A stretch of DNA of 64,000 bases, taken from NCBI GenBank assembly GCA_965204375.1, contig OZ241986.1, positions 1,280,001 to 1,344,000 of the forward strand. Direction: 5' to 3'. The notes beneath the pieces were generated by a model. That model ran no database searches. It saw only the letters and a list, made by a program, of their open reading frames with translations, and was not told where the DNA came from. Shown in pieces: positions 1 to 64,000 of the stretch (within the stretch, counting starts at the first letter, position 1; each line of letters starts with the position of its first letter). Source of the stretch: Candidatus Latescibacterota bacterium (GTDB lineage: Bacteria; Latescibacterota; UBA2968). Made by a program: the position numbers and the translations under genes.

Positions 1-1152
1 GTGGATAAATGGACGCCAATTATTCCCGCCACAATTCAGCACACTTTCGCCGTCGAGATCATCCGGGGTGTCGATTCCTGCGATGTCACAGAAGGTTGGG
101 AAGATGTCCCGCAGTTCTATCGGCGATTCTACGAGCGATCCACGTTCCACAGAGCCAGATGTTTTGGGCATTCGCAGGATGAAGGGCACGCGAGCGGATC
201 CGTCATAGGGTACGCCTTTTCCCACATGGTTGTGGTCGTAGAGCATTTCACCGTGATCTGCAGTAAAGAGTATGGCCGTGTTGTCCTGAACGCCGTATTC
301 GTTGAGTGCCATGATCATGCGGTTGATCTGGAAATCGATGTGTGAGATTTGCGCGTAATACGCTCTTCGGGCATAATCCACCAGCGCCGGATCTCGCGGG
401 ATCGGGCTGTCGTGGCCTCCCTTGCGGAGTTCGTGGTCAACCCAGTTTCCCATGGCAGGTGGAGGAATGTCCTTTTGCAAATATCGATTCAAGAAAGACG
501 CGGGCGGATCCAGCGGCGGATGGGGCCGATGGTAGGATAGCGTGAGGAAGAAGGGTTTGGAGGTATCGCGCCTGCGCAAAAAGTCAATGCCCTGCGAGGT
601 GACCCAGCTCGTGGGGTGGAGCATTTCGTGGTAGGGCCAGGCCTGCGCCGCATATCCATTGCATCCCACGCCAGAGTCGTTGTGGTCGGCATAGACCTCG
701 CCGAGTTTTTCCCGTAGCCAGGGGGTGTAATCGTCGTTCAATCCAAATTCGCGGTTTTCCCGCCGGGCGCGATGCATATAGCCGTCGTGCAGTACGACGT
801 TGTGAAAGCCCACGAGATTGCGCCAGGGATAGACGTGCATTTTGCCGACGCACTGGGTGTGATAACCCGCATCTGACAGAGTTCCGGGAAGTGTTACTGG
901 ATAGTCCCATTGTACGCCGCCGTTGGTGAGGTACCCATGGCGCTTGGGGGCGAGGCCCGTGAGGATTGTGGCGCGGGCAGCAACGCATACCGGACACGAG
1001 GCATACGCCTGGGTAAATGTGATACCCTCGCCTGCCAGATAATCCAGATGGGGCGTTTCAACTGCGGGATGACCGGTATAGCCCAGACAATCTCCACGCC
1101 ATTGATCGGTCAGGATAAAGAGTATATTGGGAGCGTTTTCAGTTGTTGGCAT
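1..1152 (-). CDS. Formylglycine-dependent sulfatase (3' end runs off window edge)
   Basis: Not in ORF track; manual translation from ATG 1152: MPTTENAPNILFILTDQWRGD...SCPVCVAARATILTG...VGKMH (CxxxR sulfatase motif, NILFI-TDQ, GKxH). Confidence 0.9.
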   Translation of the reverse strand, partial: MPTTENAPNILFILTDQWRGDCLGYTGHPAVETPHLDYLAGEGITFTQAYASCPVCVAARATILTGLAPKRHGYLTNGGVQWDYPVTLPGTLSDAGYHTQCVGKMHVYPWRNLVGFHNVVLHDGYMHRARRENREFGLNDDYTPWLREKLGEVYADHNDSGVGCNGYAAQAWPYHEMLHPTSWVTSQGIDFLRRRDTSKPFFLTLSYHRPHPPLDPPASFLNRYLQKDIPPPAMGNWVDHELRKGGHDSPIPRDPALVDYARRAYYAQISHIDFQINRMIMALNEYGVQDNTAILFTADHGEMLYDHNHVGKGVPYDGSARVPFILRMPKTSGSVERGSLVESPIELRDIFPTFCDIAGIDTPDDLDGESVLNCGGNNWRPFIH

Positions 1153-1157
1153 TGGTT

Positions 1158-1973
1158 TTATCCCCTTCGCTTGTTGGCTAAAACCCAGACATCGCGAAAG
1201 AAGGACTGACGGCTTTCATCCAGACCGTTGATCACGACCGGGTTCATACAGGGCTTGGGTTCGTGGAAGCGCACGGTTACGTGATTGTACGCGATGAGGA
1301 TGGCGCGTCGCGGATTGTTCGGGTTGGTCCAGGGAGATCCCGTGTGCCGCACGCCTTCTGAAAATACGACGAGGCTTCCCGGCGGGCAGCCATAGGTTTC
1401 CCAAACACCTGAGTTTGGGTCATCGGCTTCTTCGGGCCAGGTTCCGTCCTGGGCAGATGCCAGATTGGCTTTGTGCGAGCCGGGCACGAGGTGGGTGCCG
1501 CCCTGGCCTTTTTTCACCTCGTTCAATTCCCAGACAATGCGCGTCATCGCGCTGTAGATGCGCCCGTTGTGAAAGCGAAAGGAAAACGAAGGGTGGAGGT
1601 TGGTCCCTCCCACGTGTGGCCGCCACTCGTTGCCGGTTTTCTCAGCAGATCGGCCGGATATGAATACGCTTTCCAATCGGATGCGCTCCCGATCAGGATC
1701 AATGACCTCCTGGAGAATGCCCATGACGCGCGGGTGATCGATCAAAAATTCGGTGGGACCAGAAATTGGTGAGCGATGGTGCTCAGGAAGGCTTTCGGGC
1801 GTTTTCATATACGTTTCGACGTGGTCGCGTGCGATCGCGATTTCTTCGCCGGAGAGAACGCTGGGGATGACGAGAAAGCCTTTTAAGTCGAAGAGGAATT
1901 TTTCGTAATCCGACATGGGATGAACTCGAACGGGTTCGGTAAGTGTCGGGGATTCAGTGGCGGTGTTTACCAT
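1158..1973 (-). CDS. PhyH-like Fe(II)/2-oxoglutarate oxygenase (HxG type)
   Basis: FDLKGFLVI N-terminus, VPGSHK, distal His in SEGVRH, RR motif; RBS AAGGAGG before ATG 1973. Confidence 0.85.
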   Translation of the reverse strand: MVNTATESPTLTEPVRVHPMSDYEKFLFDLKGFLVIPSVLSGEEIAIARDHVETYMKTPESLPEHHRSPISGPTEFLIDHPRVMGILQEVIDPDRERIRLESVFISGRSAEKTGNEWRPHVGGTNLHPSFSFRFHNGRIYSAMTRIVWELNEVKKGQGGTHLVPGSHKANLASAQDGTWPEEADDPNSGVWETYGCPPGSLVVFSEGVRHTGSPWTNPNNPRRAILIAYNHVTVRFHEPKPCMNPVVINGLDESRQSFFRDVWVLANKRRG

Positions 1974-1986
1974 AGCAGAAACCTCC

Positions 1987-2805
1987 TTACTTTTCGGGCC
2001 ATGGACGAAACAGATTGCGCTGTTCTTTGGTATATCGCGCCAGAGTCTGCGATGTGATATGCTGAGGCTCATCCATGGTTGCGATATTCTGCGACATCAT
2101 CCAGTAGGGTCCATAGCCTACGTGGATGGTTTTGCGGACTTGATCTGAGCGGTTGGTCAAGCCACCGTGCCGCAAGTGTTCTGTGAAAAAGATCGCATCG
2201 CCTGCTTTGACTTCCAATCCGACCATTCCCGGTTCTACATCTGGATCATTGTCATAAGGGCATGGCAGGGTGCTTTTGTGTGTGCCCGGAACGACGCAAA
2301 ACGCGCCTTGTTCATTGGTGACATCGTGGATAAAGTAAACCATGCGCACCATCATGCAATCGATGCGGTCACTGCTGGTGTAGCGGTATTTTTGATTTTC
2401 CGGTCTCGTGCCGCCGTGGCTGCGCGATGTATTGTTTTTGTACCGAATGCGGATCTCTGAGTTGTTGATGGTGTAGCGACCGCGGATAACGGTTTGTACG
2501 TATGGCAATGTTTTTTCGTGGTTTACCAGCACGTCAAATGTGGAATCTGCATTCCAAAAATCTTCTATAATCAGGGTTTTTTCCTCGGAACATGAACCCT
2601 GAACGTGGTAGCCTTTTTCTTTGTTGATATGGTAATCAGCTCCCCAGGCACTGAGTTTTCGAGGTGGCAGATCGACATTGGATAAGGCGTGTTCTTCCAA
2701 TTTGTCAACGGCTTTGCGCAGGGATTGCACTTCTGCATCCGTGAGCATGTTTTTGATTGTGATATATCCCTGGCGGTCAAATTCGTATTGTTCGACTTCG
2801 TTCAT
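1987..2805 (-). CDS. PhyH-like Fe(II)/2-oxoglutarate oxygenase (HxG type)
   Basis: FDRQGYITI, SHGG, VVPGTHKS, GDAIFFTEHLRHGG, RK motif. Confidence 0.85.
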   Translation of the reverse strand: MNEVEQYEFDRQGYITIKNMLTDAEVQSLRKAVDKLEEHALSNVDLPPRKLSAWGADYHINKEKGYHVQGSCSEEKTLIIEDFWNADSTFDVLVNHEKTLPYVQTVIRGRYTINNSEIRIRYKNNTSRSHGGTRPENQKYRYTSSDRIDCMMVRMVYFIHDVTNEQGAFCVVPGTHKSTLPCPYDNDPDVEPGMVGLEVKAGDAIFFTEHLRHGGLTNRSDQVRKTIHVGYGPYWMMSQNIATMDEPQHITSQTLARYTKEQRNLFRPWPEK

Positions 2806-2819
2806 TGTAACTCGTCCTG

Positions 2820-4148
2820 TTAGTTCTTCCTGAATAGTAACATTGCGATTCGTCGTTCTCCCACCACGACCTTTACAATGGCCTTGATATAGATGGGTTT
2901 TTTGAGCAATGCGAGTTCCCGGACTTTTGCCTTGAGCACCGGATGTGGATCGTCGATTCGGATCACGCCTTTAAAAGAACGCTTTGAATTTTCGGCATCG
3001 ACCATCTGTCCGTTCTGGACCATCTCGTTATTCTCTGGCTCATCGGCATCCATCTCGATAATCATACTCAGATCTGTGATTTCATTTACGGATAGGGGCA
3101 GTCCGCCCGTGTCGAATTGCCGTTCCACAATGCGGTCTTGAAGCGTATTCTGGATTTCCTGTTGAACTTCGTTGGGAAAAGTGTGAATCCTGAATTCCGC
3201 GGTGTGGGTACCTTCGATGACTGTGCCGGTTAGCGCTATCCGGTTTAATGGCTCGGCTTCGATCTTTTCTCCGGGATCGAGTGGCCCGGCATTTTGCACG
3301 TTTAATGTGCTGTGGAGATCTATTTTTTTTACCTTGCCGAGTGCGAATACCGTATCGTCTTCTATGGCGACGAGTTTGCCCGAAAAATACTCTTCTAATT
3401 GCTTGGTGACCTGACCATCCGAGATGTCGTTGAATTGTGCAAATCCCGTGCTCCACCAACCCTGCGAATCGACGTCTGTTCTCAGTATTTCGCCGTCTCC
3501 ATAAGTTGTAATCACTTCAATATGAGCCAGTTGACCGACGCGTGCGAGCCTTTGTGCGGCGCCCTTTAAGCCTGCGGAAATCCTCAGATCGTCAAAATCC
3601 AGGATACGCGCAATTTCGTCTCCTTTTTCCACGACCGTTCCGACGATTTCCTCCTCGAACAGGATAACGCCGGAGTGCGTAGCGGTGAATGTCTCCCGTC
3701 TGGAAAGCTCTTGTTCCCAGACGGACGTCGCACTTCTCATTACACCCTGAAGTTCTCGTTCCGTTGAAGTTAGAGAAGATGATGTTGCAAGGCTGTCGAG
3801 GGCGCCTTCTAATTCTTCCGCAACTTGTTTTGCACGATAGCGGTTGACCTGGGATTTATCTCTGGAAATTTCAAATAGCGGCTGACCAATTGTTACGTCG
3901 GTTTTATTTTCGACGAGTGCTTCGATGACTATGACATCCTCATCATAAGATAGGACATATTCGTGCGGCTTGATCGGTTCGGCATTAGATAATACGAGGT
4001 CCTCTGTCTTTGTAAACCACAGAAAGGCGATGGCTGTGGCGACCGCAAAAACAAAGCCATACCCGAATATCTCCAGATATTTGACGTACTTCGCAATAAG
4101 TCTGCGGGTTCTCAAGCTCTGTGTTTTCGGTCTCTCTGTCGTTTGCAT
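2820..4148 (-). CDS. Membrane-anchored HlyD/periplasmic-adaptor-like protein
   Basis: Single N-terminal TM helix, lipoyl-like half motifs (VTIGQPLFEI; VVEKGDEIARI) flanking a coiled segment; directly downstream of an ABC exporter. Confidence 0.55.
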   Translation of the reverse strand: MQTTERPKTQSLRTRRLIAKYVKYLEIFGYGFVFAVATAIAFLWFTKTEDLVLSNAEPIKPHEYVLSYDEDVIVIEALVENKTDVTIGQPLFEISRDKSQVNRYRAKQVAEELEGALDSLATSSSLTSTERELQGVMRSATSVWEQELSRRETFTATHSGVILFEEEIVGTVVEKGDEIARILDFDDLRISAGLKGAAQRLARVGQLAHIEVITTYGDGEILRTDVDSQGWWSTGFAQFNDISDGQVTKQLEEYFSGKLVAIEDDTVFALGKVKKIDLHSTLNVQNAGPLDPGEKIEAEPLNRIALTGTVIEGTHTAEFRIHTFPNEVQQEIQNTLQDRIVERQFDTGGLPLSVNEITDLSMIIEMDADEPENNEMVQNGQMVDAENSKRSFKGVIRIDDPHPVLKAKVRELALLKKPIYIKAIVKVVVGERRIAMLLFRKN

Positions 4149-4178
4149 TTTTTTACCTGTGGTTATGAGGAGATTGCG

Positions 4179-5975
4179 TCACCCAACTTGTCTGGTATCG
4201 TCCAGGCCGAGGTATCGCCGGTACATCTCTGCGTACTCGCCCCCATTGCGAATCAGTTCTGCGTGTGTCCCTTGTTCGAGGATCTGACCTTCGCCGAGAA
4301 CGATGATCAGGTCGGCATTTGCCACTGTTGTGAGTCTGTGAGAGACTATGAATGTGGTGCGTCCTTCTGCCACGCGGTCCAGGCTTTGCAAAAATCGCTG
4401 TTCTGTGGCGCTGTCCAGGGATGATGTGGGTTCGTCGAGGATGAGAATTTTGGGATCGCGGACCATGGCCCGGGCAATCCCGATCCGCTGTTTCTGACCC
4501 CCTGAGATTCGCGTGCCTTCTCTAAGATCGGTGTCATATCCGTTGCGTTGGGATGAGGCAAATGCGTCTATGTCCGCCAGTTGGGCGGCTCTGACCACTT
4601 CATCGTCAGATGCATGGGGCTGACCGAACAGGATATTTTCTTTGATTGTTCCGTTGAACAAATGCGTTTCCTGTAAAACCAGACCAACCTGGTCCTGATA
4701 GGTGCTCGATTTCACTTCTCTGAGGTCCTGACCATCTACAATTACCCTGCCCGAATCCGGGTCGTATAGCCGGAGAAGCAGGTTCGCGACCGTGGTTTTA
4801 CCCGATCCACTGTGTCCCACCAGGGCGATTTTTTGACCTGCCTGAACGGTGAAGCTCAGGTTGCGCAGGATCGGTGTGCCATCCTCGTAAGAAAAGGAAA
4901 CATTGTCAAAGACGACATCGCCCCTGACAGGTGGCATTGCCGGTGCATTGGGACGGTCTGTAACGGCGGGAACCTGATCCAGTGTTTCGAGAATGCGCTC
5001 GGCGGGAACCATTGCAATGCGAACTTGCTGAAAATACCGAATCAGGACTTGAATGGGATTGGACAGGCGGTTCGAATAGGAGAAAATGGGGAAGACGGAC
5101 CCATAGGAGAGGTTGCCTAAAATAACTTCTCTGAGGAAGTATAGTCTTATCAGTTGATTTTTAGCCCAGGGGAGCAAGCCGCTATTGCCCGCGATTTCTC
5201 GTTCGATGGTACGCATATAAAACAGGCGCATCGCGGCGCGGTACCCTTCGATGGTGAGATTAACATATCGCTTTACTTCGTGCCGACGCCGACCAAATGT
5301 CTGTACGACAGCTGCCCCGGCAACGCCTTCTTGAAGCCCGGAGTCGCGCGCCTGCCATCTCTCTCTTACGCGGCGATCGAATCTGCGCTGTATGGTCGCG
5401 ATCTTCTGGGCGATCATCCCATAAGGAATCGAGTAAATCAGAATGACCAGCGAAACCCGCCAGTCCAACCAGGTGGTGAAGATGAGTATGAGTATGAACT
5501 CATAGACCGCCCGCAATGTCGCTGGCAAGATGTCCGTAATCATGCGCATTACGGCCCCCGTATCTGCGCTGGCGCGATACATGTGCTCGCCAATACCACG
5601 ACTCTCATAGAAGGTCATGGAGAGACGCTGGAGGTGGGTGAAGAAGTGGGTTTTGAGGGCTAAGCTCACGCGTAGATCTACGTAGTGATTGAGTATGGTT
5701 GACATGGTGCCGACCAATCTCTGAATCAGAACAAGCACAACATAGGCGACAAAGATGCTGTAGAACAGGTTCCAATTCTGATTTGGAAAAGCATCATCGA
5801 CGAGGAACTTGCTCAGCCACGGATTCACAACCCGAAACGTGCTGACGACGATCGTGCCCATTACGACGAGCAGCGCCTTATCCCAGACCGGGATCATCAG
5901 CCTGAGAAAACGCAGAAAGACTCTTATAAGCGACTGTTTTGCTCCCTTGCGGGGAGGAGGAAAATAGTTGAACAT
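4179..5975 (-). CDS. ABC exporter, fused TMD-NBD half transporter
   Basis: Walker A GHSGSGKT, signature ISGGQKQR, Walker B ILDEPTS, H-loop SHRL; multi-TM N-terminal domain. Confidence 0.93.
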   Translation of the reverse strand: MFNYFPPPRKGAKQSLIRVFLRFLRLMIPVWDKALLVVMGTIVVSTFRVVNPWLSKFLVDDAFPNQNWNLFYSIFVAYVVLVLIQRLVGTMSTILNHYVDLRVSLALKTHFFTHLQRLSMTFYESRGIGEHMYRASADTGAVMRMITDILPATLRAVYEFILILIFTTWLDWRVSLVILIYSIPYGMIAQKIATIQRRFDRRVRERWQARDSGLQEGVAGAAVVQTFGRRRHEVKRYVNLTIEGYRAAMRLFYMRTIEREIAGNSGLLPWAKNQLIRLYFLREVILGNLSYGSVFPIFSYSNRLSNPIQVLIRYFQQVRIAMVPAERILETLDQVPAVTDRPNAPAMPPVRGDVVFDNVSFSYEDGTPILRNLSFTVQAGQKIALVGHSGSGKTTVANLLLRLYDPDSGRVIVDGQDLREVKSSTYQDQVGLVLQETHLFNGTIKENILFGQPHASDDEVVRAAQLADIDAFASSQRNGYDTDLREGTRISGGQKQRIGIARAMVRDPKILILDEPTSSLDSATEQRFLQSLDRVAEGRTTFIVSHRLTTVANADLIIVLGEGQILEQGTHAELIRNGGEYAEMYRRYLGLDDTRQVG

Positions 5976-6028
5976 CGTCTGGTCTTACCTGTCCAATATA
6001 CGCGCGTGGTTTCTCCCAAAGATACCAC

Positions 6029-6060
6029 AATTAGGCGAAGATAGGTTTGAATGTCAATTG
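6029..6060. promoter_or_regulatory. 32-bp intergenic motif, copy 1 (copy 2 at 17365-17396)
   Basis: aattaggcgaagataggtttgaatgtcaattg vs aattaggcgaagatatgcccaaatgtcaattg, 27/32 identical; TTGACA on minus strand; both upstream of minus-strand genes in divergent gaps. Confidence 0.5.
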
Positions 6061-6251
6061 TATTCTCGGGTTCTTTCTCGCGAAGAGAAACTCTTGCTAT
6101 ACAGAGAAGATTTGAATAGTATATGTCAGTTATCCGAAACTTTTAATCATGTACTCTTGTCTAAACCCTCTAAATATCAGGAAAAAGGAGAAAAAAAATC
6201 AAATTATCCTATCTGTCACGACACGCTTATTGAACTATGGGGGCTTGCTTC

Positions 6252-8702
6252 ATGTTTAACCTGATCGGAAATTACGCCAAAATTGCTATCAGAAATTTGA
6301 TGCGGAACAAAGTGTATTCTGCGCTCAATATCCTCGGTCTGGGCATCGCCATGTCCTGCTGTCTTTTGATTGTGTTGTTTTTACAACGCGAGTTGCAATA
6401 CGATCACAGATATGAAAAGGGAGATCGCATTTACAAGGTTGTGCGAGAAATAAATATTCAGGGCGGATCGCGCACTTTTTCCTGGGGCACATCGGGATCT
6501 TTGGCCCCCGCGTTGCAACGCGATTTTCCCGAGGTAGAATCAGCCGTCCGAATATGGCCTTGGAACGTGAAGGTCGAACGCGAGAATAGTTTGTTTCCCT
6601 CACGGATCAATGTCGTTGACAAACACGTATTTGACGTATTTGAAGCTGAATTTGTTCAGGGCAGCGCACAGGCGGCTTTTGAAGATCCAACGAGTATTGT
6701 GATTACCGAGCGAATGGCGAATCTCATCTATGGCGAAGAAAATCCGATGGGCAAGGCTCTCACTATTGTCAATTCGATTTTTGGCGGAGACTATATTGTG
6801 CGGGGCGTGTTGAAAGATCGCTTCGAGCCCACCACAATCCCATTTAATATGTTCGTATCGCGAGACCCCAATGCGCAATGGAGGAACAAATGGTACGTCT
6901 GGGATAAGGCTGCGGGTTTTCGACCGATACAAACATATATTTTGCTTCAAGAAGGTGTTTCTCCCAAAACGCTGGAACAAAAATTTCCGGATTTTATAAA
7001 GCGCTATATGGGCGCGGAGATCCAAAAATACAATGCGTATCATCTTCAACCCCTGCATCGGGTCTATTTGCATTCGCGTGCAGATTACGACATCCAGAGC
7101 TTCGGCGATATCGATCAACTCTATACGATGTGCGTGATTGCCGCATTTATTCTGATCATTGCCTGCGTGAACTTTATGAATCTGGCGACAGCCCAATCAG
7201 TCCGACGCGCAAGAGAGGTGGGCCTGCGAAAAGTGGTTGGTGCCAGTCGCGGTCAGTTGATCCAGCAATTTCTGGGAGAGTCCCTGATTGTCGCTTGTCT
7301 CGCGTCGTTGCTGGCAATTATTGTCGCGCATGCGGCACTGCCTGTGTTTAATGATTTGATTCAGCAAAATCTGGTGTTAGATCTCAAGGCTTATATGACT
7401 TTGATCCCGGCGTTGATCGGCGTGGTACTGGTATCCGGAGTACTCGCCGGAGGTTATCCCGCCTTTGTTTTGTCTGCCTGGCAGCCGATTGATACATTGA
7501 AGAGCCAGGTTCAATCCAGATCGGGGGGATCCTGGTTCTGGAAAGGGCTGGTGATATTCCAATTTTCAATTTCGATTTTTTTGATTGTAGGGACGCTGGT
7601 CGTGCGCAACCAGATCTCTTATATGCTGGATCGGGATCTGGGGGTTGATACAGAACATCTGGTCATGTTGCCCATTTTTACTTCGAGCCGGGAGGCGCAT
7701 TTCGTTCACGCCAACCGCCTGTCGTCGCGATACAGTACTGTGAAGCAGTCGTTTTTGAGGCATCCCAATGTCATTGGGGCAACAGCATCTCAGTATCGCG
7801 CCTTCCCCAGTGGGGGCGGGTCGCGGAGCAAACCCATTCGCCCAGAAGATTTGCCGGGGGATGACTGGTGGATTCTGATAAATGAGGTCGATGGGGATTT
7901 TGTAAAAACAATGGGTATTGAGCTGGTTGCTGGCAAAAATTTTACCCCGGGCAAGGGAAATCCTCTCAGGGGATGGACGCGCGAATTTCTGATCAATGAG
8001 TCGGCAGCCAAATTATTTGGCTGGGATAATCCCATCGGCAAACAAATTCAGAGGCTGGATGGCGGCGGCGGTGCGGGTACTGTTGTGGGCGTGTTTAAGG
8101 ATTACCATTTTGATTCCTTAAAAGAAAAAATCGCGCCTCTCGCATTTATTCAGTGGGCCAGGCTATATGCGTATTTAACGCTGAAAATAAAGGGTGGGCA
8201 GTTTGTAGAAACGATGGATTTTTTGGAAGAGGAATGGTATAAATTCGTGCCCAACGAAGCGTTTAATCCCGTTTTTATGGACGATGGCTTTGCATCTGCA
8301 TACCGGAATGAACTTCGCCTGAGAAGAATTGCTGGCATTTCTTCATTGCTGGCGATCGTAGTGTGCTGTTTGGGTTTGTTTGGTTTGGCTGCTATCTCTG
8401 CCCAACGGCGCACAAAGGAGATTGGGGTGCGCAAGGTGCTCGGCGCTTCTGCTGGGCAAATTGTGACGATGTTTTCAGCCGAATTTGTCAAGCTGGTCGC
8501 GTTTGCCAGTCTCATAGCTTGGCCCTTGGCTTATTACATGCTCAATGACTGGTTAGCCGATTTTGCCTATCGCATTGGTCTGGGTATCTCGGTATTTGTA
8601 TTGAGTAGTGTACTGGCTATTGCCATTGCCCTGATCACTGTGAGTTACCAGGCATGGAAAGCGGCGCAAACCAATCCGATTGAAGCGCTTAAGTACGAAT
8701 AG
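6252..8702 (+). CDS. MacB/FtsX-type ABC transporter permease (duplicated MacB_PCD-FtsX)
   Basis: YAKIAIRNL N-terminus, ACVNFMNL...RAREVGLRKVVGA, RTKEIGVRKVLGAS, C-terminal NPIEALKYE. Confidence 0.92.
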   Translation: MFNLIGNYAKIAIRNLMRNKVYSALNILGLGIAMSCCLLIVLFLQRELQYDHRYEKGDRIYKVVREINIQGGSRTFSWGTSGSLAPALQRDFPEVESAVRIWPWNVKVERENSLFPSRINVVDKHVFDVFEAEFVQGSAQAAFEDPTSIVITERMANLIYGEENPMGKALTIVNSIFGGDYIVRGVLKDRFEPTTIPFNMFVSRDPNAQWRNKWYVWDKAAGFRPIQTYILLQEGVSPKTLEQKFPDFIKRYMGAEIQKYNAYHLQPLHRVYLHSRADYDIQSFGDIDQLYTMCVIAAFILIIACVNFMNLATAQSVRRAREVGLRKVVGASRGQLIQQFLGESLIVACLASLLAIIVAHAALPVFNDLIQQNLVLDLKAYMTLIPALIGVVLVSGVLAGGYPAFVLSAWQPIDTLKSQVQSRSGGSWFWKGLVIFQFSISIFLIVGTLVVRNQISYMLDRDLGVDTEHLVMLPIFTSSREAHFVHANRLSSRYSTVKQSFLRHPNVIGATASQYRAFPSGGGSRSKPIRPEDLPGDDWWILINEVDGDFVKTMGIELVAGKNFTPGKGNPLRGWTREFLINESAAKLFGWDNPIGKQIQRLDGGGGAGTVVGVFKDYHFDSLKEKIAPLAFIQWARLYAYLTLKIKGGQFVETMDFLEEEWYKFVPNEAFNPVFMDDGFASAYRNELRLRRIAGISSLLAIVVCCLGLFGLAAISAQRRTKEIGVRKVLGASAGQIVTMFSAEFVKLVAFASLIAWPLAYYMLNDWLADFAYRIGLGISVFVLSSVLAIAIALITVSYQAWKAAQTNPIEALKYE

Positions 8703-8763
8703 ACGAATGGCAATACGTACTGGTTTTGGGAGGATGGGCGGGGTTCGTTGATTCGTTGATTCG

Positions 8764-10620
8764 TCAATCAGCTGCACTATCTGTGCCCAACTGCATCTGC
8801 TCATCCCATATTTGGCGATAGAGGCCGTTTGCTTCCAACAAGTCGTCGTGTGTGCCGTTTTCGACGATTCTGCCCTGGTCCAGAACGTAGATTCGGTCTG
8901 CTTTTTGAACTGTCATGAGCCTGTGAGAAACCATCACAGTGGTTCGTCCCTCCGATACGTTCCATATCGTGTCCATGACGTGTTCTTCCGACCGAGAATC
9001 CAGGTTTGAGGTCGCTTCATCCAGGATGAAAACCGCGGGGTCTCTGATCAGGGCGCGGGCAATACCCATTCTTTGCTTTTGTCCTCCGGATAATCTCGTT
9101 CCCTCTCCAATATCTCTTTCAAATCCCTCTGGGTGATCGGTGACGGCATCGTAAAGCGCGGCCATACGGGCTGCTTCCTCCACGTCTGCATCCGAAGCCT
9201 TTAGATTTCCATAGCGAATATTCTCGCGAACAGTTCCGGAAAACAAGAAGGTGTCTTGAAGCACAACGCCGAGTTGATTGCGGTAGCTCAAGAGTCGGAC
9301 GTCTTTCAGGTCGTGTCCATCTACGAGAACCGATCCAGTGGTGGGATCGTAAAGCCTCAAGATGAGGTATAGCATCGAGGTCTTGCCCGAGCCACTCGGT
9401 CCCACGAATGCGACGCGCTCTCCGGGACGGATTGTGATGTTGATATTTTCCAGCACGGGCTGTCCCGATACGTATTCGAATCCCACATTTCTGAATTCGA
9501 CTGTGCCGCTGAGGGGCGGCAGGGTGCTCGCATCGGGCGCATCGCTTATCTCGGGGCGAACGTCAAGGGTTTGCAGGACGCGTTCGGCCTGGACGAGTTG
9601 AAGGCGAATGCTCTGGATTAGCCTGATCATTCTCTCCATTGGGCCTTCAAATTGCCGGGCGAGGAAAAACACAACACTGAATTCTCCGATGCTCAGTTCC
9701 CCGGTCATGGTGTGGTAACCCACGTAGAGCCACAGCACTTTTTCAACGCCCTCAGAGAGAAACCACAGAACGCCCTGGTGCGTAAAGATATGTAGAACGC
9801 GGTACTTGATCCAGTATCTGCGGTTCTCGATAAAAGTCGATGCATATCGGCGGGCAGACCAGCGCATGCGGCCAAAACCTTTGACGGTTTTGGTCGCGGC
9901 TATACCGTCTCTCAAGATCGACCTCAGGTACTGTGCCTGCATTCTCATGTCCCATCGAACTCTCTGAAGGCGTGTGTAGAAGTAGTGGGATAGGGCTGTG
10001 TAGGGAAAGGAGTAAAGAAAAATCAGCACTGTGAGCCAGGGATCGACCAGACTGAGGATGATGCCCGTCCAGATAATCCGGTAGGCTATGGTAATCGCAT
10101 TGGGAACATCGTCGGTGATCATGGTGATCAGGCCACCTCCGACGTCGGCGGTGCTGCGATACATGTGTTCGCCGATGGGCCGACTCTGAAGAAAGCCCAG
10201 GGAAAGTTTGTGGAGGTGGTCGTAGAAGATCGTGCGCAGGTGGATGGTGACTTTCATGTCGATATACCACCCGAGGATACGCCGTGTTATCTGAGAGACA
10301 TTCGAGATGATATACATCAGGAACTTGATACCAAAGACAATAAATAAAAGCTGCAAGCGGCGATCTACTGGCAGGTCGTTGTTCAAGATGACGTCATCGA
10401 CCAGATATCGATTCACAAAGACGCTTATCTCACGGAGCGGAACGCCTACCATGATGAATAGCATCCCGAGGATGACTTTTGTCTTGTGGGGATACAGGTA
10501 CTTAAAAAAACGCCAGAAGGTATCCCATTCGCGGTTTGCCCGTTCCTGTTCTGGAGACCAGGCAGGACCGCGCCATACCTCGGGCTTTCTCTGTCGGATG
10601 TCGAGAATTCTCATTGCCAT
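8764..10620 (-). CDS. ABC exporter, fused TMD-NBD half transporter
   Basis: GPSGSGKT, LSGGQKQR, ILDEATS, SHRL; shares IGEHMYR motif with 4179-5975. Confidence 0.93.
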   Translation of the reverse strand: MAMRILDIRQRKPEVWRGPAWSPEQERANREWDTFWRFFKYLYPHKTKVILGMLFIMVGVPLREISVFVNRYLVDDVILNNDLPVDRRLQLLFIVFGIKFLMYIISNVSQITRRILGWYIDMKVTIHLRTIFYDHLHKLSLGFLQSRPIGEHMYRSTADVGGGLITMITDDVPNAITIAYRIIWTGIILSLVDPWLTVLIFLYSFPYTALSHYFYTRLQRVRWDMRMQAQYLRSILRDGIAATKTVKGFGRMRWSARRYASTFIENRRYWIKYRVLHIFTHQGVLWFLSEGVEKVLWLYVGYHTMTGELSIGEFSVVFFLARQFEGPMERMIRLIQSIRLQLVQAERVLQTLDVRPEISDAPDASTLPPLSGTVEFRNVGFEYVSGQPVLENINITIRPGERVAFVGPSGSGKTSMLYLILRLYDPTTGSVLVDGHDLKDVRLLSYRNQLGVVLQDTFLFSGTVRENIRYGNLKASDADVEEAARMAALYDAVTDHPEGFERDIGEGTRLSGGQKQRMGIARALIRDPAVFILDEATSNLDSRSEEHVMDTIWNVSEGRTTVMVSHRLMTVQKADRIYVLDQGRIVENGTHDDLLEANGLYRQIWDEQMQLGTDSAAD

Positions 10621-10630
10621 CCTCAGGTCT
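10571..10630. repeat. 60-bp direct repeat, copy 1 (copy 2 at 12719-12778)
   Basis: cgccatac(c/t)tcgggctttctctgtcggatgtcgagaattctcattgccatcctcaggtct, 59/60 identical; degenerate similarity continues about 45 bp leftward. Confidence 0.95.
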
Positions 10631-10698
10631 TGCGAGACCTTCGTAAAATCAACATAGACACGTAAATTTATGAATATTCCGAATAATCCGCTACCTAA

Positions 10699-12654
10699 TT
10701 AGTATAGCGCGAGTGAATGCCCATCATCGGGAAACCAGACCATGTCAACGCCAAACGAAATCCCGACACCAACGAAATACCCCAGCATCATACCAAAGAA
10801 GAAGGGTGAGGCTTTGCGATACAGGCTGATTCCGCCTATACGGAGGATGGCGGCTTTGGCGAACCAGGCAAAGAAAATCGAGAATATCGTGCGATTGGCA
10901 GGGTAGGAGGTTGCCGAGACTAGGCCGATGGGGTGCAGCGGAAAAGCCGGATAAATATAGCGGAGGACCATATTAGCGACGGTGACGGCAGCTCCGATCA
11001 GTCCCCAAAAGGCGAGATGTCGCTTCATTGCGAAGGGGTCGCGGATGTAACCAACGCCCCTGTCAAACACGGCCTGCACGGAACTCGCATAGATGCCACC
11101 GTAGTTGTATGCGCCCGTCTGGTATCCGGAAGAAATCGCGTAATAGGCGCTGCCTCCCACAACAACGGCAACGGCAATCGCGACTGCAAGGATCATTCTC
11201 CCCCGGTCTTCGCGAACATCGTCGAAGAGTTTCGTGGCGTTGGCCATCGGGGCCATCAGAACAGTTTTCAGGTCGCGGTGCCAGGTGTAGGTCAACGCCA
11301 GCGCCACAATGCTCTGTGGGTTCATGTTTGTGAGTCCAACAATATGGTAGGTCGCGAACTGCGCGTGTATGATGCGAGAACTGATCAGTCCCGTTTCGAT
11401 GCTGATCTTCGAGATCCCAAGCCAGACCACAATGACAAGGGAGACGAAGACAAACGCCACATATACGGTCATTCCCGATGCGACGCACCACGCGCAGATG
11501 AACAGCGCACTGAGGATGAGTCCGAATACCGCTGAACGATAGGAGAGCATCTCCTGAGTGTCGTCTATCGTCGGGTCCTTTGCGAACGCCTTTCTGACGA
11601 CATCTCTCAAATGGCCGCGGGCGACCCACAGTCCCCAGGGAATCAGGACGAAAAGTGCGCCAAGTCCTTGCCAGTTTTCAAAATCGGAAGTGTCTGCACG
11701 CAGTGGACCTGTTTCGAATCCAAGTCTTCTGAACATACCAAGCTGAAATGTCAGGAATAGGAAGTAGATGATGATGCTTCCGGATACTTCGAGCTCAACG
11801 AAGTATGAGGCACCGATGATCAGTGGATAGAATCGGGTCTCGATGGGTGGAAAATCTCGCCCCAGTTGGATAAGTCCGAAATCCCTTGGAATGGTCGGGA
11901 AAACGGGTGTGAAGTATCCGATCATATTCCACATAATTGGGAAGATCGCGAAAGCGAAACCGATCCAGAAAACAGGCTGGTTCATGAACCCGGCGGTGAA
12001 AAACCCGCGAGGCTCCTCGTCTGCCATGTTCATCGGCAGTTTCATCAGGGGGAAAGAGAGCCGCTCGTTCTCGACCCACTGCTTCCGGAAGATCGCGACC
12101 ATACAATAGCAGAAGCAGGCGACTGCGCCTACGAGCGCCAGGCGCCAGATCAGCGGTATGAGCCAGGCTCTCCACGGGATCGAAGCGCCGCGAGGGAGTC
12201 CTTCGTAGAACCATTTGGCTGCCGTAATATCTGTTACGACTGCCCAGTTGACGAGATACGGATGTAGCTCGGTTGCCCAGCCGTTCTCGGATGATGGAAA
12301 GTAATAGGGCGCACCGATGTTCGCGATCATGTGCGCCATGAAGTAGCTGGGCAGAGCGGATCCGATCAGGGCCATTGCAAAGATGACGAGAAGCTCGGCT
12401 CTTGTGAGCATGGCCTTTGGCTGGACGGCTTGGATGACTTTGTTGAGGATGACAGCGATGATGAAGAAGGGAACCATCACGCCCCAGGGGAGATGGTCCT
12501 GCGCCATCTTGGTCGTATGACCGATGTGCCGCGTGTAGTGACCGCCCCAGGCCATGAACGTCACACACAGCGTACCAAGCGCAATGGATCGGGCCGTTAT
12601 GGCGTGCCGAAGGGGACGGATCTCCGGTTCAGCTATGGGTTGCACCTCGGCCAA
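10699..12654 (-). CDS. Large multi-pass membrane protein, DUF6785/DUF6784-like (putative transporter)
   Basis: Many hydrophobic helices; motifs RKQWVENERLSFP, PWRAWLIPL, FPLHPIG, GGISLYRKASPFFFG; GGAGG RBS before TTG. Confidence 0.75.
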   Translation of the reverse strand: MAEVQPIAEPEIRPLRHAITARSIALGTLCVTFMAWGGHYTRHIGHTTKMAQDHLPWGVMVPFFIIAVILNKVIQAVQPKAMLTRAELLVIFAMALIGSALPSYFMAHMIANIGAPYYFPSSENGWATELHPYLVNWAVVTDITAAKWFYEGLPRGASIPWRAWLIPLIWRLALVGAVACFCYCMVAIFRKQWVENERLSFPLMKLPMNMADEEPRGFFTAGFMNQPVFWIGFAFAIFPIMWNMIGYFTPVFPTIPRDFGLIQLGRDFPPIETRFYPLIIGASYFVELEVSGSIIIYFLFLTFQLGMFRRLGFETGPLRADTSDFENWQGLGALFVLIPWGLWVARGHLRDVVRKAFAKDPTIDDTQEMLSYRSAVFGLILSALFICAWCVASGMTVYVAFVFVSLVIVVWLGISKISIETGLISSRIIHAQFATYHIVGLTNMNPQSIVALALTYTWHRDLKTVLMAPMANATKLFDDVREDRGRMILAVAIAVAVVVGGSAYYAISSGYQTGAYNYGGIYASSVQAVFDRGVGYIRDPFAMKRHLAFWGLIGAAVTVANMVLRYIYPAFPLHPIGLVSATSYPANRTIFSIFFAWFAKAAILRIGGISLYRKASPFFFGMMLGYFVGVGISFGVDMVWFPDDGHSLALY

Positions 12655-12669
12655 TCAGAGCCTCCAGGT

Positions 12670-12768
12670 CTATTGGTCGCGGCTTGCCCGTTTCCGATCC
12701 GCAGACCATGCGGGAATTCGCCATACTTCGGGCTTTCTCTGTCGGATGTCGAGAATTCTCATTGCCAT
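12670..12768 (-). pseudogene. 32-codon truncated duplicate of the ABC exporter N-terminus (MAMRILDIRQRKPEVWRIPAWSADRKRASRDQ*)
   Basis: First 17 aa identical to 8764-10620 start, then diverges and stops; retains the same RBS. Confidence 0.65.
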
Positions 12769-12787
12769 CCTCAGGTCTCGTGATGCC

Positions 12788-14179
12788 TTAATTTTTTTTT
12801 CTATTCTCGTGATCTGGATACACAGCATTGAATACGCACGTTACCACATCGGGCGATGTCCGATTCTCAAACGCCTCCAAAACTGGATCATTGGTTTCCC
12901 GCATTTGGGCCTGTAGAATCGCCCGTATTTCATCAGCTTTTGCACTGTATTCCGGGTCGTCAATCAGGTTTTTCAAACAATTGGGGTCCTGCTCCAAATC
13001 GTATAACTCTTCTGGCACGCGATACCGAAACATCCGCACCCGTTCCGCAATATCTGGATTGCCCGGTGCAGCTTCCTCCATTGCGTGCATCGTCAAGCCT
13101 TCATTGTTATTGCGGTACCGATAGTCATCTCGGACCCACATATTAAATATGTACCCAAATTGATGATCCTGCACACACCGCATCGGCGTCGCTGCGCCAC
13201 CAGCCTTAGAATCGATCTGCGTAAATACATGCTCTCGCCCCTCTTGCTTTTCGCCTCTCAGTAGCGGCACAAAAGATTCGCCATCCACACCATCTAAAGC
13301 AGGTAGCCCAATCGCATCTAACGTGGTCGGCAAGAAGTCAATGCCCGACATCAGTTCACGACACGTTGCACCTTCTTTTGCAACACCGGGCCACCGCACC
13401 AGCCAGGGGGTGCGTGTACTCGCCAGATATACATTACACTTGGCAAACGGCACAGCCATCCCGTTATCCGACAAAAAAGCGACCAGTGTATTGTCTTTCA
13501 ATCCCGCCTCTTCCAAAGCATTCATCACCGCCCCAAATGTATCATCCAAACGTCTCACCGAATTGTAGTACCACGAAAGTTCCCTGCGAATCAATGGTAG
13601 ATCAGGCAAAAATCCAGGCACTTCAATTTCGTCGGGGCTATACAACCGCGATGGGACCTCAGCGCCACCGCGTGGTCCTTCATCTGGATTGTAAAACGGT
13701 CGATGAGGATCGTGAGAGTTCACCATAAAATAAAAGGGTTTATCGGCACTTTTACAGTTCTCGAAAAATTTCTTACAATACGCCCCATACTTCTGAGGGC
13801 TACGGCCGAAACCCAGGTCTTCTTGATCCCGACTAAAATCCCATGTAATCGACTCTTTTGGCGTTGAATGATTCACTTTTCCGAGAAGGCCAGTCATATA
13901 CCCCGCATTGCTCAATGTTTCGATGATCGTCGGTGTGTCCTCAAATGTATGAAAAAATCCCATTCCACCATTGTTATAACTATAGCGCCCGGTGTTCAAC
14001 ACATTGCGACTTGGCATACAAATGGCAACATTCACATGTCCATGGCTGAACCGCATGCCCTCTGCGGCAAACGCATCCAGGTTGGGGGAAATATCTGGCA
14101 CATTTGATCCAAAACACCCGAGTGAATCGCAACCCAAATCATCTGCTGTAAACAGCAGGATATTTAATTTATCTGCCAT
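12788..14179 (-). CDS. Sulfatase, N-sulfoglucosamine sulfohydrolase-like
   Basis: NILLFTADDLG, CMPSR, HDPHRP, SDNG, EELYDLEQDP. Confidence 0.88.
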   Translation of the reverse strand: MADKLNILLFTADDLGCDSLGCFGSNVPDISPNLDAFAAEGMRFSHGHVNVAICMPSRNVLNTGRYSYNNGGMGFFHTFEDTPTIIETLSNAGYMTGLLGKVNHSTPKESITWDFSRDQEDLGFGRSPQKYGAYCKKFFENCKSADKPFYFMVNSHDPHRPFYNPDEGPRGGAEVPSRLYSPDEIEVPGFLPDLPLIRRELSWYYNSVRRLDDTFGAVMNALEEAGLKDNTLVAFLSDNGMAVPFAKCNVYLASTRTPWLVRWPGVAKEGATCRELMSGIDFLPTTLDAIGLPALDGVDGESFVPLLRGEKQEGREHVFTQIDSKAGGAATPMRCVQDHQFGYIFNMWVRDDYRYRNNNEGLTMHAMEEAAPGNPDIAERVRMFRYRVPEELYDLEQDPNCLKNLIDDPEYSAKADEIRAILQAQMRETNDPVLEAFENRTSPDVVTCVFNAVYPDHENRKKN

Positions 14180-14199
14180 ACGATCCTCACTTCCTCCTA

Positions 14200-15351
14200 T
14201 CAATTTATTCGATACTTCTCCAGAGCATCCTCATCGAGTTCACATCCAAGTCCCGGTTTTGTTGGAACAATGGCTTCGCCCTTTTCAAATTGGATGCCAT
14301 CTACAATCAGGTCGTCTTCCCGCGTCCAACTCCCGACAAAATCACTGGGCATAACGCAATTTCTCGGCACACTTGCCGCGTGAAGATAGGCCATTTCCAT
14401 TACGCCGAGATCATTTCCAGATCCATGCCAGCAGGGAATGCCCGCGGCATCGGCAATCGCCGCGTTGTGGACAAATTGCCACATGCTGCCCCCAAGATTG
14501 AAAATATCTACTGCTTCCACCTTGATTGCGTTGATGATGTCGTGGGGATTCGCCAGGTGCAAGGCGACCGGGATTGTGGTTGCCGCTCTTAGCTGGCGAT
14601 ACCAATCCAGATTCCATTTCGCCATTGGGTCTTCGAGTACGCCGACATTGCCGACTGCTTCGAATTGTTTTGCCAATGCAATGGCTTCTGCCGGGCGATA
14701 AAATCTCTGATTCGGATCGATTGTGCATTTGAACGATATATCTGTGGCTTCCAGAATTGCCTGCACGCGAGCGACCATTGGTTCATCAGAGGTACACTTC
14801 ATTTTTACACCGTGAAATCCGCGGTCGTAACCAAGCCGCGCATTCATAGCTGAGTCTTCGGGCGTTTGATGGCCGATCCAGTAATCCGCTGGTACGCGAT
14901 CTCTGTACGCACCGCCGAGCAGTTCGTGGACCGGGCAGCCACGGATTTTGCCCACGATGTCAAAAACAGCCATTTCAAAAGCCTCATAACCCGCGCCAGT
15001 TCCCCAGCCATTCAGACTCTCCCAATCGCGTGTTCCGCCTCCCTCTTCAGATACAACCGGATCTCTGAAAGGCATGACTGTGTCGCGATGCGGGGCGGCG
15101 TCTATAAATACGTTTTGCAGGCTTAGTTTGAGGGGATCTCGCCCTTTGAGTTGGTTAAATCCCTGTCGAATTGCTTCTTCGGGTGTTCCGCGCGAGGTTT
15201 CTCCCAGTCCGTAAATCCCTTCATCGGTATTTAGCCTGATGATGTGTTTGGGAACCTGGTCCCAGCTGGCAGAACCAAATGATGCGCTGTGTACACGACC
15301 GGGTATGGTTGGAACAACGACTGTCATGATGTCGATGGATGAGATTTTCAT
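14200..15351 (-). CDS. Mandelate racemase / muconate lactonizing enzyme family protein
   Basis: TDEGIYGLGE, LLGGAYRD, KMK, DPN, EDP, PGLG. Confidence 0.88.
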   Translation of the reverse strand: MKISSIDIMTVVVPTIPGRVHSASFGSASWDQVPKHIIRLNTDEGIYGLGETSRGTPEEAIRQGFNQLKGRDPLKLSLQNVFIDAAPHRDTVMPFRDPVVSEEGGGTRDWESLNGWGTGAGYEAFEMAVFDIVGKIRGCPVHELLGGAYRDRVPADYWIGHQTPEDSAMNARLGYDRGFHGVKMKCTSDEPMVARVQAILEATDISFKCTIDPNQRFYRPAEAIALAKQFEAVGNVGVLEDPMAKWNLDWYRQLRAATTIPVALHLANPHDIINAIKVEAVDIFNLGGSMWQFVHNAAIADAAGIPCWHGSGNDLGVMEMAYLHAASVPRNCVMPSDFVGSWTREDDLIVDGIQFEKGEAIVPTKPGLGCELDEDALEKYRIN

Positions 15352-15534
15352 GGCGTTTTCCCCCGAATACCTGCACAAATTGACTACTGACGTTACACAC
15401 GAGAAATAATTTCGTCAAGGCTATTTATCGCGGGGCGGGTTAATAATAGCCCTGTTAGAATGCTATTGTAAAATACTTTGGCATATATTATTTATTTAGA
15501 GTCTTTCATCGCTTTTTTAACAAAGGGAGACGTG

Positions 15535-16581
15535 ATGAAAATTACAAAGGTCGAGCAGATGCGCGTGTTCGTGCCCTGGCAGGATTCCTATAAAGAGCCG
15601 ATGGTGTCCTGGCGGGGGATGAGCGGCACAACGCCGGAGGAAGAGGATTCCTATGTGATTGTGCAGGTGCATACCGACGAGGGCATTGTGGGGATTGGGG
15701 AGGGGGGGCGTTCGATGGCACAGACCGAGCAGCAGGCGCAGCAGTATATCGGCAAGAATCCGATGGAACTGGATATGTTTAACCTCGGGCGACCCTGGGC
15801 ACATGCTTTTCTCGATATTGCGGGCAAGGCGCTGGGGGTACCGGCCTATCGGCTGATTGGCAACGGCAAGCACAGAGACCGGGTTCCGGTGGATTACTGG
15901 TCGCCTTATCTGCCTCCGGAAGAGACCCGCAAACACGCCGAGGAGGGTGCAAAGCGGGGGTTTAAGCTACACAAGATCAAGGCGCGTCCCTGGGATACGG
16001 TGTGGCAGGTGAAGGTGATGACCGAGGCAGGCGGGCGGGACTACAAGATCCGCATAGATCCAAATGAGAAGTTCAATACCCTGTCGGAGACAGTGCGCAT
16101 TGACGATGCGTTGCAGGAGCATCCCAATGTGGAATGCTTTGAAGACCCCGTGCCCAAGGCGCATCCGGAGTGGTACGGGATTTTGCGGCAGAAGTGTCGG
16201 GCGCCTCTGGCGATTCACACCACGGATACGCGGTTGATTCTGAACCATTTGCGACACAATGGAATAGATATTGTCAATGTAGGGGGTACGATCAACCGGG
16301 TGATCCGGGCCGCGGCAATGGCCGAGGCAGCCGGATGCCCTGTGTGGATCCAGATGGAGGGGCACTGCTATGCGATCCAGGCGGCGTTTAACGCACACAT
16401 AGGCGCGGCTGTGCCAAATGCCACGCTGCCCTACGGGATGCGCCCATTTATCCGGGAAGCGTGTATTACAAAAGAGGGCTACGGATTTGCCGTGGAAGAC
16501 GCACACATGCCCGTGCCCGAAGACCCGGGGCTGGGCATTTCGCTGGATCTAAAGATGTGCGAGAAATTTCGGATCGAGTGA
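15535..16581 (+). CDS. Mandelate racemase / muconate lactonizing enzyme family protein
   Basis: TDEGIVGIGE, KIK, DPN, EDP, PGLG; GGAG RBS. Confidence 0.88.
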   Translation: MKITKVEQMRVFVPWQDSYKEPMVSWRGMSGTTPEEEDSYVIVQVHTDEGIVGIGEGGRSMAQTEQQAQQYIGKNPMELDMFNLGRPWAHAFLDIAGKALGVPAYRLIGNGKHRDRVPVDYWSPYLPPEETRKHAEEGAKRGFKLHKIKARPWDTVWQVKVMTEAGGRDYKIRIDPNEKFNTLSETVRIDDALQEHPNVECFEDPVPKAHPEWYGILRQKCRAPLAIHTTDTRLILNHLRHNGIDIVNVGGTINRVIRAAAMAEAAGCPVWIQMEGHCYAIQAAFNAHIGAAVPNATLPYGMRPFIREACITKEGYGFAVEDAHMPVPEDPGLGISLDLKMCEKFRIE

Positions 16582-16584
16582 TGC

Positions 16585-17328
16585 CTATATGCTCCGCCCG
16601 CCATCTACAATGAGATTTTCTCCCGTGACAAAGGGGCTGAGGATGAGTCCGAGGATGGCGTCGGCGCAGTCTTCGCCCGTTGCGACACGGCCCATTGGCG
16701 TGGCTTCCAGGTGGAGTTTGCGGAAGGCATCCCAGCCGATTCCCCAGCGCGTATCGACAAAGCCCGGGGAGATGGCGTTGACCTGGATCTCGGGCGCTTG
16801 ACTGGTAGCCAGAGAGTTTGTCAGGCATATCAGCGCGGCTTTGGATGCGGAATAGGCAATTGAACTGCCCTTTCCGGAGATACCGGAGATGGAAGCGACG
16901 TTGACGATGCTTCCACCGCCACTTTCTTTCATCTTTGGGATTGCTGCCCTGGCTGCGAAGAAGGCGCCCTTCACATTGACGGCCATTGCGCGATCCCAAT
17001 CCGCCTCGGTCAGGTTTTCCAGATCCTCCAGTGGCACAAAACGCGTCATGCCCGCGCTGTTGACGAGAATGTCGAGGCGGCCGAGGTCATCGACTACGCG
17101 ATCTACCATTTGCCGAACGGCTGAGTCGTCCGATACGTCTGCTTTGACGGCGATGGCTTTGCGCCCCAGTGCTTCGATATCCGCACAGGTTTTGTTGGCG
17201 TCATCTTCAGACCGGCTGTAGTTGACGGCGACGTCTGCGCCTTCTGTGGCGAATAGCAGCGATGTCGCGCGACCAATGCCCGTTCCTCCTCCAGTGACAA
17301 GTGCTACTTTGCCATCGAGTTTTCCCAT
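16585..17328 (-). CDS. Short-chain dehydrogenase/reductase (SDR)
   Basis: TGGGTGIG, NSAG, YSASK, PG, VDGG. Confidence 0.93.
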   Translation of the reverse strand: MGKLDGKVALVTGGGTGIGRATSLLFATEGADVAVNYSRSEDDANKTCADIEALGRKAIAVKADVSDDSAVRQMVDRVVDDLGRLDILVNSAGMTRFVPLEDLENLTEADWDRAMAVNVKGAFFAARAAIPKMKESGGGSIVNVASISGISGKGSSIAYSASKAALICLTNSLATSQAPEIQVNAISPGFVDTRWGIGWDAFRKLHLEATPMGRVATGEDCADAILGLILSPFVTGENLIVDGGRSI

Positions 17329-17364
17329 GGTGACTCCCTTCAATATTGTGTGTAAAATCGCTTT

Positions 17365-17396
17365 AATTAGGCGAAGATATGCCCAAATGTCAATTG
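17365..17396. promoter_or_regulatory. 32-bp intergenic motif, copy 2
   Basis: 27/32 identical to 6029-6060; just upstream of the SDR start, in the SDR/PhyH divergent gap. Confidence 0.5.
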
Positions 17397-17522
17397 GGTT
17401 CTTACTGACCCCAAGAGTGGAAAAAGACGTCGCTCGACTCTGATACGGCGTTTTTTTATTTTATTTTTCAAATTTAATGGCCATATTGGGATTACAAGGC
17501 GAAGACCACAGGAGATTTGGCT

Positions 17523-18302
17523 ATGACCCCCGAAGAAAAATTCATGTTTGACCTCGAAGGTTATCTCGTCGTCAGAAATGTGTTGTCTAAAGAGGAAGTT
17601 GATCAATGCAATGAAGTCGCAAATCGCATCGCGCGCGACCAGTTTGAAATCTATCGAGACGATGGGCTTAAACTCGCCCGAAATATCACGCTGTGGGATC
17701 CCTGCGTTCAGAGTCTCATAGATCATCCCAAAATTATCCCTTATTTGATCGAACTTTTGGGACCGAGTATCCACTTTGATCAGGATTATTGCATTTTTTT
17801 GGACAAAGGAGGTTCCAAAGGTCCGCTGCACGCCGGTACGATGAAATCGAAAACGGAATTATTCCCATTTTTTTACACGTATCGCGATGGCATCATGCGC
17901 AACGGTTTGACAACATTTGTCTATGCACTCACGCCCGTGCGAAAAGGCGATGGCGGTTTTTGCTGTATTCCAGGCTCGCACAAGTCCAACTTCCAACTCG
18001 ACATTCCCGAAGATGTTATGTATTTCAAACGGCCCGCCCATTATGTCGTACAACCCGAATTAGAGCCAGGAGACTTGATCATTTTTACGGAGGCGACAGT
18101 GCATGGTACTATGCCCTGGACAGCAAATCACGAGCGCCGGTCATTTCTCTTTAAGTACAATCCAGGGAATACGGTTTCATGGGCGAATTATTACAATATA
18201 GATGACTACGATCACTTGACGGAGAACCAAAAATGCATGATGATGCCGCCGGGAGGCCATGGACCACAGAAGCCTCCAAGGCCCAATGTCATTGTGCCAT
18301 AA
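17523..18302 (+). CDS. PhyH-like Fe(II)/2-oxoglutarate oxygenase (HxG type)
   Basis: FDLEGYLVV, LHAG, IPGSHKSN, GDLIIFTEATVHG, ERRS. Confidence 0.87.
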   Translation: MTPEEKFMFDLEGYLVVRNVLSKEEVDQCNEVANRIARDQFEIYRDDGLKLARNITLWDPCVQSLIDHPKIIPYLIELLGPSIHFDQDYCIFLDKGGSKGPLHAGTMKSKTELFPFFYTYRDGIMRNGLTTFVYALTPVRKGDGGFCCIPGSHKSNFQLDIPEDVMYFKRPAHYVVQPELEPGDLIIFTEATVHGTMPWTANHERRSFLFKYNPGNTVSWANYYNIDDYDHLTENQKCMMMPPGGHGPQKPPRPNVIVP

Positions 18303-18320
18303 TACACAAAGGAGGCGGCG

Positions 18321-19313
18321 ATGAAAGCAGCTGTTTATTGCGGTCCGTATGATATTCAGGTGGCAGATGTGCCAGAGCCGGAAATCAATGCAAATGAGAT
18401 TCTGGTGAAGGTGAAGGCGTGTGGGATCTGTGGGTCGGATCTGCACGCTTATCGCATCGGGCTGTTTGAAGATTCTTTGGGACGCCCGACGGAAAAGGGT
18501 CTCGTCATGGGGCACGAGTTTAGCGGTGAGGTTGTAGAGACGGGGCGAGATGTGCAGCGGTTTCGAGTGGGCGACCATATTTCTGGCGGGGGATTGGGCG
18601 GGTTTGCCGAATATCTTCCCCTGGAAGTCAATCCCAATCGTCCCTACAGGTTGCCCGAAACGATTAGCTTTGAAGAAGGCGCGATGATGGAGCCTCTCGC
18701 CACGTCGGTACACGCAGTGGGTCTGGCAAAGCCCATTGAGGAAGAAACTGTTGTTATTCTGGGCGTTGGGATTATTGGCCTGGGATGTATTCAGGTCATT
18801 CGGGCAACGGCAGGTGGGCGCATTATTGCGGTTGATACGTCACCGAAGCGGCTGGCTATGGCGCGCCAATTGGGTGCGGATGAGATCGTGAATTTGACAG
18901 AGGTAGATCCCGTGGAAGCTGTTATTGAACTTACGGGTGGTGAGAGACCTGTGGAAAGATTCGGTGCGCGGGGAGGAAATGCCGATGTGGTAATCGATAG
19001 TGCTGGTGCGAAAGCCTCGCCGAATCAGGGGTTGACGATGCTAAAACAACAAGATGGCCGTCTCGTTCCCGTCGCGTTATTTGAAGATCAACCCGAACTC
19101 GATTTCAATCAGGTGGTGCGCAAGCAAGTGACGCTTCAGGGGTCATGGTCATGGACCCCCGATGACTACATGCGGGGGATTGAACTCGTCAGGACAGGAA
19201 AAATTGATCGCAAGCCTCTCGTTTCTCACGCTTTTCCACTCGACCAGGCACCCGAAGCCTTTGCGACACAGGCAAAACCAGGTGCTGCGATTAAGACCTT
19301 GATAAAACCGTGA
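18321..19313 (+). CDS. Zinc-dependent medium-chain alcohol dehydrogenase
   Basis: CGICGSDLH, GHE, EPLA, GVGIIG; lacks structural Zn cysteines. Confidence 0.9.
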   Translation: MKAAVYCGPYDIQVADVPEPEINANEILVKVKACGICGSDLHAYRIGLFEDSLGRPTEKGLVMGHEFSGEVVETGRDVQRFRVGDHISGGGLGGFAEYLPLEVNPNRPYRLPETISFEEGAMMEPLATSVHAVGLAKPIEEETVVILGVGIIGLGCIQVIRATAGGRIIAVDTSPKRLAMARQLGADEIVNLTEVDPVEAVIELTGGERPVERFGARGGNADVVIDSAGAKASPNQGLTMLKQQDGRLVPVALFEDQPELDFNQVVRKQVTLQGSWSWTPDDYMRGIELVRTGKIDRKPLVSHAFPLDQAPEAFATQAKPGAAIKTLIKP

Positions 19314-19335
19314 GTAATTATGAAGAGGAGAAAGC

Positions 19336-20493
19336 ATGAAGATTACCGATGTTCAAGCCTGTGTGATTGGCAGACCCGAACCCCACAGTGGTGGGTGTGT
19401 GTGGACATTTGTCCGGATATATACCGACGAAGGCATTGTGGGTACGGGCGAATGCAATTCAGCCTCGTATTACACGGGATTTGGTTTGAAAGAATCGATT
19501 TTAAAAATGAAGGGGATGTTGATTGGTGAAGACCCGATGAATGTGGGGCCGTTGTACGAGAAAATGCGTCGTCGAGGGCGGTATGCGGGTACTACCCATG
19601 CACCGCTGATTTTTGCACTGACCGGCATCGAAAATGCTTTGTACGATATTGTAGGTAAGGCGTTGGGGGTGCCAATTTATCAGTTGTTGGGGGGCAAGTT
19701 TCGCGATAAGATCCGGCTCTACGCCGATTGTCACGCTGGGGATTCGGCCACGCCAGAGGCGTATGCAGAGAAGGCACTGAGCGTCGTAGAGGAAGGCTAC
19801 AGCGCGGTAAAATTTGATGTGGATCATTCGGGTGTGGGCAAGCTGGATCCGATGAATTGGACGGTGGGAGCACGGGAAATGACGCATGTGATTAAATTGA
19901 TCCGTGCGATTCGCGAGGGCATTGGTTTCGATATTGATTTGGCGATTGATTGCCACGGTCAGTTTGATTTGCCCTCGGCGATTACGCTGGCAAAAGCTGT
20001 GGAAGATGTGCGGTTGATGTGGTTGGAAGAGCCAGTACCTGCTGAGAATATTGATGCGTTGGTTCAAGTGCGTGCATCTACGAGTACGGTCATTTGTACA
20101 GGTGAAAATCATTACACTCGTTTTGAGTTTTTGGAGATGTTCAGACAAAAAGCAGTGGATATCATTATGCCTGATTTGGCCAAATCGGGTGGCATTATGG
20201 AGGCCAAGCGCATTGCCGAAATTGCCGATGCGCATTATATCCCCATTGCGCCACATAATGTGTCGTCACCCCTGGGCATGATGGCTGCGTGTCACGTAAT
20301 GGCGACAGTTCCCAACTTTTTTGTGCTCGAATTTCACGGGCGCGACATTCCGTGGTGGGCCGATCTGTGTGGAGGCGAAGAATTTATCAAAGGAGGCTGG
20401 ATGGCTGTCTCTGACAAACCCGGTATTGGCGTAGAGTTAGATCCTGCCGTCGCCAAAACACTGCTGGCTGACGGGGATACCTATTTTGATTGA
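19336..20493 (+). CDS. Mandelate racemase family acid-sugar dehydratase (galactonate/gluconate dehydratase-like)
   Basis: KFD, DCHG, EEP, TGEN, PHN, PGIG. Confidence 0.88.
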   Translation: MKITDVQACVIGRPEPHSGGCVWTFVRIYTDEGIVGTGECNSASYYTGFGLKESILKMKGMLIGEDPMNVGPLYEKMRRRGRYAGTTHAPLIFALTGIENALYDIVGKALGVPIYQLLGGKFRDKIRLYADCHAGDSATPEAYAEKALSVVEEGYSAVKFDVDHSGVGKLDPMNWTVGAREMTHVIKLIRAIREGIGFDIDLAIDCHGQFDLPSAITLAKAVEDVRLMWLEEPVPAENIDALVQVRASTSTVICTGENHYTRFEFLEMFRQKAVDIIMPDLAKSGGIMEAKRIAEIADAHYIPIAPHNVSSPLGMMAACHVMATVPNFFVLEFHGRDIPWWADLCGGEEFIKGGWMAVSDKPGIGVELDPAVAKTLLADGDTYFD

Positions 20494-20512
20494 GGTTATA
20501 TTACCCAGGGCG

Positions 20513-21220
20513 TTAGATGCGTTCAATATCGCGCAAGATCCAGGACAGCAGGGTGAATGTGACAAAGATGGGGCGTCTTTGTGGATCGAATACATAGTGG
20601 ATGGGTAATGTGCCGTATCCCGTGTGGCGAAAAGAGAAGAAGGATTGGCCTCTAACCTCGATTTGTGCGGGACCGTGAAGTAGTTGATCTGTTTTGCAGT
20701 ACGTGAGTTCGTCGATGGTTGTAAACGCTTCATTCAGAGGATTGGCTCGATTGGCGAGCGAAAAGGGGAGGATCCATTGACACGATATGGGGATATCCGC
20801 CGAGAGGTGCTTTTTGCCCGCTGTGCCATTCATTTCTATGGTCGCGTCCCGAACTCTGCCGTTTACGAGCAGGCGTTTATCTGACGTTTCTGCCTGGTAC
20901 CAGTCGAGTTTCCAGTTTTGGATTGATTCTCCAATGCGCTCATCCCGCGCTGTTGTGACGGTTGCTTCGTAAATTTCCCGACCACCGCCATTGCGTTTTT
21001 CAACGATCTGGTATTCTGCGCCGTTCTCTTTGTTGTAGCGCGAGATTTCCACTGTTCCTATTGGTCTGTCATCGGTTAAACCGTCGGGATGTGTCTTTGC
21101 CCACTGTAGAATTTCATAGGTCAATTTGCAATTGGAGTCCAATTGAACGGTTTGTTCAGGGGCATCGTAGTTTTGCAATTGCCCGGCGATTGCGTTGAGT
21201 TCGGCTGGTATGGTGTTCAT
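20513..21220 (-). CDS. Hypothetical protein
   Basis: ATGA overlap with upstream sulfatase stop, GAGG RBS; no recognised motif. Confidence 0.65.
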   Translation of the reverse strand: MNTIPAELNAIAGQLQNYDAPEQTVQLDSNCKLTYEILQWAKTHPDGLTDDRPIGTVEISRYNKENGAEYQIVEKRNGGGREIYEATVTTARDERIGESIQNWKLDWYQAETSDKRLLVNGRVRDATIEMNGTAGKKHLSADIPISCQWILPFSLANRANPLNEAFTTIDELTYCKTDQLLHGPAQIEVRGQSFFSFRHTGYGTLPIHYVFDPQRRPIFVTFTLLSWILRDIERI

Positions 21221-22527
21221 GATCCCACCTCCTCTGTCCATCCATTTCCACGTTTGAGATTTTCCATTCTCTCTTCTCTTATTCTATCTCTTTCGCCCGT
21301 TTTGTCAGGTCCGCTGTAGGGTGTGACGGTGTTTGCGTATTCGGCGAGATGTGTCGCGTGCTCGTGCTTGACGTCATCAAAGCCGGGGTCTGATGCGAGA
21401 TTGCGTTTTTCCAGAGGATCGTTTGACAGATCGTAGAGCGTGTGTTGGCCCGAGTCGTAGAGGATGGATTTGTACTGGTCGTCGCGAATGGCGATTGCAC
21501 TCGCGTTTTCTCCAATGACGCTTTCCCGCCAGATAATATCGTCATGTTCTTCGAGGAATGGGCGCAGGCTATTTGCATACGTGGTTTCGGGTAGGGGAGG
21601 TGCGCCGGCGTAATCGCAGATTGTGGCGGGGATATCCACGCCCGATATGAAGTGCGAATCGTTTTGCCCATTGGAGATACTGCCGCGTTGCGAAATGACG
21701 AGCGGTACTGCCCAGGCTTCTTCCTCAAAAAAGCCTTTCAATACTCTTTGATGATGCCCTGAGCCTTCGCCGTGGTCGGCTGTAAAGATGATGAGGGTGT
21801 TTTCAATGAGGCCATTGTTCTCCAATGTGTCGTAGATCAATCCGATCTGGGCGTCAACGGTTTCTACCATTCGATAACACTGGTAGATGTAATATCGCCA
21901 GTCTGTTTCCGACCAGTGGCCGACCCGATGCCTCTGGTTTGGCGGCATGAGACTGATTTCGAAGTTGCCGGGTAAATCGGGCAGGTCGGACAACTGAGGC
22001 TCCATGCCGTATTTTCCCACGGGTCCGTTGACGCCGCAGACATAACAGCAGTCGTGTGGGTTCAGGAGGCCGACGGATAGGAAGAAGGGGCGGGTATCAT
22101 TTGCGTGTTCGGCGATATATTGCGCTGCTGCTCGGGTAGCGCCAGAGTCTTGCAGTTCGCCGTAGGGATGTCTGTCGTAGATCACGTCAAAGCTGTTGGC
22201 AACATCTCGTCCCGTGACATGCCATTTGCCGGAATAGATGCAGTTGTAATCGGTGTGTGCTGTCAGCCACTGGCCGAGGTCGGGCAGGTTGGGATCGATG
22301 GGGAACGGATTGCTGATAACGCCGTGTTCGACAGACATGCGCCCGGTGTACCAACTCGCGCGCGCAGGACAGCAGACGGGATTGGCACTATAAGATTGCC
22401 TGAAGGACATGCCTTCTGCGATCAGACGATCCATGTTGGGTGTCGATACATCACTATTTCCATAGGCAGATATCGCGAGGTGATGTTGCTGGTCTGTGTG
22501 GATGAATACAATATTGGGTTGGCTCAT
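21217..22527 (-). CDS. Sulfatase
   Basis: NIVFIHTDQ, CCPAR, GKWH, NPHD, ADHG, LYDLSNDPLE. Confidence 0.92.
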   Translation of the reverse strand: MSQPNIVFIHTDQQHHLAISAYGNSDVSTPNMDRLIAEGMSFRQSYSANPVCCPARASWYTGRMSVEHGVISNPFPIDPNLPDLGQWLTAHTDYNCIYSGKWHVTGRDVANSFDVIYDRHPYGELQDSGATRAAAQYIAEHANDTRPFFLSVGLLNPHDCCYVCGVNGPVGKYGMEPQLSDLPDLPGNFEISLMPPNQRHRVGHWSETDWRYYIYQCYRMVETVDAQIGLIYDTLENNGLIENTLIIFTADHGEGSGHHQRVLKGFFEEEAWAVPLVISQRGSISNGQNDSHFISGVDIPATICDYAGAPPLPETTYANSLRPFLEEHDDIIWRESVIGENASAIAIRDDQYKSILYDSGQHTLYDLSNDPLEKRNLASDPGFDDVKHEHATHLAEYANTVTPYSGPDKTGERDRIREERMENLKRGNGWTEEVGS

Positions 22528-22552
22528 TTTTTCTCCTGTTTTTTGTACTATA

Positions 22553-23773
22553 CTACAAAGCGGCGAAGGGCAATGCCGTTATGCCGGGACCGAGTGGAAG
22601 GTGTACATCACCGGGATGCACGACGTATCCCGGCATCGCTGTGCTCTCCAGGTCTCTTTGGAATATCTTGATGGCCGCGGCCATGGCCGGGCGTGGCGTA
22701 GCAGATAGCTTCACCTCGATCGGTACGAGCTTTCCACCGGTCTCGACTATGAAATCTACTTCCGTTCCCGCCATCGTCCTCCAAAAGTAGATCTGTGGAT
22801 CGATGCCCCGATGTGTCAATGTCCTGAAAATTTCGGAGAGCACTGCCGTTTCCATGATCGCACCTCCCATGGGACCTGAGGCGGCATGTTCGGAGTCTTT
22901 GAGGCCCGCGAGATAGCAGAGCGTGCCGACATCTGTAAAATACACTTTCGGGGTCTTAACAAGTCGCTTCCCGACATTGGCAAAGTACGGGCGCAGTACG
23001 ATCACCTGATAGGTGGCTTCGAGTACAGATAGCCAGGCTTTGGTCGTGTTGACCGCCACGCCGAGATCTCGGGCGACATCGGTCAGGTTCAAGAGTTGGG
23101 CACTTCTGCTGGCCAGGATTCGGAGAAAATTTTGATACTGAGTCAGGTCTCCAACCTGTCGCAGTGTGCGCACGTCTCGTTCGAGATAGGTCTGGATATA
23201 GCTGCCTTGCCAAAGGGATGCATCGCGGTTGGGTTGTGTCGCGAGTTCCGGGTACCCACCTCGGAGGAAGCCCTGCCACAGTTTGCCAAAGACGTTTGAC
23301 GATTTTAAAGACGACGGTTGCTCGCGCTCCCACGGAAGGGTAAGCTGCGGACGGCCCTCCATTTCCCGTCTGGAAAGCGGCAACAAGCGAAGCATTGCCG
23401 CGCGACCTGCCAAAGATTCGGTTACTTTCTCCGCGAGCAACAAATTTTGTGAACCCGTCAACAGGTATTGGCCGGTTTCGCGTCGGTTCGCATCTATCCT
23501 CTCTTTGATATAGGGTAGCAACTCAGGGGCGTACTGCACCTCATCAAAGATAACAGGAGGCGGATACATTTCCAGGAAACTGCGCGGGTCTTGCAGGGCG
23601 GAAGCCTGAATGTCCAGAGGCTCCAGAGATATATACCTGCAACGCCTGCCAAAGAGATGTTGGAGGAGCGTTGTCTTGCCAGACTGGCGCGGTCCGGTCA
23701 ATACGACAGCGGGAAATTCGGAAGCAGCCCTCGTGAGGATGGGTTCCAGCGAACGTTTGATGTAGTTTTGCAT
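22553..23773 (-). CDS. AAA_14 ATPase with DUF4143 C-terminal domain
   Basis: GPRQSGKT, FDEVQ, LTGS, ESLAGR, GGYP, KRLVKTPKVYFTDVG, EVDF...IEVK. Confidence 0.92.
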   Translation of the reverse strand: MQNYIKRSLEPILTRAASEFPAVVLTGPRQSGKTTLLQHLFGRRCRYISLEPLDIQASALQDPRSFLEMYPPPVIFDEVQYAPELLPYIKERIDANRRETGQYLLTGSQNLLLAEKVTESLAGRAAMLRLLPLSRREMEGRPQLTLPWEREQPSSLKSSNVFGKLWQGFLRGGYPELATQPNRDASLWQGSYIQTYLERDVRTLRQVGDLTQYQNFLRILASRSAQLLNLTDVARDLGVAVNTTKAWLSVLEATYQVIVLRPYFANVGKRLVKTPKVYFTDVGTLCYLAGLKDSEHAASGPMGGAIMETAVLSEIFRTLTHRGIDPQIYFWRTMAGTEVDFIVETGGKLVPIEVKLSATPRPAMAAAIKIFQRDLESTAMPGYVVHPGDVHLPLGPGITALPFAAL

Positions 23774-23814
23774 ATCGCGGCTTCAAATTGCGTTTGTGAC
23801 GGGTTCTCTGGGTG

Positions 23815-23845
23815 GATAATATGCATTTCAAATGCATATTGTCAA
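23815..23845. promoter_or_regulatory. Palindromic operator overlapping predicted minus-strand promoter of the AAA ATPase
   Basis: aatatgcattt-c-aaatgcatatt perfect 11-bp arms (23818-23840); minus strand TTGACA-N18-TATTAT spans it. Confidence 0.55.
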
Positions 23846-23950
23846 CTTAAATTGAGACATCTTGTGATTATTTTTTGTCTGACAGATCAATTCTGGTTGT
23901 GTATTTTGTGCTGGAATAGCTCTGTCACCCCGGTTCATGAGAAATTTGAG

Positions 23951-24157
23951 ATGGGTTATCGAGAACCTCTTGTAACTGTTATTACCGCAACAAATCCCGG
24001 CTTGCTCGCGGTGATCAAATCCGTGCTCGACGATGCTGCGATTCCCTGTATAACCCGAGGCGAGGGATTTCAAACCCTGTACGCGGCGGGGCATGTTGAC
24101 GTGCTGGTATTTGAAAGCGACGCCGAGGAAGCCAGAATACTTTTAAAGAATCTATAA
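23951..24157 (+). CDS. DUF2007-like small putative signal-transducing protein
   Basis: 68 aa: IKSVLDDAAIPC...VLVFESDAEEARILL pattern. Confidence 0.75.
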   Translation: MGYREPLVTVITATNPGLLAVIKSVLDDAAIPCITRGEGFQTLYAAGHVDVLVFESDAEEARILLKNL

Positions 24158-24170
24158 AGAAGGATCTTAT

Positions 24171-25919
24171 ATGCACAATATCCTGAAGTTGATGGGTTAT
24201 ATGCGGCCCTATTGGAAGCAGGCGACTATCGGTCCGTTGATGAAATTGATCGAGGTGATGCTAGAGTTGATGCATCCCCGGTTGGTGCAGCGGATTGTGG
24301 ATGAGGGGATTGCCAGAGGAGATCTGGATCTGGTGATTGAGACCGGGTTGTGGATGCTGGGCCTGGCTATTGGGGGCGTTTTATTTGGAATTGGCAATGC
24401 CTGGTTTGGCGTGTGGGTGGCGCAGCGGGTGGAGACCGATGTGCGAAGCGCGCTTTTTGGCAAAATTCAGTCGCTGTCGTTTGGCAATCTGGATAAGCTG
24501 TCAACGGGACATCTGATTACGCGGCTGACCAACGATGTGCGGCAAGTGGGAGAGGTGGCGCGTTTGATATTGCGCATTCTGTCGCGTATGCCGATGGCAA
24601 TGGTGGGCGGTCTGGTGATGGCGATTGTGACCAGTCCTCGCCTGGGATTGATCTTTGTTGGATTGGTGCCCGTGATTCTGGGGACTCTAATTCTGGTGTT
24701 TCGAAAAGCCAATGCAATGTTTGCCGAAGTGCAGAATCGCCTGGATCGGGTGAATCAGGTGACGCAGGAAAATCTGGCAGGCGTGCGTGTGGTGAAGGCT
24801 TTTTTGAGGGCAGATCACGAGATCGAACGGTTTGGAACGGCCAATAACAGGTTGATGGAACAGACGATTCGGGTGACGCAACTGGTGGCGCTGGTGATGC
24901 CGATTATGATGCTGGTACTGAACTTGGGCGTTGTGGCGGTGATCTGGTTCGGGGGGATTGCAGTGACCCAGGGGGGGATGAAGTTGGGCGAGATTATTGC
25001 GTTTATCAATTATTTGTTGCTTTTCTTGCAATCCCTGATGATAGGCAGTATGGTGCTTATCCGGATGTCTCGAGCAGAGGCTTCTGCCGAGCGCATTATC
25101 GAGGTGCTGAATAGCGAGCCAGAGGTGCATGATCGGGCGGATGCAAAGCGCGATGTGGTGTTGGAGGGGCAGGTCGCATTTGAAAATGTGACGTTCAGTT
25201 ATAATGAGACGGCGGACGATCCGGTATTGCGGAATCTGAATTTTGTCGCCGAGCCGGGGCAGAAGGTGGCGATTTTGGGATCGACGGGAGCGGGTAAAAC
25301 GACGCTGGTGAATCTTATACCGCGGTTTTACGATGTGGATGCTGGGCGGGTGATGGTGGATGGGATGGATGTGCGGGATATGGGACAGGAGACACTGCGA
25401 CAGCAGATTGGGATAGCGCTTCAGGAGTCGGTCCTTTTTTCGGGTACTATTCGGCACAATATTCGATATGGGAGGCCCGATGCAACCGATGAAGAAGTTG
25501 AGGCTGCTGCCCGTTCGGCGATGGCGCACGATTTTATTGTGCAGTTTCCAGATAAGTATGAGACGCTGTTGGGCCAGCGCGGCGTGAATTTGTCGGGAGG
25601 ACAGAGGCAGCGGATAGCGATAGCCCGGGCGTTGATCTCTCGTCCGAAGGTGTTGATTTTAGACGATAGTACCAGCGCGGTAGATTTGGCGACAGAGGCC
25701 AGGATTCACGATGCACTTGAACAGATGGTGGGTTGCACGAGTTTTCTGGTGGCGCAGCGCATCAGTACGGTGTTGCAGGCCGATAAGATTCTGGTGCTGG
25801 ACGATGGGGTGCTGGTTGCCGAGGGCACGCATCAGGAGTTGATGGAATCCAGTTCAGTATATCAGGAGATTTACGATTCACAGCTCGGAGAGGGAAACGG
25901 ATATGGCGGAAGAGCGTAG
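24171..25919 (+). CDS. Heterodimeric ABC exporter subunit (TM287/LmrC-type, degenerate Walker B)
   Basis: GSTGAGKT, LSGGQRQR, ILDDSTS (D for catalytic E), AQRIS. Confidence 0.92.
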   Translation: MHNILKLMGYMRPYWKQATIGPLMKLIEVMLELMHPRLVQRIVDEGIARGDLDLVIETGLWMLGLAIGGVLFGIGNAWFGVWVAQRVETDVRSALFGKIQSLSFGNLDKLSTGHLITRLTNDVRQVGEVARLILRILSRMPMAMVGGLVMAIVTSPRLGLIFVGLVPVILGTLILVFRKANAMFAEVQNRLDRVNQVTQENLAGVRVVKAFLRADHEIERFGTANNRLMEQTIRVTQLVALVMPIMMLVLNLGVVAVIWFGGIAVTQGGMKLGEIIAFINYLLLFLQSLMIGSMVLIRMSRAEASAERIIEVLNSEPEVHDRADAKRDVVLEGQVAFENVTFSYNETADDPVLRNLNFVAEPGQKVAILGSTGAGKTTLVNLIPRFYDVDAGRVMVDGMDVRDMGQETLRQQIGIALQESVLFSGTIRHNIRYGRPDATDEEVEAAARSAMAHDFIVQFPDKYETLLGQRGVNLSGGQRQRIAIARALISRPKVLILDDSTSAVDLATEARIHDALEQMVGCTSFLVAQRISTVLQADKILVLDDGVLVAEGTHQELMESSSVYQEIYDSQLGEGNGYGGRA

Positions 25920-27759
25920 AGTTGATCAGCAGGGCGACGGTGAACAGCGGGGACCAAGCGGAATGATGATGGGGGGGCGCCGGCGAATGATGATGGCAGA
26001 CGACGAGCGGGCGCGGGATTTTCGGGGGACTGCCCGCCGTTTGATGGGGTATATGAGGCGCTACAGGGTGACGCTGGTCGGGGTGGTGGGGCTGGTGGTG
26101 GTTTCAACGGGGTTAGAGGTGGCAGGCCCGTATTTGATGGGGCGTGCGATTGATGAATATATTGTCGATAACGACTTGCCTGGTCTTTTTCAAATTGCCC
26201 TGTTGATGGCGGGGGTGTATGTGGCCCTGGCACTGACGACTTGGCTTCAATCTTTTGTGATGGCGCGAGTATCTCAAAATGCTGTGAGGGATTTGCGTCA
26301 GGATATTTTTAACCGCTTGCAGGTGCTTCCGCTGCGGTTTTTTGATCGGCGTGCCAGTGGCGATCTCATGAGCCGGGTGACTAACGATGTGGATAATATC
26401 AGCAGTGTGTTGTCGGAGAGCGTGACGCAGTTGATTAACAGCGTGTTGACCCTATTGGGCGTGTCGGCCATGATGTTGTGGATGGATTGGCCGCTGGCGT
26501 TGATTAGCTTGCTTACCTTTCCGCTGATGGCGTCTTTGACAGGGCAGGTCGCCAAACGCGCGCGGCGAGGATTTCGCGAGCAGCAAGAGGCACTGGGTGC
26601 GCTCAATGGGATGATTGAAGAGACGATTGCAGCAGAACAGGCGGTGAAGGCTTATGGACGCGAACAGGCGTCGATTGAGACATTTGAAAAGTTTAATAAC
26701 AGGTTGAAGTATGCCGGTACACGCGCACAGTTTTTTGGGACGCTGATGCCGCCTCTGACCTTTTTTGTGAACAATATGGGCCTGGTGATTGTGGCTTTTG
26801 CCGGTGGCTATATGGCGATTCAAGGCGATGTGACTGTAGGTGTGATTGCCGCTTTTATCAGTTATGTGCGACAGTTCGGACGGCCTTTGGGACAGGTTGC
26901 CAATTTGTACAATTCGATACAGTCGGCACTGGCCGGAGCAGAGCGGGTTTTTGAGACTATTGACGAGTTTCCCGAAGCGCCTGACATATCAGATGCGGTC
27001 GCGTTAGAACGGGTTCGGGGCGATGTGATTTTTGATCGCGTGTGTTTTGGTTATGAAAAAGACGTGCCGGTGCTCAAAGAGGTGAGTTTGCACGCCAAAC
27101 CTGGAGATAAGATTGCGCTGGTAGGACCGACGGGAGCGGGGAAGACGACCATTGTGAATTTGCTGACCCGGTTTTACGATATCGATAGCGGGGCGATCTG
27201 TATCGACGGCTATGATATTCGGGAGGTGAAACGGGAAGCGTTGCGTCGGCAACTGGGCATTGTGTTGCAGGATACTTTTTTGCTGTCTGATACTGTGCGG
27301 GAAAATATTCTTTATGGAAGGCTTGATGCTTCGGATGAGGAGGTTGTTGATGCGGCGAGATTAGCCAATGCAGATCCCTTTATTCACCGTCTGCCCCAGG
27401 GGTATGATACGGTGCTTTCGGAACGCGGCGGCAATTTGAGCCAGGGGCAGCGGCAGATGCTGGCTATTGCGAGGGCCGCGCTGGCCGATCCGTCGATTCT
27501 CATTTTAGATGAGGCGACGTCCAGTGTGGATACGCGGACGGAAATGCGGATTCAACAGGCGCTTTTAAGGCTGATGGAGGGGCGAACGAGTTTTATTATT
27601 GCCCACCGATTGAGCACGATTCGCAATGTGGATGAGATTCTCGTTATTGACGATGGGGAGATTATTGAACGCGGGTCACATCGGACGTTGTTGGAGGCGG
27701 AGGGATTTTATCACAATTTGTATATGAGCCAGTTTAAGGGAGAGGTCACTTTTGTTTAG
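25903..27759 (+). CDS. Heterodimeric ABC exporter subunit (TM288/LmrD-type)
   Basis: GPTGAGKT, LSQGQRQ, ILDEATS, AHRLS; overlaps partner gene. Confidence 0.92.
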   Translation: MAEERRVDQQGDGEQRGPSGMMMGGRRRMMMADDERARDFRGTARRLMGYMRRYRVTLVGVVGLVVVSTGLEVAGPYLMGRAIDEYIVDNDLPGLFQIALLMAGVYVALALTTWLQSFVMARVSQNAVRDLRQDIFNRLQVLPLRFFDRRASGDLMSRVTNDVDNISSVLSESVTQLINSVLTLLGVSAMMLWMDWPLALISLLTFPLMASLTGQVAKRARRGFREQQEALGALNGMIEETIAAEQAVKAYGREQASIETFEKFNNRLKYAGTRAQFFGTLMPPLTFFVNNMGLVIVAFAGGYMAIQGDVTVGVIAAFISYVRQFGRPLGQVANLYNSIQSALAGAERVFETIDEFPEAPDISDAVALERVRGDVIFDRVCFGYEKDVPVLKEVSLHAKPGDKIALVGPTGAGKTTIVNLLTRFYDIDSGAICIDGYDIREVKREALRRQLGIVLQDTFLLSDTVRENILYGRLDASDEEVVDAARLANADPFIHRLPQGYDTVLSERGGNLSQGQRQMLAIARAALADPSILILDEATSSVDTRTEMRIQQALLRLMEGRTSFIIAHRLSTIRNVDEILVIDDGEIIERGSHRTLLEAEGFYHNLYMSQFKGEVTFV

Positions 27760-27771
27760 AGTGGAGGAAAA

Positions 27772-28503
27772 ATGTCCTATCACCTGACGCCAGAAGACGC
27801 GCGGTTCTTTCACGACGAAGGGTATCTCGGTCCATATACGATGCATTCGCCAGAAGAGATGGATTGTATTCGGCCCGTTGTTGAGCATGAAATTTTTGAA
27901 GCCGAAGGTCCGTTTCACGTCAGTCGGCAAAAATCGCGGCATCTCGACAACCGAACGATCTACGACCTGTGTACACATCCGACCATTATGGATCGGGTAG
28001 AAGGTATTCTCGGTCCGGATATCGTGCTCTGGCAATCTAACTTTTTTAACAAACCTCCCGGTGCCAAAGAGATTCCCTGGCATCAGGATATGAATTTCTG
28101 GTCCAGCGAAATAGAACCGGGTATCAATGTTTCTGCCTGGTTGGCTATTGACGATACAGATGTCACCAACAGTTGTGTTCAACTCATGCCGGGATCGCAT
28201 CGAAAAATGATTCCGCACATTAAAGCCACACCTGAACAGGCTTTTCGCGAACAGGGCGATCCCGATCATATAGGTGTTGATCCGGATCGCGTTGTAAAGA
28301 TGAAAATGAAAGCCGGGCAATTTTTTCTTTTTACCGAGCGCATGCTCCATTATTCGTCGGCGAACACGTCTGATCGCCGACGCCTGGGATTGGCCATACG
28401 TATTACCATTCCGATTGTGCGGTGTTACAAAAAGCATCACGTTCATCTGGTAAGGGGAGAGGATCGGATGGGGTTTAATGTATATGGAGATGCGCCTGAA
28501 TGA
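27772..28503 (+). CDS. PhyH-like Fe(II)/2-oxoglutarate dioxygenase (canonical HxD)
   Basis: PWHQD, SAWLAID, PGSH, LHYS, RR. Confidence 0.9.
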   Translation: MSYHLTPEDARFFHDEGYLGPYTMHSPEEMDCIRPVVEHEIFEAEGPFHVSRQKSRHLDNRTIYDLCTHPTIMDRVEGILGPDIVLWQSNFFNKPPGAKEIPWHQDMNFWSSEIEPGINVSAWLAIDDTDVTNSCVQLMPGSHRKMIPHIKATPEQAFREQGDPDHIGVDPDRVVKMKMKAGQFFLFTERMLHYSSANTSDRRRLGLAIRITIPIVRCYKKHHVHLVRGEDRMGFNVYGDAPE

Positions 28504-28540
28504 TCATACTAAAGGATAATATCGAAAACGGTGAAAACTT

Positions 28541-29548
28541 ATGAAAAAAGCTATACTCCATGGTCCACGAGACCTCCGAATTGAAGAGCACCCGCTTGAT
28601 ACGAGCGCGCTTGGTGCTGATGAGGTCTGGGTAGAAACGCAGATCAGCGCGTTTAAAATTGGGACAGATCGGGGCAATTTTGAGGGGGCAGAACGCGTAC
28701 CGGGTGCGCCGGACTATCCGCGATTCGTTGGGGATAGCAATCTGGGTATTGTTCGCGGTATTGGTGCCGGGGTCACGCGCTTTGAGGTCGGCGATCGCGT
28801 TGTGGCCACTCAGCCTCACCAATCTGAATACATCATAAGCCAGTTTGGTGATATCTTCAAAATACCCCCTGATGCCGATGATGAGGATGGTGTGTATGCA
28901 CACCTCTATGCCCTCAGCGCACATTGTTATCACAAAGCCTTATTCAGGCCCGGTGAAAATGTCGCCGTTGTCGGTCTGGGTGTTCTCGGCCTGGGGGCAG
29001 TCGCTTTAGGTCCCCTGTTTGGTGCCCGCGTCGTTGGCCTTGGAAATAGTCCTATCAGGTTAGATATGGCAAAACAAATGGGTGCTCATGCGGCTTATTT
29101 ATCGGATGATCCAGACCTCGAAGAGAAACTCGACGCTTTTACAGATGGAAGAGGCATTGATCTGGTTATTCTTACGGCAAATCCGTGGCCAGCTTTCAGA
29201 ACATCTGTTGAAATTGTGCGGCCAAATGGACGGGTTTCTATTGTCAGCCTTATGGGGCGGGGGGAACCGCCGCTTGATTTTAACCCTCTGGCAATGGAAT
29301 GGTTTTACGCCAAGGGAATATCTCTGATTGCCGTGCATGGAGAAGATGCCCAATTATATCCGCATGCCGATACATCGGGCCATTTGGGTCATTGCGATCA
29401 CGTTCTTTCTCTTATGGCAGAAAAAAAACTTCAGCCCAGCCGTCTTATTACGCACCGTTTGCATTACACGGAAATGGTCCAGGCTTATGAAATGGCCTAC
29501 GTGCGTGAAAAATCTATGCTGGGTGTCATTTTTAATTGGCGGGAATAG
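28541..29548 (+). CDS. MDR-family dehydrogenase lacking catalytic Zn ligands
   Basis: GLGVLG NAD-binding motif, FEVGDRV, ITHR; Cys/His zinc ligands absent. Confidence 0.8.
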   Translation: MKKAILHGPRDLRIEEHPLDTSALGADEVWVETQISAFKIGTDRGNFEGAERVPGAPDYPRFVGDSNLGIVRGIGAGVTRFEVGDRVVATQPHQSEYIISQFGDIFKIPPDADDEDGVYAHLYALSAHCYHKALFRPGENVAVVGLGVLGLGAVALGPLFGARVVGLGNSPIRLDMAKQMGAHAAYLSDDPDLEEKLDAFTDGRGIDLVILTANPWPAFRTSVEIVRPNGRVSIVSLMGRGEPPLDFNPLAMEWFYAKGISLIAVHGEDAQLYPHADTSGHLGHCDHVLSLMAEKKLQPSRLITHRLHYTEMVQAYEMAYVREKSMLGVIFNWRE

Positions 29549-29550
29549 CC

Positions 29551-30882
29551 ATGTCACACGATGTCACGAGATCTTTAGAACTGTATAAGAAAGCAGGAGA
29601 ACGCATTCCGGGTTGGACACAGCTCATCAGCCGAAGAGCCGACCGGGTTGCAAATGGGGTTAGTCCTCTCTATGTCGCGCGATCAAAAGGCGCGCGATTT
29701 ATCGATGTTGATGGCAACGAGTATATCGATTGGATTCGCGCTTTGGGGGCTATTATTCTGGGATATGCAGATCCCGTTGTGGATGGCGCTGTAAAACAAC
29801 AGATCGATCGTGGAAGCCTGCATTCCATGAACAGTGCGCTCGAAATTGAGCTGGCAGATGAGTTGATCAATACCATACCGAGTGCTGAAATGGTGCGTTA
29901 TACAAAGGGGGGAGGGGAAGCCTGTGCGGTGGCTGCTCGCATTGCTCGGGGTACGACAAATCGGGACATTATTCTATTTTGCGGTTATCACGGATGGCAC
30001 GATTGGTACCAATCGGCAAATTATCTCGTCGATCCCGAGAGTGGAGAATTTCCCTTTGCCGGTATTGAGCCGATTGGTGTGCCGCGTGCTCTGGCGGGCA
30101 CGGCGGTTCCATTTACCTATGGCGATCTCGACATGCTCGGTCGCTTGCTGACCGAATATCAGGGCGAGGTTGCCGCGGTTATGATGGAACCCGCCCGATC
30201 TGAGTGGCCCGAAGAGGGGTATCTCGAAGGGGTCAAAGAACTCGCCCACAGACACGGTGCTTTGCTCATCTTCGACGAAGTCTCCTGCGGTTGGCGCGAG
30301 TCTCTGGGGGGTATGCAGAAATATCTGGGTGTGACGCCAGATATTACGGTGGTTGCCAAAGGCATGTCCAACGGGTATCCGATGGGGGCTGTTGTTGGAT
30401 CGCGGGAAGCGATGGAGCCAGCCAAAGCGATGTTTATTTCCAGTTCGTATTGGAGCGACAATATCGGTCCTGTTGCATCACTTACGACCATCCGCGAACT
30501 CAAAAGGCGCGATAGCGAGATACACCTGGCCGAAATGGGTCAAAAAGTAGCTGGAGCGATTGACGAAGCCGTCTCATCTGCTGGTCTTTCGGGATCGTGT
30601 AAGGGGTTTCCCGCAACGCCCAATCTGGTGCTCGATTTGCCCGATGAGGCATTGCGCGGCAAAGTTCAGACACTGTTTATTCAGGAAATGGCCCGCCGGG
30701 GTGTGCATTGCTACATGGGCTTTGGACCTACGCTTGCACATACCGAAGAGGATGTGCGTATTACGGCCGAAGCCGTTGAAGCCTCTTTGCGCGTGGTAAA
30801 ACAGGGGCTTGAAAATGATTCTATCGACGATCTGCTCATTTGTGATCTGCACTCGGAACCCTTCCGCCGGATCGTCCGATAA
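29551..30882 (+). CDS. Class III PLP aminotransferase (glutamate-1-semialdehyde aminomutase-like)
   Basis: DVDGNEYID, YHGWHD, LIFDEV, PDITVVAKGMSNG. Confidence 0.88.
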   Translation: MSHDVTRSLELYKKAGERIPGWTQLISRRADRVANGVSPLYVARSKGARFIDVDGNEYIDWIRALGAIILGYADPVVDGAVKQQIDRGSLHSMNSALEIELADELINTIPSAEMVRYTKGGGEACAVAARIARGTTNRDIILFCGYHGWHDWYQSANYLVDPESGEFPFAGIEPIGVPRALAGTAVPFTYGDLDMLGRLLTEYQGEVAAVMMEPARSEWPEEGYLEGVKELAHRHGALLIFDEVSCGWRESLGGMQKYLGVTPDITVVAKGMSNGYPMGAVVGSREAMEPAKAMFISSSYWSDNIGPVASLTTIRELKRRDSEIHLAEMGQKVAGAIDEAVSSAGLSGSCKGFPATPNLVLDLPDEALRGKVQTLFIQEMARRGVHCYMGFGPTLAHTEEDVRITAEAVEASLRVVKQGLENDSIDDLLICDLHSEPFRRIVR

Positions 30883-30893
30883 AGGAGAAAAAA

Positions 30894-33191
30894 ATGGCAT
30901 TGACAATTGACGAAAGGCCTGCGCAGCCGGGGGAATGGGGATTTAGACCGGAAAATGTGACGACAGAGGAGACGCCACCGGCATTTGTGTGGCGCCCACA
31001 GGAGAATGCTGCGACCTATGATGTCCAGTGTGCGCGGGTCTCAGATTTTTCAAAGATTGCATACGAGGCACGGGGATTGACATATACGGTTCACCGCGCA
31101 GCAGAGGTGTTTGAATCGGGTCAGTGGTATTGGCGATTCCGATTTGCCGATGGGGATGGACAGGTGTCGGAGTGGAGTTCGGGGCGCGCCTTTGTGATTG
31201 CCCAGAATGCAAGAGCATTGACATTGCCCAAACGCAGTGAATTGATTGGGCGCATCCCCAGGAACCATCCGCGCCTGTTTGTGCGTCCAGAGGATTTGGA
31301 TAGCTTGCGCGCACGGGCACGAGGAGATCTGAAACCGATTTACGACGATCTGGTCGCAACGTGCGAAGATATTCTAGCCGATATGCCATCTACCAGAGAA
31401 CCGCCCCTGTATCCCGAGGGGACTGTTGTTCTGAGCGAGGAATGGCGGGAGATCTGGTGGGGAAACCGGATGTACACGATTCGCGTGTTAAACAGCGCGG
31501 CGACGCTGGCTTTTACGCGGCTTTTGGTCGGGCAAGATCACTATGGTGAGAAGGCAAAAAAATTGCTGCTTGCGTGTGCCAAATGGGATCCTTTGGGGGC
31601 GACTGGCTATCGGTATAATGACGAAGCAGGCATGCCCTACAATTACTATTTTTGTCGCACCTATACGTTTGTGAACGATTTATTGAGCGAAGAAGAGCGC
31701 GATATATGCCGCGCGGTGATAAAGGTGCAGGGGCAGGAGATGTACGATCATCTGGCGACTGAGATGCGCTATTTGTGGCATCCTTATGGGAGTCATGCCG
31801 GCCGAGCCTGGCATTTTTTGGGCGAGATTGGCGTGGCGTTTTTGGATGAGATTCCCGAGGCGGAGGAGTGGGTGTGGTTCGCTATGAATGTGTTTGGTGC
31901 CGTGTATCCCGCGTGGTGCGATGAGGATGGCGGCTGGCATCAGGGATTGCAGTACTGGGAAAGTTATGTTCAGCGCTTTACGTGGTGGGCGGATATTATG
32001 CAGACGGCAATGGGGATCGATGCGTATTGCAAACCGTATTTTGCACGCGCTGGCGATTATCCGATGTATTTTCAGCCCCCCGGTACGCGAGGGGGTGGCG
32101 TGGGCGATTTGACGACGACGAGGACGTCGGATCAGAATTGCGATTTGATGCGCACGCTGGCGGCTCAGGCGCGCAATCCATACTGGCAGTGGTATGTGGA
32201 TATGCATCCGCAGAAAGAGAAAGGGGATACGAGAGAGCGTCGGTTGGATGCCGTGGGTGCCGGTCGGTCGCTCTATATCGATTTTGTGCGGGGTGCATTG
32301 CCAGAAGTATGCGGGGAAGCGCCGGTGGATTTGCCTTCTTCAAAATGTTTTCGCGGCACGGGGTTGGTGGCGATGAATTCGGATTTGACTGATGGGAAAA
32401 ACAATGTGTCGGTCATTTTTAAGAGCAGTCCATTGGGATCGCAGAGTCACGGTTTTGACGCGCAAAATTCGTTTTCGCTATTTGCTCTTGGCGAGCGTTT
32501 GTTGATCCACACGGGCCAGCGCGATATTCACGGCAGCGACCACCACAAGAACTGGATGCACCATACGAAGTCGGTTAATTGCATTGGGGTAAATGGCGAG
32601 AGTCAGTTGCGCAATCACGCTGCGGCTATGGGCGAAATTCTGGATTTTCAAACGTCGGATGTATTTGATTATGTTGCCGGCGAAGCCGCTCCGGCCTATG
32701 GGGGAATGCTGAAGAAATTTACGCGGCAGATTTTGTTTGCCAAACCCGATGTGGTGGTGATTTGCGATACGGTAGTGGCACAAGAGGCTTCGACATTTCA
32801 GTATTATTTACACGCTGAAACGGAAATGGATATCGAGGGCCAGACGCTAAAAATCACAACGGGTGATGCGGGCTGTGTGGTGTCTCTGCTGCGTCCAGAA
32901 AATTTGAAAATCAGTCAGACCGATCAGTTTGATCCTCCGCCGCGAGAGCGCGTTCAGCTTACGGAGTATCACGTGACGGCAGAGACGGCGATACCGCGTG
33001 AAGAGGCTACGTTTATTGCGGTATTGAGACCGCATAAGGCTGGGGATGTGCCCGAAGGCGATCCGGGTGTGGTGGATGACGGAACTATAGTGGTGCCATT
33101 ACCCAATGGCGAGTTGAAGGTCTGGATGGGAGAGACATTGCGCGCGGAGAAAAGAGATCAAAACGGTGTTGTGGTGGCAACTGTGTGTTGA
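30894..33191 (+). CDS. DUF4962 / heparinase II/III-like polysaccharide lyase
   Basis: HPRLF, DGGWHQGxxYW, SSPLGSQSH..DAQNSF, FTRQILFAKPD. Confidence 0.8.
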   Translation: MALTIDERPAQPGEWGFRPENVTTEETPPAFVWRPQENAATYDVQCARVSDFSKIAYEARGLTYTVHRAAEVFESGQWYWRFRFADGDGQVSEWSSGRAFVIAQNARALTLPKRSELIGRIPRNHPRLFVRPEDLDSLRARARGDLKPIYDDLVATCEDILADMPSTREPPLYPEGTVVLSEEWREIWWGNRMYTIRVLNSAATLAFTRLLVGQDHYGEKAKKLLLACAKWDPLGATGYRYNDEAGMPYNYYFCRTYTFVNDLLSEEERDICRAVIKVQGQEMYDHLATEMRYLWHPYGSHAGRAWHFLGEIGVAFLDEIPEAEEWVWFAMNVFGAVYPAWCDEDGGWHQGLQYWESYVQRFTWWADIMQTAMGIDAYCKPYFARAGDYPMYFQPPGTRGGGVGDLTTTRTSDQNCDLMRTLAAQARNPYWQWYVDMHPQKEKGDTRERRLDAVGAGRSLYIDFVRGALPEVCGEAPVDLPSSKCFRGTGLVAMNSDLTDGKNNVSVIFKSSPLGSQSHGFDAQNSFSLFALGERLLIHTGQRDIHGSDHHKNWMHHTKSVNCIGVNGESQLRNHAAAMGEILDFQTSDVFDYVAGEAAPAYGGMLKKFTRQILFAKPDVVVICDTVVAQEASTFQYYLHAETEMDIEGQTLKITTGDAGCVVSLLRPENLKISQTDQFDPPPRERVQLTEYHVTAETAIPREEATFIAVLRPHKAGDVPEGDPGVVDDGTIVVPLPNGELKVWMGETLRAEKRDQNGVVVATVC

Positions 33192-33212
33192 GTCTGGCTT
33201 TGCCGGAGGTGT

Positions 33213-34624
33213 TTGGAGATGGATGGCGATCAAACTGAGATGTTAGACGATATCCTGAAGATGATCCTGACGTATATCCAGTCTCAGGGTTATGACCGAG
33301 TACGGCTTTATCTCTATAACAAAGAGCGGGATGTGATGGAGGGGGCCTTCCAGGTGGGCATGGAACACGAGTTTCCGTTTTCCACCATCGTATATCCATT
33401 GAAAAGGGATCCCTACGCAAAACAGAGACTGGCCTCCAACCGCCCCTGGATCTATCGGGCCGGGAGGCCGGAATACGAGGTGGTTAGCCATCTCAATAGA
33501 GAAGCCGGTATCTTCTCCGACGCGACATCTCCTGAGCTGGAATGGGCCGAAATTCTCCTGAAGATTGTAGAGGGAGGCAGAGAAATTTTGATCGGGCAGA
33601 TCGGCCTGGACAACGAGTCCAGCAGGCGTCCTCTGGACCAGAAGCGACTGGACCGATTGATGGTGTACGCCTCCCATGCGGCCCTGGCTATCAGACATAC
33701 GCAACTCTACCATCGGATGGCTGAAGAGGTGCAGCACCGCACCTCAGAGCTAAATGAGCAAAACAGACAACAGGAGGCACTGCTGCATATCAATCAGGCC
33801 GTGCAGGAGATGAAGCGCGTCTCAGACCTTGGACAGATTGTTCGGGTCTGTTACAAGCATCTACGGGAACTGGAGTTGGATTTCCAGGCGATGGCGATCC
33901 ACCGGCTAATCGATGAAGAAACACAGACATTTGAGTCTTATGAGATCCAGCCTTCGGGAAAGTTCCACAGGCTGATGATGAAACGCGCCAACATCTACCG
34001 GATGTGGCTGGGTGGACAGACGGTTTATCGACGGGATCTGGAAGTGGACCCGGGCGGGATGACGGACGAGGCACTGACGGCGATCCACAGGCGCTACGGG
34101 ATTAGTCCCCGTTGCATCCTGGACATTCCACACACTCTGGGAACGGTCGCCCTTTTGAGTGTGCATCCGAACGCCTTTGCCGAATCCGAAAAGGCATTTC
34201 TGGAACGGGTTGCCAGCGTGTTGTCCATGGGCCTCGTGCGGGTGGCGGACTTGGAGCAGATTCGCAACTATCAGGTACAATTGCGGACTCTGGCATCTGA
34301 ATTGACGCTGGCCGAGGAGAAGGAACGGCGTCGCATAGCAAGAGATCTGCACGACGGGATCGGTCAGACTTTACTGGTTTCGAGGATGAAGCTGAGAGGA
34401 TCGAGGGCCCCGACATCTGCTCCTGAGCTTGTGAGGTCTATGGACGAAGCCCGTGAGTTTATCGATCAGGCGATTCAGAGCGTGCGATCGCTGACCTTTG
34501 AGCTCAGCCTTCCGATTCTTTACGAACTGGAGTTTGGCGCGGCGATGGAGTGGCTGGTTGAACAGATCCAGGAACAGCACGATGTTCAGATCGACTTAGA
34601 GGACGACGGGCAGTCTGAAAAAAT
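33213..34624 (+). pseudogene. GAF-GAF-HisKA_3 sensor histidine kinase, 5' fragment (interrupted by transposon)
   Basis: ERRRIARDLHDGIGQTL H-box; frame breaks at the left TIR; rejoining with 39350-39677 restores ...GQSEKMGEEVTVLLFR... in frame. Confidence 0.9.
34617..34624. repeat. 8-bp target site duplication GAAAAAAT (second copy 39342-39349)
   Basis: Identical octamer directly abuts both TIRs. Confidence 0.95.
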
Positions 34625-34661
34625 GGGGATTATGTAGAATAGTGTCCATAAGAAAAACGCC

Positions 34662-34886
34662 TTAATTGTCGCACTGTATTCCCAATTTGCTGACAATGCA
34701 GTTATAGCATTCTCGCGCTTTGAGTATGTCGTCAAAGATGAAGACTTTTTTCTCTCTCTCTGATTTGGGCGTGAAGTTGATAACAACCGATTCGCCATCC
34801 AATGTTATCTCGTCTAACTCATGAGAGTCAATGCGAAATACTTCTTCTTTTGTCTCGCTGATTTTCACACGTATCAAGTTTCCCAT
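34662..34886 (-). CDS. Small hypothetical cargo protein (74 aa)
   Basis: CAGGAGA RBS before ATG 34886; resembles 36058-36306. Confidence 0.6.
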   Translation of the reverse strand: MGNLIRVKISETKEEVFRIDSHELDEITLDGESVVINFTPKSEREKKVFIFDDILKARECYNCIVSKLGIQCDN

Positions 34887-34933
34887 CGTTGTTTCTCCTG
34901 TAAAAAATACTGAACAAATGTATAGAAAATTGC

Positions 34934-34962
34934 TTGATTTCAAGGGTTTATAATGCTATCTT
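34934..34962 (+). promoter_or_regulatory. Putative sigma70 promoter of the transposase
   Basis: TTGATT-N17-TATCTT. Confidence 0.45.
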
Positions 34963-34998
34963 AATGGCAGATATAAACCCTTATTTTTGTAGGGGGAT

Positions 34999-35036
34999 AA
35001 AAAAAAGAAGGCTTGCGCTTTTGGGAGCGCAAGCCT
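34999..35036 (-). terminator. Minus-strand intrinsic terminator within the transposase leader
   Basis: 11-bp perfect stem aggcttgcgct/agcgcaagcct with U-tract only on the minus strand. Confidence 0.6.
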
Positions 35037-35144
35037 CTAAGTGGAGAAACAGGCAAATCGTCGAACCTCCCGTATTCCTCGCACAATTCAAAGATAAGGT
35101 GTGTTGAGCCAAAAGACAACATCTTTTTTTTGTTGAGGTGTGCC

Positions 35145-36083
35145 ATGGCTACCAATGCACCAGGCATGCATTTCCGTAAGGGCATGTCTCTCATCCAGCT
35201 ATTCAAGATGTTCCCGGATGATGAGACAGCCGAGAAGTGGTTTATTCACACGCGCTGGCCGGATGGTATCGCTTGCCCGCGATGTGGATCCGTCAACGTT
35301 CAGGAAAAGGCGATACACCCAACAATGCCTCACCGATGCAGAGACTGTCGTAGATATTTCTCTGTCAAGAAAGGCACAATGATGGAATGTTCAAATGTAG
35401 GTTATCAAATATGGATAATCGCCATTTACCTCTGGACAACAAACCTGAAAGGTGTTTCGTCCATGCACCTGCACCGCGATGTAGATGTGACACAGAGAAC
35501 CGCATGGTTTCTTCTGCACCGGATCAGACACGCTATGACGCCTGAACAGGTCGAACTGTTTGACGGCACAGTAGAGGTCGATGAGACGTATGTCGGAGGG
35601 AAGGAAGGGAATAAGCACGCGAAAGACAAACTGCGCTTAGGGGGCACGGCGGGCAAAACGCCAGTCGTTGGTGCGAAGAATAGAGAAACCAAACAGGTGC
35701 AGGCAGAAGTGTTTGAGGATGTAGATGAAGATGCGATAAATCAGTTTATTGAGGATTGTGTTGAAAAAGGCGCGACCGTGTACACAGACGGGTCACACGT
35801 CTATAACGCTCTGGAGGGGTATGAACACGATAAAGTGATTCACTCACGCGGTGAATATGTGAGAGGAGATGTATCAACAAACGGGATCGAGTCTTTTTGG
35901 TCGATGATAAAACGCGCAATCATGGGGGTGTATCACAAAATCAGCAAAAAACACTTGGGGAAGTATGTCGCTGAGTTTGTGGCACGGCAAAATATGAGAC
36001 CGCGAGATACCATCGACCAAATGAAACTGATTGCGGAATGCTTTGAAGGGAAAAGGCTTAGGTATTGTGAGTTGGTTTCATAG
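35145..36083 (+). CDS. IS1595-family DDE transposase with N-terminal Zn ribbon
   Basis: RWPDG-CPRC...CRDC Zn ribbon, VEVDETYVGG, VYTDG, STNGIESFWSMIKR, YHKISKKHL..YVAEF. Confidence 0.96.
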   Translation: MATNAPGMHFRKGMSLIQLFKMFPDDETAEKWFIHTRWPDGIACPRCGSVNVQEKAIHPTMPHRCRDCRRYFSVKKGTMMECSNVGYQIWIIAIYLWTTNLKGVSSMHLHRDVDVTQRTAWFLLHRIRHAMTPEQVELFDGTVEVDETYVGGKEGNKHAKDKLRLGGTAGKTPVVGAKNRETKQVQAEVFEDVDEDAINQFIEDCVEKGATVYTDGSHVYNALEGYEHDKVIHSRGEYVRGDVSTNGIESFWSMIKRAIMGVYHKISKKHLGKYVAEFVARQNMRPRDTIDQMKLIAECFEGKRLRYCELVS

Positions 36084-36306
36084 CATCAAAGTTAAAGCGA
36101 TGGGCAAGTTTCGTGAATTGGCGTTTGGCCTCTTCGAGTAAATCAAACTCAAAGTGTTCTTTTTCTCCATTTGGTGAATGAAACTCAATCTCAACAGGAA
36201 AGCCTTCCTTGTTCCAGTCTATATCAATGTGTATAGAGAACACATGATCAAGGTAAACTATCACGAATTTTCCATCTGAGTTTTCTCCGGAAATAAAATT
36301 TTCCAT
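36058..36306 (-). CDS. Small hypothetical cargo protein (82 aa)
   Basis: AAGGAGG RBS; converges on and overlaps the transposase 3' end. Confidence 0.7.
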   Translation of the reverse strand: MENFISGENSDGKFVIVYLDHVFSIHIDIDWNKEGFPVEIEFHSPNGEKEHFEFDLLEEAKRQFTKLAHRFNFDAMKPTHNT

Positions 36307-36320
36307 GGCAAAAGCCTCCT

Positions 36321-36482
36321 TTAATTTATCCTTATCTCAATTTCTGGTTGTTGCACCCAATAGACCCATATTGGACTTGTAGATGCAGGGCCACCATGTC
36401 GATTTACCTGGTTAGAATTGTCTGGTTGCTTGTCCGGCGGATTTGAGTTGACGGGTATATCTAACTCTGATATTTTATTCAC
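36321..36482 (-). CDS. 53-aa Pro/Asn-rich microprotein (MNKISELDIPVNSNPPDKQPDNSNQ...)
   Basis: Not in ORF track; AAGGAG RBS + GTG; first 25 aa homologous to 39008-39268. Confidence 0.6.
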   Translation of the reverse strand: MNKISELDIPVNSNPPDKQPDNSNQVNRHGGPASTSPIWVYWVQQPEIEIRIN

Positions 36483-36529
36483 GGCTTTTCTCCTTTTTTA
36501 CGGGGGAGGAAGGTGGTATTTTATTCATG

Positions 36530-36556
36530 AGGCCGTGTTTACCGCACGGCCTTTTT
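36530..36556 (+). terminator. Intrinsic terminator-like hairpin (homolog in inverted orientation at about 38931-38963)
   Basis: aggccgtg-loop-cacggcct followed by a T-run. Confidence 0.55.
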
Positions 36557-36559
36557 AAT

Positions 36560-36706
36560 TTACCTAAACAGGCTTGCAAGCGCAACCCCGAAAATGACGA
36601 GAAGAACACCACTCATAACAGCCATACGACGGTTGTGTATTTTCTCCTCGTGGTCCAGTTTTTGTTGCCACTGTTCTCGGTATTCTTTCCACTCCTCGTC
36701 TGTCAT
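36560..36706 (-). CDS. 48-aa charged helix + C-terminal TM microprotein
   Basis: Not in ORF track; MTDEEWKEYREQWQQKLDHEEKIHNRRMAVMSGVLLVIFGVALASLFR; ATGA overlap with the peptidase stop. Confidence 0.65.
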   Translation of the reverse strand: MTDEEWKEYREQWQQKLDHEEKIHNRRMAVMSGVLLVIFGVALASLFR

Positions 36707-37653
36707 GGCGCACCGTCCACAACAATGTGTATATGCGTGTGGTCATGCACATGCTTGAAAACTGGTTGGCCGATTGCGGGCTTTGTCAATACCGGATGGG
36801 GCATCTGTGCTTTGTTGTAGTCCACTACATGTCCCAAATCGTGCAACATACCGAGCGTAACTTTGCTGATGACGCTTTGTGGGGCTACGTATGGTTGCAT
36901 TATATCCCACATCATTTCGGGATACTTCCAGTGTGTGGTCTCCATTTCCATTGGAATACGCAAATCAGGAATAGCGAAAGAAAGTTTTTCGCCCAAATGG
37001 TAAAGGACTTCTCTATACCCCTGGACGCCGTGTGCCCCACTGTAATACTTTACACTGGATACCACTTCCAAATATTCTTTGATATACACGTCAGAAAAGC
37101 CGAGTGCGTGTCCAATCTCGTGAAGGATTACTGCCCGTTTTTGTGCCTGTGTCAAAGTGTTCAGGTAGTCATACAGCCACACTTCAGCATAAAAGGGCAA
37201 CCCACCCATTGTCGGAGAACGGGCGACGGTAAGGTGCGTGGTCGCCACCGCGTTAGGATTTGTGGGCACTTTCCAAACAAACTTCACCAATAAATCATCC
37301 ACACGCGCCACTGGCGGAATGGCCGATATATGCGAATATGTAAAGGCCGGCATATCGGGCAACCCGCCTACAATCACGCCTTCCCACTGATCCCTCGCCC
37401 AAATTATGGCGTTGGATACTTCAAGCGGAAATGTACCCGGGTTGTCTAAATACACGCCAATATCAAAACGTTCTTGAGGAACAGGTACAGTCTGTGCTGA
37501 TTGCAAAGGCTCTGGCGTCTCATTCACCTGTACCTGTGTTGGCGCAGGCACTTTCGCACACGCCATGAGAACTGTGAGAATAAAACAAGTTGCCCCTAAT
37601 TGTAAAAGTGTGTAAATTGGACGCTTATTCCCGCCTGTGAGTATTGCACTCAT
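36703..37653 (-). CDS. Leishmanolysin-like (M8) zinc metallopeptidase, predicted lipoprotein
   Basis: Lipobox LMAC; HEIGHALGF; downstream THW third ligand, DIMQP Met-turn, SKVTLGMLHDLG. Confidence 0.8.
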   Translation of the reverse strand: MSAILTGGNKRPIYTLLQLGATCFILTVLMACAKVPAPTQVQVNETPEPLQSAQTVPVPQERFDIGVYLDNPGTFPLEVSNAIIWARDQWEGVIVGGLPDMPAFTYSHISAIPPVARVDDLLVKFVWKVPTNPNAVATTHLTVARSPTMGGLPFYAEVWLYDYLNTLTQAQKRAVILHEIGHALGFSDVYIKEYLEVVSSVKYYSGAHGVQGYREVLYHLGEKLSFAIPDLRIPMEMETTHWKYPEMMWDIMQPYVAPQSVISKVTLGMLHDLGHVVDYNKAQMPHPVLTKPAIGQPVFKHVHDHTHIHIVVDGAP

Positions 37654-37777
37654 AGAGAAACCCTCTCTGTGTGTGGTGATATTCCGGCGGATTGCCGTGT
37701 GCTGCTTCTCCCGGACTGCGACCAACAGGTAACGGGGACAGCACACGGCGCACCTTATAGGGGTGATAAAATGAAAA

Positions 37778-37984
37778 CTACTGACCGGATTCTTTTTTTA
37801 GCTCTTGAATGGCCCCAAGAACCCCATTTACCAAATCCATTGCGTCTTCCGGAGACACCCGATAGACATGAAAACCGGGAATTGTTTTTTGATCTAAGTC
37901 TTCCGATATGGCAATGTCCAGCATCTGCTTGTTGTGGACCAAATAAATCCTAAGTCCACCTTCTCCAACTGGTTCTTGTTGCAT
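37778..37984 (-). CDS. 68-aa hypothetical cargo protein downstream of RNA cassette 1
   Basis: GGAAGG RBS before ATG 37984 (MQQEPVGEGG...). Confidence 0.6.
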   Translation of the reverse strand: MQQEPVGEGGLRIYLVHNKQMLDIAISEDLDQKTIPGFHVYRVSPEDAMDLVNGVLGAIQELKKESGQ

Positions 37985-38063
37985 AAAAATTATCCTTCCC
38001 CATAAAAAATTCCCGCAGTTATCTGGCGGTGGTGTTCCGCGCTCCGTTATGGAGCCGGGCAGA

Positions 38064-38200
38064 GATACCACCTCACGCAGACATACTGCGGGAAAAGTCC
38101 TACCTATTTGCCAAGATCGGGTAGCTAATCCGTTCTTTGTAGGTTGGCTATTCTATTCAGTAGGCTACCCGACGAAGCGGGTCTGCCGTAAGGTGGTATC
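38064..38200 (-). ncRNA. C4-like antisense structured RNA, copy 1
   Basis: Closing stem GAUACCACCU/AGGUGGUAUC, small CCCG..CGGG hairpin, CCUAC/GUAGG arm, bulge UUCCCGCAGU complementary to downstream ACUGCGGGAA (38010-38019). Confidence 0.6.
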
Positions 38201-38208
38201 AAAAAGAA

Positions 38209-38272
38209 AGCCCTGACGGTTCCATCAAACTGTTGATGAAGCGTCAGGGCTTCGAGTTTGTCCGTCAGGGCT
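38209..38272 (-). ncRNA. P4 CI-like double-bulged hairpin RNA / attenuator, copy 1
   Basis: Stem AGCCCUGACGG/CCGUCAGGGCU + U-tract; bulges AUCAAC and AUGGA complementary to the leader at 38301-38319. Confidence 0.55.
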
Positions 38273-38324
38273 AAAGCGATATTCGTAATGTAAGACAAAA
38301 TTATCAACAATCTGATGGATGCTG

Positions 38325-38354
38325 ATAATTTAACTTATCTAACCTGAGTGTCAA
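38325..38354 (-). promoter_or_regulatory. Sigma70-type promoter driving RNA cassette 1 and cargo operon
   Basis: TTGACA-N16-TAAATT; positionally conserved in copy 2. Confidence 0.6.
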
Positions 38355-38377
38355 GATTTTTTGTATTTTATCTCCGG

Positions 38378-38397
38378 CACTATTCTACATAATCCCC
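38378..38397. repeat. Internal second right-end TIR of the transposon
   Basis: cactattctacataatcccc, identical to the outer 20 bp of the right TIR. Confidence 0.9.
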
Positions 38398-38481
38398 TTC
38401 GATGGTCTGTGCAGACGCCATTGTTTTGTAAATATAGTCTTTTAATTCTTCTATTTCACGTTCAATATCGTATCTCTGCAT
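38380..38481 (-). pseudogene. ORF downstream of RNA cassette 2, truncated by the internal TIR
   Basis: MQRYDIEREIEELKDYIYKTMASAQTIE then reads GDYVE* inside the TIR. Confidence 0.55.
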
Positions 38482-38549
38482 AAAAAAATCCGCAATAATC
38501 TGGTGAGTGGGTGCGACACCTTACATATTCGTGCAAGGTGTCGGGCAGA

Positions 38550-38681
38550 AGCACCACTTACGCAGACATACTGCGGAAACGTCCCTACTTATTCGTCCAG
38601 ACCGGGGAGCGACCCCAACCTTTTTGACAGACTATTGTATTGGGTAGGATACCCGACGAATCGGGCTGCCTAAGCGGTGCT
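38550..38681 (-). ncRNA. C4-like antisense structured RNA, copy 2
   Basis: Closing stem AGCACCGCUUA/UAAGUGGUGCU (compensatory changes vs copy 1), same hairpin and arm, bulge UCCGCAGU pairs with AUUGCGGA (38489-38496) just before ATG 38481. Confidence 0.6.
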
Positions 38682-38700
38682 ATTTATTTTTCACACATAA

Positions 38701-38774
38701 AAAGCCCCGGCGGTTCCGTCAAACTGCTGATGAGGATTCAGAAAAAATCCTCACAGTTTGTCCGCCAGGGCTTT
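38701..38774 (-). ncRNA. P4 CI-like double-bulged hairpin RNA / attenuator, copy 2
   Basis: Outer stem AAAGCCC..GGCGG/CCGCC..GGGCUUU; 38715-38731 is a perfect 17-nt complement of the leader at 38819-38835. Confidence 0.55.
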
Positions 38775-38840
38775 GTAAAAAAAGCGCATTCAAAATAGAG
38801 AAAAGATCAAACAAGCTTATCAGCAGTTTGACGGATGCGT

Positions 38841-38870
38841 ATAATGTAACCTTTCAGAGATAGATGTCAA
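38841..38870 (-). promoter_or_regulatory. Sigma70-type promoter of RNA cassette 2
   Basis: TTGACA-N16-TACATT followed by the same GCATCC leader start as copy 1. Confidence 0.6.
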
Positions 38871-39007
38871 GGTTTAATCCTCATAATACTCAAATTTTCG
38901 GTTGCCCATCACAGAGTAGTTTGGTAAATTAAAAGCCGTGCAGTGGAGAAAGCCACCACACGGCAATTGCGATTTTCACCCCAACCTTCCAAGAAAGGGG
39001 AAAAAGC

Positions 39008-39268
39008 GTGAACAAGATACCAGAACTGCATATACCAGTCAACCCAAATCCACCGGACAAACCGCCAGACAATTCTAACCAAGATGGGTATTTTTCATGT
39101 GTAAAAGAAAAGAAAGGGGGTGATCTCTCAATGAACAAAACAATACGCATCACGCTCATGATCGTGGTTGTCTTTGTCTGCACACTCTTTTGGACGAAAA
39201 CGATTGATAATCTCGAAGCAGGAGTTATCATCGGTAAATCCAAAATTGGCAAAGCTACACTGAGATAA
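39008..39268 (+). CDS. Pro/Asn-rich leader fused in frame to a 45-aa hydrophobic peptide (own RBS, ATG 39131)
   Basis: MNKIPELHIPVNPNPPDKPPDNSNQ homologous to 36321-36482; MNKTIRITLMIVVVFVCTLFW single TM. Confidence 0.55.
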   Translation: MNKIPELHIPVNPNPPDKPPDNSNQDGYFSCVKEKKGGDLSMNKTIRITLMIVVVFVCTLFWTKTIDNLEAGVIIGKSKIGKATLR

Positions 39269-39349
39269 TCACACCCCTCTCCCCGTGTTGATCGACATTC
39301 CCGGCGTCAACACTATTTGGACACTATTCTACATAATCCCCGAAAAAAT

Positions 39350-39677
39350 GGGTGAGGAGGTAACGGTGCTTCTCTTCCGCACGGTGAGGGAGTTGCTGAT
39401 CAATGTCGTCAAGCACGCCCGGGCACACAGCGTGAGGGTGTCGATCCGAAAAGATGGTAGCCGTATAAGGATTGAGGTCGAAGATGACGGGGTCGGATTT
39501 GACACTTCGCAAATCGATTTTGGCCGCACACCCGGCAAGGGGGGATTTGGTTTCTTCAGCATCCGGGAACGTCTAAATTTTTTGGGGGGAAATTTTCAAG
39601 TCGAATCCGAACCCGGCCAGGGCACCCGGGCCGTCCTGACGGCACCGCTGAAGCAGAATGGGCACCCCGGGACGTAA
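39350..39677 (+). pseudogene. Sensor kinase 3' fragment (HATPase_c domain)
   Basis: ELLINVVKHA N-box, DDGVGF G1, GFGFFSIRER, GQGT. Confidence 0.9.
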
Positions 39678-39856
39678 ACTGGCAGGAGGGAGAAGGGGCA
39701 TGCTGCAAAGGCTCATCCATTTCCCGATGTCAATTCAGGTATATGGAAGTACACTGCTGGGGTTTTACCCCATTGCGCTCTTTCTTTTGCATCCTTATTT
39801 TGACTCTACAAACGCGCGCTGTTGAAGCAGAATGGAGAATCCAAAGGAGATGTGCC

Positions 39857-40510
39857 ATGAGCATCCGGATTGTTCTGGCGGATGACCACAAGATCCTGCG
39901 TGCCGGGCTGCGTGCCATGATTGTGGAACAACCCGACATGGAGGTGGTGGGAGAGGCCGAGAACGGGCGGACGGCGGTAAATCTGACCCGTGAGCTGTCG
40001 CCCGATGTGGTCATCATGGATATCGGTATGCCCGATTTGAACGGTATTGAGGCCACCCGCCAGATCGTTGCCGAGGTCCCCAGTGTTAAGATCATAGGCC
40101 TGTCGATGTATTCCGACAGGCGGTACGTGGCGGGCCTGTTCGGCGCGGGCGCGTCTGGCTATCTGCTGAAGGATATCGAGTTCGAGGAATTGATCGAGGC
40201 CATTCAAGCCGTAGTTGAAGGCCAGGTCTATGTGAGTTCCGGGGTGACGGGCATTGTGATCGAAGACTATGTACACCGCGTATCGGGCACAAAAAATGGT
40301 GGTATTTCTGCGCTGACACCCCGGGAACGCGAGGTGCTTCAACTCCTGGTCGAAGGCCGATCCACGAAGCAGATTGCTTATGAACTTGGAGTGAGTATTA
40401 AGACCGTTGAATCACACCGTCACAGAGTGATGGAAAAACTGGATCTTCACAACATCGCCGATCTCACCAAATATGCGATCCGCGCAGGGCTGACATCCCT
40501 CGAAGTCTGA
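39857..40510 (+). CDS. NarL/LuxR-family response regulator
   Basis: LADDH, MDIGMP phospho-Asp, GYLLK, LTPREREVLQL...KTVESHR HTH. Confidence 0.95.
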   Translation: MSIRIVLADDHKILRAGLRAMIVEQPDMEVVGEAENGRTAVNLTRELSPDVVIMDIGMPDLNGIEATRQIVAEVPSVKIIGLSMYSDRRYVAGLFGAGASGYLLKDIEFEELIEAIQAVVEGQVYVSSGVTGIVIEDYVHRVSGTKNGGISALTPREREVLQLLVEGRSTKQIAYELGVSIKTVESHRHRVMEKLDLHNIADLTKYAIRAGLTSLEV

Positions 40511-40552
40511 TCGCGCAGGGGCGCTGTGGACTTACCAGCAGGAGGTTACGCA

Positions 40553-43018
40553 ATGGGCAAGAGACGATTTGGTCTGTGTTCAACCGGGATGCTGGGAGCT
40601 TTGTTTATCCTGTCTCTCTGTTTTGCGCTGTCTGAGGCATCTGGGGCAAAGGAGGAGGTGCAGGTGCTGGAGGAGCGCATTAAGGCAGACCCAGACAGAC
40701 CGGGATTGTGGCTTGAGTTGGGGTATGCCCGCTTAAAGGCGGGAGAACTGAAGGGGGCCGAGAAGGCGTTTCTGACAGCGGAAAAAAAGGGGGAAGGTGA
40801 GATCGATGCGAGGGCTTACAACGGCCTGGGGTTGGTCTATGCGGCGAAACCAAAGCGGCTTCAGGCGGCTGTCGATTATTTTCAAAAGGCGCTGAGGAAG
40901 CAGCCGGATTACGCTGAGGCGCATTTCAACAAAGCGCAGACGTATTATCTCCACAACTGGATGTCGCATGCGATTCAGGCGGCAAAGGATGCGCTATCGG
41001 TCGATTCTACGTATGTGGCGGCACAGCAGTTGATTGACAAGTGCCGTGCAATCTCGGCGGAGGATGTGGAGAAATCAAAGAAGATGTACGAGAAATACCT
41101 GACGTCGGACCCGGAGGACTTAGAGGGCTGGTTGGAATGGGGTGGTTTGGCCGTAGCCGAAGGGAATTACGATCAGATTCTGACACGCCTGCCGGTTGTG
41201 ATTCGAACGAAGCCGGAGTGGCTGGACCTGTATCCGATTGTGGCACAGGCGTTTTGGAAGAAGAATTTGTTGGATCAGGCGTGGATCGGCTTTAGCAAGT
41301 ACGCGGAGGGACTGGAAGACGAAGAACGCGCACTGTACGAAGATGTGAGTCTGATTATGTGGGGGGATGAAGCCCGTCGGTTCCAGCGGGCGTCCGCAGA
41401 GGAAAAGCGGGCGATTGCAGCGCGTTTTTGGTCAGAACGGGATCCGGACTATAATACGCCGATCAATGAGCGGTTGTTGGAGCACTACCGCAGGGTATGG
41501 TATGCGCGGACTTATTTTTCCCGTTATAAGCAGCCGTGGGATCGCCGTGGGGAGGTCTATATCCGCTATGGAGAACCGGATCACCGAAGTCGTTCCAGGC
41601 AGCCAAGCCCGCCTCCTTCGATGTCTGTAAACGCGGTGAAGGAACGGTTTTTCAATATGCTCTACAGGGATCACTACATTTTGCTCGCCATGGGCGGTGG
41701 ATCGGAAATCCCGTACCTGGATCCCCTGGAAATAGATGAGGGGCTTCTGCCCGAGGATCAGGCGCTTTTGATGGAGACCGAGGGCGGATTGTACCAGGAG
41801 GCAACCACGATGAGGGGTGTGCAGTGGTTTGACGCGGTCACGGGCGGGCTGACCGGGTCGTTGGTGGGACCGGTATTTCCCATCCGCTCTTACGACCCCG
41901 GCGCTGTCTTCGGGCTTTATCTGCCCGTGGGAGCCAGCGATTTCAGCCTTGTGCCGTGGGAGTCGTGGACATATACGGGGGTGGCTGGGGGTATTGTGAT
42001 CGACTTTACCAGAGAGAGCGGCAAGATGGGGTTCGATTATGCGCCGATTCCAGAGTTGGGCAAGACTCCGGGGTTGCGGCATGGTACACAGGCCGGCATC
42101 GACGATATCCGGGCTATGAACGCCTTTACGCAACGGGCGCCGATATCGATTGCGCGCAGGTCGTTTGGGGCAGTGCCGGATCGGTATAAGGTTTCCGATG
42201 AGGACTTCCCCTTAGACTTCTACTTCGACGAGGCCAGGTTTCGAGGGCGGGCTGATACGGTTCGCGTAGAGGTCTATTACGGTGTGCCGATGTTCGAGGC
42301 GACTTACTCGCCAGCCGACAGCGCGACGGGACTGAGAGCGGCCTGCCGGATCGCGCTTGTCGGAAAAGCAGATGGAAAGGTTTATCGGTCCGGAAACGAA
42401 CTGGCCTATCTGGAGCCGGGAGATCGGACCGGGGGAACCGGGTTTATCCCTCAGGCGATCGCTGTGAATGTGCCTCCCGGTGAATATACCCTGGATGTGC
42501 GGATGGAGGACAGACTGAAGGGAGAGGTCGGTGCCTATCGCAAGCAGGTGATCGCAGAGCCGTATCCAGCAGGGCCGCTGAAACTGAGTGATATCCAGTT
42601 GGCCTGGAAGATATCTGCTGGGGATGAGCTGGGGCCGTTCTCCAAGAATGGACTGCAGGTGGTGCCGATGCCGACGCGGCTGTACAAAAAGGGACAGCCT
42701 GTTTTTATCTACTACGAGATCTACAATCTCAAGCGAAACGCGTTTGGGATGACCAGCTATACGGTGGAATACACGATTCGTTCGGGCAAACCGCCCGGGG
42801 TAATTTCGCGGATTTTTCGGGCGTTCAGAGACGAAGAGCCGGGCGAAAAGGTCGCGGTGGGGCAGGAGCAACTCGGCAGGCAGGAGACGCAGCACAGTTA
42901 TATCGAACTCGATTTGAATGAGGTGGTGCCCGGGGAGGTCGTACTGACGGTTTTGGTGAAAGACCTCAACGCGGACGAGACGGCTTCCAGTGAGGCGAGG
43001 TTCGAGATCAAGGAGTAA
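40553..43018 (+). CDS. Exported TPR + GWxTD-domain protein
   Basis: Signal peptide, TPR helices (AYNGLG, AHFNKA), FWSERDP...NE...HYRRV..A...WDRRGEVYIRYGEPD, C-terminal Ig-like domains. Confidence 0.85.
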   Translation: MGKRRFGLCSTGMLGALFILSLCFALSEASGAKEEVQVLEERIKADPDRPGLWLELGYARLKAGELKGAEKAFLTAEKKGEGEIDARAYNGLGLVYAAKPKRLQAAVDYFQKALRKQPDYAEAHFNKAQTYYLHNWMSHAIQAAKDALSVDSTYVAAQQLIDKCRAISAEDVEKSKKMYEKYLTSDPEDLEGWLEWGGLAVAEGNYDQILTRLPVVIRTKPEWLDLYPIVAQAFWKKNLLDQAWIGFSKYAEGLEDEERALYEDVSLIMWGDEARRFQRASAEEKRAIAARFWSERDPDYNTPINERLLEHYRRVWYARTYFSRYKQPWDRRGEVYIRYGEPDHRSRSRQPSPPPSMSVNAVKERFFNMLYRDHYILLAMGGGSEIPYLDPLEIDEGLLPEDQALLMETEGGLYQEATTMRGVQWFDAVTGGLTGSLVGPVFPIRSYDPGAVFGLYLPVGASDFSLVPWESWTYTGVAGGIVIDFTRESGKMGFDYAPIPELGKTPGLRHGTQAGIDDIRAMNAFTQRAPISIARRSFGAVPDRYKVSDEDFPLDFYFDEARFRGRADTVRVEVYYGVPMFEATYSPADSATGLRAACRIALVGKADGKVYRSGNELAYLEPGDRTGGTGFIPQAIAVNVPPGEYTLDVRMEDRLKGEVGAYRKQVIAEPYPAGPLKLSDIQLAWKISAGDELGPFSKNGLQVVPMPTRLYKKGQPVFIYYEIYNLKRNAFGMTSYTVEYTIRSGKPPGVISRIFRAFRDEEPGEKVAVGQEQLGRQETQHSYIELDLNEVVPGEVVLTVLVKDLNADETASSEARFEIKE

Positions 43019-43038
43019 AGGGAATTTGTGTTGAGGCC

Positions 43039-43080
43039 GCGGGCTATGGATCGCGTTTTGATCTGTGCCCGCTTTTTTTT
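43039..43080 (+). terminator. Intrinsic terminator after GWxTD gene
   Basis: gcgggc..ggatc/gatct..gcccgc hairpin followed by T8. Confidence 0.65.
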
Positions 43081-45832
43081 ATGGCGTTTGAAATACGCCC
43101 TGTCCGTATGTTCCGGCATATACCGTTTCGGGGCGCAAAGGGTGAATGGCCAGGGTGTAAACAAAGGTGTCTGTCAGTCCTGCGGGAATCCAGCTTCGCC
43201 CTCCATTGGTCGTTTTGTAGATACCGCCACCGGGGGTCGCGGCATAAACTGTCCGGGGGGTTGCAGGGTGGATAATAAGGAAGAGGATGCGTTTATTGGT
43301 CAGTCCTGTGTTGACGGGCGTCCAGAACATTCCCCCATCGACACTTTTGAATACACCGTCGTATGTCCCTGCGTAGAGGGTTTGTGGATGTGATGGATGG
43401 ATGGCGAGAGTTCGGACCTCTGTGTTGGTCATGCCAGCACTGGCGGGTGTCCATGATGCGCCTGCGTCGGTAGATTTGAATACGCCGTCCAGGGTTCCCG
43501 CGTAGAGGGTTTGTGGCTGTGCAGGGTGAGTAACGAGGGTTTGGACCTTTGTGTTTGTCAGGTCTGTGCTAGCCGGAGTCCATGATGCGCCTGCGTTAGC
43601 GGTTTTGAATACGCCGCCCAGGGTTCCCGCATAGAGGGTTTGTGGCTGTGCAGGGTGAGTAACGAGGGTTTGGACCTTTGTGTTTGTCAGGTCTGTGCTA
43701 GCCGGAGTCCATGATGCGCCTGCGTTAGCGGTTTTGAATACGCCGCCTGCAGTCCCGGCGTAGAGGGTGTGGGAGTTGGCAGGGTGGACAGTTAGGGAGA
43801 GAATCTTTGTATTCGCAAGTCCTTCGTCGGCTTTCCTCCATGATGCGCCTGCGTCGGTGGATTTGAATACGCCGCCCAGGGTTCCCGCATAGAGGGTCTG
43901 AAGATTTTCGAGGTCGGACACCAGGCAGATTACCCTCGCACCGCGCAGTCCTCGTTCCCGCCAGACTATCTCCTCAGTCCCGGTTTTGAAGATGCCGCCC
44001 AGGGTTCCAGCGTAAACGGTCCGAGGATTTTGGGGATCTACCGTCAGAGAGAGGGTGATCAGATGCGTCAGACCCGTGATGGTTCTTTCCCAGGTTGCTC
44101 CACCATCCGTGGTTTTGAAGATGCCTCCCCCCGTTCCGGCATAGACGGTTTGAGGGGCTTCGGGATCGATTGCCAGGGCAAAGACCCATTTCTGAGTCAG
44201 GCTGGTGCCGACGGATGCCCAGGTTTTTCCTCCGTCAATTGTTTTGAATAGTCCCTCGCCAGATGTTCCGGCATAGAGGGTCTGGGGACTTTCAGAATCG
44301 AACGCCAGGGCAAAAGTTTTCATACCCATATGTTCTATGTGGGTCCAACCCCCCTGGGAAGACATGTAAATACCTTCTGTTGTTCCTGCATAGAGGATCT
44401 GGGGATGGGCGGGGTGGACAGCCAGAGAGAGGACGCTGGTATGGGTGAGACCCATAGGTGACCATACCACGCCCCCATTTTGGGTTTTGAAGATGCCGCC
44501 AGCTGTTCCCGCATAGACTGTCTGGGGATCTGCAGAGTCGATCAACAGGGAGAGGATTTCCGTGTGGGTCAGTCCGGTATTGATCGCTGCCCAGGAACGC
44601 CCCCCACTGTCACTTTTGAAGACGCCGTTTCCAGCTGTTCCCGCATAGACTGTTTGGGGATTGATGGGATTGACCGCGAGAGCATAGACCCGGGTACCTA
44701 CCAGCACCGGTCGAGTCCAGGATGTGCCTCCGTCGATGCTTTTGAAGATGCCACCCGTTGCGCCGGCATAGACGGTCTGAGGGTCTGAGGGGACCAGTGC
44801 CAGTGCCTGGATATCCACATTTGTCAGTCCAGTATTGATATCTGTCCAGACCATTTCTCCGCTGGTGGTTTTGAAGACGCCACCTGCGGTTCCGGCATAG
44901 AGGGTCTGGGGATTTTGGAGGTCGGCTATCAGGGTATAGACGTTCAGGTCGGTCAGCCCTGCATGGTGCCAGGTCGCGCCTGCGTCGGTGGTTTTGAAGA
45001 TGCCGTGTGTGGTTCCAGCATATAGGGTGTGAAGATTTTGGGGATTGATTAGCAGAGAGAGAATTCTCGTGTGAGTCAGTCCTGAGGGAATCTCTGTCCA
45101 GGTGGTTCCCGCATCGGTGGTTTTGAAGACGCCACCTGTGGTTCCGGCGTAGAGGGTGTGGGGATTTTTGGGATCGACTGTGAGGGCATAGACGTTCAGG
45201 TCGGTCAGTCCTGCCTGGTGCCAGATCGCACCTGCATCTGTGGTTTTGAAGACGCCGTGTGTGGTTCCGGCATAGAGGGTGTGGGAATTTTTGGGATCAA
45301 CTGTGAGGGTATAGACGTTCAGGTTGGTCAGCCCTGCACGGTGCCAGGAGATTCCTGCATCTGTGGTTTTGAAGACGCCGCCTGTGGTTCCGGTGTAGAG
45401 GGTGTGAGAATTTTCGGGATCGACTGTGAGGGCATAGACGTTCAAGTTGACCAGTCCTGTGTTGATGGCCGTCCAGACAGATCCTCCACTGGTGGATTTG
45501 AAGATGCCGCCACCTTCTGTTCCCGCATAGAGGGTCTGGGAATGCGAGGGGTCAAATACAAGAGAAGAGATATTGTTATTGGTTATTCCCGCATTGACGG
45601 GCAACCAGATTGCCCCCCTGTCGGTGGTTTTGAAAATGCCACCACCTTTTGTTCCAGCGTAGAGGATCTGGGGATGCGAGGGAGTGATGACAAGAGCCGA
45701 AACTGTTCCGCCGTAAGGCCCCTTGTTCGCCCAGAGGATGTCTCCGGCGGCATTTCCGCACAGGGTAAGGCACAACAGGATTATCCCCGCTGTGTTCGCA
45801 GGAAGACAGGTACGGTCGGGTGTCATTGTCAT
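43079..45832 (-). CDS. Secreted BNR/Asp-box (Vps10/YCF48-like) beta-propeller repeat protein, 21 repeats
   Basis: Signal peptide; 21 copies of ~40-44 aa unit xxxDPxxxxTLYAGTxxGVFKTTDxGxxW. Confidence 0.88.
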   Translation of the reverse strand: MTMTPDRTCLPANTAGIILLCLTLCGNAAGDILWANKGPYGGTVSALVITPSHPQILYAGTKGGGIFKTTDRGAIWLPVNAGITNNNISSLVFDPSHSQTLYAGTEGGGIFKSTSGGSVWTAINTGLVNLNVYALTVDPENSHTLYTGTTGGVFKTTDAGISWHRAGLTNLNVYTLTVDPKNSHTLYAGTTHGVFKTTDAGAIWHQAGLTDLNVYALTVDPKNPHTLYAGTTGGVFKTTDAGTTWTEIPSGLTHTRILSLLINPQNLHTLYAGTTHGIFKTTDAGATWHHAGLTDLNVYTLIADLQNPQTLYAGTAGGVFKTTSGEMVWTDINTGLTNVDIQALALVPSDPQTVYAGATGGIFKSIDGGTSWTRPVLVGTRVYALAVNPINPQTVYAGTAGNGVFKSDSGGRSWAAINTGLTHTEILSLLIDSADPQTVYAGTAGGIFKTQNGGVVWSPMGLTHTSVLSLAVHPAHPQILYAGTTEGIYMSSQGGWTHIEHMGMKTFALAFDSESPQTLYAGTSGEGLFKTIDGGKTWASVGTSLTQKWVFALAIDPEAPQTVYAGTGGGIFKTTDGGATWERTITGLTHLITLSLTVDPQNPRTVYAGTLGGIFKTGTEEIVWRERGLRGARVICLVSDLENLQTLYAGTLGGVFKSTDAGASWRKADEGLANTKILSLTVHPANSHTLYAGTAGGVFKTANAGASWTPASTDLTNTKVQTLVTHPAQPQTLYAGTLGGVFKTANAGASWTPASTDLTNTKVQTLVTHPAQPQTLYAGTLDGVFKSTDAGASWTPASAGMTNTEVRTLAIHPSHPQTLYAGTYDGVFKSVDGGMFWTPVNTGLTNKRILFLIIHPATPRTVYAATPGGGIYKTTNGGRSWIPAGLTDTFVYTLAIHPLRPETVYAGTYGQGVFQTP
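43503..43747. repeat. Recent intragenic tandem duplication, 129-bp period
   Basis: 43503-43618 identical to 43632-43747. Confidence 0.9.
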
Positions 45833-46136
45833 CCGTCCTTTACTGGATGATGTAGAGGGGCAGACATGGACGGCAATATAATGTACGGTCACCTGTAAAA
45901 TCAAGCTCTGCACAACAAATTATCCATTCCCTGATATCACTTCAGGTTTTTGGAACCGCACAATCAGGGTTTGTCCCAATTGTGCTTTTATTTTTTTGAT
46001 TGTAATTTATGCTTAGGAATTTTAGAAGTTTATCTAACCACCTAAAAGGAGGGATGAATGAAGGAAATTGCGAATACGTGGTTGTTTTGAGGGGATTTGT
46101 CATATTTCATACCTGCATGCAGGAAGGAGGATAGCT

Positions 46137-46856
46137 TTGAATAAGAAAATATGGGTTGCATTTTTAACCTGTGTGTTTCTTCTGACCGCCATCTCAATGG
46201 GGGAAGCGCAGGAAAGTGGTCGCAAATGGGGGGTGGGGACCTTTTTATCCCTTAACGCCCCAATGGGCCGCCTGGGGGACCAGTTTTCTCCGTCGAGTAA
46301 GTTTGGTATGAACTGGCAGTATATGCTCAACCAGAAACTTTATCTCGAGATGGAGTATCACCGGTCGGAGTTTAGCCACGGGAAGCTGGAGGAACAGACG
46401 TTTACCTGGTCGGTGGATGGGAAGGAATATTTGAGTCCGGAGGCATCTACGCAGATGAATTTCGACGGTGGAGCTGTAAATCTGCTGATTTTCCATCAGG
46501 GTGCGCCGTCGCTAAAGGGAGGTGCTTTCGCGTATTATTTCCAGGTGGGAGGCGGGTATTATCACTATAAGGTGGAACGCCGAAATTTCATCTTCCCGGG
46601 GCAGAAGCAAGAGCCGCTGGATCCGACGCTGGTGCTGCAGCCGCAGGTTGACTCGAAGACAGCACTAACGTTAAACGCTGGGTTCGGTATTCAGGCATTT
46701 GCGATAGACAGAATCGCGCTGGATCTGCGAGCGCGTTATAATGTTTTGATGGGCGAAGTGCGGCCGATGTGGGACTGGGGCATCGAAAACAAGACCTTCC
46801 CGATGATGCTACTGGACATCGGGGCAGGGGTGAAGTTCTACTTCTGGAAGGAATGA
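46137..46856 (+). CDS. Outer-membrane 8-stranded beta-barrel (OmpA-TM/PorT-like) protein
   Basis: AAGGAGG RBS + TTG, signal peptide, amphipathic strands, C-terminal IGAGVKFYF. Confidence 0.7.
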   Translation: MNKKIWVAFLTCVFLLTAISMGEAQESGRKWGVGTFLSLNAPMGRLGDQFSPSSKFGMNWQYMLNQKLYLEMEYHRSEFSHGKLEEQTFTWSVDGKEYLSPEASTQMNFDGGAVNLLIFHQGAPSLKGGAFAYYFQVGGGYYHYKVERRNFIFPGQKQEPLDPTLVLQPQVDSKTALTLNAGFGIQAFAIDRIALDLRARYNVLMGEVRPMWDWGIENKTFPMMLLDIGAGVKFYFWKE

Positions 46857-46871
46857 AGGGAGGACTAAACA

Positions 46872-49800
46872 ATGAGCAGAAGATTATATATTCTGGCAGG
46901 AATTTTTACTCTGGTCGCTGCTTTGGGCCTGACGGACGCTTTCGCGGGGTCAACGGGTAAAATCTCAGGACGAGTTGTCGATGGGAAAGGCGAACCACTG
47001 CCCGGGGCCAATGTCGTGATCAAAGACAGCAGGCAGGGTGCCACCGCCGATGCGGAAGGCCATTACGTGATCCTCGCAGTAGATCCTGGGACCTACGAGT
47101 TGGTCGCGTCCTTGATCGGGTATAACACGGTGACGAAGCAGGGCGTGCAGGTTTCGGTCGATGCTACAACGCCGCTGGATTTCGATTTGCAAGAGCGGAC
47201 GATTGAGGCTGAAGAGATAGTGGTCCAGGCGGAGGCCCCGCTGGTAGAGCGGGATAAGACTTCGACAAAATATACCGTGTCGGCAGATGAAATCCGGCAG
47301 GCGCCGATTATCAGGACGACCTCCGAGTTCATCTCTTTGTTGCCTGGTGTGGATATGGGGGGAACGTTTTCGGTGCGGGGATCGGATTACGCCCGGGCAG
47401 TACAGCCGGTTATCTGGGCGACTTCGGGCTATAACAGCGCCGATGTCTATGTGATCGTAGATGGAGTGCGCGTTCCCCGGGGCGACGGCAATAGCGCCGG
47501 CCTGTTCACGGGAGTGAACAAGAGCGCAGTACAGCAGATGTCGGTGGAGACGGGCGTGGCGCCGGCCGAGTATGGCGATGCGAAGGCGGGTTCAATCAGC
47601 ATTGTGACGCGGGACGGGGGGAAGGAGTATCACGGGTGGACGGAGATAACTTATGAACCTGCGGGGAAGAAGCACTGGGGGGCAGATATCTACGACGCCC
47701 CGGCACACAAAGACAATATGAAGTGGGACGACCCGGAGTGGGTGCGGGAGATAGACCCACAAACGGGCCGGGTTATCCACGTTAGAGAGAACTACACCGG
47801 TTACCACGGGGCTGTGCTGGAGGGCAGTCTGATGGGGCCGATTGGGTCGAAGGCGTCATTTGTGGTCTCGCAGAAGCACGAGCGACGGGCGCCTGTTTAT
47901 CCGGATGCGGAAAACCACGGTTTCTACAGCGATTCTCAGCGCGGGCGCTTTATTAATGCGCCAGACAATATCCAGGGATCTGGCAATATCACCTTCAGGC
48001 CCAGCCCAAACACGAAGCTCAAAGTCGGCCTGGTCCTGCAGCACTTTACGGCGTACAACGGCGAGGTAAACAACCGCAACTACGGTGCTCAGGGCTTTAT
48101 CCGCAGCAACAGGTCGAGCAGGGCTGGGCTCCGCAATTTGTTCTTGCCGAAGCAGTGGTCGGCGGGGGGGCGGTACAAGTTTCAGGAAGATCTGGAATAT
48201 CTGACGTTCACACACACCATTTCGCCCAGGACCTTTTACGAAATACGGATTGCCCGCAGCCAGACGAGCCAGGATACGATTGAAGCCCCCGCTTTTACAA
48301 CACAGCCCCGACTGGACCAGGATAGGTGGTTCTACATCGACCGAGATGTGGCGATGTGGATCGATTCGAAGCGGACGCGGTGGAGCGTGAAGGGTGACCT
48401 GTCCAGCCAGATTACGAAAGGCAACCTGGTGAAGACCGGCTTTGAGTTGATCCGGTGGGATGCGCGGTTTGTCCAGTACGGGTCGCGATCTGCGACGGAT
48501 CACTGGATCTCATTTTATTCGGGCGGGGATGAACCCTGGCGGAACGGCAGCCCTGCCAGTCCGATTCGGGGTGCAATCTATGTACAGGATAAGATGGAGT
48601 TCGAGGGGATTGTCGTGAATGCGGGAGTGCGCCTGGATTTCGAGAAGACGACGCACGAGGAACTGATCAGCGCGCCGTGGCTGGGGATGCCGATGTGGTA
48701 CTGGTACACCACCCGCAGCCTCGCCTATGGCGAGGGAAGTGTGCCGTCGGGCTTCGAAGCGTCGGGCAAGTTTGCACAGACACCGCCGTGGCGGTTCCAC
48801 TTAAGTCCTCGTCTGGGGATTTCGCATCCGATCACAGACCGGATGGCGATGCATTACTCGATAGGGCAATTCGTGCAGTGGATTGACCTCTTCCAGATGT
48901 ATGCGAAGGCGTACCGGAATTACGGTCTGCTGGGGACAGATGGAGATCCCAACTGGCAGGATCTGAACAAAAATGGCGTGAGAGATCCTGCTGAGGAGTG
49001 GACGAATCTGAGGCCCAACGCGAGTGGGATCGCTGGCGATCCACACGAGGCTCGCGCGGAGAAATCCATGACGTTTGAGGTAGGTGTGGACTGGAATTTT
49101 GTGTCTGATTACGCGGCTTCGATGACGGTTTTCTATCGCTCTGACACGAACCAGTATTCGTCCGATGGGTCGTCTATGTCCATCGCCGGAGGACGCGGTG
49201 GGGCGATCCGAGGTGCCGCCAACAGCTATTTGCAGTGGAACAAGGGCCTCGAGTTGGCACTGGGGAAGCGGATGAGCAACTACTTCTCCTTCCGCCTCGC
49301 CTGGTATCTGCAGTGGGGGACAAGGGGCTGGGCAGGTCGGCAGAACTCGAGCCGCTGGGAGTACCCGGACTCGAACTTTGTGGCCAGCGCGGAGTACTGG
49401 CGGTTTACCGACGTGGCGTCTGATGGATCGCGAGTACCCGTTGTTATGACGCAGTCAGATATCGAAAAATTCGGGCGCAGCCAGGAGAATATCGCACGTA
49501 GCTTCACTCGGCGATATGCAAACGACGACCTGTGGTTCTTCGGACAGATGCCCGAAGTGCAGGATATGGATGTAGTTGCGTACCGGCGCATGAACTCGCG
49601 GGGCGGTGTGCGCTACGGCCCGATGAGGAACTACGGGGCGATTGGTGCCAGTCGCACGTCGCAGGCGAACCTGCAATTTGTGGTGAATACGCCTTCGGAT
49701 GTGAAATTCGGTCCCTCTTTCCTGAGTTGGCTGGTGAGCGACCTGAATGCGAACCTGCTCTGGAGGTTGCGTTCGGGCAGTCGGGTCAACTGGACACCGC

Positions 49801-50090
49801 CTGGCTCGCCGAATCGACGGACGGACCGGGGGCCAGTGGATGCGTCAACGGACTTTTCTATGGAAAAGACCTTTAATTCCGGTGGTCGAGTGCGGCCGTC
49901 GTTCTTTATCGAGATCCGCAATGTGTTCAATGATAAGGCCGATACGGGTGGCGGGCAGAACTACATGCGGTGGGGGCTGCAAATGGCACCGCCCGATAAC
50001 AGCGACTTTATCAATTACGGCGATTTTGGCGACCGGAGCTACTTCCGTGCGCCAAGGCGGACGAATCTGGGCTTCCGGGTGGTCTTTTAA
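46872..50090 (+). CDS. TonB-dependent receptor-like protein with N-terminal carboxypeptidase-regulatory-like domain
   Basis: TGKISGRVVD..GEPLPGANV, plug (VRG..DG..PAEYGDA), YVQDKMEF..NAGVRLD, SPRLGISHPITD, C-terminal PRR..LGFRVVF. Confidence 0.88.
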   Translation: MSRRLYILAGIFTLVAALGLTDAFAGSTGKISGRVVDGKGEPLPGANVVIKDSRQGATADAEGHYVILAVDPGTYELVASLIGYNTVTKQGVQVSVDATTPLDFDLQERTIEAEEIVVQAEAPLVERDKTSTKYTVSADEIRQAPIIRTTSEFISLLPGVDMGGTFSVRGSDYARAVQPVIWATSGYNSADVYVIVDGVRVPRGDGNSAGLFTGVNKSAVQQMSVETGVAPAEYGDAKAGSISIVTRDGGKEYHGWTEITYEPAGKKHWGADIYDAPAHKDNMKWDDPEWVREIDPQTGRVIHVRENYTGYHGAVLEGSLMGPIGSKASFVVSQKHERRAPVYPDAENHGFYSDSQRGRFINAPDNIQGSGNITFRPSPNTKLKVGLVLQHFTAYNGEVNNRNYGAQGFIRSNRSSRAGLRNLFLPKQWSAGGRYKFQEDLEYLTFTHTISPRTFYEIRIARSQTSQDTIEAPAFTTQPRLDQDRWFYIDRDVAMWIDSKRTRWSVKGDLSSQITKGNLVKTGFELIRWDARFVQYGSRSATDHWISFYSGGDEPWRNGSPASPIRGAIYVQDKMEFEGIVVNAGVRLDFEKTTHEELISAPWLGMPMWYWYTTRSLAYGEGSVPSGFEASGKFAQTPPWRFHLSPRLGISHPITDRMAMHYSIGQFVQWIDLFQMYAKAYRNYGLLGTDGDPNWQDLNKNGVRDPAEEWTNLRPNASGIAGDPHEARAEKSMTFEVGVDWNFVSDYAASMTVFYRSDTNQYSSDGSSMSIAGGRGGAIRGAANSYLQWNKGLELALGKRMSNYFSFRLAWYLQWGTRGWAGRQNSSRWEYPDSNFVASAEYWRFTDVASDGSRVPVVMTQSDIEKFGRSQENIARSFTRRYANDDLWFFGQMPEVQDMDVVAYRRMNSRGGVRYGPMRNYGAIGASRTSQANLQFVVNTPSDVKFGPSFLSWLVSDLNANLLWRLRSGSRVNWTPPGSPNRRTDRGPVDASTDFSMEKTFNSGGRVRPSFFIEIRNVFNDKADTGGGQNYMRWGLQMAPPDNSDFINYGDFGDRSYFRAPRRTNLGFRVVF

Positions 50091-50106
50091 CCTGTGAATA
50101 AAGAGG

Positions 50107-50130
50107 GGGAGCGGCTTCCGGGCCGCTCCC
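50107..50130 (+). other. GC-rich intergenic hairpin between receptor and CTD-protein genes
   Basis: gggagcggc-ttccgg-gccgctccc; no U-tract. Confidence 0.5.
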
Positions 50131-50168
50131 TGCATGCGATGAACCGGAGATGGAAGGAGGAACAGACG

Positions 50169-52517
50169 ATGAGCGTACCACGATGGATAATGGCTGTTGC
50201 GATCGGTGCGGCGTTGTTCCTGTGTGCGGAGCCTCAGACCCGGGCCGAGAAGTTGCAACGGCCTATGATTCAGGTCGGGGTGACGACCATGGGCTACCAC
50301 GGTGGGTACCTGCGCACGGGGGACGAAAACTTTTTGCTATATCCCAGCAACCTCCGGCGGCCCGGAGGGTATGGCGACAACAAGCTCAAAGGCACGGCCG
50401 AGCACCTCGCCTATTACATGCGCCAGCGCGCAGGGCACGGGGTGTGGTCGTTTACATCGGACCAGGTCGTGATTTATACAGGTCCCCGCAGGGACAAGGA
50501 CGATTTGCTGATGCCGATGCAATACGATGTGAGCGCCCACCCGGAACTGTCGAAACTGGGCCGGGGGGGTGTAAATAGACCGTATATTCTCTATCGCCCC
50601 AGAGTGCAGATGGGGAACGGGGAGCCGTTTCCCGCCGGGCTTGATGAGACGAGCCTGGGCGGGAACTGGTGGCCGGGGTCGGAACTGATTGAGGAGTGGA
50701 AGCGGACCGGCGATGTGCGAGCCGTCCACATCAACAATTTCAATCTCTCTGAGTATTCCAATTTCGACGAGTGGCCCGAAGAGATGATTGTGGTGAAGTG
50801 GACGAACGCGCAGGGATTGACGTTTACAGAACGCGTATCCGGCTGGAGCCATCCCGATTTCGACGATTTTTTTCTCGATGAGTATATAATTGAAAATACA
50901 GGCGATAAGAATGGAGATGGCGAGCCAGACGGGCCGGTGCTCGATCAGAGAGATGTCTATATCGGGTTTATGGACCGATTCGCTCCCTCTGCTTCCGGGG
51001 CGCACTCGCAGTGGGGTGCCTATTGGAGGGAGGAACGGACTTTTATCATGGATGACTGGTACACCTATGATACGACTCTCAAGCTCCTCTTCTCATGGGA
51101 TGGAGACCACCCGTTGTACGGAGACTGGGATGACACGGGTGACCCATATAAGGATGCGTTTGCATTCAAGCGCCTCGGTCAGCCGGAGAATACGCTGATG
51201 AGCCCCATGCACCTGGGCGTGGGCGTGATCGCGTACACGGACGATCCCACAAGTCCTTACGGGTTCAATGCGCGTGATAGGAACCAGGGTTATATCGTCC
51301 CCCGGGGAGACCAGCCCTTTGCCGTGCGTTACTGGGAGTCGTTTTCCAACTCCGTTCAGGATGATCCCCGTGGAGAGACCACGTCGGACCCGGAGATGTA
51401 CAGCATGATTGTAGGCCCCGGCCCTCAGATCACGGAGGGAAAACCCTCACATGTTCCGAGTGGACAGTTCTCCATGCTGGTCTTCGGGCCTTACGACCTG
51501 CCTCCGGGCGGAAAGGCCAAGATCGTGCTGGCCTATGCAGGCGGACATCCCGGGCAGATGCTCGGGAATACGGATATGTGGACATGGGCGTTTAAGGGGA
51601 ACCAGGCCGAGTTGCCCAAGGGCCTGGACGCGCTCAAGCAGAATATTGAGGCTGCACAATTTGCCTACGACAATGCCTTCGATATTCCGGACGCGCCCCC
51701 GGATGTGAATTTCCGGAGTGGCAGCAGCCCGGACGCACAGATGCAACTGGAATGGTCTGCTGATATTGAGAACGCGGTGCATCCGGACTACGGTACAAAC
51801 GACATCGCCGGGTACCGGGTCTATCGTTCCACCTGGTTCGATATAGGCCCCTGGGAGTTGATCGCCGATTTCAAGGTGGGTGAGGCTCCGGATGAAACCG
51901 GCTACAAGGTAGAGCGCAACGGCGCCGATTACGTGTTCACTGACAAGAATTCCGTTGCCGGATTCTTTTATCACTACAGCGTGCGTGCCTACCAGATGCC
52001 TCACACGGGCTGGACATCGGGAAGCAGCGATCCGACGCTTCATCCGCTATCTATGGCAGATCTGCCGTCGCATATCGCCTCGCACCTGCAGGTGGGGCAA
52101 GAGGGAGGCTGGTCTGCACAGACACAGCGGATCTACGCATCCGAGTCGCCCTTTGCGGTTCCTTCCGGGGAGTCGGATGCGTCCGGGGCCCAGGTGCGGG
52201 TGGTGCCCAATCCCTATATCGGATCCGGGTTTGCCAGCGTGGTGGGCGAGGAGTCGCATTCCTATGGTGGTGCTCCCAAGATCCGATTCGTAGGTATTCC
52301 ATCGCATTGCCGGATCCGCATCTTTTCAGTATCCGGAGAACTGGTGGGCGATATTACGCATACCGATCGGGACAAAGGAGAGACCGACTACGATCAGCTT
52401 TCGTGGAACAACCTGACGGAGATCGCCACAGGGGTCTATTTTTACGTGGTGGAGAATCTGATCGATGGAGCCGATAAGGGGAAGATACAGCGAGGCACTT
52501 TCATGATCATCCGATAG
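50169..52517 (+). CDS. Exported protein with FnIII-like domain and T9SS-type C-terminal sorting domain
   Basis: Signal peptide; AGYRVYRS..YVFTD..YHYSVRAY FnIII; VRVVPNPY..IRF..CRIRIFSVSGELV..IATGVYFYVVE..GTFMIIR. Confidence 0.75.
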   Translation: MSVPRWIMAVAIGAALFLCAEPQTRAEKLQRPMIQVGVTTMGYHGGYLRTGDENFLLYPSNLRRPGGYGDNKLKGTAEHLAYYMRQRAGHGVWSFTSDQVVIYTGPRRDKDDLLMPMQYDVSAHPELSKLGRGGVNRPYILYRPRVQMGNGEPFPAGLDETSLGGNWWPGSELIEEWKRTGDVRAVHINNFNLSEYSNFDEWPEEMIVVKWTNAQGLTFTERVSGWSHPDFDDFFLDEYIIENTGDKNGDGEPDGPVLDQRDVYIGFMDRFAPSASGAHSQWGAYWREERTFIMDDWYTYDTTLKLLFSWDGDHPLYGDWDDTGDPYKDAFAFKRLGQPENTLMSPMHLGVGVIAYTDDPTSPYGFNARDRNQGYIVPRGDQPFAVRYWESFSNSVQDDPRGETTSDPEMYSMIVGPGPQITEGKPSHVPSGQFSMLVFGPYDLPPGGKAKIVLAYAGGHPGQMLGNTDMWTWAFKGNQAELPKGLDALKQNIEAAQFAYDNAFDIPDAPPDVNFRSGSSPDAQMQLEWSADIENAVHPDYGTNDIAGYRVYRSTWFDIGPWELIADFKVGEAPDETGYKVERNGADYVFTDKNSVAGFFYHYSVRAYQMPHTGWTSGSSDPTLHPLSMADLPSHIASHLQVGQEGGWSAQTQRIYASESPFAVPSGESDASGAQVRVVPNPYIGSGFASVVGEESHSYGGAPKIRFVGIPSHCRIRIFSVSGELVGDITHTDRDKGETDYDQLSWNNLTEIATGVYFYVVENLIDGADKGKIQRGTFMIIR

Positions 52518-52535
52518 ATAAAAGGGGGTAGAACC

Positions 52536-53519
52536 GTGAGACAGTTTTGCTTGATACTCCTGCTTGCCGGAATGGGGGTGCTCCTGTCTGCACCTCCGGG
52601 CAGAGCGGATGTGCAGGAATTTATAGATTACCGCTTTGACATGCACAAGTTTTCCGGCCTGGGCGGTTTCCAGTTTCTCAAGATTGGACAGGGCGCACGA
52701 CCCGTGGCTATGGGAGATGCGTATATGGCCGTGGCCGATGACATCAACGCGATTTTCTGGAATCCAGCGGGGCTGACCGAGATCCGCCGCCTGGCCTGGA
52801 CGGCTACGTACACAAAGTGGTTGGTAGATTCTTATGTTTTTTCCGGGGCTGTGGCCTGGAACACGCGCACGGCCATGGGCGGGGTGATCGGGATGAGCGT
52901 GATCGGCTTCCAGCCCGGCGAGTTTGAAGAAACTACGATTTTCCAGCCGCTGGGCACGGGGCAGAATGTATCTGCCGGAGATATAGGTATCAGCGCGGTC
53001 TATGCGTTGAGGCTGACAGACAAGTTTTCGTTCGGTGCCAGAATATCCTGGCTGCACCAAACCCTTTATACATTTAGCATCAATCAGGTCTCCATCGATG
53101 TGGGAACGCATTTCCACACGGGCTTTAAGAGCCTGCGTCTGGGCATGGGGTTGCGGAACTTCGGTCCGGACAAAAGGGTTCTGTCGAGCACTTTTCTCAT
53201 GCCGTTGCAGTACAATGTGGCGCTGGCCGCAGAGGTTTTCGGGGAGAAGGGCGATCCGACGTATCTGACGGTGTCGGGGGAGACGCTTTATGCCACGGAT
53301 TACGACCTGCGCGCCCTATTGGGAGCCGAACTGTGGGTGCAGAATATGCTTGCACTGCGAGGTGGCTACAAGTTCGCCTACCAGACGGACAGTTACAGTC
53401 TGGGCGTGGGGCTGAAAAAGGAGATTGCCGGTGACCGAGCGTTGACCGTAGATATCGCTTACTCGAAAATGGAGTGGTTCACTGCTCCCATCCGGGTGAC
53501 GGTCGGAGGAGTGTTCTGA
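52536..53519 (+). CDS. PorV/PorQ-family outer-membrane barrel
   Basis: FLKIGQGARPVAMGDAY.A.ADD..AIFWNPAGL, DVG, LALRGGY, terminal F. Confidence 0.85.
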   Translation: MRQFCLILLLAGMGVLLSAPPGRADVQEFIDYRFDMHKFSGLGGFQFLKIGQGARPVAMGDAYMAVADDINAIFWNPAGLTEIRRLAWTATYTKWLVDSYVFSGAVAWNTRTAMGGVIGMSVIGFQPGEFEETTIFQPLGTGQNVSAGDIGISAVYALRLTDKFSFGARISWLHQTLYTFSINQVSIDVGTHFHTGFKSLRLGMGLRNFGPDKRVLSSTFLMPLQYNVALAAEVFGEKGDPTYLTVSGETLYATDYDLRALLGAELWVQNMLALRGGYKFAYQTDSYSLGVGLKKEIAGDRALTVDIAYSKMEWFTAPIRVTVGGVF

Positions 53520-53695
53520 GAAAAGGTCGATGGCTGACTGTTTTATAGACGACAAAGACAAACCGGGAGGGCTGTTCGGTCCGATGGGAAGCGCAATGGG
53601 CCGAATAGCCCTTGACTCTACGAACCGGCGGTTCTCTTTTTAAATAGAAGGGAACAGCCGGTTATTTTTATCCATACTCACAAGGAGGGCAGGGC

Positions 53696-54634
53696 GTGGA
53701 TAGGCTTCGCATCTGTTATATCGGTGCTGGCCGGTTTACGAATCGGCGCAATTTTCCGCATCTCGCAGAGCACAACGTAGATCTCGTTGCGGTCTGCGAT
53801 CTGGAGGAGGAGAAGGCGAGGAAGGCGCAGGAGGAGTACGGATTTGGAAAGGTGTACACCGATTTCCGGGAGATGTTGGAAAAAGAGAAACCGGATGCCG
53901 TTTTCTGCGTGGGACCTCACCGGATGCACTACGGCGTGGGGAAGGAGGTGCTCGAGATGGGCTTCCCGCTTTACACGCAAAAGCCGCCAGCGGCTAATGG
54001 GCAGATGGCGCAGGAGATGGCGGATATTGCGAAGCGCAAGGGCGTGACAGCGCACACCGGATTTACGTTGCGGTTTTCGAAGGCATTTCGGGATATGAAG
54101 CGCGTGATGGAAAGCGGGACATTCGGCAGGCCAACGCTGTGCATCGTGCGGTATATGGTCCGGACCGGATCGGATCTGAGGGCAGCGGCGATCGATATGA
54201 ACTCACACGCGGTAGATGCTGGTCGGTTCTTTATGGGGGATATCGAGGAACTGAAGGTCGAAGGGGGCAGGCAGGAGGGCGTTCGCAGCTATGTGGCGAC
54301 TGCGTCGTTTAAAAGTGGGGCTGTCGGGACCTTTAATTTCAGTTCGGGCATGATGGGGGGCGAGATTATGGATGTCCAGATCGTCGGTGAGGAGGGCCAT
54401 GTGTTGACTGACCGACGCTATAAGGCACCCGGAAAGCCCGAAGAGAGAATCGGAGTGCTCGAAGCGGGCCAGGGAACGCACCACGCGTCCGGAAGTTGGT
54501 GGGATGTGGAGAACTATCTGAATGCGGTACGTGGGGCGGAAGAAGATATTTCTCCCATACAAAGCGCGGCGAGAACCATGCAGGATGTGGATGTGATTAT
54601 CGCGCAGCTCGAAGAGATGGGCGCTGCGCTCTGA
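53696..54634 (+). CDS. Gfo/Idh/MocA oxidoreductase
   Basis: IGAG, AVCD, QKP (EKP variant), DxxSHxxD. Confidence 0.88.
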   Translation: MDRLRICYIGAGRFTNRRNFPHLAEHNVDLVAVCDLEEEKARKAQEEYGFGKVYTDFREMLEKEKPDAVFCVGPHRMHYGVGKEVLEMGFPLYTQKPPAANGQMAQEMADIAKRKGVTAHTGFTLRFSKAFRDMKRVMESGTFGRPTLCIVRYMVRTGSDLRAAAIDMNSHAVDAGRFFMGDIEELKVEGGRQEGVRSYVATASFKSGAVGTFNFSSGMMGGEIMDVQIVGEEGHVLTDRRYKAPGKPEERIGVLEAGQGTHHASGSWWDVENYLNAVRGAEEDISPIQSAARTMQDVDVIIAQLEEMGAAL

Positions 54635-54656
54635 TAGGTACAAAGGAGGGGTCTCG

Positions 54657-55460
54657 GTGGGGGGTAAGAAGGTATTGTATTTCACACGGCATACGGTATA
54701 TACTCTCAACGCACTTCCAGATCCTTTGAAGCCCCTGAAGGGGCCGAGTTTGTCGGATCAGGTGATGGCGGCGATTGGTGAGAAGGGAGGGTTTGCGGTG
54801 GATTGCACGCGGGACGGAGAGGTGTTCGACGGCGATCTGAGCGCGTATGGAGCGTTTGTATTCTTCTCGTCGGGATCGCTTCAGCAGTTGATGGGCCCCG
54901 AGAGCACGCAGGGTTCACCCCCGATTTCCGAACACGGTAAGGTGCAGTTTTTCCAGGCACTGGCCGAAGGTGCCGGGTTCGTGGGGCTTCGGAATGCGGT
55001 TTCGTGCTCGCAGGACATTATCGGATGTTCCTACAACGGCCATGCGCCGACGCAGGAGGGGAGGATGGTGGTGAAGTCTCCGAATTTCCCCGGGCTTGAG
55101 AAGGCCGCAGAATCGTTCGCGATTCGGGATCCGTGGTACACGTTCAAGGCGTTTAAGAAAGATACGCATGTGATTCTCGCGCAGGATACTGAGGTGGCGA
55201 AGAAGGCTGAGGTGCCACCCGAGCGGCAGGAGATGCATCAGAAGATTCTGCGTCCCCCGTATCCGGCCACCTGGGTCCGTGTGAATGGGAGGTCGCGGGT
55301 GTTCTACACGAGCATGGGCAACTTTGACGAGACGTGGACCAATCCGATCTTTCAGGAAATGATGCTGGGAGCCATCCGGTGGACGATGGGCTTAGTGGAT
55401 GCCGATGTGAGTCCGAATATCGATGAGGCTACCCCGCAGGCGAACCAGACAGAGTGGTAA
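54657..55460 (+). CDS. ThuA-like (class I glutamine amidotransferase fold) protein
   Basis: VLYFTR, GAGFVG, YPATWVR..GRSRVFYTSMG, W..PIFQ..GAIRW. Confidence 0.75.
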   Translation: MGGKKVLYFTRHTVYTLNALPDPLKPLKGPSLSDQVMAAIGEKGGFAVDCTRDGEVFDGDLSAYGAFVFFSSGSLQQLMGPESTQGSPPISEHGKVQFFQALAEGAGFVGLRNAVSCSQDIIGCSYNGHAPTQEGRMVVKSPNFPGLEKAAESFAIRDPWYTFKAFKKDTHVILAQDTEVAKKAEVPPERQEMHQKILRPPYPATWVRVNGRSRVFYTSMGNFDETWTNPIFQEMMLGAIRWTMGLVDADVSPNIDEATPQANQTEW

Positions 55461-55471
55461 GGAGGTTATTT

Positions 55472-56689
55472 GTGGCAAGAATTATCGTTGGTTTCGAAGG
55501 AAGCTGTCCGCAAAGCGAGGAGGGCGTCCGACAGGAGGGCAAGAACCGATTTCGCATCTTTCCATCGTGGCGTCCAGGTCCCGGGATCAGCGAAGAGGCC
55601 GTTGGCCACAGTACCCGGCTGGGTCTGAAATTGGTGAATGAATCACAGGCGGATGAGACTGTGGCGCTCCTGATAGACTGGCAGTGCGACGAAGCGCCGC
55701 CGGATATGCCCCGGGGTTTCAGCTCGAGCACGTATATGTCCTACCGCGATTTCATAGTCGTCCGAGAGCCGGAGCACGAGGTATGGCGCACGGTGATGGG
55801 AGATGTGGAAGGTTCGGTGGCAGAATTTGAGCTGAATATTTCGCCGGGTGAGACGGAAGTTCACTGGCATCCGCCATATACTTATACGCAGAGTGAAGCA
55901 TTTGTAGATTCGCTTCGGGCGCATCCGCTGGTGCAGGTTGAGCAGATCGGGAAGAGCGAGGAAGGGCGCAATCTACCGCTTTTGACAATTACAGATTCGG
56001 GGAAACGCGATAAGGCGTGCGTGCTGATCGTTTCGCGCTACCACGCGTATGAGAGCGCGTCGAGTTATGCGGTGGAGGGAATGGTTCAGTGGCTTTTGAG
56101 CGAAGATCCATGGGCGATTGCGGCGTTGCGGCGCTATGTTTTTTACATCGTTCCGATGGCCAATCCAGATGGGGTGGTGAACGGTATGGGACGGTTGACC
56201 GCCCCCCAGGGCGCAGACCTGATTATGTCATCTACAGCGCAGGACAATGCGCACCGGGTGCTCTGGGAAATGGTGGATCGGATTAAGCCTCAATTTTGTA
56301 TCGGTCTGCACAACTGGCAGAACAAACACAGCGATGGACTCCTGGGGCTGGAGCCTCATCTACGGAATCGGTTCCTGAAGTTTATGCCCGATCAGGTCGA
56401 GTTTGGGAAACAGTGGCATATCCGAGAGCCTCGGCCGGTAAGCTCCACACGACCGCAGCGCGAGTTGATGGGAGAGTATTGCCGCCGCGAGTTTGGCGCA
56501 CAAAGCGTGGGGTTGGAGTTTCCCTGGTTTGGCAGAACGCCGGATGACGTGCGGGAGACCGGACGAAAGACGGTCTGGGCATTGTTTCGGGCGCTGGATG
56601 AGCCTTCGCCGGGTGCCTGGCTTTACGATCCTCCCGAGAAGTTTACGCTGAGCAGTTACTGGGAAATGGGAGAGGACGGGACGGACTGA
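55472..56689 (+). CDS. M14 zinc carboxypeptidase-family protein
   Basis: IGKSEEGR, RYHAYES (HxxE), PMANPDG, LH, E. Confidence 0.8.
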   Translation: MARIIVGFEGSCPQSEEGVRQEGKNRFRIFPSWRPGPGISEEAVGHSTRLGLKLVNESQADETVALLIDWQCDEAPPDMPRGFSSSTYMSYRDFIVVREPEHEVWRTVMGDVEGSVAEFELNISPGETEVHWHPPYTYTQSEAFVDSLRAHPLVQVEQIGKSEEGRNLPLLTITDSGKRDKACVLIVSRYHAYESASSYAVEGMVQWLLSEDPWAIAALRRYVFYIVPMANPDGVVNGMGRLTAPQGADLIMSSTAQDNAHRVLWEMVDRIKPQFCIGLHNWQNKHSDGLLGLEPHLRNRFLKFMPDQVEFGKQWHIREPRPVSSTRPQRELMGEYCRREFGAQSVGLEFPWFGRTPDDVRETGRKTVWALFRALDEPSPGAWLYDPPEKFTLSSYWEMGEDGTD

Positions 56690-56722
56690 ACACGGTGCTG
56701 CGCGATGAGAAGGAGAGATAAC

Positions 56723-57595
56723 ATGTCGTTGCCCATTATCATGCATGTGAACTACTGCGAACAGGGTCAGACAATTCCCGAGATGTGCCGCAAGGCGGTG
56801 GCCTGGGGATTTGATGGGATTGAGTTCCGGCGAGTGCGTCGGGGCGTTGACGAGACGCCGGAAGCGTATGTAGATGAAGTAGGCAGAGCAGCGGAGGATG
56901 CGGGCCTCAAGCATGTGCTGTTCGGGGGGCCGGGGGTCAATCTGGCGGCGGAGGATGCAGACGAGCGGAAGGCGCAGATTGAGGAGGGTGTGCGCTTCTA
57001 CCGGCTGGCAGCCGAACGCGTCGAGCTGACGGTGTGCAACGTGGGCGCAGGAAGCATACCGAGGAGAGATCGGAGTGCGCCATCCTGGGATTACCACGCG
57101 AGTGGATCGGGGGCGGCAACGGAGGATCACTATAAGTGGGCGGCTGAAGGCTACCGCGAACTGGGCGCGGTGGCCGAGGAATTCGGATTCAAAATGGCGT
57201 TCGAGACGCATATGGGGTGCCTGACGGACCTTCCAGAGCCGACGGCAAAGCTGCTGGATATGATCGATTCACCGGCAGTGGGAGCGAATCTGGATTACGG
57301 CAATATGGCGTATTTTGTTAAAGCACCCACGTTGAGCGAGGCGATTTCTACGCTGAGCGGACGGATTTACATGGTGCATTTGAAGAATTCCCACGCGGTC
57401 AACGCGGGCGATCACATGGTGATGGTCAAGTGCCCGCTGGGCGAGGGGATGATCAACAACCGGGAGTTCCTGCGACTGTTGCGGGAGGATGGGTTTGACG
57501 GACCGATCTGCATTGAGGGGCCCAGGCAAGGGGATCGGGAGTGGTTCGCGCAGCAGGATATCCACTATCTGAAATCGGTGCTGAGCGATGGCTGA
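56723..57595 (+). CDS. Sugar phosphate isomerase/epimerase (xylose isomerase-like TIM barrel)
   Basis: GFDGIE, FETH, LDYGN, VHLKN, GEG, GFDG...E. Confidence 0.88.
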   Translation: MSLPIIMHVNYCEQGQTIPEMCRKAVAWGFDGIEFRRVRRGVDETPEAYVDEVGRAAEDAGLKHVLFGGPGVNLAAEDADERKAQIEEGVRFYRLAAERVELTVCNVGAGSIPRRDRSAPSWDYHASGSGAATEDHYKWAAEGYRELGAVAEEFGFKMAFETHMGCLTDLPEPTAKLLDMIDSPAVGANLDYGNMAYFVKAPTLSEAISTLSGRIYMVHLKNSHAVNAGDHMVMVKCPLGEGMINNREFLRLLREDGFDGPICIEGPRQGDREWFAQQDIHYLKSVLSDG

Positions 57596-59966
57596 GGTAG
57601 AGATGAAGGCCGTTCGGGCGGAAGCGGGGGGACCGCGTCGCAGCTCGGCAGACGCCATAGCGGGATGGCTGGCCGGGATTCTCGCGATGGCGATTTGCCT
57701 TACTGGAGGCTGGGAGGGACTTGCGAAAATGAGACTGATGACTATGGATGTATCTGCTACGGAGGTGCCCGATGTGCTGGACGCCTATCTGGACCGCAAC
57801 TACTACACTACAGAGGATGTTGCCCGTCTCGCGGCCTCAGTCCATCTGGGGGCCACGAAGGCACAGACTGCCGACTTGAGGCTCTCTGTGTCTCTGACTG
57901 ATGAGGACGGCGAGGCGATCACCACACATGAACTCAGGGTCGCTACGACGAATGCGACCGCACTCATCACGGAAGAACTGCCTCCCAACGCCCATGTATC
58001 CCTTATCCACGCGAGGGAGGAATCGCAGATTGAGTTGCCCATTCGCGAACTTCCACCCGGACGCTACCGGGTACGCCTGCGACTGGGCGATGGATCTGGC
58101 GAGCCTGTGGCCGAGTTGAACCTGCCCCTGCTCAAACATCCCCCTGCTGTGGAAGGGGCGACGGAGGTCAAGGTCGATCAGGTAAACCAGGCGTTGCTCG
58201 TAGATGGGAAGCCCTTCTTCCCGATAGGAATGGTGAGCCTGGAGATGGACGAGGCTGCTTTGAAACTGTATCGAGAAGCGGGCTTTAACACTGTCATTCG
58301 CTGGTGGGGGATGGGCCGCGCCCATTCTATACCCAGCGCGCTGGAGACACTGGAGGAAGCCCGCCGCAACGGGATCTATGTGGTCGAGCAACCGCTTTCC
58401 TTTACCGCGCAGGAGCGCAAGCTGCTCTACCGCTCGCCCACCTTTCCCCAGGACTTCAGAGAGGCCGTCGGAGAGCTTCCCGAATTTATCCGCGCCGTGC
58501 GGAGCCATCCGTCGGTGATCGCCTACTATGGTCCGGACGAGCCGCACCAGCCCTGGGACAAATCGCCCGAGCTTCTCGAGGATTTCTACGACGCGGTCCA
58601 CGACCTGGACCCTCACCATCCGGTCTATATCTCCGGCTCGCGGCGGATTGACGCCGACTGGTACCGCATTGCCGATGTGCTGGGCATACACGTCTATTGG
58701 AGCCCCGTTGTCGGGGTGATTCCCGCGTACGACTATATGAACCATCGCCCCAACTACATGGCGCGATGTGCCGAGGCCGCCAGGCGGATCACGGAGCTGC
58801 GACGCCAGCCTCTGCTGATGGTTCCGCAGGGGGAACTCTACTCAGGCTCGCGGCGGCCCCACACACCTCGGGAGCGCCGTTTGAATGTCTATCTGGCGCT
58901 CATCCACGGCGCTAAGTCGGTCCTGTACTTCACGTCTCCGATTCGCCACCGAGCGACCTATGAGGACATGAAGGCGCTTTCGGCTGAACTCCACGCGATG
59001 GCACCCTCGTTGCTTATGCGTACTCCCCCGCAGCGTATCGTGGTGGAGCCTTCGCCTTCGCCACCTGAGGTATTCCCGGTTGTCCAGGTGCTGTTCAAGG
59101 ACTGCCCCGAGGGCGACGGGCTGCTCTTGGCGGCTAACAGCAGTCCACGTACCGTTGAGGTCAGATGGGATCTCTCCGCAATGGGCCTGACGGCACGGGT
59201 CTCTGACTTCCATGAAGGTCGGGAATTCAAAGTACGGGAGGGGATCTTTTCCAACCGTCTTGAGGGTTACGCGACCCGGGCATACCGGGTGGCTGGCGTT
59301 TCGAGGAAACCGGGTTCGCGCGTGGACATCCGTGTGAGGCTGTCGGGCGTGGACGCGGTACCGGACACCGTGGAAGGACCAGGACCATCGAAGAACCTCC
59401 TTGCCAACTCGAGTTTCGAAGAAGCCGCCCTGTCGGGCTGGGCGGACTGCTGGGAGCTCTCGAGGGCGGCTCTTTCGCCCACGGCGATGGTGGGGGACTC
59501 CGGGGGGCCGGGACAGGACGGCACGACCGCCCAACACGGCCGGTATTCGCTCAAGATCCTCGGCCAAAAGGATAACACGGGAAGCGCCCGTGCCACCTAT
59601 AAGCACCCGTATCCCAAAGCGAAGCGGAGGCATCCCGGGCTGCCCGTGGATCGAGGCAGAACCTATGTGCTGTCGGCCTATCTCAAGGCAGAATACCCGG
59701 GGTTGAAAGCCCGTCTGGAAGTCGCGAACTTCCATGGAGCGGGACGCTTCAAGAAAGAGATTGAGTTGAGTTCCGACTGGCAGAGGCACCAGTTGGTCTG
59801 CGCCATTCCCGAATCCGGGGAGGGGATGGACTGGTCGGCGGTGTGGATTCGGTTGGCTAACCTGGGAACGGGAGCGATATGGGTAGATGCAGTCCAGTTC
59901 GAGGCCGGAAAACGGGCGACGGCGTATGCGCCCGATGGATATCTGGCCTCACTGAGCATGGAATAG
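57588..59966 (+). CDS. Unclassified glycoside-hydrolase-like TIM barrel protein with C-terminal CBM4/9-like domain
   Basis: LVDGKPFFPIG, AGFNTV, HPSVIAYYGPDEP, DPHHP, LIHGAK; NLLANSSFE...WVDAVQFE. Confidence 0.65.
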   Translation: MAEVEMKAVRAEAGGPRRSSADAIAGWLAGILAMAICLTGGWEGLAKMRLMTMDVSATEVPDVLDAYLDRNYYTTEDVARLAASVHLGATKAQTADLRLSVSLTDEDGEAITTHELRVATTNATALITEELPPNAHVSLIHAREESQIELPIRELPPGRYRVRLRLGDGSGEPVAELNLPLLKHPPAVEGATEVKVDQVNQALLVDGKPFFPIGMVSLEMDEAALKLYREAGFNTVIRWWGMGRAHSIPSALETLEEARRNGIYVVEQPLSFTAQERKLLYRSPTFPQDFREAVGELPEFIRAVRSHPSVIAYYGPDEPHQPWDKSPELLEDFYDAVHDLDPHHPVYISGSRRIDADWYRIADVLGIHVYWSPVVGVIPAYDYMNHRPNYMARCAEAARRITELRRQPLLMVPQGELYSGSRRPHTPRERRLNVYLALIHGAKSVLYFTSPIRHRATYEDMKALSAELHAMAPSLLMRTPPQRIVVEPSPSPPEVFPVVQVLFKDCPEGDGLLLAANSSPRTVEVRWDLSAMGLTARVSDFHEGREFKVREGIFSNRLEGYATRAYRVAGVSRKPGSRVDIRVRLSGVDAVPDTVEGPGPSKNLLANSSFEEAALSGWADCWELSRAALSPTAMVGDSGGPGQDGTTAQHGRYSLKILGQKDNTGSARATYKHPYPKAKRRHPGLPVDRGRTYVLSAYLKAEYPGLKARLEVANFHGAGRFKKEIELSSDWQRHQLVCAIPESGEGMDWSAVWIRLANLGTGAIWVDAVQFEAGKRATAYAPDGYLASLSME

Positions 59967-60034
59967 CGGGGAGTTATTATTCCTTTCCCCGTAGCTATTG
60001 TGACCATGTATTTTATGAACGGAGAGGTTGAGAG

Positions 60035-61210
60035 ATGGATGAAATACGCCTTGGCATTGCCGGGTTGGGCGGCCGTTCCCGACGCTGGATCAGTACCCTG
60101 CTAAAGATGCCGGGCTACCGCATCACGGCACTCTACGACTGGATTGAACCGCTGCACGAGCGGGCGCTATCCCTGATCGAGTACCGAGACGATGTCGTGG
60201 TGTTCAGCGACTACGAGGATTTTTTATCTTATGAAAATATGGATGCGGTCGGTCTGGTTGTCCGTCGGAAGGACCAGGGAGCGATGGCAGCGCAGGCTCT
60301 GGAGGCTGGGAAGCATGTGAATATGGAGGTGCCCGCTGCACATACGATGGAGGATTGCTGGCGGATCGTAACGGCGGCGGAACGCACGGGGCGGGTTTAT
60401 CAGCTTGCGGAACAGACGCGCTACTGGGGTTTTGTGGATGCCTGGCGAGACATGGTGGCTGAGGGACGGTTGGGGCGGGTGACTTATTGCGAGGGGCAGT
60501 ATATCGGCTATTACGGCACGCGCCAGTTTTTTCAGGATTATAAGACAGGCCAGCAGTATCGCGTGGAAGAGCTTTCGTCGCATCCAGATGCAGAGCCGAC
60601 CTGGCTGCACATGATGCCGCCGATTCACTATCTTCCACACGAGTTGAGTCCGATGCTGAAGGTTCTGGACGACAGGGTAGTTGAAGTTACAGCGATGAGT
60701 ACCGCATCGCCCAGCTATTCGCATCTAGAGATCGATCAACCGGATATTCAGGTCGCATTGATGAAGACGGAGAAGGACAGGTTGTTGCGGATGGCGGCCG
60801 GGTTTATGCAGAAGATCCCGAGTCGCCGGGGACATCACTGGTATCAGGTTATCGGGACGAGGGGATGCGTGGAGTGGAAGCGGTCGGAAAAGGGTCACCC
60901 CCTGATGTGGCTGGCGGATTCCCAGATGCACGATATGGCCGAAGTAGATTGGCGGTTCGAGCGCACGGACGCGCCCGCAGAAGCGCACGGCAGCGGTCAT
61001 GGGGATGCCGACTATTACGTCCACACTGCTTTTTGGAATGCCGTGGTTGGAAATAAGCCTCTGGAGTTCGATGTGTACAGAGCGATGGATACGGCGGCAC
61101 CTGCGGTGCTGGCTGCGGAGTCCATCGCCCGGGGAACCGAACTGATGAAAGTTCCCGATTTTCGTCCAAATGAGACGCGGTCTTCCGGGCAGATGCCGGG
61201 AGGAGTTTGA
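60035..61210 (+). CDS. Gfo/Idh/MocA oxidoreductase
   Basis: GIAGLG, GKHVNMEVP, HYLPH, SGHGDAD. Confidence 0.88.
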   Translation: MDEIRLGIAGLGGRSRRWISTLLKMPGYRITALYDWIEPLHERALSLIEYRDDVVVFSDYEDFLSYENMDAVGLVVRRKDQGAMAAQALEAGKHVNMEVPAAHTMEDCWRIVTAAERTGRVYQLAEQTRYWGFVDAWRDMVAEGRLGRVTYCEGQYIGYYGTRQFFQDYKTGQQYRVEELSSHPDAEPTWLHMMPPIHYLPHELSPMLKVLDDRVVEVTAMSTASPSYSHLEIDQPDIQVALMKTEKDRLLRMAAGFMQKIPSRRGHHWYQVIGTRGCVEWKRSEKGHPLMWLADSQMHDMAEVDWRFERTDAPAEAHGSGHGDADYYVHTAFWNAVVGNKPLEFDVYRAMDTAAPAVLAAESIARGTELMKVPDFRPNETRSSGQMPGGV

Positions 61211-61212
61211 GC

Positions 61213-62919
61213 ATGCGTGTCGCCATTTTATCCGATCCACCTGATCTTTCGGATTACCTTGTCGAGATGTTCAAGATGTGGGGATTGGTCCTGTACGAGG
61301 TGGTGGGATCGGACCAGATTTCAGAGATGGATCCCGAAGATACGCCAGTGGTAGTTTGTCCCGCGTCTCGAGGTAACCGTTCGCTAATCGATTTCGCGCG
61401 CCGAGGTGGGACGGTGATCTGCTTTCTGCCTGAAGGACCTCTATCTGAGGCAGCCGGGCTTGTGTATGAGGGGGAAAAGGAGGTGCCACTGCGGTTGCGC
61501 GTTACCGCGTACCCGGCCCCAGGCATGGCGGGGGAGCGGTTTCCAATTGTGGGCTGTGCAAAGAATTACAGGCAGGCACCTGAGGTTCAGGTTCTGGGCT
61601 ATCTTTCATATACAGACCGCTATGAAGGAGAAAGTGTCGGGATTACAGAGACGGTGGTCGGATGGGGGAGGATTGTGGTGTTCGCGTTCGATCTGGCTCT
61701 CTGTGTACTGTTGCTGCGGCAGGGCGACCCGAACCGCGCCGAGGTGGTTCCCAGGGGCACGGGGTGCGCCCGCCCGTCCAGCATGGCGATTGATATCGGG
61801 CCTCTGGACTCTGGCTGGATTCCCTTTGCCGACTTGCTTTCCAGGCTGCTTGTAGATACGGTACGGCGCTACCTGCCGGGGCCTGTGCCGCTTCTGTCGC
61901 ATCTGCCGGGGATGGCGCCCGGCATCCTCCTTTACTCCGGTGACGAAGATAATGCGGATGTGGCGAGCAATGATGCGGAATTCGAGTGTGTGGCAGCCGC
62001 AGGCGGGCGCATGAATCTCTATATTATTCCAAATCGGACCCAATCTACGGCGCTGGATGTGGAGCGGTACCGCGTCCAGCACGATGTGGGGCCGCATCCA
62101 AATCTTCGGCCTCTGGACGGGTATCCTGTGTCGGAACGCTTGGTAGAGTTCGAACGGCAGATCCGGATGTTTCAAGACCAGTTCGATACGCCCGCGCGAT
62201 CCCTTCGAAATCACTGCACAGCCTGGGCCGGGTATCTGGAACCGGTCGAGGTTATGGAGAAACTGGGTGTGGGGATGGATGGGAATTACTTTTCCGGCAC
62301 GTATGGATATAGCCGGGAGGATGCGCCGTATGCTGCGTTTGGAGGGGCTATGCCGATGCGTTTCTGCTGGCCAGATGGCCGGGTGCTCAATGTCTTTCAG
62401 CAGCATACGCAGCTTGCAGACGATATTATGTTCGGGACCGCAGACTATTCCTACCGACTGTCGCCGCAGGTCTTTGTCGGTGTGCTGGACCGGATTTTCA
62501 CGGATATCGAGACTCGCTTTCACACGCCTTATAGCGTGTGTATCCACCCCGGCAACTGGGTGAAATTTTCGCGCCCGCAAGGACGGGAACTGCTTCGCCA
62601 GGCGAATGAAAGACAATTCCCCATCTGGTCTTTCGACGGGTGGCTGGCGTTCTGGGAGGCGCGCGATACGTGGCGGTTCAACGGGATGACCAGGCAAGGA
62701 CGCAGGCTGCAATTCGCGCTTGAGGGTGAACGATCGCACGACGCGCTCTGCCTTGCGATTCCATTGAAAGACTCGGAGACATCTCTTGTCGAGATAGAGT
62801 TGGATGGGGAGCGTGCAGAGTGGCAGACGGTCCGGCGCTACGGTGAGGACCTCGCGCTTGTGCCTGTACCGCCCCAGAAAACGGCTATATCGGTTAGCAT
62901 TATGTATGGCAGTGTATGA
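61213..62919 (+). CDS. Hypothetical protein with polysaccharide-deacetylase/GH57-like barrel
   Basis: SGDED, GPHP, RNH, IHP motifs; N-terminal GATase-like segment. Confidence 0.55.
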   Translation: MRVAILSDPPDLSDYLVEMFKMWGLVLYEVVGSDQISEMDPEDTPVVVCPASRGNRSLIDFARRGGTVICFLPEGPLSEAAGLVYEGEKEVPLRLRVTAYPAPGMAGERFPIVGCAKNYRQAPEVQVLGYLSYTDRYEGESVGITETVVGWGRIVVFAFDLALCVLLLRQGDPNRAEVVPRGTGCARPSSMAIDIGPLDSGWIPFADLLSRLLVDTVRRYLPGPVPLLSHLPGMAPGILLYSGDEDNADVASNDAEFECVAAAGGRMNLYIIPNRTQSTALDVERYRVQHDVGPHPNLRPLDGYPVSERLVEFERQIRMFQDQFDTPARSLRNHCTAWAGYLEPVEVMEKLGVGMDGNYFSGTYGYSREDAPYAAFGGAMPMRFCWPDGRVLNVFQQHTQLADDIMFGTADYSYRLSPQVFVGVLDRIFTDIETRFHTPYSVCIHPGNWVKFSRPQGRELLRQANERQFPIWSFDGWLAFWEARDTWRFNGMTRQGRRLQFALEGERSHDALCLAIPLKDSETSLVEIELDGERAEWQTVRRYGEDLALVPVPPQKTAISVSIMYGSV

Positions 62920-62936
62920 AGCGCGGAGTTGCTCGG

Positions 62937-64000
62937 ATGATTCAGAGTGCATTGGGGTTGCCTTTGAAGTGGATAACAGGTGGGCGACAGATCGGCTTTT
63001 TCGGTTCTTATTGCCTGGGTGCGGCTTTATTTATTGCAGCAGTAATTCTGACGGCGCATAACTGCATTGCAGATGGTGCTCAAGATAAGGGGGAGAAGAT
63101 AGTGACAGTTCAACGTGACACCTATCTGGTCAACGCGGACCTGTCGAAGCTGGAGGGGGAGGGACTGCGTGGATGGGAGGTAGAAGGCGATTTCACGTAT
63201 GATGCGGGGCGACAGGTTGGCACGTTGAAATACGAGATATCCGCCCGTCTGGTGCAGGAGGTGAAATTGCTTCCCGGCCATTATCTGCTGCGGATAGTGG
63301 CACGCACGAATTCGAATGAGGCCAGGCTGTTTGCCGACGCGCTGGATTACGATGTAACGGATACGAACTTCATCTCACCTGCTTACGGACTTTTCCGGAT
63401 TCCGGTCGGTGTTTCGAAGGGCTTCAAGACTGTTGAGTTGCCGTTCTTCGTCGAAGACGGTGGGGAATTGGAGAGCGTGACCCTCGGTCTGCAGGCGCGA
63501 GAGGCCAGGGCCGGTCTGGAGGGACAGGACCGGAAGCCGAAGCTGATCGAGATCAAGGCGATCTCTCTCAACCGGCTTGGGGACACGGAACTGAAGCGGC
63601 GCTGGGCGCAGAATCTGCCGGTGAATCGCACCCACGGGTTGACTGGGCTGCGGGAAGCGGCCGACTTCAACCGGCCCGGATTTGCGATCTTCACCGATAC
63701 TTATACCGGGGCGGAACTCTGGCTGATTACACAGGGACGGAGGTCGCACCTGCAATACCCCGGGGTATCGTATTTCAGCGACAGCGGCAAGTACGTTTTT
63801 GTGTCCAATCCCGGCATTGTCTTGAGGACGGATGGATCTGCCCGGTTTACGGGCTACAAGCGCAAGCGCGGGGGCACGCCGTGGCTCCCCGCGTGGTTGC
63901 AGAAGCAAATGCCGCCGGGAACCGATCCCGACGACTGGGTGGAGGTGGGGACCACCTCCAAAGCCGTGACCCTGCGCAACTTGATCACGCGCGACGAAAT
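62937..64000 (+). CDS. Exported protein, partial; oligogalacturonate-lyase-like propeller start
   Basis: Not in ORF track (open to window end); GGAG RBS, hydrophobic N-terminus, FTDTYTGAELWLIT..HLQY..FSDSG motif. Confidence 0.6.
   Translation, partial: MIQSALGLPLKWITGGRQIGFFGSYCLGAALFIAAVILTAHNCIADGAQDKGEKIVTVQRDTYLVNADLSKLEGEGLRGWEVEGDFTYDAGRQVGTLKYEISARLVQEVKLLPGHYLLRIVARTNSNEARLFADALDYDVTDTNFISPAYGLFRIPVGVSKGFKTVELPFFVEDGGELESVTLGLQAREARAGLEGQDRKPKLIEIKAISLNRLGDTELKRRWAQNLPVNRTHGLTGLREAADFNRPGFAIFTDTYTGAELWLITQGRRSHLQYPGVSYFSDSGKYVFVSNPGIVLRTDGSARFTGYKRKRGGTPWLPAWLQKQMPPGTDPDDWVEVGTTSKAVTLRNLITRDE

What the first reader, a model, noticed from the sequence alone, without database searches (positions are those of the whole stretch)
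38005..38870. Two diverged copies of a promoter + dual antisense-RNA switch (P4 CI-like and P1 C4-like) inside an IS1595 transposon
Seen: on the minus strand the same architecture occurs twice (38005-38354 and 38480-38870). TTGACA promoter -> GCATCC leader -> double-bulged hairpin whose bulges are complementary to that leader (perfect 17 nt in copy 2, and the leader co-varies with the hairpin between copies) -> ~135-nt multi-branched RNA with a compensatorily mutated closing stem and a conserved UCC(C)GCAGUAU bulge -> variable hairpin -> complementary target just upstream of the first cargo start codon. Established: phage P4 CI RNA and P1/P7 C4 RNA use this stem-with-bulges-versus-cis-target logic to silence toxic or antirepressor operons. 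Inference: an insertion sequence has adopted a stacked phage-immunity-type RNA switch to gate its cargo operon, and processed RNAs could act in trans between element copies. I know of no description of this in IS1595 elements.
Basis: partly seen in the sequence, partly recalled or inferred. Interest (0 to 1): 0.85.

Follow-up and report, generated by a model that had tools for sequence, protein, structure and literature searches.

The report
New leader RNA switch in IS1595
Two tandem copies of a folded leader RNA sit in front of the cargo genes of a jumping gene, and the larger part of that RNA belongs to a widespread, uncatalogued RNA family that looks like an on/off switch for genes carried by such elements.

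Summary
The same promoter, leader, bulged terminator T1, ~130-nt branched RNA and second terminator T2 occur twice on the minus strand. Both lie in a 4,717-bp IS1595-family element with 24-nt inverted repeats and an 8-bp target duplication that splits a histidine-kinase gene.

The phage C4/CI reading is only partly supported. Rfam 15 gives no relevant match. The branched RNA is not an antisense RNA. It belongs to a large structured 5'-leader family:
- 8 copies in this genome
- present in 39 of 61 related genomes
- at least 120 loci in about nine phylum-level groups, and plasmids of cultured Komagataeibacter and Gluconacetobacter
- IS1595 transposase genes nearby in 20 of 125 loci

Its long closing helix P1 and a 9-bp long-range helix A covary strongly. 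The 3' strand of P1 can instead pair with a downstream copy of its 5' partner. That copy either completes a terminator (here) or holds the ribosome-binding site (elsewhere). This is ON/OFF switch logic; the input signal is unknown.

The leader/T1 module occurs in only 4 of 143 copies, and leader and hairpin interior change together. No expression data exist.

The parts
34625..34648 (.). Left terminal inverted repeat of the IS1595-family element. The 8-bp target duplication GAAAAAAT lies just outside it.
   Evidence: 24-nt perfect inverted repeat with 39318-39341.
35013..36083 (+). IS1595-family transposase gene. The likely true start is about 40 codons into this ORF.
   Evidence: Pfam DDE_Tnp_IS1595 at 1.5e-38 and Zn_ribbon_IS1595 at 8.1e-06. 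Paralogues at 78-82% identity occur elsewhere in the genome.
36409..36587 (+). Region X, the 3' flank of the transposase gene. An inverted copy, X', lies at 38900-39081.
   Evidence: Inverted repeats I1 (91 nt, 81%) and I2 (35 nt, 71%). X' contains a terminator-like hairpin at 38964-38935 on the minus strand.
36703..37746 (-). Cargo gene 2: a 347-aa ORF with an HExxH motif, weakly leishmanolysin-like (M8 zinc peptidase).
   Evidence: Pfam Peptidase_M8 at 24.7 bits against a cut-off of 21, E = 1.1e-05.
37778..37984 (-). Cargo gene 1: a 68-aa ORF with no family match. Its ribosome-binding site GGAAGGA lies at 37999-37993.
   Evidence: ORF. No Pfam match. Coordinates.
38004..38098 (-). Copy 1 OFF-state hairpin T2. 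The junction J plus the P1 3' strand (38098-38068) pairs with the P1-5' mimic (38035-38010). Small hairpin T (38058-38037) forms its tip, and U6 (38009-38004) follows.
   Evidence: This hairpin is part of the minimum-free-energy fold. Forcing P1 instead costs only 3.2 kcal/mol.
38054..38196 (-). Copy 1 of the branched leader domain. Its parts are:
- P1 5' strand at 38196-38182
- linker CCCG.. at 38181-38174
- helix A 5' strand at 38173-38165
- P3 at 38164-38160 with 38103-38099
- A-rich internal loop
- P4 at 38148-38144 with 38114-38110
- P5 hairpin at 38132-38118
- junction J at 38098-38082
- P1 3' strand at 38081-38068
- helix A 3' strand at 38062-38054
   Evidence: Matches covariance model R1 at 107.2 bits, E = 6e-23. 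Helices are supported by covariation. Coordinates.
38201..38271 (-). Copy 1 terminator T1. It has a 10-bp G+C-rich base (38271-38262 with 38219-38210), an interior with 3' bulges (38238-38221) complementary to the leader, and a U-tract at 38209-38201.
38302..38354 (-). Copy 1 promoter (-35 at 38354-38349, -10 at 38332-38327) and leader L (38319-38302). The promoter begins 24 nt inside the inner inverted repeat.
   Evidence: Promoter scan scores 10 of 12. L pairs with the T1 interior at -24.6 kcal/mol.
38378..38397 (.). Third (inner) copy of the right inverted repeat. It sits between copy 1 and copy 2 and cuts off the small ORF that follows copy 2.
   Evidence: 20-nt perfect match (D3 and I5).
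38379..38481 (-). Short ORF (about 33 codons) after copy 2. It starts at ATG 38481 and runs into the inner inverted repeat. It is probably the stump of an older cargo gene. The exact stop position was read by eye.
   Evidence: Sequence. ATG coordinate.
38482..38583 (-). Copy 2 OFF-state hairpin T2. J plus the P1 3' strand (38583-38551) pairs with the mimic (38513-38489). Hairpin T (38543-38514) forms its tip, and U7 (38488-38482) follows.
   Evidence: Part of the minimum-free-energy fold. Forcing P1 costs 5.8 kcal/mol.
38540..38680 (-). Copy 2 of the branched leader domain. P1 is 38680-38666 with 38565-38551. Helix A is 38657-38649 with 38548-38540, with 8 of 9 positions paired.
   Evidence: R1 match at 93.7 bits, E = 1.3e-19. 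Coordinates.
38699..38771 (-). Copy 2 terminator T1. Its base is 38771-38762 with 38713-38704. The interior target of the leader is 38731-38715. U5 lies at 38703-38699.
38819..38870 (-). Copy 2 promoter (-35 at 38870-38865, -10 at 38848-38843) and leader L (38835-38819).
   Evidence: Promoter scan scores 10 of 12. A 17-nt perfect pairing at -31.2 kcal/mol.
39318..39341 (.). Outer right inverted repeat, followed by the second copy of the target duplication GAAAAAAT.

Best explanation
Each copy is a two-stage, cis-acting transcription-attenuation leader for the cargo genes of an IS1595-family element.

Stage 2, the ~130-nt branched RNA, belongs to a widespread structured 5'-leader family that is not in Rfam 15.
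- In the ON fold, a 15-20-bp closing helix P1 ties up the RNA just upstream of the expression platform. A 9-bp long-range helix A (GUCGGGUNN with NNGCCCGRC) and a conserved arm P3-P4-P5 with A-rich internal loops complete this fold.
- In the OFF fold, the junction J and the 3' strand of P1 pair with a downstream copy of the P1 5' strand. In this window that pairing builds a long hairpin ending in a U-tract (an intrinsic terminator) just before the first cargo start codon. In most other members the same pairing buries the ribosome-binding site.
- The two folds are nearly equal in energy. A signal that stabilises the folded core would therefore turn the cargo on. The signal could be a small molecule, a protein or another RNA; which one is not known.

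Stage 1, the leader L plus terminator T1, is a genus-restricted addition. The 5' leader can pair with the 3' interior of T1. This removes T1's middle helix, and for steric reasons is unlikely to coexist with T1's base helix, so it should act as an antiterminator.

Shown: the anatomy, the covariation, the alternative pairings and the link with insertion sequences.
Inferred: that transcripts start and stop where predicted, that the folds exchange, and what triggers the exchange.
For: Family membership and spread:
- Model R1 finds 8 copies in the window's own genome.
- R1 matches 39 of 61 related genomes, with 1-9 copies each.

Structure:
- On 58 sequences, 93.4% of cells are paired against 83.9% in shuffles.
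- The covariation score is 0.340 against 0.168, with 0 of 500 shuffles as high. Slid controls score 0.072 or less.
- Helix A is 99.6% paired, with six pair types at each of its two variable positions.
- P1 with its own partner averages -28.2 kcal/mol, against -13.5 with other sequences' partners. 106 of 121 own pairs reach -24 or lower, against 9 of 605 cross pairs. There are 105 distinct P1 3' strands.

The RNA starts at P1: a TANNNT hexamer ends 5-7 nt before the first P1 base in 49 of 102 sequences. Only one other offset (11 nt, 11 cases) has more than 4.

Switch logic:
- The OFF hairpin is the minimum-free-energy fold in copies 1 and 2.
- The ON fold costs 0 to 5.8 kcal/mol more in the six copies tested.
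- An exact repeat of 8 nt or more of the P1 5' strand lies downstream in 14 of 110 sequences, against 11 of 550 cross controls. For 7 nt or more it is 30 of 110 against 55 of 550.
- The best partner of J plus the P1 3' strand contains a Shine-Dalgarno core with a start codon 3-11 nt later in 51 of 120 sequences, against 284 of 1200 random windows.
- U-tract versions are seen in IS copies 1 and 2, in three other copies in this genome and in G016.

Stage 1:
- Cognate L:T1 energies are -24.6, -31.2, -28.4 and -30.4 kcal/mol.
- The G016 leader scores only -6 to -10 against the other hairpins.

Link with insertion sequences:
- An IS1595 transposase ORF lies within 3 kb in 20 of 125 loci. Three of these, from three phyla, were confirmed by Pfam.
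- A Nitrospirales genome holds at least 3 copies of a ~2.4-kb element bounded by inverted repeats. It carries a transposase gene, the domain and a glycosyltransferase gene.
Against: - There is no expression evidence of any kind. Starts, stops and read-through are all predicted.
- The genes downstream are extremely varied. Of 102 downstream ORFs, 60 Pfam families were hit and none in more than 2 members. This gives no hint of a ligand and is unusual for a metabolite riboswitch.
- P1 and helix A cross and are joined by only 0-3 nt. They may not coexist in one fold, so which helices belong to ON and which to OFF is not settled.
- The downstream-mimic and Shine-Dalgarno enrichments are moderate (about 2- to 6-fold). 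Generic duplex z-scores against shuffled downstream sequence were weak: median -1.0, with 28% below -2.
- Hairpin T is only modestly enriched over shuffled controls, 95 of 121 against 366 of 605.
- The pattern used to collect homologues fixes much of the core, so those positions say nothing about conservation. Many sequences are related, which inflates shuffle tests.
- Stage 1 rests on four instances, two of them nearly identical.
Confidence: 0.6

Rival explanations
1. One reading: a phage-immunity-type antisense switch. The T1 hairpin, and perhaps the branched RNA, are cut out of the leader as stable small RNAs. Their bulges then pair with the leader or the pre-start target, in cis or in trans between copies, to cause termination or block translation, as P1 C4 and P4 CI RNAs do.
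For: - The leader and the hairpin interior are complementary, and compensatory changes keep them so.
- Cross-pairing between copy 1 and copy 2 is nearly as good as cognate pairing (-20.2 and -27.1 kcal/mol).
- In the paralogous IS copies at G000 4.398 Mb and 3.520 Mb, a leader 87% identical over 95 nt runs straight into a ribosome-binding site and a ~150-aa ORF. A T1-like hairpin with a U-tract lies on the opposite strand after that ORF. This looks like a separate antisense-type RNA gene aimed at the leader.
Against: - No match to C4, c4-2, c4-a1b1 or isrK, even at E <= 10.
- The setting is not a prophage immunity region. No phage record matches the domain.
- The branched RNA is found in 139 of 143 copies without any leader/T1 module. 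Its 'bulge-target' pairing is explained by terminator or ribosome-site competition with P1.
- Nothing shows processing.
- No promoter for the opposite-strand hairpin was identified.
Confidence: 0.15
2. The branched domain is mainly a stand-alone non-coding RNA ending at T2 (~200 nt). It acts in trans or as a scaffold, possibly as a dimer through a self-complementary apical loop. The cargo genes are simply what lies downstream.
For: - Copies at G000 662.5 kb and 4.304 Mb are followed within ~100 nt by only a tiny ORF and a terminator-like hairpin.
- The core sequence is conserved across phyla.
- The P5 loop holds a 4-nt palindrome in 78 of 121 distinct arms, against 19% of shuffled loops. The alternatives to the common AGCU (GGCC, CAUG, UGCA, CGCG, AAUU, GAUC) each need two or more coordinated changes.
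Against: - 60 of the 78 palindromes are the same AGCU, so independent events are few.
- A common variant (UCGCU) and all short alphaproteobacterial arms with UUCG-type loops are not palindromic.
- The pairing with the ribosome-binding site or terminator is tied to each downstream gene, which points to control in cis.
Confidence: 0.12
3. The domain is a constitutive 5' structure with no sensing role. Either it is a base-paired 5' end that protects the cargo mRNA from decay, or its long perfect P1 duplex is an RNase III processing site that separates the leader from the mRNA.
For: - P1 begins at the predicted transcription start.
- P1 is a 15-20-bp near-perfect duplex.
- The variety of downstream genes fits a generic expression cassette.
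Against: - It does not explain the conserved core, helix A, the nearly isoenergetic alternative fold or the downstream copy of the P1 5' strand.
- In the window's own copies P1 is internal to the transcript, lying after T1.
Confidence: 0.1

Closest known systems
P1/P7 c4 antisense RNA (Rfam C4, c4-2, c4-a1b1) and the P4 CI RNA / isrK
   Same: An RNA hairpin whose unpaired interior bases are complementary to another segment of the same transcript. It lies in a mobile element upstream of the genes it could silence. Action in trans between copies is conceivable. This applies to module 1 only.
   Different: - No sequence or structure match.
- One continuous 16-17-nt complementarity to the extreme 5' leader, not two loop segments aimed at a ribosome-binding site.
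- The hairpin is itself an intrinsic terminator.
- The setting is an insertion sequence, not a prophage.
- Processing is unknown.

The properties of C4 and CI given here are recalled, not taken from a call.
ON-type transcriptional riboswitches (for example the pbuE/ydhL adenine riboswitch)
   Same: - A conserved folded domain closed by P1.
- The 3' part of the domain plus the P1 3' strand can instead form the 5' half of a terminator.
- The two states are nearly equal in energy.
- The same domain is found with either terminator or ribosome-site expression platforms.
   Different: - No ligand is known.
- The downstream genes share no pathway.
- P1 is unusually long (15-20 bp) and starts at +1.
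- There is an extra crossing helix A.
- The RNA is carried by insertion sequences.

The pbuE mechanism is recalled.
Classical leader attenuators with competing terminator and antiterminator (trp-type, and pT181/pIP501 antisense-driven attenuation)
   Same: Module 1 is a promoter-proximal terminator whose formation competes with an alternative pairing of an upstream segment.
   Different: - No leader peptide and no identified antisense RNA.
- The upstream segment pairs with the interior 3' side of the terminator, not with its 5' arm.

The comparison is recalled.
RNA-level control in other insertion sequences (IS10 RNA-IN/RNA-OUT and fold-back inhibition; the IS200 5'UTR structure and its derived small RNAs)
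   Same: Structured 5' RNA encoded inside an insertion sequence close to an end, which limits expression of genes within the element. IS200 leader processing into regulatory RNAs appears in the abstract of PMC5435999, seen in the search listing.
   Different: Those systems control the transposase gene. Here the RNA precedes passenger genes, which are convergent with or downstream of the transposase gene. The RNA is also a large conserved domain shared across phyla.
IS1595-family elements with passenger genes
   Same: Transposase domains, short terminal inverted repeats, an 8-bp target duplication, and passenger genes inside the repeats.
   Different: None of my five searches turned up a paper describing a conserved leader RNA for these passenger genes. 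That IS1595 elements can carry passenger genes is recalled from the ISfinder literature. I did not read those papers.

Membership tests
Rfam C4 / c4-2 / c4-a1b1 / isrK (phage antisense immunity RNAs) | Match to the family covariance models | tested here: not met
   0 matches at gathering score in the whole window. With permissive filters and E <= 10 on 37700-39200 there were 6 hits (MicC, a viral pseudoknot, two snoRNAs, a CRISPR repeat, rivX). All were far below gathering score and none was from these families.
Rfam C4 / P4 CI-type immunity RNAs | Location in a prophage or satellite immunity region upstream of an antirepressor or toxic operon | tested here: not met
   The element is an IS1595-family insertion sequence. 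The cargo is a 68-aa ORF plus an M8-like peptidase ORF. No match in 50,697 phage records.
Rfam C4 / P4 CI-type immunity RNAs | A hairpin with unpaired segments complementary to a cis target, kept by covariation | tested here: met
   Module 1 only. L pairs with the T1 interior over 16-17 bp in four instances, and the cognate pair is specific in G016.
Rfam C4 / P4 CI-type immunity RNAs | Processing of the RNA out of a longer transcript (RNase P or others) | not testable with these tools
   No RNA run holds the stretch.
Riboswitch (ligand-sensing leader) | A conserved domain with helices supported by covariation | tested here: met
Riboswitch (ligand-sensing leader) | A variable expression platform that competes with a helix of the domain, in both terminator and ribosome-site forms | tested here: met
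   Terminator form. Ribosome-site form enriched, 51 of 120 against 284 of 1200. P1-5' mimic in 14 of 110 against 11 of 550.
Riboswitch (ligand-sensing leader) | A coherent set of regulated genes that points to a ligand | tested here: not met
   102 downstream ORFs hit 60 Pfam families, none in more than 2 members.
Riboswitch (ligand-sensing leader) | Direct ligand binding | not testable with these tools
   Needs in-line probing or similar.
IS1595 family insertion sequence | DDE transposase with the IS1595 catalytic domain and an N-terminal zinc ribbon | tested here: met
   PF12762 at 1.5e-38 and PF12760 at 8.1e-06.
IS1595 family insertion sequence | Terminal inverted repeats and an 8-bp target duplication | tested here: met
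   24-nt perfect inverted repeats. GAAAAAAT lies on both sides, and removing the element with one copy restores the HisKA_3/HATPase_c reading frame. That 8 bp is typical of the family is recalled.

The most novel reading that the evidence does not exclude
The branched domain is a new class of sensing RNA. It would be either a riboswitch for a still unknown, widely relevant signal, or an RNA that senses its own copy number by loop-loop dimerisation through the self-complementary P5 loop. It has spread across at least nine phylum-level groups as the built-in expression switch of passenger genes in IS1595-family and neighbouring IS elements. In that case horizontally moving cargo would arrive with its own conditional ON switch. 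In this genus a second, antisense-like attenuator has been stacked in front of it.
Probability: 0.3. Interest if true: 0.9.

Novelty: new variant of a known kind. Interest (0 to 1): 0.7.

Why it matters
Insertion sequences that carry passenger genes are usually thought of as passive carriers. Here the passenger genes come with a large, highly conserved and apparently bistable leader RNA. It is shared by elements in Latescibacterota, Binatia, Nitrospirota, Gemmatimonadota, Acidobacteriota, Proteobacteria and others, and it is missing from Rfam 15.

If it senses a signal, it is a new orphan riboswitch-like class with hundreds of members. It would also be a ready-made example of regulation travelling together with mobile cargo.

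It also occurs on plasmids of cultured Komagataeibacter and Gluconacetobacter, so it can be tested at the bench.

Tried and rejected
- **Rfam.** Three searches found nothing on the leader or the domain. One search covered 17 loci and returned only 2 tRNAs.
- **Papers.** Five full-text searches found no description of this RNA or of a leader RNA for IS1595 passenger genes. I saw only listings and abstract starts and read no paper. Supplements were not consulted. The one paper holding two of the typed motifs (a bioRxiv preprint on designed RNA tiles) was judged a coincidence from its title alone.
- **Expression.** No RNA holder was listed for window 37700-39000.
- **Phage records.** No match.
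- **Generic test for the OFF pairing.** A duplex test against shuffled downstream sequence was weak: median z = -1.0, and a U-rich tail in 5 of 121. I replaced it with more specific tests.
- **Dimer idea.** Support is only partial, so I kept it as a side observation.
- **Limits of model R1.** P1 could not be put into R1, because MAFFT did not align its 5' strand in register. R1 holds helix A, P3, P4 and P5 only. P1 was tested by own-versus-cross duplex energies instead.
- **Module 1 alignment.** Alignment A5 put G016 one column out of register, so the count of structure pairs was not run on it. Energies were used instead.
- **RNAalifold on 5 sequences** missed P1 but first showed helix A.
- **Rejected identities for the domain.**
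  - tRNA-like or known ribozyme: no Rfam match.
  - Guide RNA for the transposase: no evidence, and the enzyme is a DDE type.
  - Chance hairpins: excluded by covariation.
Full report
**1. What is at the coordinates**

Read on the minus strand, window 38870-38001 holds the same series of elements twice:
- A near-consensus promoter. Copy 1 has TTGACA, 16 nt, then TAAATT, ending at 38327. Copy 2 has TTGACA, 16 nt, then TACATT, ending at 38843. Both score 10 of 12.
- A leader L that starts with GCAUCC.
- A long hairpin T1 with a 10-bp G+C-rich base, 3' bulges and a U-tract.
- A ~130-nt branched domain closed by a long stem, P1.
- A small variable hairpin, T.
- A segment complementary to the conserved junction J plus the P1 3' strand, followed by U6 or U7 and an ATG.

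The two leaders fold far better than shuffles (z = -7.1 each; 0 of 100 shuffles fold as well).

**2. The element**

A 24-nt perfect inverted repeat lies at 34625-34648 and 39318-39341. It is flanked on both sides by GAAAAAAT. Removing the element and one copy of that octamer restores the reading frame of a HisKA_3/HATPase_c histidine kinase. The whole 4,717 bp therefore transposed as one unit.

It encodes an IS1595-family transposase.

A third copy of the right repeat (20 nt, 38378-38397) lies exactly between copy 1 and copy 2. This gives two nested parts:
- Copy 1 is the promoter-proximal end of a 3.8-kb IS. Its promoter begins 24 nt inside that repeat.
- Copy 2 belongs to a 944-bp remnant of a second, related element that has lost its transposase gene.

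The remnant keeps the transposase 3' flank, X', upstream of its promoter. X' is an inverted copy of region X at 36409-36587 and includes a terminator-like hairpin. The short ORF after copy 2 is cut off by the inner repeat.

Copy 1 precedes a 68-aa ORF and a 347-aa ORF with a weak M8 zinc-peptidase match. These are convergent with the transposase gene.

**3. The branched RNA belongs to a large family**

BLAST and a covariance model (R1) find 8 copies in this 6.3-Mb genome. One of them lies just downstream of a distant IS1595 paralogue.

R1 matches 39 of 61 related genomes, with 1-9 copies each. The spread is patchy: 18 of 20 genomes of the same genus, 15 of 15 of another genus, and none in several genera.

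It also hits 5 viral contigs. By record titles these loci come from:
- Latescibacterota, Binatia, Nitrospirota, Gemmatimonadota
- Acidobacteriota, Verrucomicrobiota, Rhodothermales, Thermodesulfobacteriota
- Alpha- and Gammaproteobacteria, including cultured Acetobacter, Komagataeibacter, Gluconacetobacter and Parasphingopyxis

Ten plasmids of cultured Komagataeibacter and Gluconacetobacter carry it, in unannotated intergenic DNA.

Rfam 15 has nothing for it, either in the window or in 17 other loci. Five paper searches found no description (I saw listings only).

**4. Architecture and covariation**

The order of parts is: P1 5' strand, linker (usually CCC...), GUCGGGUNN, P3, an A-rich internal loop, P4, P5, the other side of the loop, P3', junction J, P1 3' strand, 0-3 nt, then NNGCCCGRC.

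On 58 sequences, helices A, P3, P4 and P5 gave:
- 93.4% of cells paired, against 83.9% in shuffles
- a covariation score of 0.340 against 0.168, with 0 of 500 shuffles as high
- scores of 0.072 or less when the partners are slid by 1-3 columns

Helix A pairs GUCGGGUNN with NNGCCCGRC. It is 99.6% paired. Its two free positions show CG, AU, UG, GC, GU and UA, and GC, AU, UA, GU, CG and UG.

P1 is different in almost every lineage (105 distinct 3' strands) yet always complementary. Its own partner averages -28.2 kcal/mol, against -13.5 for other sequences' partners. 106 of 121 own pairs reach -24 or lower, against 9 of 605 cross pairs.

A -10-like hexamer ends 5-7 nt before the first P1 base in 49 of 102 sequences. 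In ordinary members the RNA therefore begins with P1.

P1 and helix A cross each other and are joined by 0-3 nt. They form either an unusual side-by-side pseudoknot or two alternative states. I could not decide which.

**5. Switch logic**

In both window copies the minimum-free-energy fold is not P1. It is a long hairpin in which J plus the P1 3' strand pairs with a downstream near-repeat of the P1 5' strand. Hairpin T forms its tip and a U-tract follows its foot. Forcing P1 costs only 3.2 and 5.8 kcal/mol, and 0-3.5 kcal/mol in four other copies.

Three other copies in this genome and one in G016 have the same terminator design.

Across the family:
- An exact repeat of 8 nt or more of the P1 5' strand lies downstream in 14 of 110 sequences, against 11 of 550 cross controls.
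- The best partner of J plus the P1 3' strand includes a Shine-Dalgarno core and a start codon in 51 of 120 sequences, against 284 of 1200 random windows.
- The helix A 3' strand is also the 5' arm of hairpin T in 95 of 121 sequences, against 366 of 605 with shuffled downstream sequence. This enrichment is weaker.

A conserved domain with interchangeable terminator and ribosome-site platforms is the anatomy of an ON-type riboswitch. The input is unknown. The downstream genes give no clue: 102 ORFs hit 60 Pfam families, none more than twice. They include ankyrin repeats, DNA methylases, FGE-sulfatase, glycosyltransferases, CsgG, GmrSD, an integrase, a dynamin and DUF1232.

**6. The leader/T1 module**

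Among 143 distinct domain copies examined, only four have a terminator directly upstream of P1. These are the two window copies and one each in genomes G012 and G016 of the same genus.

In all four, the leader pairs with the 3' bulges plus the 3' strand of T1's middle helix over 16-17 bp. The cognate energies are -24.6, -31.2, -28.4 and -30.4 kcal/mol. G016 has a quite different leader and a matching different interior; its leader scores only -6 to -10 against the others.

This pairing crosses T1's base helix, and only 1-2 nt separate the two. The two pairings are therefore unlikely to coexist. I read L:T1 as an antiterminator competing with T1 (inference).

Two paralogous IS copies have the same leader but no domain. 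Their leader runs into a ~150-aa ORF, and a T1-like hairpin sits on the opposite strand behind it. This keeps an antisense-type reading alive for this module.

**7. Link with insertion sequences**

An IS1595-type transposase ORF lies within 3 kb of the domain in 20 of 125 loci. It is either upstream on the same strand or downstream and convergent. Pfam confirmed three of these, from Binatia, Nitrospirales and Gemmatimonadota.

In one Nitrospirales genome, a ~2.4-kb element bounded by perfect inverted repeats occurs at least three times with different flanks. It comprises the transposase gene, the domain and a family-25 glycosyltransferase gene.

In Alphaproteobacteria the neighbour is instead an IS4/IS5-family transposase, divergent and ~160 nt away.

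**8. Comparison with known systems**

Module 1 works like a C4/CI-type or attenuator-type pairing, but it fails the membership tests for those families. Module 2 works like an ON riboswitch but lacks a coherent regulon. Control of passenger genes, rather than of the transposase, by a conserved RNA inside insertion sequences did not turn up in my searches.

**9. Verdict**

- The main result is a new, widespread leader-RNA family carried by insertion sequences.
- The mechanism is inferred from sequence alone.
- No RNA data were available.

Noticed in passing
window 33213-34637 and 39285-39677: A GAF/HisKA_3 histidine kinase gene is split by the element. The response-regulator gene next to it (39743-40510) is intact. 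The kinase is presumably inactivated in this strain.
   Followed up: partly
window 38301-38329 and 38817-38845, plus strand: Promoter-like sites (TTATCA, 17 nt, then GATAAT or TATAAT) lie antisense to each leader and overlap the minus-strand -10 region. The one in copy 1 points out of the IS through the inner inverted repeat, so it may be an outward-reading promoter.
   Followed up: no
P5 hairpin: window 38118-38132 and 38604-38616; family-wide in L026-L187: The apical loop usually holds a 4-nt palindrome: AGCU in most, and GGCC, CAUG, UGCA, CGCG, AAUU or GAUC in others. 78 of 121 distinct arms have one, against 19% of shuffled loops. This hints at loop-loop dimerisation. Copy 2 of the window has the non-palindromic UCGCU.
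   Followed up: partly
G000:C1 4398600-4399650 and 3520770-3521800 (L002, L003): Two identical IS1595 paralogues carry the same promoter and leader (87% identical over 95 nt) but no branched domain. The leader runs into a ~150-aa ORF, and a T1-like hairpin with a U-tract lies on the opposite strand after it.
   Followed up: partly
G000:C1 659783-670762 (L013, L020, L021, L151, L154): A ~10-kb island is bounded by IS-like repeats with 2-3 mismatches, again with two right-end copies 863 bp apart. It holds two copies of the domain next to DUF1232-type genes, plus RadC-like, PIN-like and other mobile-element genes.
   Followed up: no
L145-L147, L150, L062, L127 (Alphaproteobacteria and IMG/VR contigs): In these loci the domain lies ~160 nt from, and divergent to, an IS4/IS5-family transposase gene (DDE_Tnp_1 plus DUF4096). 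The domain may therefore travel with more than one IS family, or such ISs may insert next to it.
   Followed up: partly
L189 (G012:C82) about 895-960: This copy has an intact leader/T1 module, but the branched domain breaks off inside its P4/P5 arm, so it is a decayed copy.
   Followed up: no
L097 (Parvibaculaceae MAG) 3645 and 3791; L049 (Gluconacetobacter aggeris) 458 and 873: Two domain copies lie in tandem, 146 nt and 415 nt apart. Tandem arrangement therefore also occurs outside this window.
   Followed up: no
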